The translations under genes and the position numbers were made by a program. DNA of 64,000 nucleotides from Paraspadella gotoi (lineage: Eukaryota; Animalia; Chaetognatha): positions 272,206 to 336,205 of the forward strand of contig JBJCIZ010000744.1 in assembly GCA_051294375.1 (NCBI GenBank), given 5' to 3'. Each line of letters opens with the position of its first letter. The stretch's first letter is position 1. Positions 1-64,000 of this stretch are shown piece after piece. The notes under the pieces are model-generated. The model made no database searches. It was given only the letters and a program-made list of their open reading frames with translations, and had not been told where the DNA came from.

Positions 1-2332
1 TAGATTTATCACACCGTCGAAGATACTTATTGCGAGATGAGAGACATCTCGTGGGTTATTTTAGGATACATATTAAAAAAAAAAAACTCCGATGTTTGAA
101 ACTAAGTCAAAGAACCTTTGAATTAGAAACATTTTCCCTCAACAGTCTTTTCGTTCTATTTTCGTCGTCATCTTTGTTTGTCTAGAAAATGTTCTTTTGT
201 TTGAGAGAGGAACGTTTAAAAGCTGGAGGAATCGGGGAAGGTTCCAGAAATATCGTTTTGAATGCTATGTTTAAAAAAATTTTAATTAAAATTAAAAAAA
301 ATAAGTTTTTTTTCTCTTTCTCTCTCTCTGTCTTTTTTTCTCCCTGTCTTTCTCCCTTTCTCTCTATCTCTCTCTTTCTTCCCCCTTCTTCTCCCTAAAT
401 AATATTGATAAATAAATATTTAAGAAATAATAACTTTAATTTTGATTCTTCTATTTTTTATTAATTTCTTAAATATTTNNNNNNNNNNNNNNNNNNNNNN
501 NNNCATCGTCTACAATTCATATCTTTTGTCAACTTCCGTTTCATCATTTTTGTCCTTAGTCATTCTCATTCAAGACCGATCGTTGTCGAGGCTCATGATC
601 CCCGTTAATCGAAAGTTCAGATGGCAAATGTCGTCGTCGTCGTCGTCGTCGTCCGTCGTCGTCGTCGTCGTCGTCGTCGAAGCTACATTTATGTCGTCCC
701 TTCCGACTAAATGAGGCGAAATCAACGACGAATTTTTGTCGGATTTGTGGCGAATTTTGTTGGATCAGCGGCGAAAATAATCGATTCGCCGTCGTTGTCG
801 AAATCGTCAAATCGTGACGTGAATACTGGGATGGTGTTAAAGTTAGAGAGGGCGAGTTAAATGTTATAATATTTAGTTCAATCAAGTGAAATTCTAAACG
901 ATTTTCTTTCTACATTATTTTCTTTTATTTTTTTTTCTATATCCATTCGCTGCTAAATCTTCGAGAAAAAAATATTAATAATGGCGTTTCGTTTCGCTTG
1001 ACGTCATTCCATAAATCGGATCGCCGCCTCTTTGACGTCACATTTGCGTCTCTTTGACGGCATCCTGGCGCCAATGGTAATTTAACTGGCGGTGGCGATA
1101 GAGCCGTTCGACACTTTACCATTTGGTTGTTATGTGTATTGTGTATTGTGTAATGTTTGTTGTATTTTTTGCCTGTATCTTTATCTTTTTCGCTCCTTAA
1201 AAGTTATTAATGTTGTACTTTTATTAAGAAAGAAAGAAACCAATCATTGAATTAACCATCCAACAGTATAACCAATCTTTCAATCAATTATTCAATCAAC
1301 AAATAACCAAACTTTTAAGTATTAAACAAAACCCAACCAAACTTTTACATGGCATCAAGTTTAGCTAATCCGTCTGAGAGGCCATTTTAGAGACGCATTT
1401 TCGAGCCAATTTTAGAGACGCAGTAAATCGCGTAGAAATGAAAGAAAATAAAAGGAGGAAACAAACAGTATTATCAGAAAAAGTAGGAACATTTTCGACA
1501 ACAGTGAGCGGGAAAGGAAAGGAGGGAACAAGATAAAATGAGAGACGAGAGGAAAATATGGCAAGGAAGAGACTTTAGAAGAAGAAGTTATATCGAAAAA
1601 TCTTTGAAGATAAAACTGGATTTTAAGATGAAACGGGGCGCGTTGGGAAAAAAGGCCGAAAAGTAAAAAAAACAAGTGTATAATTGTATAATATAATATA
1701 ATCTATTAAGGAAATTCGTGTTTCTTTCGAAGTAAAAAAAAATAAAGCTTGTAACTCCCCCCCCCCCCACCAAAAAATTATTTATGATCGGAAGTAAAGA
1801 AAAGTTGCGAATATACAACCAAATTCTGGAAATTACTTTATTAATTAATCATAAGATGTAAACTGCGCCGAAGGAAAGAAATGAAAAGCAATAATGTGCT
1901 AAATAATTCATGCTTATTTATTCTTTTTTCTGACAAAAACGAAAATCGGGGGGAAAAAGAGAAATAATATTTATTTCATTTGAGCAAAAGAAAAGAAAAA
2001 GAATTATTGAATATTTGATGAGTTTGGGTTCTGACTTCTGATTCGCTGGTTTCACTCATCTGTGATTGGATGTCCGGAAAAGCCAACGACCAATCACATC
2101 ACAAGGCTAACCAAGTCCATTGACAATCGATAAAAGCCCCAAAACAACGTCAAAAGCTAAATATATATAACCTTATTGGGGAAGAAACATAAAGCATCCT
2201 AACATTATTTACGCTTTTCAAACCAAGAGGAATGACCGTTTGGCCTCGGTCACGTGACCTCGGCGACACTGGCGACGTCACGCGCACCAAACCTAAAACG
2301 CCTTCAACCCTTCCAACCCCCCTTTCAACCCC

Positions 2333-3406
2333 GCTGTCCACCTTACTATGCTTCAGAGTGTAGTGGTTACAGCTGGGTAAGCGAGGCTGTAGGAAATTTC
2401 TTGCTGTCCCCTTACTATGGCTTCAGAGTGTAGTGTTACAGCTCGGTAGCGAGGCTGTATGAAATTTCTTGCTGTCCACCTTACTATGACTTTCAGAGTG
2501 TAGTGGTTACAGCTGGGGTAGCGAGGCTGTAGGAAATTTTCTGCTGTCCACCTTTACTATGGCTATCAGAGTGTAGTGGTTACAGCTGGGTAGCGAGGCT
2601 GTATGAAATTTTCTGCTGTCCACCTTACTATGGCTTCAGAGTGTAGTGGTTACAGCTGGGGTAGCGAGGCTGTAGGAAATTTTCTGCTGTCCACCTTACT
2701 ATCGGCTTCAGAGTGTAGTGGTTACAGCTGGGTAGAGGCTGTAGGAAATTTTATGCTGTCCACCCTTACTATGGCTTCAGAGTGTATGGTTACAGCTGGG
2801 TTAGCGAGGCTGTAGGAAATTTTCTGCTGTCCACACTTACTATGCGGCAGAGTGTAGTGGTTACAGGCTGGGTAGGAGGCTGTAGGAAATTTTCTGCTGT
2901 CCACCTTACTATGGCTTCAGAGTGTAGTGGTTACAGCTGGGTAGCGAGGCTGTATGAAATTTTCTGCTTTCCACCTTACTATGGCTTCAGAGTGTAGTGG
3001 TTACAGCTGGGTAGCGAGGCTGTAGGAAATTTTCTGCTGTCCACCTTACTATGGCTTCAGAGTGTAGTGGTTACAGCTGGGTACGGAGGCTGTAGGAATT
3101 TTATGCTGTCACATTACTATGGCTTCAGAGTGTAGTGGTTACAGCTGGGGTAGCGAGGCTGTAGGAAATTTTCTGCTGTCCACCATTACTATGGCTTCAG
3201 AGTGTAGTGGTTACAGCTGGGTAGCGAGGCTGTAGAAATTTCTGCTGTCACCTTACTATGGCTTCAGAGTGTAGTAGTACAGCTGGGTAGCGAGGTGTAG
3301 GAAATTTCTGCTGTCCACCTTACTATGGCTTCAGAGTGTAGTGGTATAGCTGGGTAGCGAGGCTGTAGGAAATTTTGCTGTCCACCTATACTATGGCTTC
3401 AGAGTG
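2333..3406 (+). repeat. 70-bp tandem array, about 15 full units plus a partial unit
   Basis: Unit gctgtccaccttactatggcttcagagtgtagtggttacagctgggtagcgaggctgtaggaaattttct. The period is 70 (2881 to 2951) and there are no spacers. Confidence 0.95.
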
Positions 3407-3779
3407 GCCCCCCACCTCCGCCACCGTCACCCCCACCTCCGCCCCGTCACGCCCCCCCCGGAGGATTAAGAAGCGAGACGTGTCGCGTCTTCGGCGACGC
3501 CTCTCATTTTTCTTCTCTCTTTTTTTCTTCTTCTCTTTTTCTTCTCTTTATTCTTCTCTTTTTCTTCTCCTTTTTCTTCTCCTTTTTCCTCTCTATTTTC
3601 TTTTCTTTTTCTTCTCTTTTTTCTTCTCTTTTTCTTCTCTCTCTTTTTTTTCTTTCTCTTTTCCTTCCCTTTTTTCCTCTCTATTTTCTTCTCTTTTTTC
3701 CTCTCTATTTTTTTCTCTTTTTTTCCTCTATATTTTCTTCTATTTTTCTTCTTCTCTCTTTTTCCTCTCTTTTTCTTCT

Positions 3780-4370
3780 CTATTTCTTCTCTTTTTTCTT
3801 CTCTTTTTCCTCTCTATTTCTTCTCTTTTTTCTCTCTTTCTTTCTCTCTCTCTTTTTATTTCTCCATTTGGCCTGAATTCGGAATCGAGTTTTTTACGGA
3901 TTTGTTGCGCATGCGCGCTGTTTAAGACGATTTTCGGTCGGTCGGTCGGTCGATGGACAGAGATCTAAATGTGCATATATGTAATAATTGTTTTACTTAT
4001 TTGTTTTAATTAAATCTGCGTTATTTCTTCTTTTCTTCTGATTCTTCTATTTTTCTTCTTCTTCTCTTTTTCCTCTCTTTTTTTCTCTATTTCTTCTCTT
4101 TTTTCTTCTCTTTTTCTCTCTATTTTCTTTTCTCTTTTTTCTCTCTCTCTTTTCTCTCTCTCTTTTTATTTTTCTCATTTGGCCTGAATTCGGAATCGAG
4201 GGTTTTTTACGGATGTTGTTGCGCATGCGCGCTGTTTAAGACGATTTTCGGTCGGTCGGTCGGTCGATGGACAGAGATCTAAATGTGCATATATGTAATC
4301 AATTGTTTTACTTATTTGTTTTAATTAAATCTGCTTATTTTCTTCTTTATTTCGATTCTTCTATTTTTTT
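3780..4370 (+). repeat. About 311-bp direct duplication at the centre of foldback 1
   Basis: ggcctgaattcggaatcgag...gtcgatggacagagatctaaatgtgc starts at about 3870 and again at about 4181. It occurs only once in the right arm (4371-4560). Confidence 0.85.
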
Positions 4371-5014
4371 GAAATAAAAGAAGAAAATAAGCAGATTTAA
4401 TTTAAAACAATATAAGTAAAACAATTATTACATATATGCACATTTAGATCTCTGTCCATCGACCGACCGACCGACCGAAAATCGTCTTAAACAGCGCGCA
4501 TGCGCAACAACATCCGTAAAAAAACCCTCGATTCCGAATTCAGGCCAAATGGAGAAAATAAAAAGAGAGAGAAGAAAAGAAAGAGAGAAAAAAGAGAAGA
4601 AAATAGAGAGGAAAAAGAGAAGAAAAAAGAGAAGAAAATAGAGAAGAAAAAAGAGAGGAAAAAAGAGAAGAAGAAGAAAAATAGAAGAAAATAGAGAGGA
4701 AAAAAAAGAGAAAAAAATAGAGAGGAAAAAAGAGAAGAAAATAGAGAGGAAAAAAAGGGAAGGAAAAGAGAAAGAAAAGAGAGAGAATGAAAAGAGAGAA
4801 AAGAAGGAAGAAAAAGAAAAAGAAAATAGAGAGGAAAAAGGAGAAGAAAAAGGAGAAGAAAGAGACGAGAATAAAAGAGAAAGAAAAAGAGAAGAAGAAA
4901 AAAAGAGAAGAAAAATGAGAGGCGTCGCCGAAGACGCGACACGTCTCGCTTCTTAATCCTCCGGGGGGGGGGCGTGACGGGGCGGAGGTGGGGGTGACGG
5001 TGGCGGGTGGGGGC

Positions 5015-6205
5015 CACTCTGAAGCCATAGTAAGTGGGACAGCGCAAAATTTCCTACAGCCTCGCTACCCAGCTGTAACCACTACACTCTGAAGCCATAG
5101 TAAGGTGGACAGCAGAAATTTTCCTACACCTCGCTACCACAGCTGTAACTACTACACTCTGAAGCCATAGTAAGGTGACAGCAGAAATTTCCTACAGCCG
5201 CACCCACAGCTGTAACCACTTACACTCTGACAGCATAGTAAGGTGACAGCAGAAAATTTCTGACAGCTGCTACCCAGCTGTAACCACTACACTCTGAAGC
5301 CATAGTAAGGTGGACAGCATAAAATTTCCTACAGCCTCGCTACCCAGCTGTAACCACTAACACTCTGAAGCCATAGTAAGGTGGACAGCAGAAATATTTC
5401 CTACAGCCTCGCTACCCAGCTGTAACCACTACACTTCTGAAGCCATAGTAAGGTGGACAGCAGAAAATTTCATACAGCCTCGCTACCCAGCTGTAACCAC
5501 TACACTCTGAAGCCATAGTAAGGTGGACAGCAGAAAATTTCCTACAGCCTCGCTACCCAGCTGTAACCACTACACTCTGAGCCATAGTAAGGTGGACAGC
5601 AGAAAATTTCCTACAGCCTCGCTACCCAGCTGTAACCACTACACTGCTGAAGCCATAGTAAGGTGGACAGCATGAAAATTTCTACACAGCCCGCTACCAG
5701 CTGTAACCACTACACTCTGAAGCCAGATAGTAAGGTGGACAGCAGAAAATTTCCTACTAGCCTCGCTACCAGTGCAGCTGTAACCACTACACTCTGAAGC
5801 CATAGTAAGGTGGACAGCAAAAAATTTCCTAGCAGCCTCGCTAGCCGCGGAGCTGTAACCACTGACACTGCTGATAGCCGATAGTAGGTGGAGCAGCAGA
5901 GAAATTTCGTCTACAGCCTCGCTACCGGCTCAGTCTGTAAGCCACTACACTCTGAAAGCTCATAGTAAGGTGGACAGGCAGAAACTTTCATTACAGCCTC
6001 CCGCTACCGGCAGCGTGTAAGCATACCTCTTGAAAGCCATAGTAAGGGTGACAGCAAGAATCTTCCTCACAGCCTCGGCTACCGCAGCTGTAACTCCACT
6101 ACACTCTGAAGCATAGTAAGGTGGACAGCAGAGAAATTCATGACAGCCTCGCTACCGCGATGCTGCTAACCACTACATCTCTGAAGCCATAGTAAGGTGG
6201 ACAGC
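5015..6205 (-). repeat. Inverted copy of the 70-bp array, about 16 full units plus a partial unit
   Basis: Reverse complement of the unit at 2333-3406, with more indel noise from about 5640 onward. Confidence 0.95.
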
Positions 6206-7846
6206 GGGGTGAAAGGGGGTTGGAAGGGTTGAAGGGTTTAAGGTTTGGGCGCGTGACGTCGCCAGTGTCGCCGAGGTCACGTGACCGAGGCCAAACGGTC
6301 ATTCCTCTTGGTTTGAAAAGCGTAAATAATGTTAGGATGCTTTATGTTTCTTCCCCAATAAGGTTATATATATTTAGCTTTTGACGTTGTTTTGGGGCTT
6401 TATCGTATTGTCAATGGACTTGGTTAGCCTTGTGATGTGATTGGTCGTTGGCTTTTCCGGACATCCAATCACAGATGAGTGAAACCAGCGAATCAGAAGT
6501 CAGAACCCAAACTCATCAAATATTCAATAATTCTTTTTCTTTTCTTTTGCTCAAATGAAATAAATATTATTTTCTCTTTTTCCCCCCCGATTTTTCGTTT
6601 TTGTCAGAAAAAAGAATAATAAGCATGAATTATTTAGCACATTATTGCTTTTCATTTCTTTCCTTCGGCGCAGTTACAATCTTATGATTAATTAATAAAG
6701 TAATTTCCAGAATTTGTTGTATATCGCAACTTTTCTTTACTTCCGATCAAATAATTTTTTGGTGGGGGGGGGGAGTTACAAGCTTTATTTTTTTTTACTT
6801 CGAAAGAAACACGAATTTCCTTAATAGATTATATTATATTATACAATTATACACTTGTTTTTTTTACTTTTCGGCCTTATTTTCCCAACGCGCCCCGTTT
6901 CATCTTAAATCCAGTTTTATCTTCAAAGATTTTTCGATATAACTTCTTCTTCTAAAGTCCTTCCTTGCCATATTTTCCTCTCGTCTCTCATTTTATCTTC
7001 TCCCTCCTTTCCTTTCCCGCTCACTGTTGTCGAAAATGTCCTACTTTTTTTGATAATTACTGTTTGTTCCTCCTTTTATTTTCTTTCATTTCTACGCGAT
7101 TTACTGCGTCTCTAAAATGGGCTCGAAAATGCGTCTCTAAAATGGCCTCTCAGACGGATTAGCTAAACTTGATGCCATGTAAAAAGTTTGGTTGGGTTTT
7201 GTTTAATACTTAAAAGTTTGGTTTATTTGTTGATTGAATAATTGATTGAAAGATTGGTTATACTGTTGGATGGTTAATTCAATGATTGGTTTCTTTCTTT
7301 CTTAATAAAAGTACAACATTAATAACTTTTAAGGAGCGAAAAAGATAAAGATACAGGCAAAAAATACAACAAACATTACACAATACACAATACACATAAC
7401 AACCAAATGGTAAAGTGTCGAACGGCTCTATCGCCACCGCCAGTTAAATTACCATTGGCGCCAGGATGCCGTCAAAGAGACGCAAATGTGACGTCAAAGA
7501 GGCGCGATCCGATTTGGAATGACGTCAAGCGAAACGAAACGCATTATTAATATTTTTTTCTCGAAGATTTAGCAGCGAATGGATATAGAAAAAAAAAATA
7601 AAAGAAAATAATGTAGGAAAAGAAAATCGTTAGAATTCACTTGATTGAACTAAATATTGTAACATTTAACTCGCCCTCTCTAACTTTAACACCATCCCAG
7701 TATCACGTCACGATTTGACGATTTCGACGAACGACGGCGAATCGATTCATTTTCGCCGCTGATCCCAACAAAATTCGCCACAAATCCGACAAAATTCGTC
7801 GTTGATTTCGCCTCATTTAGTCGGAAGGGACGACATAAATGTAGCT

Positions 7847-7884
<38 letters not shown>

Positions 7885-8890
7885 ATTTGCCATCTGAACT
7901 TTCGATTAACGGGGATCATGAGCCTCGACAACGATTACGGTCTTGAAAGAGAATGACTAAGGACAAAAATGATGACACGGAAGTTGACAAAAGAATGAAT
8001 TGTAGACGATGTTAACGATGACAAAGGTTTGTCAGTAAAAGAAAATTAATCTACGTACGTTTCTCTCAAATATACATGGTACAAAGATACGTAGACCAAA
8101 ATTATTCATTAAGGAACGGAAATGGGTCAACTTTGGAAAATAGTAACAGAAGATATTACATTTTGAAAATATCTAATATAAATATTAGTTTGTCATTCAT
8201 GTCGAAACCAATGACAAATGATGTCAAGTAATGACGAACCACAACTACAACATTTTCCGAGGTCCATTAAGGAACGCCCTCTTCATCCGCGTTTTATGAC
8301 CCAGAAAAAAATATGATCTCAGAAGTTCGTCTATCGGTCAGTCAGTCAGTCGTTATCGTCGTCATTCATCCTCGCTCCCCACGCCCCCTTTTTCGCAAAA
8401 TCGCTCTCGTGGCCGAGATCCGACTTCGGCGTCCGGCGGCAAGCGGCCGGCGGGGTTTTGTGCCGCCGGCATCGCGTTCGGCGTCCGGCGTAGTTTCCGG
8501 CGAGCGGTCTCTCGCTTCGTTTGACAAACGAGTCAAAGTATCAATGATTCATTGAACTGAATCCAGTCGTCGTCGTCATCGCTGTCGTCGTCGTCGTCGT
8601 TCCTTCGTCATTCACCTGTCATAAATCGCGCCCCATCTTTCTCTTCCGGAAATATACGCTCCTATTGGCGCCGTCGTCTCGGCGCCGTTGTCTCGGCGCT
8701 GTCGGCTAATTTCAGCTCACGATCGAAAATCTTTCGGGCATGTCGCCATTTTGAATTTGGAACGTTCTTTTTATCATCGCAGGAGTATCAAGCCACCAAA
8801 ATCGAATCGGATCAAGCGAAATGGAATCGCCGAATCCTGATTGGTCAAGCACGAACGGAATCGACCAATCAGCTTGCATAATCATTGAAT

Positions 8891-9065
8891 TGTAAATTTT
8901 ACCCACGTTGCCGATCCTCTTCCCAAGATATAAATAGACTTAGCTTGTTCTAGTTTCAGTAGAATTGATCAAGACTCCTGCGCGCGTCTCACCGTCACCT
9001 TTATTCTCAGAATAAAACCTCTTCTTGATTTCGTCCATAGAAATCCATGAGTATTTCCTTAAATG
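8891..9065 (+). mobile_element. LTR-like segment directly upstream of a tRNA-Leu primer-binding sequence
   Basis: Starts TGT, has TATAAATA near 8929 and AATAAA at 9011, and is followed directly by TGGTGGCAGCGGTGGGAT. There is no canonical CA end and no second LTR or gag/pol, so the boundaries are tentative. Confidence 0.4.
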
Positions 9066-9111
9066 TGGTGGCAGCGGTGGGATTCGAACCCACGCCTCCG
9101 AAGAGACTGGT
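9066..9111 (-). pseudogene. 3' half of tRNA-Leu (AAG/UAG type) including the CCA tail; an extended PBS or retro-copied tRNA fragment
   Basis: The minus strand reads ACCAGTCTCTTCGGAGGCGTGGGTTCGAATCCCACCGCTGCCA-CCA: anticodon-stem 3' strand, long variable arm, T arm, acceptor stem and CCA. The 5' half is absent and the sequence continues into AT-rich DNA. Confidence 0.9.
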
Positions 9112-9515
9112 AAAATATATTGTTATATACTATGTTATTACTATACGATTAAACATTATTTCGCTGACGTAAATGATATTTATATATTCTATTTCAAAAG
9201 ACAACTCCAATATTTAATATTGATATATAATATTTTATATAACTGCTCAATTAAATCTGATGAAGTAAAACAAGTGATATTGCAAATTTCATATATACAT
9301 GTAGTATGTAATTTATACGGATATTTTTTGTATTATTTTACAATATTTTGCCGAAGGAAAAGATTCGTCCAACATCTTCAAAGAGGATGCTTTGATAGCA
9401 TTCGATTTGGTTCTTTGCCGGAACTTATGCTGCAGAGCGGTGGCCTTTTTTGCGTTCAAGCGTTCTCCCCACATCAATTTCACTCCACGCTCCATCCAAT
9501 TCACCCGCTCTCCAC

Positions 9516-9585
9516 CCACTTTCTGCCCACCTTCTGCCCACTTTCTGCCCACCTTTTGCCCACCTTCTGCCCACCTTTTGCCCCC
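9516..9585 (+). repeat. 11-bp minisatellite (CCCACYTTYTG)n, about 6 copies
   Basis: cccactttctg cccaccttctg cccactttctg cccaccttttg read directly from the sequence. Confidence 0.85.
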
Positions 9586-9802
9586 ACACACCACAGTCTG
9601 TTCACTTTATACCCACTACCCACCCTACTCAACCCTCAGCAAACAACCCGATTTCCGTTCACCGGTCGCCGGACGGCCGAGATTCATGGCCGAGAAAATC
9701 CGGCGACGACGGTAATGATCCCCTTTTTTTCGGCGTGAGACGTTTTTTTGACGCCGCGGTTCGACGTCTCTTATTTTCACGCGGAAGAACATTGACCCAA
9801 TT

Positions 9803-9804
9803 GT

Positions 9805-9840
<36 letters not shown>

Positions 9841-10050
9841 TCCTTTCTTTTCTTTTTTCTTTCTTTCTTTCTTTTCTTTCTTTCTTTCTTTCTTTCTTTT
9901 CTTCTTTCTTCATTCATTCATTCATTATTCATCATTCATTCATTCATTCATTCATTCATTCATTCCTTAATTCATTCCTTCATTCATTCCTTCAACCTTA
10001 ACCGCAATCCCTTCCTCAGTTTCTCGTGTTCCAGTCTCTCACTTCCTCCA

Positions 10051-10118
<68 letters not shown>

Positions 10119-10120
10119 TG
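9803..10120 (+). repeat. Compound microsatellite (TTTC)n-(TTCA)n-(CT)n
   Basis: Read directly from the sequence. Confidence 0.9.
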
Positions 10121-10857
10121 TTTCTTTTCTTTTCTCGTCGTCTCCGCCTTCGTGATTTACAATTCTGTGAGATCAGGTGATTTGACGTTCGACTCCCAGT
10201 TTCTTTTTTCCTTTTTCTTTTTCTTTTTTTTTCTCCTTTCCGGTATTTTTTTAGTTTTAAACAACACAGAAACCCAAGCGGACCACTTTTTGGTCGGTCA
10301 TTTTAATCATCTATTTATTAATAACAATTATAAATATTAGAGTATTTTTACATTAGTACTTAGAAAGTTTTAGCTGCGCATACTATTAGACGTTGTGATT
10401 ACATAATAATCTCAATTCAAAGCATGGTCCCACTATATTATTATGGAGTCAATTGTCAGGAAGCAAGATAGCTTATTGAACGATTTTATGTTTTATTGTA
10501 ATAATTATCTTTAAAGCCGAGACATTGGAACGCTGTAAGATTTTTTCATTCGCTTCGTTATTCACAACCATAACCCGAGTACCCCCCCCCTTTCCCCCCC
10601 TTCTCCCTTCCTCATTTCTCATGGATGACATCGACTGTTGAGAGACATCGGTCGGTCGCTCAACAGACAGAGACGTTCCCTTGTTTTTTTTTCTTTGTTT
10701 CTTTTATTTTTCGCTGACTGCTTTGTTTTTTTCCCTTTGGTTCTGCTGCTGCCGCTGCCGCTGCCGCTGCCGCCGACGCTGCCGCTGACGCCAGACAGTA
10801 ACGCGTTTGTTTGTTTGCTTTTATTCGTATTTATTACTTTCGCCTCTCGGATGGGAT

Positions 10858-11099
10858 AGCCTTATTTACCCAAAACTTTCAATTTAAATTTGGAATTAGG
10901 TTAATTTTTTTAATCAAAGATTAGGGTTAGTGATTCAGGTAAGGGATTAGGGCTAAGGTTTAGGATTAGGTTAAAGCTTGGAATTGATGTTAAAGATTAG
11001 GATTTCAATTTTAAGAATATATTTAAATTGAATAATAAGGTTAAAATTAAATTCCGGGATATAAGAACAGAAATGGAGCGTTCTGGAAAAAGAGAGCCC
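10858..11099 (-). mobile_element. Short-TIR element with a degenerate telomere-like core, copy A
   Basis: The minus strand starts GGGCTCTCTTTTTCCAGAACGCTCC and ends AATTCCAAATTTAA...GGGTAAATAAGGCT. The core is TAACCT/TAATCC-like hexamers. Confidence 0.6.
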
Positions 11100-12248
11100 G
11101 AAAAGGCGGTCGATGATCTTTGTTCTGATCTCAGCACTGCGTAGCACGCTGCGCAACGCGGATCTGAATATATCGGTAACCGTTCGCTATTAGCTATTCT
11201 GAGCAAAAGCTTAATTATTGTCAAAATGTTGTCAAGCCCTTGTCTTTTTTCCTCCAACAACAAATGTGAACTTTTTCATGATTTGAATTTTAATTTTTTG
11301 TAAACTTTACTCTCTCTCTCTCTCTCAAAACGGTTTTTTCTCTCTGCTTTTTCCGTTTTCTGTTTCTATCTCTGTCTCTATCTCGCTTTGGTCGGTTACT
11401 GTCTCTGTCTCGGCTTGCTTTTTGTTTCTCTATCCCGTGTCTCACCACGTGACTCTCTCTCTGTTTGGCGCTTTGTTTTGGTCTCTGTTAATTAACCTCT
11501 GATTCTTTTTACTGCTTCGTTTTTTTATTCTTTTTCTTTTTCTTTTTTTTTCTTCTTTTCTTCTTTACTTCTTCTTTTCATTTTTTTTCTTTCCTTCTCT
11601 TCTTTTCTCTTCTCTTTTCTTCTCTTCTCTTTTTCTTTCCTTCTTTCTTCTCTTCCACTTCTTCATTTCATCCTGATCACCTCCTCCTCCTCTTCCTCCT
11701 CCTCCTCCTCCTCCGCCTCCTCCCCCTTTTCGACTGAATTCCAGGTGCATAGTAAAAAGTAGGACGCCTTTTCGCTCGACCGAATGCAGAAGTAGTAGAA
11801 AAACAGGTGCAGCCTTTTAGTCATTAAAATCAGGACCTTCTTGGCAGATGCAGGAATAGTATTTGTTTGTCCAATGTCCAGTTTTTCGGTGCCGCTGATT
11901 TTTGAGACTGCCGTTTCCAATTTAGGAATGTTTGAATGTCGTAGCCCAGTTGAGAATGCAAGACTGAATACAAGAATATAGGACTTACAACGCTTATATT
12001 TAGGGAGTGTTTTTGTATATTTTTAATGTGTAAATTTATTGTATAGTAAATTTATTAAATATAAAATATGAGATCTTGCAAAAATTCCCATTGCCTGACT
12101 ATGAGGAAGCTTTCGCCTCTCAGTTCATCTCTCATGCGGAATCTTGTCTGGCCAAATTCAAAAAAGACATATCTTCTTCGTGCTTGCTCTCCAAAGTTTT
12201 TAAATTAGGCTATTTTCACCGCGCTCACCCCTCCGCCCAGATAAAAAA

Positions 12249-12538
12249 GGGCTCTCTTTTCCAAAAGCGTCCCAAAACCTAATTCTTAACCTTAATGCTT
12301 AACACTGTCCTAATCTTTAACCCTAATCATAAACCCCTTAACCCAAACCGCTAACCATAAACCCAAGTCCCTAAACCTTACTTAGTCTCTAACCCTAATT
12401 CCTAACTATAATTATTATCTTAATACTTAACCTTAATCCTAAACCTAATCCTTAACCTAATCCTTAACCTCTAACTTAATCTTAACATCTAAAAACTAAT
12501 TTAATTCCGAATTTAAGACGCTATGGGAAAATAAGGCC
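12249..12538 (+). mobile_element. Short-TIR element with a degenerate telomere-like core, copy B
   Basis: Starts GGGCTCTCTTTTCCAAAAGCGTCCC and ends AATTCCGAATTTAAGA...GGGAAAATAAGGCC. The core is (TAACCY/TAATCC)n. Confidence 0.6.
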
Positions 12539-15500
12539 AAAAAAAACCCATCCTTGGCCCTTCTTCATATCATCCCTGTTCTCCTCCGCCTCTTCCTCTC
12601 TTTTCTCCTCCTCTTCCTCCCTTTTCTCCTCCTCCTTAAAGAATGCGAAGGAGGAATAGAGGCTGACAATAGGTTAAGAATGCGGGGGAGGAAGAGGCGT
12701 AGGAATACAAGAAGTATCCAGAAATGATATGGATCAAAAGGGTTTATGACAAATCATTTTTAACGAGTGGCTGCCCAAGGACTGCGGGGAGATTATGCAG
12801 CCCGCATCCGATCGGCCCGAGGGAAAGAAACCATACCTGCAATGATGAGATTTCAGGCAATTTAGCTACGACGCATCCCCGACGTGAATGTTGCAAAATT
12901 GATGATGATGCGGGCTCAGCGAAAAGGGTAGGAAAAGGGGAGGAAGATAAGGCTCTTTGAAACGGCAGGCCAGATTAAAGGTGCACGAGCGAGTATGCAC
13001 ACGAAACACAGGAAGGCCTAATGAGGTAGGACGACAGAAGAGGAGAGAGTGCAGGGCACATAATAGAGGTGCAGGACAGAGGCAAGAGAAAAGGAGGTAG
13101 AGAGGAGGAGACAAAGGGAGGAGGGCCGGAGAAGAAATGGCGAGTAAGAGAGGCGAGAAAATGGAGGAAGCCAGCGACGGAGAAAGGGAGGACGGAGGAG
13201 GGAGTAATAAGTGGAGGAGGAGGGAGCGAGAAGAGAGGGAGGAAAGAGGAGGAGAAAGAGAGAAGAGGCGGGAGGAGACGGGATTGATATGAAAGAAGGG
13301 CCAAGGAGTGGTTTTTTTGGCCTTATTTCAGTCATAGCGTCTTAAATTCGGAATATAAATTAGTTTTAGATGTTAAGTATTAAGTTGAGCAAGTTAGGAT
13401 TAGGTTAAGGATTAGGTTTAGGATTAAGGTTAAGTATTAAGATAATAATTATAGTTAGGAATTAGGGTTAGAGACTAAGTCAAGGTTTAGGGACTTGGGT
13501 TTATGGGTTAGGCGGTTTTGGGTTAAGGCGGTTGATGATTAGGGTTAAAAGATTCAAGGAACAGTTGTTAAGCATAATAAGTAAGAATTAGGTTTTGGGA
13601 CGCTTTTGGAAAAGAGAGCCCCTTTTTTCATGCGGTGGCGGCAGTGGGTGAGACGGCGGTGAAAATAGCCTAAATTTAAAAAACTTTGGAGAGCAGCACG
13701 AAGAAGATATGTCTTTTTTGAATTGCCAGACAAGATTTCCGCATGAGAGATGAACTGAGCAGGCGAAAGCTTCTCATATAGTCAGCATGGGAATTTTTGC
13801 AATGATCTTCTATTTATATTTAAAAAATTTACTAATAACAATAAATTTACACATTAAAAATCTACAAAACACCTCCCTAAATATAAGCGTCTGTAAGCTC
13901 CTATATTCTTGTATTCAGTCTTGCCATTCTCAACTGCGGCTACGACATTCAAACATTCCTTAAATTTGGAAACGGCCAAGTCTCTAAAAATCAGCGGCAC
14001 CGAAAAACACTGGACATGGACAACACCAAATATACTAATTCCTGCATCTGCCAAGAAGGTCTGATTTTAAGACTAAAAGGCTGCACCTGTTTTTCTTTAA
14101 CCTACTTCTGCAATTCCGGGTCGAAGCGAAAAGGCGTCCTACTTCTTTACTATGCACCTGGCAATTCAGCCCGAAACAAGGGGGAGGAGGCGGAGGAGGA
14201 GGAGGAGGCGAGGAAGTAGGAGGAGGAGGTGATCAGGATATTGAAATGAAGAGAAGTGGAAGAAGAAAAAAGGAAAAGAAAAGAGAAGAGAAGAAAGAGA
14301 AGAAGAAAAGAAGAGAAGGAAAGAAAAAAAAATTAAGAAGAAGAAGAAGTTTTAAGAAGAGAAAAGAAGAAAAAAAAAGAAAAAGAAAAAAGAATAAAAA
14401 AACGAAGCAGTTAAACAAAGAATCAGAGGTTAATTAACAGAACCAAAACAAAGCGCGCCAAACAGACGAGAGAAGTCACGTTGGTGAGACACGGATAGAG
14501 AACAAAAAGCAAGCCAGAGACAGAGACAGTAACCGACCAAAGCGCATGATAGGAGACAGAGATAGAAACAGGAAAACGGAAAAAGCAAGAGAAAAAACCG
14601 TTTTTGAGAGAGAGAGAGAGAGAGTAACAGTTTACAAAAAAATAATTAAAATTCAAATCATGAAAAAAGTCTCACATATTGTTGTTGGAGGGAAAAAACG
14701 CAACGGCTTGACCACATTTGACAATAATAAGCTTTTTGCTCAGAATAGCTAATAGCGAACGCGTGTATTACCGATATATTCAGCATCCGCGTTGCGACAG
14801 CGTGCTACGCCAGTGGCTGAGATCAGAAAAAGAATCATCGGACCGTCTTTTCGGGCTCTACTTTTTCCAGAACGCTCCATTTCTGTTCTATACCCGGAAT
14901 TTAAATTTTAACCTATTATTCAATTTAAATATATTCTTAAAATTGGCAAATCGCTAATCTTTAACTATCAATTCACAAGCTTTAACCTAATCTAGAACCT
15001 TAGCCCTAATCCCTTACCTGAATCACTTTACCCTAATCTCTTGGCACTTAAAAAAAAGTGTAACCTAATTCCAAATTTAAATTGAAAGTTTTGGGTAAAT
15101 AAAGGCTATCCCATTACCGAGAGGCGAAAGTAATAAATAGCCGAAGTAAAAGCAAACAAACAAACGCAGTTTACTGTCTGGCGTCAGACCGGCAGCGTCG
15201 GCCGCAGCGGCAAGCAGGCAGCCGGCAGCAGCAGAACCAAAGGGAAAAAACAAAAAGCAGTCAGCGAAAAAAAAGAACAAGAAAAAAAAACAAGACGGAA
15301 CGTCTCTGTCTGTGAGTCGACCGACCGATGTCCTCTCAACAGTCGAGTGTCATTTCCATGAGAAATGAGGAAAGGAGAAGGGGCGGGAAAGAGGGGGGGT
15401 ACTCGGGTATAGGTGTGTAATAACGAAAGCGAATGAAAAAAATCTTACAGCGTTCCAATGTCTCGGGCTTTAAAGAATATTATTAGCCAATAAAGAAACA

Positions 15501-18439
15501 TAAGTGAAGTACCATTGAAGCTATCTTGCTTGCCTGACGAATAATATTCGCGTAATATAAGTAGTAGGGACCAGTGCTTTGAATTGAGATTATTCAATGT
15601 AATCACAAACGTCTAATCAGTTAATGCGCAGCTAAAATTTCTACATTACTACGATGGTAAAATACTCTAATATTTATAAATATCGTTTATTAATCAATAG
15701 ATCGATATGTAATAAACATAGAAAATACGCAAAAAAGTGGTCCCGTCATTTGGGCTTCTAGCTAGCGTGTTGTTTATAAATACTAAAATATAAATAACCG
15801 GAAGAGTGAGAAAAAAAAAGAAAAAGAAAAGGAAAAAAGAAACTGTTTGATCGAACGTCAACATCACCTGATCTCACAGAATTGTAAATCAGAAGGCGGA
15901 CGAGACGACGAGAAAAGAAAAGAAACAAGAAGAGAAGAGAGAGAGAGAGAGGGAGACGAGCAGAGAGAGAAAGAGAGAGAGAGAGGAGAGAGAAAGTGAG
16001 AGGAAGTGATGAGACTGCTGAACACGAGAAACTGAGGAAGCGGATTTGCGGTTAACGGTTGCAAGGAATTGAATGAAGGAATGAATTAAGGAATGATAGA
16101 GATTGAATGAATGAAATGAATGAAATGATTAAATGATGATAATGAATGATGAAATGAGAGTGAAAAATTCCTCATGAACCCATGAGACAAAAACTATTTT
16201 GCCAACAACAAATAAGAAATGATTCCAATACATTACCGAAGACAACGACAATGATACTAGATAACTAAATTAGACACAAAGCAGTTAGAAGATTCTAATG
16301 ATGATAATGACTCAAAGTTGTTACCTCTCATCCGAAGAACAGGAAAGCTAAAGCAAACTCGAAATTAACAATTTGGCGTCTCAACTCGTTCACTTATAAC
16401 TCGCGCCATGTCGAAAAATAAGAGACGTCGAACCGCGGACGTTCACGAAAAAAAAAGCGTCTTCACGGCCCTCTGATAAAAATGCAAAAGGGGAAATTCA
16501 TATAATCTCGGTCGTCGCCGCGATTTTGGCCCATACCGGCCCAATATGAACTTCCTTTCATATTGAGCCGCGAATGCCTTCTGCATGTTCAGTACGCGTC
16601 TCCTGCGCACAATGGTGGTGAGAGCTGGCGGGGAAAATCCTTGGGTTGTGAAACGTAAAGCTTTGTTAACTCGTGCTCTCGATTGCGGCTCACCCTCTGA
16701 GCGTTTTAGTAGTTAGGGCAGTGTGTCTTAGGATAGTACGAGCGTCAGTGATATCAGAAGAATAGCACCAGAGGACCTCTCGAGAAGACTAAACACAACT
16801 TGTTGATTGGGCGCTGGGGCAAAATAGAATCAGGCGTGGCGACGTTATGCGGCTGGGACAAGAGAGAAAGGGGGGCGAGTTGGGATCCTTGAGTGGACCA
16901 ACTGAAGAGAGTTGGGACGTAAGGGAAAGGATGAAAAGTGTGCGCGCAAGAAAAGATTGTTGGGCTGGAAGAGAGCGGAATAGTAGACTAGTGTATGGAA
17001 AGAAACTGTGCTTGTGAGTTGTAAGCGATTGATGTAGGCTTGTGAGGTCCTTTAATATACTTTTCTTATTTTACATACCTTTAAAAAATCTGAAGAAATA
17101 TTAAGCATAATATAGAATCGCAAATATGAAACTGGCCATACCTCTCCAATAGCAGACATATAGTTCCCCGCCAAAGACCAAATCGAATTGCTCAGTCAAC
17201 CAACAAGGAATCTTCGTCTCCTATCTCACAGATGTCTCCGGTAAACGCATTTATGACATGGTCTCGCTTCGGCAAGAGCATACTCCATGTGAAAATACAG
17301 TAATACTAAAATATGGAAATAAGGTCCGACGTAGTAATTACTTACACTGAAGCGGGTACCAATGCTCAGTCTCACAATGAACATTAGTCGTGCAAATAAT
17401 AATTCGACTCTCTCTGTTACAATTTTCTAATTTCACGATATCTTAATCTTGAAGAACAAGACTCAAATATAGTGAACTTTAACAAATTATGAGGACATAA
17501 CTACATTAATACGAGTCAATATCTAGTAGAGAGATTTCGGTCCGGAGTTGGTGCTAGTTGTAGCAAGATAAGTGTAGAAACAAAGAAAACTCTCTAAAGT
17601 TCACAACTAATTCATTACCTGTCAGCCTCCGAAGAGAATTTTCAACTGCTGAGTAATATTCGCGCTACCCTTCGTTTAAGTTATGGCCCCGCGAGAAGAA
17701 TTTTTCCTGGTCCGGAATAATCCCAAGTAGGAATAACCCATCTACCTGACGACATTTACAACCGAAATTTAATATCGTTTACTCCGTCTCTACTCTCTCA
17801 GGATGAAGCCTCGAGGGAGGTTTCCTCACGTTTAGTGCACCGCTGGCCTCCGCCCTGCCGCATTTAAGCGACTGCACTATATCTCATTGTCGTGGTCGAG
17901 ATGTTCTAAATGTGACAAATCATGAAAGAAGAGTGCATTTCTATACTCTTCCGCTGAGTAATATAAATCGTGCTGTTGAAAGCGGTGTATTAGACCAGGC
18001 CTGCAAGAGAGAAGTCATGAATATGTGTAATCAAGTATCGATACAGAAATAAACATAAGAGAACAAAGACATAAAGATCAGGAATAAATAAATATATTAA
18101 TGATTAGAGGGAAGAGATGATCAAGGAAAGAGAAGAGGCAACTGTGAGGGTAAAATTAATAGACAAATATCAAAAATGGAGAAATAGCAGGAATAGTCGC
18201 AACTGATTGGTTCTCTTCTCGTATTCCCTGGTTTGTCTCTATCTCGTGTTATAAGCCTATATTGAAATCTTAAAAAATAAATATATCAAAGGCAAAGATA
18301 TATGAAGCCAAATCAGATTCGGCGATTACCTAAATAAACGAGAGAGACAAACATGAATTCGCTTGACTCTGTATCTGTGAGTTTTGTAATCGCTTTATCC
18401 TTCATCTCTTCTCTNNNNNNNNNNNNNNNNNNNNNNNNN

Positions 18440-18514
18440 ACCTCACCTCTTCCTCCTCTTCCTCCAACGCATCCTCGACCTTCGATCGTGCAAAACATTC
18501 CATTCACCCGGTGA

Positions 18515-18592
<78 letters not shown>

Positions 18593-20917
18593 ATCATTCT
18601 GTCCTGCTTGCTTGCTTGCTTGCTTGCTTTCCTTTTTCATTTCTTATTTTTTGCATTTCTTTATTTTTCTGTATGTCTGTTTATCAGTCTAACTCCTTGT
18701 CTGTTATTCTCTCAATCTATCTGTCCGTCTGTTGATCTTTTTTTTTTCCTTCGATCCGTTTCTATCTTCTTTCTATCCATTCTTTCTTTCTATTTCTTTC
18801 TTTTCTTTTGACTCTCTTGAGCGCTTTAATGTCCTTCTCGTTTTTTCTCCAAACGACGAACATCTTTTTTCCTCCCTTTTTATTTCCTTTCTGACGACTC
18901 GCCTCCATTTTTTCCTTTTCTTTCCTCCATTTTTCCTTTTCTTTCCTCCATTTTTTCCTTTTCTTTTCTCCATTTTTTGTCTTTTTTCCTCCATTTTTTC
19001 ATTTTCTTTCCTCCATTTTTTCATTTTCTTTCCTCCATTTTTTCCTTTTCTTTTCTCAATTTTTTGTCTTTTTTCCTCCATTTTTTATATTATTTTAATT
19101 ATCAAAATTATTATTTTTAAATCTTTCTCCAATTTTTTCCCTCCTTTTTTCACTTTCTTCCTTTTTTTTTCTTTTTTCTCGGAAAATTGAAAAAAAGATG
19201 TTGATTCTCTGGAGCAAGGAATTTAATCGTAGGAGCGGGAAGGAGAGAGGAAAAGAAAGAAAGAAAGAGAGAGCGAGAGAGAGAGAGAGTCGATATATAT
19301 CTCAAGGGAACAAGTTATTCTTATTAGATTCGTCGTCTCAGATTTATTTCCTCCAATCCCCGGAGTTTCGGAGGCGAAAAAAAGGAATTTGATTCGCGTC
19401 TATTCTTCGTTTTGTGGTCGTTTTGTGGTCGGTAAGGGTTCTGTAGTGATTTTGTGGTCGGAGAGAAGTGAAAAAGGTTTTGTGATTGAATCAGGTTTTT
19501 TTAAATTTTTTTAGTGTATTAAAGAAAAATTGAACTAAAAAGAAAAGAAAAAAAACCTTTTCTTATCTCTCAATTCAAGTTGGTATTTTTAAAAAAAATA
19601 TTTCTATCAAGAGAAAATGGAATCTTAAAGAAAAATAATCACAGAAACGTCCACACAAAAGCAGGCTTTCCCACACAGAGAAAACGTCACACGCAGACGC
19701 ACTCACGCTCTCGCACGCTCTCGCACGCTCGCTCATTCTTTCGTTCCGAGCCTCGATTATCCAACATCTCATCTCCAAGTTTTCTCTCGCGATACTTCTT
19801 CGCTCAGGTGGCCAACGAGGGGCGGCCCTTCTCGGATTACTCCTCTTTTTCCTCCTCCTCTTGCTCTTCCTCCTCCTCCTCTTCCTCGTCCTCTTCCGCT
19901 TCCTCTTGCTCTTCCTCCTCCTCTTCCTCGTCCTCTTCCGCTTCCTCTTGCTCTTCCTCCCACCCCCCCAATCTTTTCATTCGATTATTTCATTTGCATC
20001 GATATCTTGACGAAGACAGAAATTATGGAGAAACTACGTGCTTCCTCTTTTTTCCCTTCCTAATAGTTCTCTCTCTTTTACGAGTCTAATAGTTCTCTCT
20101 CTCTCTCTTCTCTATTTTTATCTTCTTTTACAAGTTTAATAGTTCTTTCTCTTTTTATAATCTATTTTTTCCGTCCTTTTTTCTCTTCAATTCCTCTTTT
20201 CCTCTCATCTTTCTATTTTCCTCCCTCCTCTATTTCCTTCTTCTAATTCCCCTTTTCCTCATATCTTTCTCTCATCTCTTCTTCCTTTATAATTTATTTG
20301 CTTTACACACATCTATTTCCGCCAAATGACATTTTCCTTTTATTCCTTTTTTCTTCATAGTATATTTTTCCCAAATTTTAATCTTCTCTTTTTCCTTTTC
20401 CAATTCTTCCTTAATTATTATTCCTATTTTCTCCTCTTTACATTCTTTTCCTTCTATTTTACCTCCTCACCTCCTCTTTTCTCCTTTCCTTTCTCCTCCT
20501 TTCCTCCTTTTCTTTCCTCTCTTCTCCTTTCCTCGCTTTTCTTTCCTCTTTTCCTCATTCTCCTCCCTTCTTTTCTCCTCCTTTCTCCTTCCTCTTTTCT
20601 TTCGCTCTTCTCCTTTCTCTTTTTCCTCTCTTCTCCTTCCCTTCATCCAGTCCTCCTTTCTATCTCTTTCTCTTCGCTCCTTTCTTCTTCTCTCCTGTCT
20701 CTTCATCCTCTCTTCTCCTTTCTCTTCTTCCTTCCTTCCTTCTTCTTTCCTCTCTCCTTCTCCCTCTTTCCTGCCTTTTCTTTACTTCCCTCTCCTCTTC
20801 CCCTCAAAAGCCGAAACCAAACTTTGCCACGAGTTAATTTCTTTCCTCTACTTCTGAAGCGCACTTTGCTCCCTAATCCCCTTCACTATCTTACTCTTCT
20901 GTCTCTCTCTCTCTTCG

Positions 20918-20948
<31 letters not shown>

Positions 20949-23900
20949 GTACCACAGGTCGTCCCCACTCTCAGCCTCTTATCAGCTTCTTCATTGAGAC
21001 TCTACCCGGTATTGTCCTCTTATCAGCTCCTCCACTTTCTTCCATTACGCACAACGGGAACTAACTCTCTCTCCTCTCTCTCTCCTCTTCTCTTCTCTCT
21101 CCCTCTCATCTCTCTCTCCCATCTCTCTGCTCTCTCTCTCTCTCTCTTTTCATTCATTATTTCCTCGCTAGCGGCCGCACGCGCGACAAAACGGGCATCG
21201 GAAGTCACGTGATTCGAATCGCGGAAGTGAACTGCGCATGCGTTGTGACGTGATGCGCGCGAGCGAACAAAAGAACACGATAACCAGATGGCAGTGAAAT
21301 ACGTGATAATGCGAAAGACACGCTGTTACATTTTTGGAAAGTGAAATGAAATTGAATGTTAAGTTGATAAAAGAAAATAAAAAGGACATTCAATAAAATG
21401 TTGTACATAGTGTTGATTATTGATCGGACATTGTTCAGTTTTATTGAATAGGCAAACCTTCTCTCTCTCCTTTCTCTCTTCCTCTCTCTCTTTCTCCTTT
21501 CTCTCTCTCTTCTTTCTCTCTCTCTCTCTTCTCTCTCCCTGGTATCTTTTTGCCTATTCAATAAAACTGAACAATGTCCGATCAATAAATCTTAACACTA
21601 ATTGTACAACATTTTTTATTGATGTCCTTTATTTTCTTCTTATCAACTTAACATTCATTTCATTCACTTTCCTCAAAATGTAACCAGCAGTGTCTTTCGC
21701 ATTATTCAGTATTTCACTGCCATCTGGTTATCGTGTTTCCTTTTGTTCGCTTTCTGCGCGCTATCCACGTCACAACGCATGCGCAGTTCACTTCCGCGAT
21801 TCGAATCACGTGAATCTCCGATGCCTCCGTTTTGTTTCGCGCTGTTGCGGCCGCTAGCGAGGAATAATGAATTAAAAAGATGAGAGAGAGGAGAGAGATG
21901 ATGACAGAGAAGACGAGAGAGAGAGAGAGATGAGATGATTGAGAAGAGAAGATACGGAGTGAGAGACGTAGTACGCGTGGATGAGAGAGAGAGAGGAGGA
22001 AGAAGTAGTCTTTGTTCGTTTTGGAAAGAAGAAATGTGGAGAGCTGATAATCGAGGTACAAAACCCCAGAGTCTTCAATAAAGAAGCTGTATAAATGATG
22101 CTGAGAGTGCCAGCCCTGGTTGTACGAGGAGAGAGAGAGAGGAGAGATGAGAGGAGAGATAGAGAACTGAGATGAGAGAGGAGAGGATTTGAGAGGGAGG
22201 TATATTGTGAGAGACGCTGAGGATGATGATAGAGATGGAGTTATGATAGTGAAGGGATTAGGGATCAAATGCTTTCAAAGATATAGAGGAAGTATCGTGG
22301 CAAAGTTGGTTTGGCTTAATATGGAGAGAGAGGGAGAGAGTATAAGAAAAAGGGAGTTATAAGGGAGGGGAAATGAATAAGGAGGTAAAGGATAGTATGT
22401 AAGTAATGATGATGTGTAAAGATGATTGAAAGATGGAGGAGTATGTAAGAAATATATTATATATATATATGGAGAGAAAGTGAATGAGAGAGGGAAAATA
22501 TATGAGGGAAAGGAGATGAGAGGAAGAAAAGGAGGAAAGGATGAGAAGAGCATGGAAAGAAAAGGATTGGAAAGGGGATGTAAGTTATTAAGGATAAGGA
22601 GAAGAGAGGTAATATTATGTATAAGTAGAAGGATAGGAAAGAAACAAGTGAGGATTAAGGAGGAGAAAGGAAATGGAGAATAAGGGAAAAAGAGGATTGG
22701 AGGATGTGGTAAAATTTAGAAGGAAAGGAATGTTATATGTTGTATGAGAAAATAGGTAATAATATTAAGAGGAAGAATTGGGGAAAAGGAAAAAGAGAAT
22801 GATAAAAATTTGGGGAAAATATTATATACTATGTAATAAAAAAATAGGAATAAAAGTTGAAAATGTCATTTGGCGGGAAATATGAATGTATAGTGTAAAG
22901 GGCAAATATAAATTATATAAAGAGAAAAGGAAGAGATGAGGAGAAAGATATGAGAGGAAAGCGGGATAGAAAAGAAGGAAATTAGAGGAGGGAGGAAAAT
23001 ATAGAAAGATGTGATGTAGGAAAGAGGCAATTGAAGAGAAAAAAAAGGACTGGGAAAAAAATAGTGATTTATAAAAAGAGAAAGAACTATTTAAAACTTG
23101 AAAAGAGATTAAAATAGTAAGAAGAAGATGACGAAGTGGAGAGAAACTATTAGACTCGTAAATAAAAAGAGAGGCAGAACTATTAGGGAAGGGAAAATAA
23201 AAAAATAAAAGATGAAGGAAGGCAACCCGTAGTTTCTCACATAATTTCTTGTCTTTGTCAAGATAATTACGATGCAAAAATTGAATATCGAATTTGAAAA
23301 TAGAGATGGGAGGGGTGGTTGAGGAAGAGCAAGAGGAAAGCTGAGAAAGATGGACAGTAGGAAGAGGAGGAGTGAAGAGACAAGAGGAATCGAGAAAAGG
23401 AGGAAGAAGGACGAGGAAGAGGAGGAGGAGGTAAGAAGCAATTGAGTTCAGAAGGGAAATGAAAAAAGAGGGAGGTAATCGAGAAAGGGCCGCCCCTTCG
23501 TATGTGACCACACTATGCGAAGAAGTATCGCCGAGTAATTGGAGATGAAGATGTTGTAATCGAGGCTACGGATACGAAGAAATGATTGCTAGAGCTAGAG
23601 AGAGCAAATAAATAAAGATCAATCGGCGAAAGTGCGTAGTTATAATGATACTAAAAGCACTGCTTTGTGTGATGCGTTTCTTGTGATTATAAATTTATGA
23701 TAGATAATATTTTTTAAAATACAGAATTGTAGAGATGACTAGTAATAATTGGTGTTTTTTTCTTTTTCCTTTTTTTAGTTGTTTAATACACTACAAACAT
23801 TTAAAAAACCTGATTCAATCACAAAACCTTTTTCTCTCCGACCACCAAAATCAACTTACAGAACCCTTACCGACCATCTGACCACAAAACGAAAGAATAG

Positions 23901-26900
23901 ACGCGAATCAAATTTTCTTTTTTTCTTCGCTCCCGAAAAATGGATAAAACTCCGGGGTTTTTGAGAAGGAAATAAATCTGATGTACGAAATTAAAATAAG
24001 AATAAAACTCTGTGTCCCTTGAGATTCTCTGCTCTAATTTCCTTTTCTTTTTCTCTCCCTCCTTTCCCCGTCTCTTACGATTAAATTTTTCTGCTTCTAG
24101 TAGATTGTTATTATCAAGATTTTTTCTGTTTGTCGCACTCTCTCTCTTTTTCTCAGACCTTGACGACAAGAAAAAAAGGGGAAGCGGCAGAATAATTACA
24201 AAAAAGAAATAATAAAATAAGGAAAAAGAAAGGTGAGAGAAAACAGAGAATTTAGCAAAGGAATTGTCTGCTTTCGCCCCGTACAATTTTTTATTATTCC
24301 TTTTTAAAAAGGTAAGGTGTCAATTAGAAAACAATGGGCAGGGGGTTAGGAGTATTATGAATTTAAAAGATTACCTTAATTAGGGATAAAATTTTATGGT
24401 TACTTTCCGGTTAAAATATTAAATATGAGAGTCCAAAGCTAATGAATTAAATAACAATTTATGGGAGGATGTTTAATAGTAAATTTGAGACATTCACATT
24501 AAATAAATATCCAGTATCGGAAAAAACGGGCTAAACCTGGCACGGCAGTAAATGCGTGAAATAAGCAATGGCAACAATTGCTGTTACTATTGGATGTCTT
24601 ATTTTAAAAGAATCAATGTTAAATCAAGGCATTCGTGTTCCTCCTGCTTGGCAATCCTAGCCTCTGTATATTCCATTCTCTTTCTCTTCCAAGATCTGAG
24701 ATACAAGCTTCTCGTTTTTAGTGATTCTGCGGAAGATTCGACAGTAGAACACAGAACAAGACAATGTCGAAAAAGAGATTGTAAAAGAGAAAGTGGAGGA
24801 AAAATCGGCAAGTATAGTGGCAGCATATAGAGAATTGAAAAATTAGAAAAAAAAAAAATGGATGTAGGCGAAAGAAAATGAAAAAAAAAAATAGGATGAG
24901 TGGAATGACTCTCGATTGGCTAATTCACGATTGGGAAAACAGACCAAAATGAGTCACGTCATTTGAAAAAAGAAGAATAAATGGAAATATATTTTATTGA
25001 TTAATTTAGAGAAATTTATAATTTATAGGACGAAATAAAAGGGAGATTGACTAATCGATTTGACTAAATATATGAAGACATTTTTTTTATATTGGATATG
25101 TGTAGAACTCTTGAAAGAAAACGTGGAAAATTATAGAAACACTGGGAGTGCTGTGAGATCTGTGCTCGGAGTCTTCTTGTAGATCATGGACGTACAGTCT
25201 CAGAACTTATTAGATACAAGGGCGGTGCTCGTGCAAGGAGTGACAGAAAGAGAGAAATGTTTCTCGTGTGTACGTTTGTGGAAGATCCATCGATCGACGT
25301 AAGGACCCTCTCGTGATAAGTCGGGAACTCTAATGCGGGCGCGAGAAAGCGTTCAACAAGGAAGTTATATGTTTAAAAGAATTCTCAAGAAAGAAAAGTT
25401 AAGTATTGAAAGAAAACAATGTGGTGGGATTTATAAGAAAAAGAAAAGTATTAGTATACACAAGTGTGAACTGGAATGGAGAAAAAGATTAAGACTGGAG
25501 AAGTGATTAACATCCACAGCTGGACCAAAGATGGATTGAGGAGTATATTTAAAAAAAGACAATGTGTAGCATAGACTGAAGGTGAATACAGAACAATACA
25601 GGAAGAAAATTTAACTCAAAAGTATGAAATAAACTACATAATTAAAGAGAAAGAAGAAAACACTCAAAATAATACAAGTGTAGATAACTTAGAAAGAAGT
25701 CAAAGACTCGACCAGAAAAGCTTGCTAATTCAAGGAAACCAGAAGGGACCCAAGCCAGCATCGGCAGGCATTATGTATTGAAAAGCATACACAAGAACAA
25801 GGATAGAGCCACGTAAAAGTTAAAGAAAAAATTATAAAAAGAATAAAAAAGCAAAGGGAATAATTGAAATTTGCTGAAGTTTGCAAGGATTGCAAGAAAG
25901 AACAGCATAAAAAAGTCAGTAACGAACATATGAAACAAGAAACCGCAGAAAAATTATAAGTCATCCGGAGCTTACGTGAATGGAAAGTAATATGTGTGTT
26001 TAAATTGCAAAATACAAGTAAAAATTTTCAAATGCCATGTAACCCGAGTGAGATCTGCGCGCTCTAGGGTATGCATAAGAAGGATAGGCTATGAATACAT
26101 TGATAGTGAGAAGTGATAATAAATCATGGAGGTAACATATGTCCTCCGAAGTGTTATGAGTAAAGTGATGTAAGATTTAACGGTCTTGAACCTAGCGTTA
26201 GTGTGAGTTCTTTTAAAAGAGCCTTCATTTCGGGATAAACTGTAGGCGCCACAAAGGAGGAACGCGGGGAGCCGACTGAGCGTCTCAGTGCATGAATGAC
26301 CCGTACCACTCGCACAGTATGGAGGCGAGGGGAAAACATTAAAGGGCGCCCATTGGGTGCGCAACTGCTGCTAGCCCGGGGATTCTCCTGGTCGCGCGTG
26401 CAGAGGATTGACGCGCATATGATGATCTCCACTGTTCGCGTCCAAAGTCTGGGGAGAATCGAATGGATTCATGAAGAATTCGGGGCGCCAAGACTCTCTC
26501 AGGTCGACGACGCCTCCGACCGGTGGGACCGAGTCGCTTTGCCCGAAAAGAGACGCCTAGCGACATGCCTTTTAGCGCGTCGGAACCTGGACGGAGGAAA
26601 CAGTCGCTTGTCCGTGGCGGAAAGCGCAGGGCGACAGACGTGCCGCGCGTTCTGAGGAGAAGCAGAGAGAAGTCCCTCGTTGCTGCAAGGTAGAGTACGT
26701 GATGAGACATAAACGCGCGTAGAGAGGAGGAGATGGAAATTTATGGAGAAAACGCAGAGAAGGTGAGCGGAGAGAAAAAGGAGGTCAAGACGCGCGCGAG
26801 GAAATGGGCGGACAACAAGAGATCGGATTACCGAAGTCTGATCGGGAGGAAAAGGGAGGAGAGAGGAGGAGAAGAAGAAAGGGAGTGAAGGAGGAGGAAG

Positions 26901-29900
26901 AATGGTAGGCGGAGGGCGGCAGAACAGAGCGTGTGCTCCAGAGGAAGAGTAAGGCTAGTAGGTGAGAGCAAGTATCGCGGGTTCATAATCGGAAGGACAA
27001 GAGGAGCAGAGGAAGGAGAGTGCAGCACAGTAGGCGAGAGAGAGGAGGAGTATGAGCAGAGATAGAGAGGAAAGAGGGGCGAGGAGAACGACGGGATGAA
27101 GTGCGAAAGAACTGCGGCCGGATAGCGAAGTGGCGATCGTTCTTTTTGCGCCCTTATTATTCTCTGTTCATACACGCGTCTTATCAGACTCTCCGGGGAA
27201 TGTTAATCCTCGTATTTTTTAGTACTCGTTTCAAGATGTTAATGGTTAAGAACGGGAATGTCGAAAGGAGATTAGTTGTCCAGGATATAGGCGGTTTTAG
27301 GATTAAGGTTAAGTATTAAGATATAATTATTTAGTTAGGAATTTAGGTTATGAGGCTAATCATGTAGAGGGACTCTGTACGGGCAGACTTGGGTTCTCTA
27401 GAATGGTTAGCGGTTCGGTGGGTTAAGGGGTGTGCTCGCATTATGCGCGCTCGTACAGAGTGTCCTAGGACAGGTGTTAAAAAGCAGTGTTAGAGGTTAG
27501 AAACTTAGGTTCTGGGACGCTTTTGGGGAAAAGATGAGTCGCCTTTTATCTGGCGGCAGGTGGTGAGCGCTCGGTGACATCCAAAATCGCCGCCTAAATA
27601 GACTTTAAAAACTTTGGTGAGAGCAAAGCACGAAGAATATATTGTCTTTTTTTTGAATGATTGGCGCAGGACCAAGATTTCCGTCATGAGATGATGAACT
27701 TGAAGAGTGCGAAAAGAGCTTCCTCATAAGTCATGGCCAATGCGGAATTTTCAAGATCCTCAATATTTTATATTTAATAAATTACGTGTGCAGATATAGA
27801 AGAGCGACCACGTTTGATACTAATAAAATTTACACATTAAAATATACAAAAACGACACTATCCTCTTATCTCTGACCCGCGTTTTGTAGCTCTCAAGTAT
27901 TCTTGTTTAGTAGCTCCAGTCTTGCAATTCTCGCAATCGTAACGACATTTTCATAGTCATTCCTAAATCTGTTGAAATACAGACACTGAGTCTCAACAAT
28001 CAGCCGCTCTCGCCCGAATGAAACTGGGAATAACCTATTTGGACCAGATGCTCGTACAGAGTTGAATGGTAGTTCCCTGACATTCGCTTCTCAAAGAAAG
28101 GTCTGATTTTAATGACTAAAAGGCTGCACCTTTTTGTCATGAACTACTTCAAGCATTTCTCTGTTCTCTGCAGGAATGTCGAAAAGGTCGTGTCTTACCT
28201 TCCGATATCATCTTACTCTAAATGGGCCTAGAGAATTCAGGTCTCGAATATAGGGATGTAGTTTTGAGGAGGAGGAGGACAGGAGTGAGAGAGGAAAGAG
28301 TGGCATGTGGGGTGAATGCTAGTGTGATGATAGAATTTGAGTAAGTGGAAAGATAGAAGAAGGAAAGACAAGAGATGAAGAGAAGGAGATAAGAATAGAA
28401 AGAGAACGATAAGGAAAGAAAACAAAATGATATATAAAGAAGACCGTAAAAGAAGAAGGATGACTAGAAAAAAAAGACGAAAAGAAAAAGAATACAAAAA
28501 CTCGGAAAGCCATGTAAAAACAAGATTTCGCTAGAGGTTTAACATTACCACTATGACTCCCGATATACAAATGTCTGCCATATACAGAGAGATGAGTTCA
28601 TACCGTGGTGAGACCACGGGTTAGAGAACCCAAAAAGCAAGCCGAGACAGTAGACAGTAACCGACCCAAGTGCAGGACCTGAACGAGATCTATTAGAAAT
28701 GATAAATAAGAACAGAAAAACAGTGGAAAATGAGCAGAGAGAAAAAACCCGTTTGAGAGAGAGAGCGCAAGGAGTAAAGTATTTACATAACGAAAAAAAA
28801 ATTATTAAAAAAATAATTACAAAATTACAAATGTGAAGAATATTAAAGTATGTATATTTGCTCCATAGTCTCGCTAGGCAAAAAGACAGGGGCATTCATT
28901 GACAAAACATCATATATGAACAATTATAATTAATGCTTATTATATGCACACACTCATGAATAGGCACTTCATAAAGATGGACGAACTCGGGTATATTTAT
29001 ATTCAGATCCGCTCGGAACAAAGATATTGCGCGCGTGCGTCTACGCTCTGGAGTCTAGTATTGGGTGGACAGGCAGACAAGATCATCGACCGTCGCCTCG
29101 TTTGTCGGGCTTGCTCGGTTTTTTCCAGAACGCTGGTTCCATTTCGTTCTTTAAATATCTCCGGTGAGCGTGTAATTTTTTAACCTTATTGAGTGTGCTA
29201 AATTAGATCTCCCTCTGTCTTAAAATTTGAAATCATCTAGAAGTCTTATCAGCTATGCTCAACTATGAATCCGCAAGACTTCGCTCGCTCTCTACTAGCT
29301 TAATCTCTTCAATGTTAAACCTTAGCTCCATATAATATTCCTCAATTACGCGATCATGCATTCTCACATTAAACAACCTTATAGTTGGATAAATTCCAAA
29401 AATTAATACTAAATTCCATAATTTAAATTGAAAAGTTTTGGGTAAATAATGAATATGTGGCTCTCATCAGACACATTAACCTGTAGAGAGAGTACAAACA
29501 TAGTCGAGAATTTACTTATATTAACGAACTAATTGTAAAAGCAAACAATAGATAACAAACGCGTTACTGTCTCTGGCACGTGTCAAGCCGCGCTCAAATT
29601 TAGTCACGTGCGGTAGTTTTGGGCCCCGAATTGCTTGCAAGCGGCGTTACAAAGACAGGGCCGGCCGCTAGTCGGATTTCCCACGGCAACTATACAATAA
29701 AGAAGGACACGCTGGCCAGGCCTTAGCAACGTCAAAGGCATACTCCAGAAGCGTGACGAAATAATGAAACAGCATGCTAATGTTCGCAGCGATATAATAT
29801 TTAACCAGAAACCTTATATACAGATAAGAAGAAGAAAGCCACAAGGGAATAAACTTTCTCTGTCTGTTTGAGCGAAGATAATCCGAGCACCTGCTGAGCC

Positions 29901-31500
29901 GCGCTCCGATTGTAGTTGCATAGCCTCCCTGCGCGCACTCCGTCTCGCTTCCTCCCATCTTCAAATGTACGAAGTGATCGGAGGCCTTTCTATAACACCT
30001 AGACAAAAGCACTGAAAAGTTTAATTTTGAATGTAATAGTAAGGAACATTTTGGTGGGGAAGAAAGAGTGTAGAACAAATCTTAAAAAATTATATAGTCA
30101 GGGCAATATAGCTGGGGGGTACTTCAGTTTATGTATAATGATATGGTGGTTATTAATTTTCGTTAGTTAATATATAGTACTGATGCGAGACAAATGAAAA
30201 AATTATTCATAAACATAATTAACAGTATACTAGTTTTCCATATATACTTAAAGAAGATCTCCGGCCATCTCTCTAAAATGGTAATTATAGTTTACTGTTG
30301 CTGTATACGACAAAATCATATATATTTCGGATCGGATTACGACCTATCCTTGCTTCCTCTGGATAGTATCGAAATGTGTAGAAACCAGTCTGATACGATC
30401 GAATATAAAGTAGATGCGTAGTAGTGTAGGGTACCCTCGGATATTAGAGATGGTGAGAAGTGGGTCATTTGTGATAGCTTTATGTCTGGAAACAACTCGT
30501 TCCTGTGAGTATAAAGTAAATGCAGAACTGGTTTATATCCTTTTTTCATATATTTCCTTTTCACTTATTATGTACATTATATATGTTAATAAATTTATCA
30601 TCTAATATTTCCGATATAATTGATAATACTATAATATTAATATAAAAAATAGTAATTTGTTAGATTTTAAAAATGACATCATCGCTACCTTCGCGCAAAA
30701 GAGTCTGTCAGTTCCACCAGCAGCCTCTGGTCGGAGATTGCTCAGCCATGGTGACCGAGGTTCCATCCCTCACTCTCCGCAACTTAATTCTAATTCAGCC
30801 ACAGGAAGTCAAATTCGGTTCCAAAGACATCTCGGTTGATCTCTGAAAATGCTCTCGAACAGAAGCTACGATTATCCAGGAAGCGGAAGACAAGACAAAA
30901 GAAAAAAGAAAAAGGAAAAAAAAGCACATAAGTGCAACCGGCGTCCGTCGCGGGAAGTGTGCTCCAGAATTACGGCGTTCAAACGAATTTCCTTGATCGT
31001 GCTGACCAGAATTGTAGTGAAAGTGCACCGACAGGCCCGAGATGTACTAACCGACGTGAAAAAGAACGTACGCAGAAAGACAAGTGTGTGCCGAGCAGGA
31101 AGAGAGTAGATCGTATAGTCGTCAGAAGTCTTCGGATAAGTGTCCGACGCGCCGTCGGATTCTCCATGGACCGTTCGTCTCCGAAGAGAGACTATGGAGC
31201 TGTGTCGCGGAGCGGTAATCGCAGGCAGACCGCCAGCGGCTGTGGGACCATGCTTTTCCTTCTTCTTTTCAAACTCTGTAGAAACCGGCTATATGCGTAT
31301 ATATCGTGGAGGACGTCCTCTCGAGACTGGAACACAGGAAATGGAACTGACGCGGCATGGGCTTTTCTCGAACGCGGCGATTGATAGCAATCTAGATTTT
31401 AAATGAGTGAATGAATTAGAAATGACTTTTCCTTCGATGTGATTTGAATGAATTGAATGCTGTATAGTAGATTATGTGAATCGATGATATGAAAAGGAGT
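18440..31500. repeat. Foldback 3: centre at about 21457-21547 (CT-rich loop); the noisy right arm runs back through 18440 and on into a third copy of the 10-13 kb block
   Basis: tcggacattgttcagttttattgaataggcaaa (21424-21456) mirrors about 21549-21581. 23750-23990 mirrors 19300-19560. 27100-29400 is a noisy direct copy of 13280-15100, and 31400 corresponds to about 16080. Confidence 0.85.
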
Positions 31501-31555
31501 GTAAATAGACGTTTCTCTCTCTCTCTCTCCNNNNNNNNNNNNNNNNNNNNNNNNN

Positions 31556-31588
<33 letters not shown>

Positions 31589-31689
31589 AAGTGACGGAAA
31601 CCAGAAAAAAAAAGAGGTAAAATATGGAAAGCGCTAATAGGAAGACAAAGAGGAAACTTGTGAAGGAGATGGAAAATCGGAAAGGGAAA

Positions 31690-31932
31690 CGTGTCACGTT
31701 TGTCACGTTTGTCACGTTTGTCACTCGCTATTAAGGACGACAGGCGCTTGCTTCGACAACAGGCGTGTGAAATGAAGGCGATGCTTGCGATGGAGGCGAT
31801 GCTTGCAATGAAGGCGATGCTTGCAATGAATCTACAGTGATGGTCGCTTTAGCTCGTCGTTTTATCGTTTTTAAACAGTTTTTAAAGCAAATCAGCAGAG
31901 AGCTGCTACAGCATTACAGCATTACAGCATTA
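31690..31932 (+). repeat. Cluster of short tandem repeats: (TGTCACGTT)x4, (AATGAAGGCGATGCTTGC)x3, (ACAGCATT)x3
   Basis: Read directly from the sequence. Confidence 0.8.
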
Positions 31933-32122
31933 GCTTCACATTGTCCGAAGAGAAAGTTACGTTAAGGTCAAGCGAAAAATTTAAGAGAGAAAAAGAATGA
32001 AAGAAAGAAAAATAAGCAAGAAAGCGAGAAAGCAAGAAAGCCAAAAAAGAAAGAAGGAGAAAGAAAGAAGGAATGGAAAAAATAAAGAGAGAGAGAAAAA
32101 TAGAAAGAGATGGAATGGGAGG

Positions 32123-32211
<89 letters not shown>

Positions 32212-32594
32212 ATAAAAACTTCTCAAATTGATAAGAGCAGAGGAGAAAAGAGCCGAACGGAAAGCCATGGCGCCTGGCGCCTCAAGAAAACTCCGTCGAC
32301 TTAACTCGTGTGAGAGAAAAACCCAGAAGTGACTGTGACGAAACGAAAGTCGGTGAGACTCATACGTCAGGTCACTCTCTCTCACTCTCTCTGACTCTCT
32401 CTCCCTCTCACTCTATCTCTCTCCCTCTCTCTCTCTCTCTCTNNNNNNNNNNNNNNNNNNNNNNNNNTTTTCTGTCTCTTCTCTTTCTCCCGAATCTAAT
32501 TAAGGATTGACGAAGAGGCGCTGGTTCGTTTACCATTTACGTCTGTCTTATTCCGTAATCGGAAGGAATTAGATGTGATTCATCGTTGGAGTTT

Positions 32595-32637
<43 letters not shown>

Positions 32638-32638
32638 C

Positions 32639-32673
<35 letters not shown>

Positions 32674-32848
32674 TCGGAGAGAAGGGCGATGCATGAGACA
32701 GGTCCATTGCCTCAGTCGTTACGACCGAGGATCAGACTTTAGTTTCTTATTCGCCACAGCGTATGCACTGTTTGCCCGACGCGTAGGCGGATCAGGCGCC
32801 CTTCGTTGCTCAAGAGAAATTTTTTTGTGCTGTGCTTTCTTTTCTCCC

Positions 32849-32880
<32 letters not shown>

Positions 32881-35800
32881 TACTCTCTCTCTCTCTCCTC
32901 TCTCCTCGTCCTCATCCGCGGGCGCGTGATCTAAATTAACGCGCCAAATTACCGCTCGGGCGACGCCGAAATGCGTCGCAGCGTCCTGCGTCGCAGCGTC
33001 GCAGCGTTCCACCCACTGCGTTCAGTCACGAGTCCAGATTTCAAGATAAAAAAAAAAAATGGACGAAAAATGAAAAGCGATTCGGCTAGACTCTTTATTA
33101 GCAATTTATTGCGATTCATTTGCGCCCCTTAGTGTCAACTTATTGCACTGAGATTCCCCATCCATTGGTAATCGATTGTCTTCTAAATGATCTGGCGATG
33201 GCTTAGTTTCTACTTGACTGTCAAAAGAGCGGTTCTAAAACCTTTGTGACCTTTTAACGGCGTAATATATTCTGCATTTGAGCTGACAGTCTGTAAATTT
33301 CAACATAATCATTTTGTTTTCGGTATTCTACTAGTAGACTGGGCGAATAAACCGAATAATTATGTCTACTTTCAATTCATGTAGATTGTATAGGGGGATG
33401 TACATGTACGAGTGAGGCACCAAGAACAAAAAAATTATCCTTGAGTGACCAAACAAGATATTTAGAATACTGAGATAATATAGATTAACTAGTATAAAAA
33501 TATTTTGTTCATATATCTCGGGAACAGAAGTGAGCAAATATATATATAGTTAGTAATTTGCTTATAAAATAGAAATTTTAAAATAATTTATTTAAAAATT
33601 TATAGAATCAGATCTTTATAAAAAGTTAAATCAAAAAGTTAAGACACAGTTATCTAAAATCAAGTGTATGTAATTTTGCAGAGCATTTAAACAGGGAAAA
33701 AATGTAAAAATTCAGGATTTTTTATTCTCTTTTATAGAAACTATATATTATAAAACGTTATAAAAATATAATAAATATATTTAAAAAAATTTTTTTTAAA
33801 TGTTTTTATGCGAATCCAAATCTGTTCTTCTTAAAATGAAGAGAAAATATTTGAAATTTTGTGAGATTTTTTAAGGGATATTACTACATAAAATAATTGA
33901 AGTTTTACATACTGTTAGTGCTTAAAAAAAATGGTTTAAGGGTTTTTTGAAAATTTATTAGATACTTGTCCATCTAAGCAGCAAAAAATAATGTTCAGAT
34001 AGCGCGAGTATAAATATCAAGAAAATAAGACATAAAGACAATCTTGTGCCTCCTAAATTTCTGAAACACATGTAAAGACTAGTCCTAAGATCAAAAAATT
34101 AAAAAATTGCTAGGGCAAATTTTGCCCGTTCCTAGTCAGATTATATGCGAATAAGATGCATAAGAAATATCGATAAAAATAGCAATGTTAAAAAATACAA
34201 ATAAAATTGGTAGTATTAGTGTAATTTGTAAAGGATAGTAGCTAAATCCAAGTATTTAAAACTCTTTTGCAACTAATAAATATAGAAAACGTTGTATTAA
34301 ATAATTTAAATATTATAAAAAATTGTATTTTTGGAAAATACCACAAATACAAATAAAGGCGGAAAGGATGTTTCAGTCAAATAGGTTAAAAATCAAGCAT
34401 AGCCAGAGCTCACGTATCACAGTATATACGCTCGAGATATATCACTGTGTTGTCCAATGTAAAAAAGTGTGCACACCTGTGGCGTCTTATCTGACCCATT
34501 CAATATAGCTATTACAAGATCGGTTTTTAAGGGATTGCATATTTCTTTAGCAACACAGACACAAAATTAAAGCCGAAACAGAAACATATCTTGGCTAAGG
34601 GTGATTAGAAAACTAATTCATAGTAAACATTTATGATCTGGTGTCTTTACGTCCTGCAAATGGGCGCTACACGCAACTTATAAGACTCACCAAGCAATAT
34701 CAAATAAATTATTAAAAGGTTTTGTCTTAGCTGTACCAGCATACTCACCTATGGCAATCAGAAAGAGGCATCAGACACACCATCTACCCTTCAGAAACGA
34801 TGTCTACCCTCACAACTAGTAGATGTTGAGGGCCCTTAGCTCTACATGTGGGACGATAGATCATTTATGTGTTCGCGAATGTCTTCCTCAGTGGACTTGG
34901 AGTTGAGCAGATAAGAACATTAAAGATGTCACTCACGATGGCTTAGTTCCCAGTTACCTGACCAGCCTAACTTATATGTATGTACTTTGTAGAGTATTGA
35001 AACAGGCTAACATCCATCTTCTCTATAATATTTCAAAATTAATGCACAATGATAAAACAGCATAAGCACCTCGATAACACAAACAACTTTCTCAACGTCG
35101 CTCATACGAGCTCGGCTAAAACTGCGAGACACTTAAAAATGTGAAACGGTGCCGGTATAAAACAATAAAAAAAGAGTTAGAACCTGTGAGAAACGGAGCG
35201 TTAGTGCAAGGACAGGGAGGTTCCTTTTGAAATGCACCATTCTTCACTATTTTCCATAAGCGCACGAGGCAGCCTCATATTCTGTGCGCCAGCGTCGTAG
35301 AGGGTGCGAAGAGACTTGCGCTTGGTACCCACGGGGATGCGTGCGAGACCCCGCGCGTTCACAAAGACACAGCGCAAGTTTGGCTACACAGAGATGCTAT
35401 GCTTCTTGCGGTATAGCCATTATAACATCTACGTATTACGAATGATGTTCTGATTCATACTAAATATTATATTATAGAGAGCAGCGAGATTGCATACCAA
35501 ATGACATTGAAAGTTCACCTCCCAAACCCTATTATATGTGAAATATTAATAATGCACTAATATTATTTATATAATTTAAATAATATATAAATCTTGATAA
35601 AAACAAATCACAAATATATATACGTCCATTAAAAAAGTAATATTCAGAGATTATGTGGCGACATGAATTCACTATTGAGATTAGACGTTATTAGCCCGCA
35701 CTTTTGTGAGAGGCTCTATGTTTATTTATACTATTGAGAGTTATATTACCTGTTAACGTCCATTGTTCACAATTGACTATATAGGGCTATAATAGTTAGA

Positions 35801-38554
35801 CAAGGAAGGGATTAAATTAGCGTCGTGAGGTAATACCTTTAATATTGACTCATGCTCTCAGAGGACATATATGAATGTACAGAAGTATTATAGTATTTTA
35901 TCATTGGTTTACGTTATATAAAGTATGCACACCTTTGTGTTTACTTTTCTCATCTGTTGTTAAATAATGGCTATTAATATACGAAAACGTATCCATATAG
36001 AGTTGAATTTTATATTGATATATTAACAGAGAATCAGTAGTAGGTAGAAGCATAACTGGCAGTTATCTCCGTACTCTCCGAATCAATTGGCAGTAGAATC
36101 TCAACTATGAACAAATCCGAGGAAACTAAATAAGTTCTTCATAGACACTCGAACAAATATTCAGAGGTGTGTATATGAGAATTTGTGTTCTGCCAGTACT
36201 CTCTTTCCTGTCGCGACGTATCGCTATTATTCTGCTCTTGGGTTTACTTATTTCTCTTGAGTACTTGCGAGCGTTCAAGAGTGTATGATTTAAGAATTGA
36301 AAATTTCGGATTCTCTCTGGGGATAGACCCCGTCAAAAGAAACAATGGAGAGCCGAGGCACCTATCGGTTGGTGACCGGACGCCTTTTTTTTATTCGGAT
36401 CTTCTATCGCCGTGTATTCGCAATGTTCGTTCGCGAGAGACAGGGCATCATTGAATTATACGAGCCAGATATTTATTTGTTCGCTTGCCGTAATCACGAC
36501 TCTTCCGGCGGCCAACGAGCATTCATGGGCGATACGATTAGTCTAGAGATAGAGAGAGTGGACCGTTTGTTGTCGTCGCGTGCGGCGACGCAATTTGAAA
36601 TTTTCATTTTAAATCGATCGCTTCATCTTGCGATCCCTCGTTCTTCATCATTGGCGTCATAGTGACTTTCGCTTGCGGCTGATTGGTAGAAGTCCACCGT
36701 CCGCAGGCGAACTCCTTGATTACTCACGAATTGCAAATGGGCGCCAACCATTTTTTTTGTTGTTCTCGTTTGCCTCTTCATGTGTTCTTGGTATCCGTTT
36801 AATTTGTTTTGTCTATTCCATTTGATTCTCTATCTCTCATCAAACATTCCTTCAATTTTAGTTTGGTGACAATTTACATATAGCTTTATCAAAAAATATT
36901 ATGTTGCATGATAAAGTGATCGCGTAATTATTGGTTAATCCCGTTCGTTCTGACATTTTGCTGAAATATTGACTGTATTTCACGTACTTTGTCCTTTCTA
37001 ACCATCGATGTCCAAAGCATAATCGTTCCACTCTCTCTCTCTCTCTCTATCACTCTCGTCATCTCTCTGCGTCCGGTTCTCTCTCTCTCTCTAAATCTCC
37101 TAAAGCCATCTGCCGTTTCTTGCGGATTAATGCAAAATGGCGGGAAAATGAGACAAAGAGGGCGCGCTCGTTCGCTCCGATCGTCATGCTCGCACGGCTT
37201 TGGATTTCGGTTATTTTCGACTGTGTGAAGATTTCACTAGCCATAACGGATTTTCTTCGAAATACTAATTCCTTCGCGTTCTTGGGTTCTGTCTGGCAAC
37301 AATATGTTAGCAACCAGGACTTTCATTACGAAACATAATACTCTTGAAGAGATTAATTCCTTAGCACTAACGAAAGGCGTGCGTACGAAAATTAGTTATT
37401 CATTTTTTCTTTTTTCTAATAAAAACTTTTTAACTAATTTATTCTCTAATATTTTTACCTGTGAACACAAACATTACTAAGTGCACAAGTTAAACTTATT
37501 GTATGAAAGTGGGACAAACAAATATAAAAATTATCGCTTTATCATTTAATATTAAGCTATCCTGCCGCCTGCGCTTTGGACAGGGCTTTGGTGGTTTAAA
37601 GCCTCCATCACTGCTTACAAGATATGACTTAGCAAGTCCGGCTGGCAAGCTTTCAAATTCAAGACTCTTCTCAGCAGTCTCGTTTCATTCACTCCCAGAG
37701 TACCTGGCGTATCCCCTAATCAACTGAAGTGGCTATACTAATTTCAAAGAAATGGTTCGAATTGTATAAACGACAACTCCCTTAGCTATTTTATGTATTG
37801 GTAGGTATTCTTAGTAAGTGTTAGTATTTTCGTATTTTAGTATTATAGTTATTTAGTATTGTTAGATTATTCTTAGTAATTTTATTTTTTTAGTATTCTA
37901 ATATTCTTAGTAATCGTTAGTTTATAGTAGTTCTACGTATTTTAGTTATTTCTTTGTAATGTATAGTATTTTAGTATTGTGTAGTATTTGTTCCTCCTAA
38001 ACGTGATTCAATCATTTTCGCGGCAGCTTTTTTTGCATCATGTCACGGACGTATTTCGGAAGGAACAGCGTCCACTGTTCCGATGCGAGACGCTAACTCT
38101 GTGCCGTCAGCGCCCACTCCCTCCCTCCTCCTCCTCCTCCTCACACACTCCTCTCTTCCCCTACTCTATTTTTATCGTCCAAGAGGGGAAAATGGGTCTG
38201 CCCGAACGAGAGTTTTTATCGTCTCGTCCTTAAGTCGGCATCGAGCGCGGCGGTAAAATGGGAGAACAGATCAGAGGAGAAGAGGAGGAGATGCGGGCCG
38301 GCCGGGATGCGTTGGGTGTGCGCAGGGCCGGCGGTGCCGTAAGAATGTTGCGGCGCAGGACGAAGAGCGCGCCGCGGGAACAGTAAGCCGCCGGGCGCTC
38401 TAGAGAGAGGTTAGCATCTGTCGGTCCTCTCCTACGAGAGACGGATGCCTGGGGGGGGGGGCCCCGGGAGGGGACGACGGTGCCGGAAAATTGTGAGAGA
38501 AGTCCGGAAAAGCAGAGAGATGAGAAAGGAGAGTGACAGATTCATTTCGGCTGT

Positions 38555-38740
38555 TTAGTTTTTTATGGCGAATCCAAATCTGTTCTTTAAAATGAAAAAA
38601 AATTATTTTGAAATTTTTTGATTTTTTAAGGATATTACTACATAAATAATTGAATTTACCATACTGTTATGCTTAAAAAATGTTTAAAGGTTTTAAAATT
38701 TATTAATTACTTGTCCATAAGCAGCAAAAAAATAATGTTC
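38555..38740 (+). repeat. Direct copy of 33800-34000
   Basis: gcgaatccaaatctgttct...gcagcaaaaaaataatgttca is present at both positions. Confidence 0.85.
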
Positions 38741-38987
38741 AATCGCTCAATCTTTTCATCACTCCACCCTAATGTACATGTACAATATACATTGTACAAT
38801 ATCATTGAGATATCTTTGTCTCCTTAATCAATTTTATCCCGATGAGCTCAGAACAATTACAAAAGTGAATAGCAAGGTATGATTTATTCTGAAATACATG
38901 TTCTTTTTTGGTCCTTTCTATACCCATTTTCTGAATCCTGACAACTAGGATTTCAAATGTGGAACCCTGAGGGAAAAAATGTGTCTA

Positions 38988-39533
38988 CGGCTTTCTTTTC
39001 CGAGAGTGCCCCATTTCTATTCGTTTATCCCAGAATTTAATTTTAAACCTAATATTTAACCTAACCCTAACCTAATGCTACCCTAACCCTAAAACTTATC
39101 CTTAATTTTTAACCTTAACTTCTAAACGCTAATCCTTAACCTAAATCCCAAACCCTCATAACAAACCAGGTCCTTAACCTTAATCCCTAACCTTAATCCC
39201 TAACCTTAATCCCNNNNNNNNNNNNNNNNNNNNNNNNNNNNNNNNNNNNNNNNNNNNNNNNNNNNNNNNNNNNNNNNNNNNNNNNNNNNNNNNNNNNNNN
39301 NNNNNNNNNNNNNNNNNNNNNNNNNNNNNNNNNNNNNNNNNNNNNNNNNNNNNNNNNNNNNNNNNNNNNNNNNNNNNNNNNNNNNNNNNNNNNNNNNNNN
39401 NNNNNNNNNTAACCTTAATCCCTAACCTTAATCCCTAACCTTAATCCCTCACTTCTAAACTTATCTTTTACTAAAAAGAATAACTCAATTCAGAATTTAA
39501 GATAAAATGTGTCGATCTGGGAAAATAGGACCC
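38988..39533 (+). mobile_element. Short-TIR element with a telomere-like core, copy C; the core contains a homogenised 13-mer TAACCTTAATCCC spanning a gap
   Basis: Starts CGGCTTTCTTTTCCGAGAGTGCCCC and ends AATTCAGAATTTAAGA...GGGAAAATAGGACCC. Confidence 0.6.
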
Positions 39534-39559
39534 AAAAATATTTGGGTAAACTTGAGCCA

Positions 39560-40130
39560 CGTGTTTGGAATTTTGAAAGAAATAATTTTGACAGCAAAAA
39601 AAAAAGTTGGTTTCGTCGACCTGAAAAATATGCAAATGAGTTTTTGGACCGTCACACTTTTTTTTTGTCGGATGGTATCGTTGGAATNNNNNNNNNNNNN
39701 NNNNNNNNNNNNTTCCGCCGTTCGGTCGCCGTCGCCGTCCGGTCGTTCGGTCGGCTCGCTCGGTCCGGTCGGCTTCGGTCGGCCTCGGTCGCGTCGCGTC
39801 GCGTCGGTCGCGTCGGCTCGCGTCCCGCCGCTCGGTCGCGTCGGTCGGCTCGGGCGTTCGCGGCTATCGGCGTCGGTCGGGTCTGTCGGTCGGGTTCTGT
39901 CGCCCCGTCGCGCGGTCGGTCAGGTCGGCCTCGGTCGCGTCGGTCGGGTCGGCTCGGATTCGTCGGTCGGTCGGTCGGGTTCGCGTCGGTCGGTCGGTCG
40001 GTCGGGCGATCGGTCGTCGCCCGTCGGCTCGCGTTCGCGTTGGTCTGTCGGTCCCGGTCGCCGCGGCTACGGTCGCGGCTCGCTCGCGTCGAGCTCCCGG
40101 TCGCGCTCGGTCGGTCGGTCTGTCGGTCGC
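39560..40130 (+). repeat. Dispersed repeat with a degenerate (CGGT)n CpG-rich tract; inverted copy at about 49100-49450
   Basis: ccacgtg...aataattttgacagcaaaaaaaaaagttggtttcgtcgacctgaaaaatat...gatggtatcgttgg followed by (cggt)n. The reverse complement is at 49270-49445 with (accg)n at 49100-49270. Confidence 0.75.
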
Positions 40131-40677
40131 ATTTTTCTTGTCTTTTAACTTGTTGGGCTGGAGAATGAAAGTAAATTATAATTCAAGTTTTCTATATTTT
40201 TTACTCCACAACAGACACAGGAAATGAATCTGTCAACTCTTCTTTCTCCTCTCTCTCTCTTCGCTCGCTCAATTTCCCGGCCGCGCCCACTCCTCCCCCA
40301 CCCAAGGTTCATCGCCGTCTCTCGTAGGAGAGGACGACAATGAACTCTCTTAGGCGCCGGCGCTTTGTGTCCCCGGCGCGCTCTCGTCCGCGCCGCATTC
40401 TACGGCGCCGGCCTGCGCCACCCACGCATCCGCCGGCCCGCATCTCTCTCTCTCTCTGTCTTCTCCCATTTCCCGGCGTCGGATGCCGTACTTAAGGACG
40501 AGACGAAAAATTCGGGGCAGACATTTCCCCTCTTGACGATAAATGGAGGAGGAAGAGAGAGTAGGAGGAGGAGGAGGAGGAGGAAGTGGGCGTGACGGGA
40601 GAGCTTCGTCGGAGTGACGCGTTCTTCGAAATACGTCGTGAATGAGAAAAAAAGTGGGAAAATGATATCATTTAGAA

Positions 40678-40860
40678 AAAATACTAAAATACTAAAATAC
40701 TAAATTACAAGAATACTAAAATACTAGAATACTATAATACTAAATTACTAGAATATTAGAATACTAAAAAAATAAAATACTAAAATAATAAAATACTAAA
40801 TAACTATAATACTAAAATACGAAAATACTAAATTACTAGAATACTACAATACTAAAATAG
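40678..40860 (+). repeat. 8-bp satellite (AATACTAA)n, mirrored at about 37790-37990
   Basis: Read directly from the sequence. Confidence 0.85.
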
Positions 40861-41794
40861 TAAAGGGAGTGGTCGTTTTATACAATTGAAACATTCTTTG
40901 AAATAGTATACCACTTCATTGATAGGGAAGCCAGGTACTCTGGGAGTGAATGAACGAGACTGTGAGAGAGTCTTGATTGAAAGCTTGCAGGGACTTGCTA
41001 AGTCATTATCTTGTAAGAGTGATGGAGGCTTTAAACCACCAAAGCCTGTCCAAAGTCAGGGGCAGGATAGCTTAATTATTAAATGAAAGGATAATTTTTA
41101 TATTTGTTGTCCCTATTTCATACAAAATAATGTGACTAGTAATGTTTGTGTTCACAGGTAAAAATAAAGAGAGAATTTAGTAAAGTTTTTATTAGAAAAA
41201 AAGAAAAATGAATAATAATTTCGTCGACGTTTCCGTTGCTAAGGAATTTCTCTTCAAGGATTTTGTTGCTAATGGCTCCGTTGCTAACATATTAGTTGCC
41301 AACGAACCAAGACGCGAAGGAATTAGTTTTCGAAGGAAATCCCGTGCTAAGCGAATCCGCTCTACGTTTTCCTTTTAACCGCTCGAAAACCGAAATCACA
41401 AAGCGTCGGATGACGCACGAGCGACGAGCGCCCTCTTTTGTTCTCATTTTCCCCGCCATTTGTTTGATTAAATCGCGAACGGTGGCGTTTAGGAGATTTT
41501 GAGAGAGACGAGAGAGGAAGAGAGAGAGAGAGAGATTGGACGATATTGCGTTTGGACATCGAGGTTAGAAAGGAAGAGTAAGTGAAATAAGTCAATATTC
41601 AGAAATGTCAAGAACGAACGGATTAACCAATAATTAACGCGATCACTTTATCAGTGAACATAAATTTTTGTAACTATTGTAAATATGTACAAACTAAAAT
41701 TGAAGGAATGTTTGATGAGAGATAGAAATCAAATGAATAGAAAACAAATTAAACGGATAAAGAACAATGAAGAGCAAAACGAGAAAACAAAAAA

Positions 41795-42040
41795 AATGGT
41801 TGGCGCCATTTTGAATCCGTGAGGAATCAAGGATTCGCCGAGGTGGATTTCTACCAATCAGCGCAAAGCGAGAAGTCACTATGAGCCAATGAGAAAACGA
41901 GGATCGAATGAATGAAGCGTCGATTTAAAATGAAAATTTAAATTGCGTCGCCGACGGACGAACAAAGGTTCCGACGCCGCCACAACAACGACGCCCATGG
42001 AATGCCTTTGGCGCCGGGAAACGTGATTGGCTCGAACAAA
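41795..42040. promoter_or_regulatory. CpG-rich promoter-like cluster with CCAAT boxes and a YY1-like motif
   Basis: gcgccatttt near 41803, ccaatcagc near 41854, gagccaatgag near 41883 and gtgattggc near 42023. No linked gene was identified. Confidence 0.25.
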
Positions 42041-43454
42041 GAAACTCCCGGCAAAACAAGAGTCCCGGCGCCGGAGAGAAATTGGAATACCCGGCGAGGA
42101 AGAACCGAATAAAAGGCGCCGGACCAACCGATAGGTGCCGGTTCCTATTGTTCTTTGACGGGCGGCGTCACTCTCGGCGTAACACGGCGTCGTCCGGTAT
42201 GAAAATCGTCTGCCGAAAATCGGAAAAATTCAAATTTGGTTTTCGTCTTGAAGTTTTATCCTGTTTCAATTTAATTAAGATATTCAAAAGGTCTGAAGTC
42301 AATTTAGATATCGATAACATTTTAACAATTAGCTTTTAAAGAAAACAATAAAAAACGAGCTGATATTTTAAAACCTAAACAAAAAAAGTATAGAATGACA
42401 AATTGAAATACGTATTTTCTTTCAACCTGAAAATGTGAACATACTAAAAATAAAACGATTAAAAAAACTTAAAGGCGAAACCAATCTGTGACATTCGGAA
42501 GATCTTAAGACTTAAGGGAAATATGTTTGACAATTTATTTTTAAAATGGTAAAATGGTGATGACATTGATGCGGCGACCGTTTTTGAATAGATAATTTAA
42601 TTAATTCTGTTTAAATATTGTAAAGATTATAATTTTCAACTTTTAATAAACTTTAATCAATGAGTTTTAATTTGAAACTAACACTTATCGTTGAAATTAC
42701 AATGAAAAAAAAATGTTTTGGTTACTCTAACATTTATGATATTTTTAAAATAAGTAATGAACCATTAATAAAATGATTAATAAAAAATAAAGTTTTATTA
42801 AAATATTATTAAAAATAATCTCATCGCAGAGGAATAAATTTAATAGTTTTTACAATTCCCTCTTTAATTTTATTTTTTATTTAAATTTTGTTGCTAAAAT
42901 TCGGCCGATCGACCGAAGATCCTCTGTAACCGATGCGTCGACGCATCTCAAGACCCGTTATTCCCTCCGCACCGACGCAGGACGAGACTTTCGTTTTTTT
43001 TATTCCCGCTAGAGGCGCTCTTGATTTGCGTTTCTGTCCCCGGGGCCGGCGGGGCCGCCTTCGCTCCCACGTATACATTACTCTTGCCCCCTGGGGTTTT
43101 ACGAGACCGGATTTTTTAAAAATCTTTTCACTTCGGACTGAGGATTTGTGAATGGCGGCGCCACGCTGTGAAATTGTCGCGGAAGCTTTCGTCCTGTGAA
43201 ACGCATGTGTCGACGCAACGGTACGCGGCGACTCGGCGTGACAGAACACATCACGATGCAGTCAAGCTTTATCTATGTCACAGAACTGCATCATACCAAC
43301 GCATCCCGTCGCGCCCCCACTTGGCCACGCTCCCACGCAAATTCTCACCAAATGATCAAAGTGAAAAACGCGTGAGCTCATTTTTTGGGACCCGCCTCAG
43401 TTCTCTTCCGATCCGTCTTCTCACAGTTCAGGTTCCGAAATTTCATTGTGAACT

Positions 43455-43875
43455 GGGCCTTATTTTACCAAATCGCCCCATTTCATTTTTAATTCAAAAT
43501 TTAGCTTTTAGGTTAAAAGATTTGGTTAAAGGATTCGTTTAGGGATTAAGTGGATTAGGGATTAGATTAAGGTTAGGGATTAGGTTAGTGTTTAGATTAA
43601 GAGATTAGATTAAGATTAGGGATTAGGTTAGTGATTGGATTAAGGGATTAGATTAAGGTTAGGGATTAGGTTAGTGCTTAGATTAAGGGAGTAACATTCA
43701 GGTTTAGGGGTTAAGGTTAAAGATTTTGGATTAGTGTTTAGTCTTATGGTTAAGTAATAGATTAGGGTTAGGGATAATGGTTAGGGATTAGAATTAAAGT
43801 TTAGTAATGAATAATTATTAAATAATAATATAAAATTAAAATTAAGTTCAGGGGGCCTTTCGGGAAAGAAAGCCG
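43455..43875 (-). mobile_element. Short-TIR element with a telomere-like core, copy D
   Basis: The minus strand starts CGGCTTTCTTTCCCGAAAGGCCCCC and ends GGTAAAATAAGGCCC. The plus-strand core is TTAGGG/TTAGG/TTAAGG variants with an internal higher-order repeat. Confidence 0.6.
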
Positions 43876-46800
43876 TGGACCGTTTAGTTACTAGTCAGTG
43901 TGGTAAACAGTGTAGTTAGGTTAGGATGCTTTTGAGAGTTCCAGTTTTACAGTTCTGACTGTTCTGACTGTTCTCACAGTTCCCTTCGTCGCTTCCTCCT
44001 CATTCGACCGACAGGCGAAGAAAAAAATGGTTTTNNNNNNNNNNGGTGAGATGGGAGAATGGAAGAATGAAGAGACGGAAATTATGAGGATGTGTATTAA
44101 ACTATTATTCATTGAAAAGGAAGAATAGAAAGTATAAAAAATTTTAAAAAAGTCGATAAAAAAGTGAAATGAGATTAAGAGTAATAAAACGAGAAGGAAG
44201 TATATTTATTATTTATTTATTTATTATTCAATAAGGATTTTTAGGAAAGAAAACCTAAACCTAAACGAACGATGGAATAAAAATTAATAATGAATCGGAA
44301 AAGAGAAAAGAAGACGAAAAAGAAAAGAAAAGAAAAGAAAAAAAGGAAAGGAAAGGAAAGGAAAGGANNNNNNNNNNNNNNNNNNNNNNNNNNNNNNNNN
44401 NNNNNNNNNNNNNNNNNNNNNNNNNNNNNNNNNNNNNNNNNNNNNNNNNNNNNNNNNNNNNNNNNNNNNNNNNNNNNNNNNNNNNNNNNNNNNNNNNNNN
44501 NNNNNNNNNNNNNNNNNNNNNNNNNNNNNNNNNNNNNNNNNNNNNNNNNNNNNNNNNAAAAGAAAAGAAAAGAAAAGAAAAGGAAAGGAAAAGAAAAAGA
44601 GAAGAAGAATGACGGGAGAGGCTATGCGACGGGCGGAATTGTTGACTGTCGCCATGGGAACGAAGCGAGAACAAACGACGGCGCTGCGAACTAGAAACTC
44701 TTCCGCGGAAACAAAAAACAAAAGATCACGACGAAAATTGTGGCTGAAAAAATTGCTCCGTTTCTTTCTTTGAGATTAAATAGGGAAAAATTGTAACAAA
44801 AAAAATAAGAGAGAGAGAGAGANNNNNNNNNNNNNNNNNNNNNNNNNNNNNNNNNNNNNNNNNNNNNNNNNNNNNNNNNNNNNNNNNNNNNNNNNNNNNN
44901 NNNNNNNNNNNNNNNNNNNNNNNNNNNNNNNNNNNNNNNNNNNNNNNNNNNNNNNNNNNNNNNNNNNNNNNNNNNNGAGAGACAAAGAAATAACAAAATA
45001 TTGCCAGAATTTCGATTTTGTTTTATTAGTTAAGAAACGTTTTTAATATTAACAAACACACTGACTACTTTGCTATTAAGTTATAAATGTTAAAACTTGA
45101 AACAGAAATAAAAGCGAAGTAAAAATTCTTCTTTCGTCTCGATTTCTCAGAAATGACGTTAGCCTCTTGTTTTGATCGACGTTCACGCGAATTGTAACGG
45201 CAGTAATCGTAAACCTCTCTCTCTCTCTCTCTCTCTCTCTCNNNNNNNNNNNNNNNNNNNNNNNNNNNNNNNNNNNNNNNNNNNNNNNNNNNNNNNNNNN
45301 NNNNNNNNNNNNNNNNNNNNNNNNNNNNNNNNNNNNNNNNNNNNNNNNNNNNNNNNNNNNNNNNNNNNNNNNNNNNNNNNNNNNNNNNNNNNNNNNNNNN
45401 NNNNNNNNNNNNNNNNNNNNNNNNNNNNNNNNNNNNNNNNNNNNNNNNNNNNNNNNNNNNNNNNNNNNNNNNNNNNNNNNNNNNNNNTCTCTCATTTGTC
45501 TTAACCCTTTTCTTCGTGCCGGAAAGGATTGGAAAACAGGGCCGCTGGACATGTGGCCGCGTGGTCAAACGTCGGTGGTGGGCGTGGACTGACGAGGTCT
45601 CTGGTCAATGCGCTCAATCTGGCCAATGAGGTAACGCGGCGGCAGCGGCTGCGGCGACTGCATATCGCGGTCAGGCTCGCGGTCGATAAGAGGCAGGAAC
45701 CAGGAAAGGGGTGTGGAAGATACGAAAGAGGGATGTAGAAGGGGTTGATCCGGTGTAGGGTTTGAGTGGTGGGGGTTAGAAGGGTCAGAGGGGGGTGACC
45801 GTTAGCGCCGCGGGCGGACGGAAAATCGAGCGCGAGCGAAGGGACTTCCATCCCTAATTTTGTTCTTTGTTTCCTGTTTACTTTTTTGTTTTGTTTTTTT
45901 TCCCTATCTTCATTTCGTTTTTTGTTTTCGTTTATAATTATCATGCTGTTTGCATCATTCAAAAGCACAAAAAAACAAACTATATATATATAGAAATACC
46001 TGAGCTCGTATATTTGTTTGAATACAAGATTTCACCTTAATTGTAAGTTGACAAAATTTTTTTCCGGCAGTCANNNNNNNNNNNNNNNNNNNNNNNNNNN
46101 NNNNNNNNNNNNNNNNNNNNNNNNNNNNNNNNNNNNNNNNNNNNNNNNNNNNNNNNNNNNNNNNNNNNNNNNNNNNNNNNNNNNNNNNNNNNNNNNNNNN
46201 NNNNNNNNNNNNNNNNNNNNNNNNNNNNNNNNNNNNNNNNNNNNNNNNNNNNNNNNNNNNNNNNNNNNNNNNNNNNNNNNNNNNNNNNNNNNNNNNNNNN
46301 NNNNNNNNNNNNNNNNNNNNNNNNNNNNNNNNNNNNNNNNNNNNNNNNNNNNNNNNNNNNNNNNNNNNNNNNNNNNNNNNNNNNNNNNNNNNNNNNNNNN
46401 NNNNNNNNNNNNNNNNNNNNNNNNNNNNNNNNNNNNNNNNNNNNNNNNNNNNNNNNNNNNNNNNNNNNNNNNNNNNNNNNNNNNNNNNNNNNNNNNNNNN
46501 NNNNNNNNNNNNNNNNNNNNNNNNNNNNNNNNNNNNNNNNNNNNNNNNNNNNNNNNNNNNNNNNNNNNNNNNNNNNNNNNNNNNNNNNNNNNNNNNNNNN
46601 NNNNNNNNNNNNNNNNNNNNNNNNNNNNNNNNNNNNNNNNNNNNNNNNNNNNNNNNNNNNNNNNNNNNNNNNNNNNNNNNNNNNNNNNNNNNNNNNNNNN
46701 NNNNNNNNNNNNNNNNNNNNNNNNNNNNNNNNNNNNNNNNNNNNNNNNNNNNNNNNNNNNNNNNNNNNNNNNNNNNNNNNNNNNNNNNNNNNNNNNNNNN

Positions 46801-47358
46801 NNNNNNNNNNNNNNNNNNNNNNNNNNNNNNNNNNNNNNNNNNNNNNNNNNNNNNNNNNNNNNNNNNNNNNNNCTCTCTCATTGTTAGAGATAAATTCTTA
46901 GAATATTACTAAATGAGATTGAATTCATGAATCTCATTTGCATGTAGTATTAAAATATTGCTTTATGTTCTGTTTTAATATTAGGTCTATTAAATATAAA
47001 TATATTTTCTATTCATACTACATTTTTAAACATATAAAATTTTATTTTTAACAGCCATGAAATAACTCAGTCAGAGAATGTCATTCGACAACGAAAAGGA
47101 CTTCGTTTCCTTCCCGCTTTTCGGTCATCGTTTAAAATCAATAAAGTTGGAGGAAAAAAAGGCGAGGTGGTCTCGCCCTGGTAGAAATGGCGTGTGGATG
47201 AAAGANNNNNNNNNNNNNNNNNNNNNNNNNNNNNNNNNNNNNNNNNNNNNNNNNNNNNNNNNNNNNNNNNNNNNNNNNNNNNNNNNNNNNNNNNNNNNNN
47301 NNNNNNNNNNNNNNNNNNNNNNNNNNNNNNNNNNNNNNNNNNNNNNNNNNNNNNNNNN

Positions 47359-47395
<37 letters not shown>

Positions 47396-47868
47396 TGTAA
47401 AAATAAAAACGGAAGAGGAAGCCTCTGGCAGAGAGATAGAGACAGAGACGAAACGCAATGACGCCGCACGACATTCGTCACGAGCCGCGACGCCCCTTTT
47501 CGGGAACCGGCGCCGTCGATTCCAAGGTTCCCGGCGGATTTGCGACTCGGGATGTCGCTTTGAGGTCCAAGAAACAAATGAACATTGAAATTGAAAAGTA
47601 AATCGAAAAATAGAAATAGAAAATATAAATATAAATACAATAGGTACAATCCAAATACAAAAGGGAAATACTAAACTAAATTTAATTTATATTTGTAGCG
47701 TGCGCTGTCCATTTTAGACTATTTTTATTCAATTATGACCCAGTGTGTCACAGAGTAAAGTCATCAGATCAAACACACTTGGTTTCCGGTTCCATAACAA
47801 CTCGTTATTAATCCTCCCCGCGTTGTGATCTCCAAAGCCTCGTTCCAAGTCTTAGCTGCTAGACTAAA

Positions 47869-47928
47869 GTGAGTTGAACAAATCCTAGAGTGAGTTGAAC
47901 AAATCCTAGAGTGAGTTGAACAAATCCT
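47869..47928 (+). repeat. 21-bp tandem repeat x3 (GTGAGTTGAACAAATCCTAGA)
   Basis: Units start at 47869, 47890 and 47911. Confidence 0.9.
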
Positions 47929-49759
47929 GTTCGTTGTTCAGCAAACTTCGTTCTTGATCTGAAAAAAAAATAATGATGATAAGACTAATANNNNNNNNNN
48001 NNNNNNNNNNNNNNNNNNNNNNNNNNNNNNNNNNNNNNNNNNNNNNNNNNNNNNNNNNNNNNNNNNNNNNNNNNNNNNNNNNNNNNNNNNNNNNNNNNNN
48101 NNNNNNNNNNNNNNNNNNNNNNNNNNNNNNNNNNNNNNNNNNNNNNNNNNNNNNNNNNNNNNNNNNNNNNNNNNNNNNNNNNNNNNNNNNNNNNNNNNNN
48201 NNNNNNNNNNNNNNNNNNNNNNNNNNNNNNNNNNNNNNNNNNNNNNNNNNNNNNNNNNNGCCGACATAATATACTCACAACACGATTTCATATGTCAATT
48301 TTTCAATAAGTATTTTATAATATTATAAAATTGAGCATAGCTGAACACGAAAGTAACTTGAAATTTTCATACTAACAAAATTATTCCAGTCATTCAAAAA
48401 CAGCCATCTTTGAGCAAGCAAGCAACATCCTCGTTTTAAGTATAATTTCAACCTTTCCGATTTGACAAAATCTTTCTTTTTTCTTTCTTTTTTTGGTCAA
48501 AATACTAGTAGAAAAAAAGAAAACCCCCGACATTTTTTAGGTGTTTAAAACCACTATAACTCACAGAGTTAACCTGAATTTTATTTTCCTCGGCGGAAAA
48601 AAAAGGGAAGTAACATTCCAGAGCGGAAGGAAAGAAAAGAGCTTTTTCGCAAACTGCAGTCGTAAAAAAATTAGAATGTTGATTCCCAACGGGATCAAAC
48701 GTTTTGACTATATTTTTTTACCTTCTTCTCGATCGTGTTACAACTCTGTTTCACTTGATTATGCGTGTTATGTATACTCTTGATTCTGATCTTCTTGGCG
48801 CGTTTTTTCCTGAAACGATTGAAAATTTACCGCCTCTTTCCTGCCCTTTTAAATTTTTTATAATTGTGGATAAACTTTTTGGCCTTGAAATATTGTTATA
48901 GATTATATTTATAATACAAATTATACCGATGTACTTGACGTGACCTCTCGCAAACTGCACCATTGGATCATGATACCTTTCCCAGAAAAAGATTTTGCGA
49001 TCAAAATCCAAATTCCGACGCCGATCGAGGGTTCCGCCCCACCTTTGCCCCGACTCGCACCCTTCCCTCCCTCGATCGACATACCTCGTTCATCGAAACG
49101 AATAAAGCTGACGCCGAGCCGATCGGTCCGCCGACGACGAGGTCCCGGGCCTGACCGACCGGTCCCGACCGAGAGTCCGCCCGAGTCCGACGGTCCCGGA
49201 CCGACCGATCGAGGTCGAGACCTCGACCGAGGGTCGTACGGTCGGCGACCGTTACGGATCCGACCGACCGAAGGATTGGCCAACTGATACCATCGCGACA
49301 ATAAAAATAAGCTGGTCGTCGTGGTCGGTCGGTCTGACGGTCGCGATAAACCTCATTTGGAGTATATTTCTTCAGGTCGGAGACGAAACACTTTTTTTTT
49401 TGCTTGTCAAATTATTTCTCAAACTTGGTCCATAACACGTGGTTTTTAATTTTAAAATGACACCTGGTTATTTTTTTTGTCTTCTGTCAGAAAAATTCAC
49501 CTTTTTGTCTTTTTTCTTTAAATTATTTTTCCTTCTTTCTTTCACTCTCCTTCAACCCAAATATGGTAATTTCTAACGTCATTCGTTTTCTCTTTTTCTC
49601 AAAATATTTGACTCTTCTTTTTCTCTTCAAACCAGTCGCTCCTTACTTTTCCTAATCTTTTCTTTTTCTTTTCTTCCTTTTTCTTTCTTTTCTTCTTTCC
49701 ATCTTTCACTTTTTTCTCTTCCCTTTATTTCCTTTATTTCATCCTTTCCTTCCCCGCTT

Positions 49760-50175
49760 CTCTTCCTGTATCCCCGTCTTTGTCCCCTGTTCCCGCCTCC
49801 CTCTGTCCCTGTTACCCGCGCCTCTCTCGGCCCCTGTTCCCGCACCCCTCTCTCCCTGTCCCGCCCTCCCTCTGTCCCCTGTTACCCGCCCTCTCTCTCC
49901 CCTGTTCCCGCTGCTCTTCCCCTGTTCCCGCCCTCCCTCTGTCGCCCTGTTTGCCCCGCCCTTCCTCTCTCCCCTGTTCCCCGCCCTCCCTCGTCCCCTG
50001 TTCCCCCCTCCTCTTGTCCCCTGTTACCCCGCCCTCTCTCGTCCCTGTTCCCGCACTGCCTCTCTCCCCTGTTCCGCGCCTCCCTTTCCCTGTTCCCCGC
50101 CCTCCTCTCTGCCCTGTTCCCCGCCCGTTACCTCTGTCCCCTGTTCCCCGCCCTCCCTCTGGTCCCCTGTTCCCA
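49760..50175 (+). repeat. C-rich minisatellite of about 23-24 bp (CTGTCCCCTGTTCCCCGCCCTCCCT-like), G-rich on the minus strand
   Basis: Recurring cccctgttccc(c)gccctc units. Confidence 0.85.
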
Positions 50176-50228
50176 ACCAACGTGGTTTCGTTGAATGTTG
50201 ACGTCGTTGAGTTTTGATGTCAATGGAT

Positions 50229-50316
<88 letters not shown>

Positions 50317-50568
50317 TATCGCGTTTTGTCATTCTTTCTTTCCTGTCTTTCTTTCACTCTTTCTTTCTAACACTATTAAACTTTGGTTTGCTGACTCTGT
50401 TTTTAACGATTACGACTCACGCGGCCTCTCGCGGTAACAATAGTAGTTTTGAGTATTTGTCGTTTCGTGATAAAACCTTTCCCGTTACGATCATCTTTCG
50501 CTGAAGTAGGATCGAACCCTCGACCTTTTTATCAGTGGTCTGTCGGTCATTTACAACCGTTGGCCATA
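50229..50568 (-). mobile_element. tRNA-derived SINE-like element with an (AAAG)n tail
   Basis: The minus strand has an A-box-like TGGCCAACGGTT, then a B-box GGTTCGATCC at tRNA-like spacing, a unique body, and an (AAAG)n tract at the 3' end. Confidence 0.55.
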
Positions 50569-50619
50569 ACTTATAAGAGAAATTTTAAAATTCGCCATCA
50601 GACTATTCGCCGACCGTAT

Positions 50620-50840
50620 AAGTTTAAGATTAAGTTTAAGATTAAGTTTAAGTTTTAGTTTAAGATTAATTTTATGTTAATCTTAAGTTTTAGTTTAAGA
50701 TTAAGTTTAAGTTAAGATTAAGTTTTAGTTTAAGATCAAGTTTATGTTAATATTAAGTTTTAGTTTAAGATTAAGTTTAAGTTAAGATTAAGTTTTAGTT
50801 TAAGATCAAGTTTATGTTAATCTTTAGTTTTAGTTTAAGT
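50620..50840 (+). repeat. 6-bp-period satellite (TTAAGT/TTAAGA/TTTAGT)n
   Basis: Read directly from the sequence. It has a higher-order repeat of about 64 bp. Confidence 0.85.
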
Positions 50841-51015
50841 AATTAGATTTGATTTAAAAAAAGAGAAAAAAGAAAGATGAAAAAAACAAACTCTAAAGGC
50901 CATAATAGTCAACCCGGCGATTAAAACAATTTCAAAACAAATCAAAAACCCAAAATAATTAATCCTAATTCATAATATAATTTTACCCCCCATTTCCTTC
51001 TACCCCCCCCCAAAG

Positions 51016-51171
51016 GCTACGCGGATCGCGTCTCCCTAGGAGCGGATGGAATCTCTCTTCAGCTTCGGAATCTGACGTCCTCTGACTTCGGGACTTACGT
51101 GTGCGAAGTACTCGTTGCCGAAGGGACGGAGTTTGACAACCAAGCTGTCGACGTCGACTTGGAAGAAGCCG
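51016..51171 (+). CDS. Internal exon (156 bp, phase 1-1) encoding the C-terminal half of an Ig V/I-type domain
   Basis: Pyrimidine tract plus AAG acceptor at 51013-51015 and G|GTGAG donor at 51172. It translates to YADRVSLGADGISLQLRNLTSSDFGTYVCEVLVAEGTEFDNQAVDVDLEEA, with the R-x-x-L...L-x-L-x-N-L-x-x-x-D-x-G-x-Y-x-C Ig signature. Confidence 0.85.
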
Positions 51172-51447
51172 GTGAGGATGGATTGGGGATTGGAAGGGGA
51201 TGGATTGGGGATTGGGTGGGGAAGGGATGGGGATCGGGGTCTGGTAGGTGGGTTGCAGGGGTGAAAGGGTCGAGGAAAAGGTTGCGACGGATAATGTGAA
51301 TATTTTAAGATTTGTGAATGGCGAAGAGGTTGAGAGTGAATTAAGGAGATGCGATGTCGAAGAGAAATGATGTGATAAGATAATAAAAAATCTTAAAAGA
51401 ATAGGATCTCGCCTACCTTCAANNNNNNNNNNNNNNNNNNNNNNNNN

Positions 51448-51660
51448 ATGATAACCAAATATTGATGCGATGATAACCAATAATTGATGCGATGATAACC
51501 AAATGATCGATGTGATGATAACCAGATGATTTATGTGATAATAACCAAATGATTGATGCGATGATAGTCATTCATTGATGTGATGATAATCATTCATTGA
51601 TACGATGATAGTCATTCATTTGATGCGATTATAGTCATTCGTTGACGCAATGAATCATTC
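51448..51660 (+). repeat. 23-bp minisatellite (ATGATAACCAAATGATTGATGCG)n; second copy at about 57490-57790
   Basis: The period is 23 (gatgataacc at 51491 and 51514), and the units drift toward ATGATAGTCATTCATTG. Confidence 0.9.
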
Positions 51661-52139
51661 ATCATAATAAAACAAACAAATGCGTGTATGAGTGAAATAG
51701 AGAGAGAAAGAGAGAGAGAGAAAGAAAGAAAGAGAAATAAATCCACGAAAATCTCGGATGGTAATTTTGGGAATTTGCATTGAGAAAAAAAGCAAGAATA
51801 AATGGCGATAATAAAAGTTTTTAAAAGGAAAAAAATAATAAAAATTTTTCAAAAAACGATCACGCAAGAGATCGTACAAAGAGAGAGAGAGAGACAGAGA
51901 CAGAGAGAGAGAGACAGAGAGAGACAGAAGAGAAGAAAGAGACAGACAAAAGACAGAGAGAGAAAGAGAGAAAGCTGAACAGCCGCTGGAAGACAGTTGT
52001 ACAATCACTGCAAAGCCTGAACTCGTTTTTAAAGGGTTCAGAGAGGGCAGAACTGACAAAAATAGGAAGAAGATACATATATAATTAAAGAAATAAAAGA
52101 AAGGAAAAAAATGTTACAAATTGTTTACAATTGTTTAAC

Positions 52140-52500
52140 ATCAGAAGCTTGTAAAAGATTTATTTTTATTTGTATTAAAAATTAAGATATAGGCTTCTCA
52201 TTAAAAAGGTCTTGGATTTCCATTTTTATTATAGATTTAAAATTTTTTTTGAATTTCATCTTAATATTATATACTGCAATATGTAAAATTAGATTAAAGC
52301 ATTTCTATATACTACTTTGGATATTATAATGAGTACTATAATCTCATTGCAGATTGCAGTAAATCATAATGAAGTGGAAATTCAAACAAAAAATACTTAA
52401 ATCCAAATGTAATAAGAAAATATCAAAGCTATATTCAAGAATGAGAAGCCATATCTAAATTTTTAACTTACTATGATCGCACACTTTTTGTAAAACTTTA
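52140..52500. mobile_element. About 350-bp AT-rich hairpin (foldback MITE-like), present only in duplicate copy 1
   Basis: ttaaaaattaagatataggcttctcatt (about 52175-52202) pairs with aatgagaagccatatctaaatttttaa (about 52440-52466). tttgaatttcat...tactgcaat pairs with attgcagta...gaaattcaaa. Confidence 0.6.
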
Positions 52501-52607
52501 TCATAATTCATAATAATTTTTATTTAAAAAAAAACGGTAAGTCCCACCAACCAAATAAAGCGTATTAGTTTTAATATAAAAAAATGGTAGGTTTGCGGTG
52601 AATTCTT

Positions 52608-52649
<42 letters not shown>

Positions 52650-53045
52650 CCACAACTCTTGTTTTGCGCTGATGAGGCTAGTATTTAAGCCGAAGCATGT
52701 CTCGTTTGCCGTATAAAAAAATTTAAACGTTTTGTTATATATTAAAAAAAAAATTCTGTTCTTATCTTCACTCAAAAGAAAGAAAAAAAATGTCTAGATG
52801 CTATAAAAATAAACTCGCCGAGCTAATTGTATCGCAAGGATATAAAGAAAAACGAAAGTTGAAAAAAGAATTAGATTCGAGGAAAACAGAGGAAATTTGA
52901 TTTGAGATTACAGAAATCATAAGTTAGTACGGACACCAAAGTTCACGGAATAAACAAAAACAATAAAAAATAAAATATGAAAAAAAACGCCAATTCTAAA
53001 ATCTGTTGTAGCTAGAATTGTGATAATTTTCGGGAGACATCTTAT

Positions 53046-54845
53046 TTAAGGATTTCTTCGATTCACAAAAATGACGCAGGAACTCTTATGAATCTTGATC
53101 CGATTTTCCCGGCTGAGTGAAAATAGCAGCGACCAACTTTTCTCGATCGTTTTTGGATCTGATCGTATAAGAAGCGCGCGGCGGAAATCCCGTGGTGAAG
53201 GCCAGCTCGATGCACTTCGGGTCGGAGGTGCTGTCCGAGATCAGGGTGAGGGTGTTGGTCGTGTTCACGTCCAGCATCTCTCCATCTGCAGCAGATTTTT
53301 CTCTCGCTCCGCCACGGTCAAATTCTCCGCTCTGTTGTAGACAAAGACGAAGTTTTCGGATGTTCCTTGTAGTGGAGCCAATCCAAATATTGATTGATGG
53401 CTTCGGTGTGGCTGCCCCGATTCGTCCGTAGCAGACGACGACGACGATGTCGATGGAGACCATGTTCGTCTCGAGTTTATCCTTGACGACAATCGTAAAC
53501 TCCTTCTTGCTCATGAAGAATCGCAATTCCGATCGTGTCGATGACGTTCATGGATTTGACCTCGAGTTCCGACTCCGATCCGGTGTAGCCGTTGACGTCG
53601 TCGGCGAAGATAAGACCTTCCAAAAAGACGACGTCCTTGGTGACGGACTGTGCATCCGGCGCGGATTTGCTTCATTCTTGTTGAAACAAGAGGTTGATGA
53701 GGCGGGATTTTCCCGAGCCAGGTCGGCCGAGGGAACAGTACGTTGTAGCCAGACTGGACTGGCGCTTCCAGACATTTTCCCTTGTTGAAAATTTTGAACA
53801 TTGAATTGCATTCAGGGACAAAAGATCCGTCGCGACTTGATCGGCGTCCAAGTCGTCGTCCACTTCCTTGGCGGAGTGTTGATGAGCTTCTTCGCTTCGG
53901 GCGATCAGGATTTTCTTGAATTCTTTCCCTGATGCCGCCACCGCTGGCGGTTTGAAAAGAGATCAGTTTGCCCGAGTAGACGTAACGGGCCACGTGTTCG
54001 CAATTGCGTAGAGGATTGAGTGGTTGGTGCGCCACTGACGTTTATCAATTCTTTGTTTCACGTCTCGAGTGAGACTAGGAAAAGAGAGAGAGATATTGAG
54101 AAAGGGTGTGTCCTTAGTTCCTTACACACAAAACAGCTTCACACGGCTTTCAGCTTATTTACACAAAATCCTCATGAACGACGTAAAGCTTATTCCCGCG
54201 ATTGACATATATCTCGACAAATGTTGTGAACCTTAACGAATCGTTTTTCCCGGAGTGAAACAGGCGAATTCGAAGACCCAAAATCCGTCGGTGGACGAAC
54301 CAGTGATTGTACTTGTACGTCTCTCCTCCACGCGGTGCCTGCGGGAACATCCTTTCGGATGGCAAAAGAGACGGAGGCTCAAAGGCGATCAAGGGAAGGA
54401 AAAGCCGAAAAAAGGCGGGATCCCGATTCTGATTTTTCTTGAGTAAACGGAGTGGGTCAGGCCCAGCCGACCCTGGTCACCTCCGCCCCTCTTCCTCACT
54501 CCCAATCCCCTCCCTCCCTCCCTCCTCTCTCCCTCTCTTCCTCTATAATCTTCCCACCGCTAATTAAACAACAATTCGGCTTGCAGCCTCTCAAGGCAAG
54601 ATCTCAGTCTACCATCTTAGACAGTCTTTGGAGAGTGAGTAGTCCCTCGTTGACGAATGCCTTTCAAGTCAATGTTAAGATTCCCGCGAAGTTTCTTCGT
54701 CGAGCAGAGCTGGAGTGTTTCGCCGAACCGCGCGAAGGTTGGCCAAATGTTCCACGCGCAGCTTCGAGTTGATCGTCAGTTCGTGTGGGTTTTTCGCCAG
54801 TTGTCCTTTTCGTTTTTGCTTTCCGCGGAGATCGATTGTTCCCAT
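53046..54845 (-). CDS. LRAT/PLAAT-like (H-box/NCEH) domain fused to an AIG1/GIMAP-like P-loop GTPase, copy 1 (many indel frameshifts)
   Basis: ATG at 54845. YKYNHWFV H-box near 54300. Phase-2 GT-AG intron at 54162-54075 with a polypyrimidine acceptor. Then LRNCEHVARY, G1 GxxGSGKS, G2 QSVTKD, G3 VIDTIG and G4-like YNRAE. The stop is at 53086 or about 53046 depending on frame correction. The structure of 54340-54720 is unresolved and may contain another intron. Confidence 0.8.
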
Positions 54846-56169
54846 TGTCTATTAATTTTCAGGCTTGGATTGGAGTTAAATTTTTTTTTTCTTAATTAAG
54901 AGTCGGTTATTATTTTTTCAATTTTATTCTATTAATTTACTTAATAGCTTGTTACGAATATCATCGAGAACTAAAACGCGTCCGTTGGTTTTTCCCCCTG
55001 CGTGGATTCAATTTGTTAGCTTTAGTCATAACCTAGTCTGGCAAGCTTTCCTATAGGACAGGTTTTGAATATCTTTTCAAAACCTTTGGGAATATACCTG
55101 GTACCAAAAATAAGAGATTTGAGATAGAACGATTTTTTTTGTTCACAAAGCCCAAAAAGGTTCGTAATAAAAAATCTGGTTACTCCATATATGCAAATGA
55201 GATTAACGATTTACAGTATATTTTTATTTAATAAAAAACTAAATTATATTATATAAAGGTTTATTATATTATTAAAATCAAATTAAAAAGCTAATATGTA
55301 TCGTTTGATAGCAGGACGGATAAAAAATAATATTAGCGATAAAAAGCAATGAAAATACTATTGAAATGAAGAATTTCTTGTTAACTTAATCTTGAAAGAT
55401 AATGATAGTAGATGTGAGAGTGAAGAAATGACAAAAAAGCTATTAGACAAAGAGAGAGATACAGTTCATCAGTTTTTGTTTGCTTACAACCATTTTAGTT
55501 ACTGTTTATTTGAATTAATATTTTGTTGTTTTGTTTACAAAACAATAGATTTTAATTTTTTTCGAGTCTTCATTGTTTTCTCCAAAAATTGTTTCCCTAC
55601 TTCTATCAATGCCTTACTTTCGTTTCTCTTCACTCTCTCTCTGTTTCTCGTCCTTTCCTTAAGCCTTCAGATGTCCCTCACTTTAACACTATCCTTTACT
55701 CAATTCTAATGTTGGAATTCTTCTCTCTCTCTCTCTTCTCATCCTCTCTCTCTCCTCTCATCTCTGCTCTCTCTTCTCTCTCTCTACTCTTTCTCTCCCT
55801 CTCTCCCTTCATCATAATGTAGGCAAAATTTAAATTCGCATTGCGTAATGAAGATTCTAAAGAGTCAAAACACTGGTTCGTTTAAAAATTAAAATTTGTT
55901 GTTTGTAACAAACAAAAACTTTCACTATGTTTGATCATATCAAAATACTTACTTATGCAAAAATAGCAAGGATTTCTTGTGAGGGTAATAAAAAGTGAAG
56001 GGTAAATCTTTCATTTTGTCATGGGATAAGGATCTGTTTGTCAAATTCTAACTTTTATTACTTAACACTATTATAAGTTTATTCCAAAAATTTAGTTTTT
56101 GCTCAATCTGTGTCTTTTACTCTATTTTTCTTCTCTCGGTCCGCCACCCCCAATCTTGTCGGGCATTCA

Positions 56170-56645
56170 CTTATATCATGTCCAGACATCGAATTAGATA
56201 AATTATGCAAAAAAAAGATGTCCGTCCGTCCGTTCGTCTGTCTGTCTGTTCTTCCGTCCGTCCGTCCGTCGTCCGTCCGTGCCGTCCGTCCCGTCGTCCG
56301 TCCGTCCGTCGTCCCACCTTAGCAAAAAAAACACCAATTACTCGTGATTGGATGGATGGATTGAAATGGAATTTTGTGTGTGGGTAGGAAGTGTGTGATG
56401 AGCTGTATAATGATGGAATCGTCCGAGTGAAATGAGTTTAATGGAAAAACAAAAAAATATTTTCACTATTGAACACCAGATTACTCACTGAGTGGTAATG
56501 GGGCGATTGACTTGAAATTTGTAATTTGGGTAGAAAAAGTGTGCGATTTAAACTGGAAATCAAGTTTCGATGGATCGTTTGCAGTGGAAATGAGTTTAAA
56601 ATGGGAAAAAACAAAGAAACCTATTTCACTAATTGATTTATGCCT
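56170..56645 (+). mobile_element. HINE/DINE-1-like (Helentron-derived) non-autonomous element segment
   Basis: A (TCCG/TCTG)n microsatellite at 56220-56315 is followed by two diverged tandem cores of about 150 bp (ccaattactc...gaaatgagtttaatggaaaaac...ttcactattga). An upstream gtcgggcat / atgtccagac pair resembles sub-terminal inverted repeats. Confidence 0.5.
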
Positions 56646-56689
56646 CCTTTTTTCTTTTTATTTAAATGTAAATGCAAGATGTTGTAATT

Positions 56690-56905
56690 AATTAATTAAA
56701 TAATTAATCAGTTAATTAATCAATTAGTCTATTAATTAATCAATAATTAATCAGGTCAATTAACAATCAAAACAAACATTTCGGATCAAATTAATTAATT
56801 AATTGCCTATTAATTAAATAATTAACTTGAATAAATTAATTATAATTATTAAAAATATAATTTATTAACTTGAATAATTATAATTAAATTATAATTATTT
56901 AATTA
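56690..56905. repeat. AT-only quasi-palindromic (TAATTAA)n tract
   Basis: Read directly from the sequence. An inverted partial copy lies at about 63910-64000. Confidence 0.8.
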
Positions 56906-58444
56906 CCGATAAAGATATAGAAAACATAAAATAAAGCTTATTGAAAGATGAAGCGATTTGTCCGAGTCAAATAAAAATCGAGCAAAGCGTTAAATTATAG
57001 GACGACAAAGTTCATATGGTACAAAAATCTAAAAACAAAGACAGGAATAAGAGGCTCACCCTAGCCGTCAGCATTCTTTTTCCCTGCCGGGTCTTTTCTT
57101 CCCCACCTCTCCTTCTCTCCCTTCGTCGTCCCCCATCTTCATCCCCGGTCAAGGTCAGGTCTTGGAGATCGCCTCAACCTCGTCTTCCTTCTCACTCTCA
57201 CCCTTTTATTAACCTTATTCTTTTCCCTTTACCAAATATTCATCCTTACCTTACTTACCTTTCCCCGACGAAGCATAGTTAGATCCTTACCAAGAAAGTA
57301 CATACCTTTAGAGAAAGAATTAGTTTTTTGTCCAAAAAAGTCAATAATTTTTTCAATTAAAAATGTTATATAATAGAATATTGGTGAACAAATTCGCATA
57401 GAATATTTCTAGGGATAGGATTTTAATTATTTTTAACCTAAGCAAAATTAAAATATATGAAACTATATAAATAGGATTCTCGCCTACATTCAATGATAAA
57501 CCAATATTGATGCTAATGATAAACAAAGGATTGATGGCGAAATGATTAACCAAATGTTGATGCCGATGATAATCAAATATTTGATGCGATGATAAACCAA
57601 TAATTGATGCGCATGATAACCAAATGATCGATGGGATGATAACGCGATTGATTGTTGTGATAATAACCAAATGATTGATGCGAGATAAGTCATTCATGAA
57701 TGATGATAATCATTCATTGATACGATGATACTCATTCCATTGATTGGCGATGGTAGTTCATTCATATGACGCAATGAATCATTCAATCATAAATAATCAA
57801 ACAAATGCTGTGTATGAGTGAAAGAGAGAGAGAAAGAGAGAAGAAGAGAGAGAGAAGAAAAGAGAGAGAAAGAAAGAGATAAATCCAACGAAAATCTCCG
57901 GATGTAAATTGGCGATTTGCATTGAGAAAAAAGCGCAGAATAAAAATGCGCGATAATAAAAAGTTTTAAAGGAAAAAAATAATCAAAATTTTTCAAAAAA
58001 ACGAATCACAGCCAAAGAGATCTACAAGAGAGAGAGAGACAGAAAGTAGACAGAAAGAGAGAGAAAGCTGGACAGCCGCTGGAAGGCAGCTGAACAGATT
58101 CCTACAGAACCTGAACTCGTTATTATTAAGGGTTCAGAAAAACAGCAACTGACAAAAATAAGAAAAATAAATTTATATAATAATTTAAAGAAACAAAAGA
58201 TAATAGGTAAAAAATGTTACAATTGTTTAAATTAAAAATCTTGAAAATTTTTTCCAATCATAAGCATCACAATGAATGAACCGGAACAGAGGAAGGTAAG
58301 GAGAGGGATTCCGGAAGAGGAGAAGATTCTATGGAATGATTTTGAATGGGAAATTTTTATTTAAAAAAAAACGGTAAGTCCCAGCCAAACCAATAAAAGC
58401 GTATTAGTTTTAATATTAAAAAAATGCGTAGTTTGCGGTGAATT

Positions 58445-58485
<41 letters not shown>

Positions 58486-59017
58486 TTTCCACAACTCTTG
58501 TTTGCGCTGATGAAGGCTAGTATTAAGCCGAAGCATGTCTCGTTTGCCGTATAAAAAATTTTAACGTTTGTTATATATTAAAAAAAAATTCTGTTCTTAT
58601 CTTCACTCAAAGAAAGAAAAAAAAATGTCTAGATGGCTATAAAAATAAACTCGCCGAGCTAATTGTATCGCAAGGATATAAAGAAAANNNNNNNNNNNNN
58701 NNNNNNNNNNNNNNNNNNNNNNNNNNNNNNNNNNNNNNNNNNNNNNNNNNNNNNNNNNNNNNNNNNNNNNNNNNNNNNNNNNNNNNNNNNNNNNNNNNNN
58801 NNNNNNNNNNNNNNNNNNNNNNNNNNNNNNNNNNNNNNNNNNNNNNNNNNNNNNNNNNNNNNNNNNNNNNNNNNNNNNNNNNNNNNNNNNNNNNNNNNNN
58901 NNNNNNNNNNNNNNNNNNNNNGAATAAACAAAAACAATAAAAATAAAAATATGAAAAAAACGCCAATTCTAAATCTGTTGTAGCTAGGAATTGTGATAAT
59001 TTTCGGGAGACATCTTA

Positions 59018-60703
59018 TTATAAGGATTTCTTCGATTCACAAAATGACGCAGGAACTCTTANNNNNNNNNNNNNNNNNNNNNNNNNNNNNNNNNNNNNNN
59101 NNNNNNNNNNNNNNNNNNNNNNNNNNNNNNNNNNNNNNNNNNNNNNNNNNNNNNNNNNNNNNNNNNNNNNNNNNNNNNNNNNNNNNNNNNNNNNNNNNNN
59201 NNNNNNNNNNNNNNNNNNNNNNNNNNNNNNNNNNNNNNNNNNNNNNNNNNNNNNNNNNNNNNNNNNNNNNNNNNNNTGATCGTAAGAAGCGCCGGGCGGA
59301 AATCCCGTGGTGAAGGCCAGCTCGATGCACTTCGGGTCGGAGGTGCTGTCCGAGATCAGGGTGAGGGTGTTGGTCGTGTTCACGTCCAGCATCTCTCCCA
59401 TCTGCAGCAGATTTTTCTCTCGCTCCGCCACGGTCAAATTCTCCGCTCTGTTGTAGACAAAGACGAAGTTTTTCGGATGTTCCTTGTAGTGGAGCCAATC
59501 CAAATATTGATTGATGGCTTCGGTGTGGCTGCCCTCGATTCGTCCGTAGCAGACGACGACGACGATGTCGATGGAGACCATGTTCGTCTCGAGTTTATCC
59601 TTGACGCAATCGTAAACTTCCTTCTTGCTCATGAAGGAATCGCAAATTCCGATCGTGTCGATGACGTTCATGGATTTGACCTCGAGTTCCGACTCCGATC
59701 CGGTGTAGCCGTTGACGTCGTCGGCNNNNNNNNNNNNNNNNNNNNNNNNNNNNNNNNNNNNNNNNNNNNNNNNNNNNNNNNNNNNNNNNNNNNNNNNNNN
59801 NNNNNNNNNNNNNNNNNNNNNNNNNNNNNNNNNNNNNNNNNNNNNNNNNNNNNNNNNNNNNNNNNNNNNNNNNNNNNNNNNNNNNNNNNNNNNNNNNNNN
59901 NNNNNNNNNNNNNNNNNNNNNNNNNNNNNNNNNNNNNNNNNNNNNNNNNNNNNNNNNNNNCAGTCGGGCCGAGGAACAGTACGTTGTAGCCAGACTGACT
60001 GGCGCTTTCCAGACATTTTCCCTTGTTGAAAAATTGAACATTGAATTTGCATTCAGGGTACAAAAGATCCGTCGCGACTTGATCGGCGTCCAAGTCGTCG
60101 TCCACTTCCTTGGGCGGAGTGTTGATGAGCTTCTTCGCTTCGGGCGTCAGGATTTTCTTGAATTCTTCCCTGATGCCGCCACCGCTGGCGGTTTGGAAAG
60201 AGATCCAGTTGCCCGAGTAGACGTAACGGGCCACGTGTTCGCAATTGCGTAGGAGGATTGAGTGGTTGGTGGCGCCACTGACGTTTATCATTCTTTGTTT
60301 CACGTCTCGAGTGAGACTAGGAAAGAGAGAGAGATATTGAGAAAGGGTGTGTCCTTAGTCCTTACCACAAAACAGCTTCATCACGGCTTTCAGCTTATTT
60401 ACCAAAAATCCTCATGAACGACGTAAAGCTTATTCCCGCGATTGACATATCTCGACAAATCGTTGTGAACCTTAACGAATCGTTTTCCCGGAGTGAAACA
60501 GGCGAATTCGAAGACCCAAAATCCGTCGGTGACGAACCAGTGATTGTACTTGTACGTCTCTACCTCCACGCGGTGCTNNNNNNNNNNAACCCGCGAAGGT
60601 TGGCCAAATGTTCCACGCGCAGCTTCGAGTTGAACTTCAGCTCGTGTGGTTTTTCCCAGTTGTCCTTTTCGTTTTGCTTTCCGACGGAGATCGATGTTCC
60701 CAT
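59018..60703 (-). CDS. LRAT/PLAAT-like domain plus AIG1/GIMAP-like GTPase fusion, copy 2 (interrupted by N gaps)
   Basis: Open from ATG 60703: MGTSISVGKQNEKDNWEKPHELKFNSKLRVEHLANLRG. After a gap: ETYKYNHWFVTDGFWVFEFAC. Then VKQRMINVSGATNHSILLRNCEHVARYVYSG...GYNVLFLGPT. After another gap: MNVIDTIGICDSF...IDIVVVVCYGRI...FVFVYNRAE...RVPASFCESKKSL and a stop. Confidence 0.85.
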
Positions 60704-60889
60704 TGTCTATAATTTTCGAGCTTGGATGGAGTTAATTTTTTTTTTTATATTAAGAGTCGGGTTATTATTTTTTCAATTTTATTCTATTTAATTTTACTTA
60801 TAGCTTGTACCGAATATCATCGAGAACTAAAACCGTCGTTGGGTTTTTTCCCCCTCGTGGATTCAATTTGTTAGCTTAGTCATAACTCG

Positions 60890-61558
60890 TCTGGCAAGCT
60901 TCCTATAGGACAGGTTTGAATATCTTTTCAAAACCTTGGGAATATTACCTTGGTACCAAAATAAGAGATTTGAGATAGAACGATTTTTTTGTTCACAAAG
61001 CCAAAAGGTTCGTAATAAAAATCTGGTTACTCCAATATGCAAATGAGATTAACGATTCACAGTAATATTTTTATTTAATAAAAACTTATTAATATTATAT
61101 AAAAGGTTTTATATATATTATAAAATCAAATTAAAAAGCTAATATGTATCGTTTGATCAGCAGACAGGATAAAAAAATAATATTAAGCGATAAAAAGCAC
61201 ATGAAAATACTATTGAAATGAAGATTTCTTGTAACTTAATCTTGAAAGATAATGATAGTGATAGTGAGAGTGAAGAAATGACAAAAAGCTATTAAGACAA
61301 AGAGAGATACAGTTCAATCAGTTTTTTGTTTTGCTTACAACCATTTTAGTACTGTTTATTTGAATTATATTTTGTTGTTTGTTTACAAACAATAGATTTT
61401 AATTTTTTCGAGTCTTCATTGTTTTCTCCAAAAATTGTTTCCTACTTACTATCAAATGGCCTTACTTCGTTTCTCTTCACTCTCTCTCTGTCTCTCCTTT
61501 CCTTACCTTCAGATGTCCTCACCTTTAACACTATCCTTTACTCAATTCTATGTTGGAT

Positions 61559-61597
<39 letters not shown>

Positions 61598-63080
61598 TTT
61601 AACTCTTTTTAGATCTTCATTCAGGCGCAATGTGAAATTTAAATTTTTGCCCAAACATCATGATGAAGGGGAGATAAAATGATACAACAACGGACCTGAA
61701 GCTCGCGATTAAGCAGGCTTTATAGGGCTTTCATTAAAGACATACATTGGACGTAAAAAAAAAATTTAACATTGTACGTATTTGTAATGTTCTTTAAAAC
61801 ATTTGAAACTTTTTTATCTCAAACCGGACAAGACACTATGAAAAAGTTACCGTGAACGGCCAGAAAACGTAAAATGTAAAAAAACAAAACAAAAACAAAA
61901 AGTAATGATGTAGAATGAGACATTTCTGATTCCCAATCAGGTAACAGGAGCGAGAGAAAGAGAGGGATTGAAGATAAAATCGCCTTCCTGACCTTTTTTG
62001 GTCATTATTTCTCTCTCGGTCCCGTTGCAACGCCCTGTCATTTTCGTACGTTTACTGTTTAGGAATTTGTGTACGAATTTTATTCGGTTTAGAAACCATT
62101 TATTGAAATCAACGTCGCCCCGCCCTGTCCGAAACCGGCCTTTTTACGGGGTTTTTTCGCGACTGATATTGTCACGATTTTCTTTTTTTGCTACAATTTT
62201 AATGACCAAGAATAGACGTTTGGACCGTTCTGGAACTCGCGTTTTACTCCTTTACTTAGAGATATAGTCAGCCGAAACTTTTGTCAAAAACCCTTTTTCG
62301 ACGGGCGGACAACGAACGTTCAAGGAACCGCAAGCGTGGAGACTCAACGTCTTACAAGAGTGCAGAGAGAGAGAAAGAGAGCAAGTAAGCTGTCCAGACA
62401 AAAGAATTGAGTAAAGAAAAGTCGTAAGGAGTAAGAACAGCTAAAGTAAGTTACAGGTAGGAGACAGACGAGAGAGTGATAGAAATAAAGTCATGGTCAT
62501 TTGAGACTCAGTATGGAAACAATGTTTGGAGAAAAGAATAAGACCGAAACATGTCCTTTATAAAAATAAAATTTGTTGGGTTTGTAAACAAAACAAACTA
62601 TAATTTCAAGTTAACAGTACCAAAATGGTTGTGAGCAAAAACAAAAAAAACTGATGAACTGTATCTCTCTTCTGTCTTAATACCTTTTTTGTCATTTCTT
62701 TACTGTTTCACTATCTTTCAGATTAAGTTAAGAAACCTTTATTTTAATTAGTATTTTTCATGTTGATTTTTATTGGTTAATATTATTTTTTTTATCCTGT
62801 CAGCTAATCAAAACGATACATATAGCTTTTTAATTTGATTTTATATTTATTTATTTAAATTTTTAATTAAGATTAATAAGTTTTTATTAAATTAAAATAT
62901 TACTGTGAACGTAATCTCATTTGCCATATGGAGTAACCCGATTTTATATTACTAACCTTTTTGGCTTTGGTGGACAAAAAATTGTTCTATCTCAAAATCT
63001 CTAATTTTTGCGTACCAAGGTAATATTCCCAAAGTTTTGTAAAGATATTCCAACCCATCCTATAGGAAGCTTCCAGGCTA
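60890..63080. mobile_element. Long inverted repeat (arms about 60890-61590 and 62340-63080) around a core of about 750 bp; foldback-type element candidate
   Basis: ctggcaagcttcctataggacagg...ccttggtacc (60891-60957) mirrors gtaccaagg...cctataggaagcttccagg (63012-63077). The arms differ by substitutions as well as indels. Confidence 0.6.
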
Positions 63081-63622
63081 CTACTGCGTAATTGAAAAAA
63101 TTATTATAAATTTTTTAATACATAAATGTTCATTAGTATAATGTTGTTCGTTCCTTACTTTTTAGAATTTTAATTAAGGTTAAATTTAAAAATTTTACAC
63201 GCCTTACTATGTAATATATCATTATTTTAATCATTAATTAAAATATGACATACGAGTCATACCATTTACTATTTACACTGGAGATTCTAATTTCACNNNN
63301 NNNNNNNNNNNNNNNNNNNNNATGTTCGTTTAAAAAATAAAATTTGTTGTTTGTAAACAAACAACAAACTTTCACTATGTTTGAATCATATCAAAATACT
63401 TACTTATCAAAATAGCAAGGATTCTTGGAGGTTAATAAAAAGTGAGGGTAAATCTTTCATTTGTCATGGGTAAGGATCTGTTTTGTCAAATTCTAACTTT
63501 TATTACTTTACACTATTATAAAGCCTTTATCCAAAAAATTTAGTTTTTGCTCAATCTGTGTCTTTTACTCTATTTTTCTTCTCTCGGTCCGCCCCCCCAA
63601 TCTTGTCGGGCATTCACTTATA

Positions 63623-64000
63623 TGTGGAGAAGGAAGACGAGAGTGAGGCCGATCTCCAAGACCTGATCCTTGACTCGGGGATGAAGAGGAGGGGACGACG
63701 AAGGGAGAGAAGGAGAGGTGGGGAGAAAAGACCCGCAGGGAAAAAGGAGCTGACGGTAGGGTGAGCCTCTATTCTGTCTTTTTTTTAGATTTTTGTACCA
63801 ATGAACTTTGTCGTCCTATAACTTTTCAAAGCTTTGCTCGATTTTATTTGGACTCGGACAAATCGCTTCATCTTTCAATAAGCTTTATTTTATGTTTCTA
63901 TATCTTTATCGGTAATTAAATAATTAATAATTAATTAATATTATTCAAGTTAATTAATTATTTAATTAATTAATAATTAATTTATTCAAGTTAATTATTT
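63623..64000 (-). repeat. Inverted copy of about 56800-57195
   Basis: gaaggaagacgag...gatctccaagacctga and ttttgtacca...gactcggacaaatcgcttcatctttcaataagctttatt are reverse complements of 57160-57195 and 56925-57030. Confidence 0.85.

Follow-up and report, generated by a model that had tools for sequence, protein, structure and literature searches.

A chaetognath gene fusing an H-box/NCEH domain to a GIMAP-like GTPase, and a seemingly undescribed family with predicted lipid anchors at both protein ends

The window analyzed here, i.e. the whole 64,000-nt stretch of the Paraspadella gotoi (Chaetognatha) assembly GCA_051294375.1 (contig JBJCIZ010000744.1, positions 272,206–336,205, forward strand), contains two copies of one gene within the examined region 53046–60703. 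The minus strand carries every motif named in a preliminary description of this DNA (H-box, NCEH, G1, SVT, DTIG, and NRAE) when both copies are taken together. When the 2942 six-frame pieces of the window are searched with a profile of the protein family described below, 13 stretches match on the minus strand of the two copies. These matches are collinear, with a best E-value of 3e-48, and the gene signal is thus not due to chance; the two other stretches listed by the profile had E-values of 2.9 and 5.7. Third-position GC is 0.66–0.78 in the coding parts vs. a GC of ~0.3 in the flanks, and Pfam gave no match for 34 other candidate ORFs within the window.

In copy 2, the read part of exon 1 (60588–60703, minus strand, 38/38 codons open) encodes an MGTSIS start and the N-terminal W..H.L segment of the family (profile positions 5–40, E 6e-4). 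Exon 2 (60403–60577, minus strand, 57/58 codons open, profile E 6e-7) contains the H-box His (60542) and, 11 residues further, the predicted third triad residue, a Glu. It is followed by an 86-nt intron (60317–60402, minus strand) with GT, polypyrimidine tract, and AG. The first read part of exon 3 (59961–60316, minus strand, 118/118 codons open, profile E 4e-39) spans the NCEH motif (60246–60235), a linker, and the start of G1 (FLGPT), and is 41–42% identical to three relatives over 99–100% of its length. The second read part (59277–59725, minus strand, 149/149 codons open) includes the G3 motif DTIG (59659), the Arg of a conserved box (GR, 59548–59537), a G4-like NRAE (59452), and GFPP, and matches Pfam AIG1 (E 2.4e-4) and the family profile (E 3e-48). 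The C-terminus (59037–59061, minus strand) reads KSSCVIL-stop, a CaaX motif with a final Leu.

All three exons of copy 1, likewise on the minus strand, are frameshifted. Exon 1 (54689–54845) runs on into a segment matching profile positions 38–55, which is weak alone (1.5 bits) but found at the expected location. A probable first intron (54339–54688, minus strand) contains a purine microsatellite and has a pyrimidine-rich 3' end and an uncertain 5' end. The gene thus modeled likely has a second, upstream intron with its acceptor AG at 54339 in copy 1. Exon 2 (54163–54338) contains the H-box (54305) and is separated by an 88-nt GT..AG intron (54075–54162, minus strand) from exon 3 (53062–54074), with NCEH at 54005, GKS at 53713, SVT at 53650, DTIG at 53539, the Arg at 53430, NRAE at 53336, and SCVI at 53081. 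The end of G1 (GKS) and the G2 motif SVT are readable in copy 1 only.

Merging the copies does not give the single reading frame claimed in the preliminary description: the intron of 86–88 nt (60402–60317 and 54162–54075) splits the H-box from NCEH, and the unspliced frame meets a stop in both copies. Its removal yields a gap-free alignment to the family. The further claim of an uninterrupted frame from NCEH to G1 in copy 2 (ORF 59668–60303) stands as far as FLGPT, but the ORF includes 235 consecutive N, and the frames on either side of them differ by 2. As NCEH through FLGPT form a single stop-free frame, the fusion junction is read directly, and at the level of the gene sequence the fusion of the H-box/NCEH domain to the GTPase in one protein is real.

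The two copies form a tandem pair with a unit of ~6 kb (51448–61594), in which ~51448–55754 matches 57566–61594. Across 2625 aligned columns, 126 indel events, mostly of single bases, and 25 substitutions separate them, with four substitutions in 814 coding columns; single-base gains and losses are balanced in copy 1. Two copies are thus present as described before, but a true duplication is unproven, and the pair may be one locus assembled twice. The same surplus of indels (23 vs. 3 substitutions) is seen in an inverted repeat elsewhere in the window that is unrelated to the gene.

Relatives of about 430 amino acids are found in copepods, dinoflagellates, a rotifer, and a fungus. A query with the GTPase half gave 225 matches at E ≤1e-3, the best 150 of which were examined; among the matches listed, an NC-type motif (N[C/S]EH) lies upstream in 62 of the 67 relatives whose G1 lies no earlier than residue 100. 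Judged by these sequences, the fusion is the family norm. Copepods hold several paralogues. Mean identity across the family is 39% for the N domain vs. 38% for the G domain, and the window protein is at most 40% identical to any member and falls into no strongly supported group in quick trees. Database labels of the members are limited to “EngB-like”, “AIG1-type G domain”, or “hypothetical”. No description of the family was found in the literature outside supplements, whose domain-architecture tables could list the fusion, and it is seemingly undescribed so far. Word-index searches confirmed none of 163 candidates among longer proteins with the G half, and 3 of 662 with the NCEH–linker piece. 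A prokaryotic origin found no support, with none of 20 matches to exact patterns confirmed in species genomes, nor did a viral origin, given the spliceosomal-type introns of the gene. The one IMG/VR candidate locus in 601 stretches (15 of 64 parts scanned) lies inside an ORF with replicative-helicase motifs and was taken as spurious, a weak sign that viruses lack the family.

The window protein starts with MGTSIS, which we take to be an N-myristoylation-type motif, and ends in CVIL-stop, presumably a signal for geranylgeranylation given the final Leu of the CaaX box. Among the matches listed, 48 of the 56 relatives of at least 380 residues have a CaaX end, 43 of them with a final Leu (Cys frequency 2.5%); 31 start with MG and 24 with MGxxx[ST]. 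A 19-residue hydropathy window exceeds 1.8 in only 4 of 99 family rows, and the maximum over those parts of the window protein that could be read is 1.29. Lipid anchors are therefore predicted from sequence at both ends of the protein.

The window gene has the G1–G3 motifs (GxxxxGKS, S[VI]T, DTxG), and its G4 is NRAE in both copies vs. N/T-K-x-D/E in the family (Lys in 89 and Asp in 79 of 98 relatives). Pfam AIG1 matches the window half-domain below its cut-off (20.9 bits, E 2.4e-4, cut-off 27) and is shown for 68 of 69 relatives, spanning about the first 90–160 of 212 profile positions. The earlier assignment to AIG1/GIMAP agrees with a PDB profile search, in which GIMAP4, 5, and 7 are the best matches of the G domain (E 4e-13 to 3e-11), and with the fold modeled for a relative, P0013, from which all structure models derive. 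Its G domain aligns in VIA-align with Toc33 (Z 16.9, 3.5 Å, 201 residues aligned) and GIMAP7 (Z 14.6, 3.2 Å, 186 residues). The Arg of the GIMAP-type arginine finger, which aligns with the GR of GIMAP4/5, is present in the window protein and 97 of 98 relatives. In the predicted P0013 homodimer with GTP and Mg (score 0.66 vs. 0.01 for the best of three controls; at least 80% of contacts agreeing between runs, pLDDT at least 75), Arg312 contacts residues 213–214 in the P-loop of the partner. The model thus predicts a head-to-head G-interface dimer, although this pass may reflect memory of GIMAP/Toc34 dimers: such a score is attained by 17 of 29 eukaryotic homodimers, by 1 of 7 that lack an older solved relative, and by none of 30 single chains. 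The modeled C-terminus consists of one helix (397–412) and a low-confidence tail.

The N-terminal domain has NCEH with the nucleophile Cys (TGC) in both window copies. Among 98 full-length relatives, Cys occupies this position in 62 and is replaced in 36, by Ser (n = 33), Asn, Gly, or Ala, with at least six forced changes on quick trees. Human LRATD/FAM84 proteins are likewise of the Ser type. The H-box His lies upstream of the Cys, in permuted order, in the window protein and 91 of 98 relatives, and the third triad residue, a position assigned by spacing, is Glu in the window protein and 85 of 98 relatives. At the predicted catalytic Tyr site, whose match to the NlpC/P60 Tyr is likewise based on spacing, both window copies encode His, vs. 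the Tyr found in 60 of the 62 Cys-type relatives; the Tyr–Cys association is not significant with kinship allowed for (six independent pairs, median p 0.375). With Ser for Cys in one third of the relatives and His for Tyr in the window protein, lipase activity is not assured.

Pfam LRAT matches the window piece, queried without the H-box exon, at 14.1 bits (E 0.058, curated cut-off 24.3). It is shown for 16 of 69 relatives, four of them above the cut-off. In all 10 proteins chosen for LRAT, no other non-P-loop family covers the N domain, and 8 of them pass the cut-off; the matched part of the LRAT profile is limited to its NC end. In the ESM Atlas, an LRAT set is common to 29 of 30 matches (best 0.91), a weak result with recognition at 1946, below the 2300 mark. 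The P0013 model is of high confidence (pLDDT 91.8, pTM 0.90; N domain alone pLDDT 94). In VIA-align, its N domain is closest in fold to permuted papain-like proteins (Z 4.1–7.7, modest and all <8), including Aichi virus 2A (Z 7.2, 3.4 Å, 99 residues) and PLAAT4 (Z 6.4, 3.0 Å, 90 residues); the best 8 of 23 rows also include DeSI, YiiX, and a Bacillus permuted peptidase, and the next has Z 2.8. Foldseek returned nothing at E ≤0.001 for this domain (best 0.029), with picornaviral 2A H-box/NC proteins ranking top below significance, and fold searches with the whole protein gave G-domain matches only. In the PDB sequence search, no H-box/NC protein was among the 60 best rows, which GTPases filled. 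With Z <8 and no significant Foldseek match, these results support the permuted papain-like fold class without pointing to a particular substrate. An LRAT-family match of the N-terminal half, on which the preliminary description had made its reading depend, was thus obtained with intact relatives in Pfam and with PLAAT4 in the fold search. Its term “LRAT/PLAAT-type” suits the NCEH motif, the H-box, and the fold, but not the Glu or the lack of a transmembrane tail.

The family resembles PLAAT1–5/H-rev107 (PF04970) in the H-box His, the NCEH motif, and the permuted papain-like fold, and probably in acting at membranes. It differs in the fused GTPase, the Ser replacing Cys in one third of members, the Glu in place of the His/Asn of PLAATs, and the predicted lipid anchors instead of the C-terminal transmembrane tail of PLAAT1–4 (PMC10102619). 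With GIMAP/AIG1/IAN and Toc33/Toc34 proteins (the paraseptin group), it shares the G1–G3 motifs, a G4-like motif, the SVT switch I, the G-interface Arg, and the predicted head-to-head dimer. Compared to GIMAP, it has an additional N-terminal enzyme-like domain, and a CaaX end replaces the coiled coil or hydrophobic tail, the coiled coil being optional according to the accessible part of PMC8857920. Invertebrate GIMAP fusions listed in the accessible part of PMC12373286 involve CARD, HINT, or tandem AIG1, and the accessible parts of PMC7159879 and PMC3417536 speak of AIG/GIMAP effectors without naming any fusion to LRAT. The same two domain types are adjacent in the 2A region of avihepatovirus, aalivirus, and avisivirus (PMC8421316), but in reversed order, AIG1-like then H-box/NC, and in a viral polyprotein usually taken to yield two cleaved proteins, whereas the window gene is a spliced nuclear gene. 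Some authors regard the 2A region of duck hepatitis A virus as a single protein in which AIG1 precedes H-box/NC (PMC5519566, accessible part); the earlier statement that no characterized protein of this architecture is known holds for cellular proteins in the literature searched, with the viral region, read in this way, as a possible exception outside them. IRG and GBP are analogous as lipid-anchored, dimerizing, membrane-acting GTPases, but their helical domains are large and they lack a lipid enzyme domain. Their anchors are of the myristoyl and CaaX types. The window family is not a member of IRG/GBP, and IRG entries rank low in the PDB profile search of the G domain (E ~1e-5).

We propose, with an even chance of being right given sequences and models, that the gene encodes a single membrane-anchored protein of ~430 residues that hydrolyzes or transfers acyl chains upon GTP-driven dimerization, and that the family probably serves in GTP-controlled membrane remodeling. 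Myristoylation and geranylgeranylation would stand in for the PLAAT membrane tail, and the protein is predicted to be held by lipids at both ends on the cytosolic membrane face. GTP binding would pair and gather two enzyme domains on the target membrane, phospholipid acyl chains would then likely be hydrolyzed or transferred, and GTP hydrolysis would free the paired domains. Ser-type paralogues may be inactive partners or regulators. The proposed membrane action is in line with PLAATs, whose recruitment to membranes deforms organelles in an activity-dependent manner (PMC9338259, accessible part). Purely by analogy, the most likely setting would be a defense role toward enclosed intruders.

Somewhat under one chance in four is left for a protein that is mainly a GIMAP-like scaffold or tether, whose H-box/NC domain binds lipids or proteins and in which catalysis is dispensable, maybe in the window protein too. 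The repeated loss of the Cys fits this, with His59 nonetheless retained in 29 of 33 Ser-type rows, as does the window protein lacking the Tyr and having Ser-type nearest rows in one quick tree; inactive Cys-to-Ser PLAAT3 still reaches damaged organelles (PMC12017856, accessible part). However, His, Glu, and Tyr occur together in 56 of 62 Cys-type vs. 9 of 33 Ser-type rows, as a working active site would show, and the window protein retains Cys, His, and Glu. A one-in-five prospect is that the N domain acts on proteins, as an anchored, GTP-regulated de-acylase, amidase, or isopeptidase of the YiiX, DeSI/PPPDE, or CLN5 type. YaeF/YiiX and viral proteins typically have Glu as the third residue, vs. 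His in LRAT-type enzymes (accessible parts of PMC3142127 and PMC10318531), and DeSI (Z 5.9), YiiX (Z 5.0), and CLN5 (Z 4.7) score near PLAAT4; in contrast, sequence groups the NC motif with LRAT in Pfam and, weakly, in the ESM Atlas. Decayed pseudogenes are very improbable: numerous frameshifts break copy 1, but the parts read in copy 2 keep open frames along their length, third-position GC is high, all family motifs from Gly2 through CaaX are retained, coding substitutions are few, and the unrelated repeat is equally rich in indels.

How GIMAP/AIG1 GTPases exert their effect is still unclear, and PLAAT3 activation at damaged membranes is still an open question, according to the accessible parts of PMC8857920 and PMC12017856, respectively; the natural fusion would provide a single soluble protein for reading GTP state against lipid-enzyme output. 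It would also suggest why some picornaviruses retain both domains adjacent. Beyond this, we consider it possible, at a one-in-four guess, that the family is an overlooked, eukaryote-wide, single-chain, cell-autonomous defense GTPase, lipid-anchored at both ends and with its own phospholipase, that combines in one polypeptide what vertebrates divide between immune GTPases and PLAAT enzymes, is tuned by inactive Ser-type members via mixed dimers, and is mirrored, with the domains reversed, in avian picornaviruses. Given its several copepod paralogues and its dinoflagellate members, the family may be relevant to immunity or symbiosis in the plankton.

The window DNA is eukaryotic and repeat-rich, with numerous microsatellites and N runs, and contains a tandem pair of a ~6 kb unit, each carrying the fusion gene on the minus strand (copy 1, ~53062-54845; copy 2, ~59037-60703). 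All motifs named in the preliminary description are present in both copies, except the end of G1 and G2, which are read in copy 1 only. Copy 2 is stop-free from NCEH into the start of G1, so the junction of the LRAT/PLAAT-type N domain and the AIG1/GIMAP-like GTPase (G) domain, as previously proposed, is read directly. The open reading frame cited for it (59668-60303) is open in this part, but it includes 235 N, and the frames on either side of these are offset by 2. The idea of one frame across the whole gene has to be abandoned, as the gene is spliced and the unspliced frame hits a stop in both copies. Removing an 86-88 nt GT-AG intron between H-box and NCEH gives a gap-free fit to the family alignment; copy 1 likely has a first intron of up to ~350 nt with its acceptor at 54339, for which a donor was sought and not found. 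The fusion is a real gene. Copy 2 starts with MGTSIS and ends with KSSCVIL-stop, which by consensus we take to be N-myristoylation and geranylgeranylation signals, respectively; no transmembrane segment was seen in the family or the read parts of the window protein.

Although two copies are present, as "duplicated gene" implied, the odds that the second is a true duplication are less than even. Over 2625 columns, 126 indel events and 25 substitutions separate the copies, and 90 of the indels adjoin a same-base run. Copy 1 runs on without a break, though it is noisy; copy 2 is a series of short, clean pieces separated by N runs, and three N-run stretches exceed the matching copy-1 stretch by 119-144 bases. 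It is slightly more likely than not that a single locus was assembled twice to give the pair, though a very recent tandem duplication may be behind it. Unrelated to the gene, a near-perfect inverted block (1025-2297 / 6237-7504; 23 indels, 3 substitutions) has an error pattern like that of the gene copies and may be a long-read fold-back artefact; the whole (1025-7504) encloses a 70-nt satellite array (~2570-3240 and 5000-6140). After copy 2, the sequence of 55034-57193 and 60891-61585 recurs at 62364-64000 in inverted and shuffled form, and the region is therefore a mosaic of repeated pieces. A GTCC microsatellite (24 copies, 56220-56314), of a kind that presumably marks Helitron-derived interspersed elements, lies within a repeat recurring near 63324. 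An exon-like frame directly ahead of the duplicated unit (50976-51299, plus strand, the opposite one to that of the fusion gene) has an immunoglobulin V-set match below the cut-off (E 0.002). The match points to an animal, and an Ig-domain gene may enclose or adjoin the fusion gene.

A HMMER search with the GTPase half read from copy 2 (P0001, part of exon 3, 59277..59725), without the N domain, found 225 cluster representatives at E<=1e-3. Among the 150 matches listed, mostly at 30-50% identity, 56 have at least 380 aa, and in 67 the G1 motif lies no earlier than residue 100; an NC-type motif lies upstream in 62 of these 67, a count that is not circular because the query lacked the N domain. 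CaaX ends occur in 106 of the 150 listed matches and 48 of the 56 long ones. A profile from 52 matches retrieved 119 proteins at E<=1e-20 from 7998 scored candidates, and fits the two window copies one exon after another. Column counts used 98 of 236 proteins (380-560 aa, NC-type motif before the G1 motif), a choice that itself makes both motifs invariant; of the 98, 90 have a CaaX end and 60 an MG start. Named members among 30 proteins looked up come from copepods (Neocalanus flemingeri, Calanus glacialis), dinoflagellates (Alexandrium monilatum, Fugacium kawagutii), the rotifer Adineta ricciae and the chytrid Cladochytrium tenue. Four further proteins share the accession prefix of the Neocalanus record, which suggests several paralogues there. 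Most members lie on contigs of transcript size. The pattern search confirmed 22 of 104 matches on metagenome contigs as family and none in prokaryote genomes. Some members are built differently (P0101, P0097, P0242, P0252, P0203): they include one with two fusions in tandem (1109 aa), one with a cofilin domain at the N-terminus (Pfam E 6e-17), one whose N-terminal extension is hydrophobic, and others in which the N-terminus is longer. Assembly may have created chimeras among them. Two members lie on genomic-looking contigs, one of 6 kb (L013:775-1902), where a neighbouring short ORF resembles, we presume, animal Chibby, and one of 49 kb that is gene-poor (L015:8001-9066).

The nucleophile position varies within the family, with 62 Cys, 33 Ser and 3 other residues among the 98 relatives and at least six changes of state on well-supported branches, also with that column left out (after removal of two long-branch rows). 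Of the Cys-type members, 56 of 62 retain the full set of His, Glu and a Tyr lying seven residues ahead of the Cys, as do 9 of 33 Ser-type members; the Tyr-Cys association comprises only six independent pairs, and a sign test was not significant. In PPNE enzymes, Cys and His are described together with a third, polar residue and a Tyr (PMC3142127), and PLAAT3 is reported to be inactivated by Cys-to-Ser (PMC12017856). Because of these residue sets and precedents, Cys-type members probably act as enzymes, and those with Ser are probably pseudoenzymes. In the window protein the Cys, His and Glu are present, with a His at the Tyr position, as in nine Ser-type relatives and one Cys-type relative; judged by its residues, its activity is less certain than that of the family.

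All structure work concerns a relative, P0013, rather than the window protein (full model: pLDDT 91.8, pTM 0.90). Its N domain alone matches permuted papain-like proteins on top: an unannotated Euglena chain, 8iuf_E7 (Z 7.7, 4.9 A, 118 aligned), then Aichi virus 2A (Z 7.2), PLAAT4 (Z 6.4), DeSI (Z 5.9), TseH and YiiX (Z 5.0), CLN5 (Z 4.7) and a Bacillus peptidase (Z 4.1), the next being at Z 2.8. Foldseek placed picornaviral 2A proteins in its best rows, none significant. The Euglena chain, a subunit of the respiratory supercomplex, may, on this model-based match, be a permuted papain-like protein. For the G domain, the matches are Toc33/34 and GIMAPs. An Arg after G3, found in the window protein and 97 of 98 relatives, aligns to the GR of GIMAP4 and GIMAP5, and septins, Toc34 and AIG1/GIMAP have been described as having arginine fingers at this interface (PMC10996617, PMC5084822). 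Modelled as two copies together with GTP and Mg, ligands outside the tool's calibration, P0013 scored 0.66 (best control 0.01); on eukaryotes, 17 of 29 dimers pass, and none of 30 monomers. The predicted dimer places Arg312 on the partner's P-loop, and N-domain residues 98-102 take part in the interface as well. Since like dimers have already been solved, the score may reflect likeness to them rather than binding.

In accord with the preliminary description, which knew of no characterised protein of this architecture, the main texts of the openly searchable full-text literature yielded no cellular LRAT-AIG1 fusion, and the word LRAT is absent from the main text of a cnidarian/dinoflagellate GIMAP survey (PMC8857920). 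The closest precedent is the viral 2A region: in aali-, avihepato- and avisiviruses, an H-box/NC domain comes after one of AIG1 type (PMC8421316), a pair taken by some as a single protein (PMC5519566). The fusion family, built of two known domain types, is apparently undescribed.

We propose as the most likely mechanism, with roughly even confidence in the whole, that lipid anchors would keep the protein on the cytosolic membrane face, that G domains would pair upon GTP binding, that the paired enzyme domains would deacylate or transacylate phospholipids, and that the partner's Arg would drive GTP hydrolysis and so end the pulse. A scaffold with dispensable catalysis, which the Ser-type members call to mind and the residues kept in Cys-type members do not, is rather unlikely. 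We also regard as unlikely a deacylase or isopeptidase directed at proteins, with DeSI and the higher-scoring PLAAT4 both among the fold matches. The frameshifts in the gene copies are read as sequencing error, and a pseudogene is very improbable. PLAAT4 is reported to restrict viruses and Toxoplasma (PMC10102619), and AIG1 genes are described as expanded among lancelet defence genes (PMC12373286); by analogy, the fusion family may act in an immune setting.
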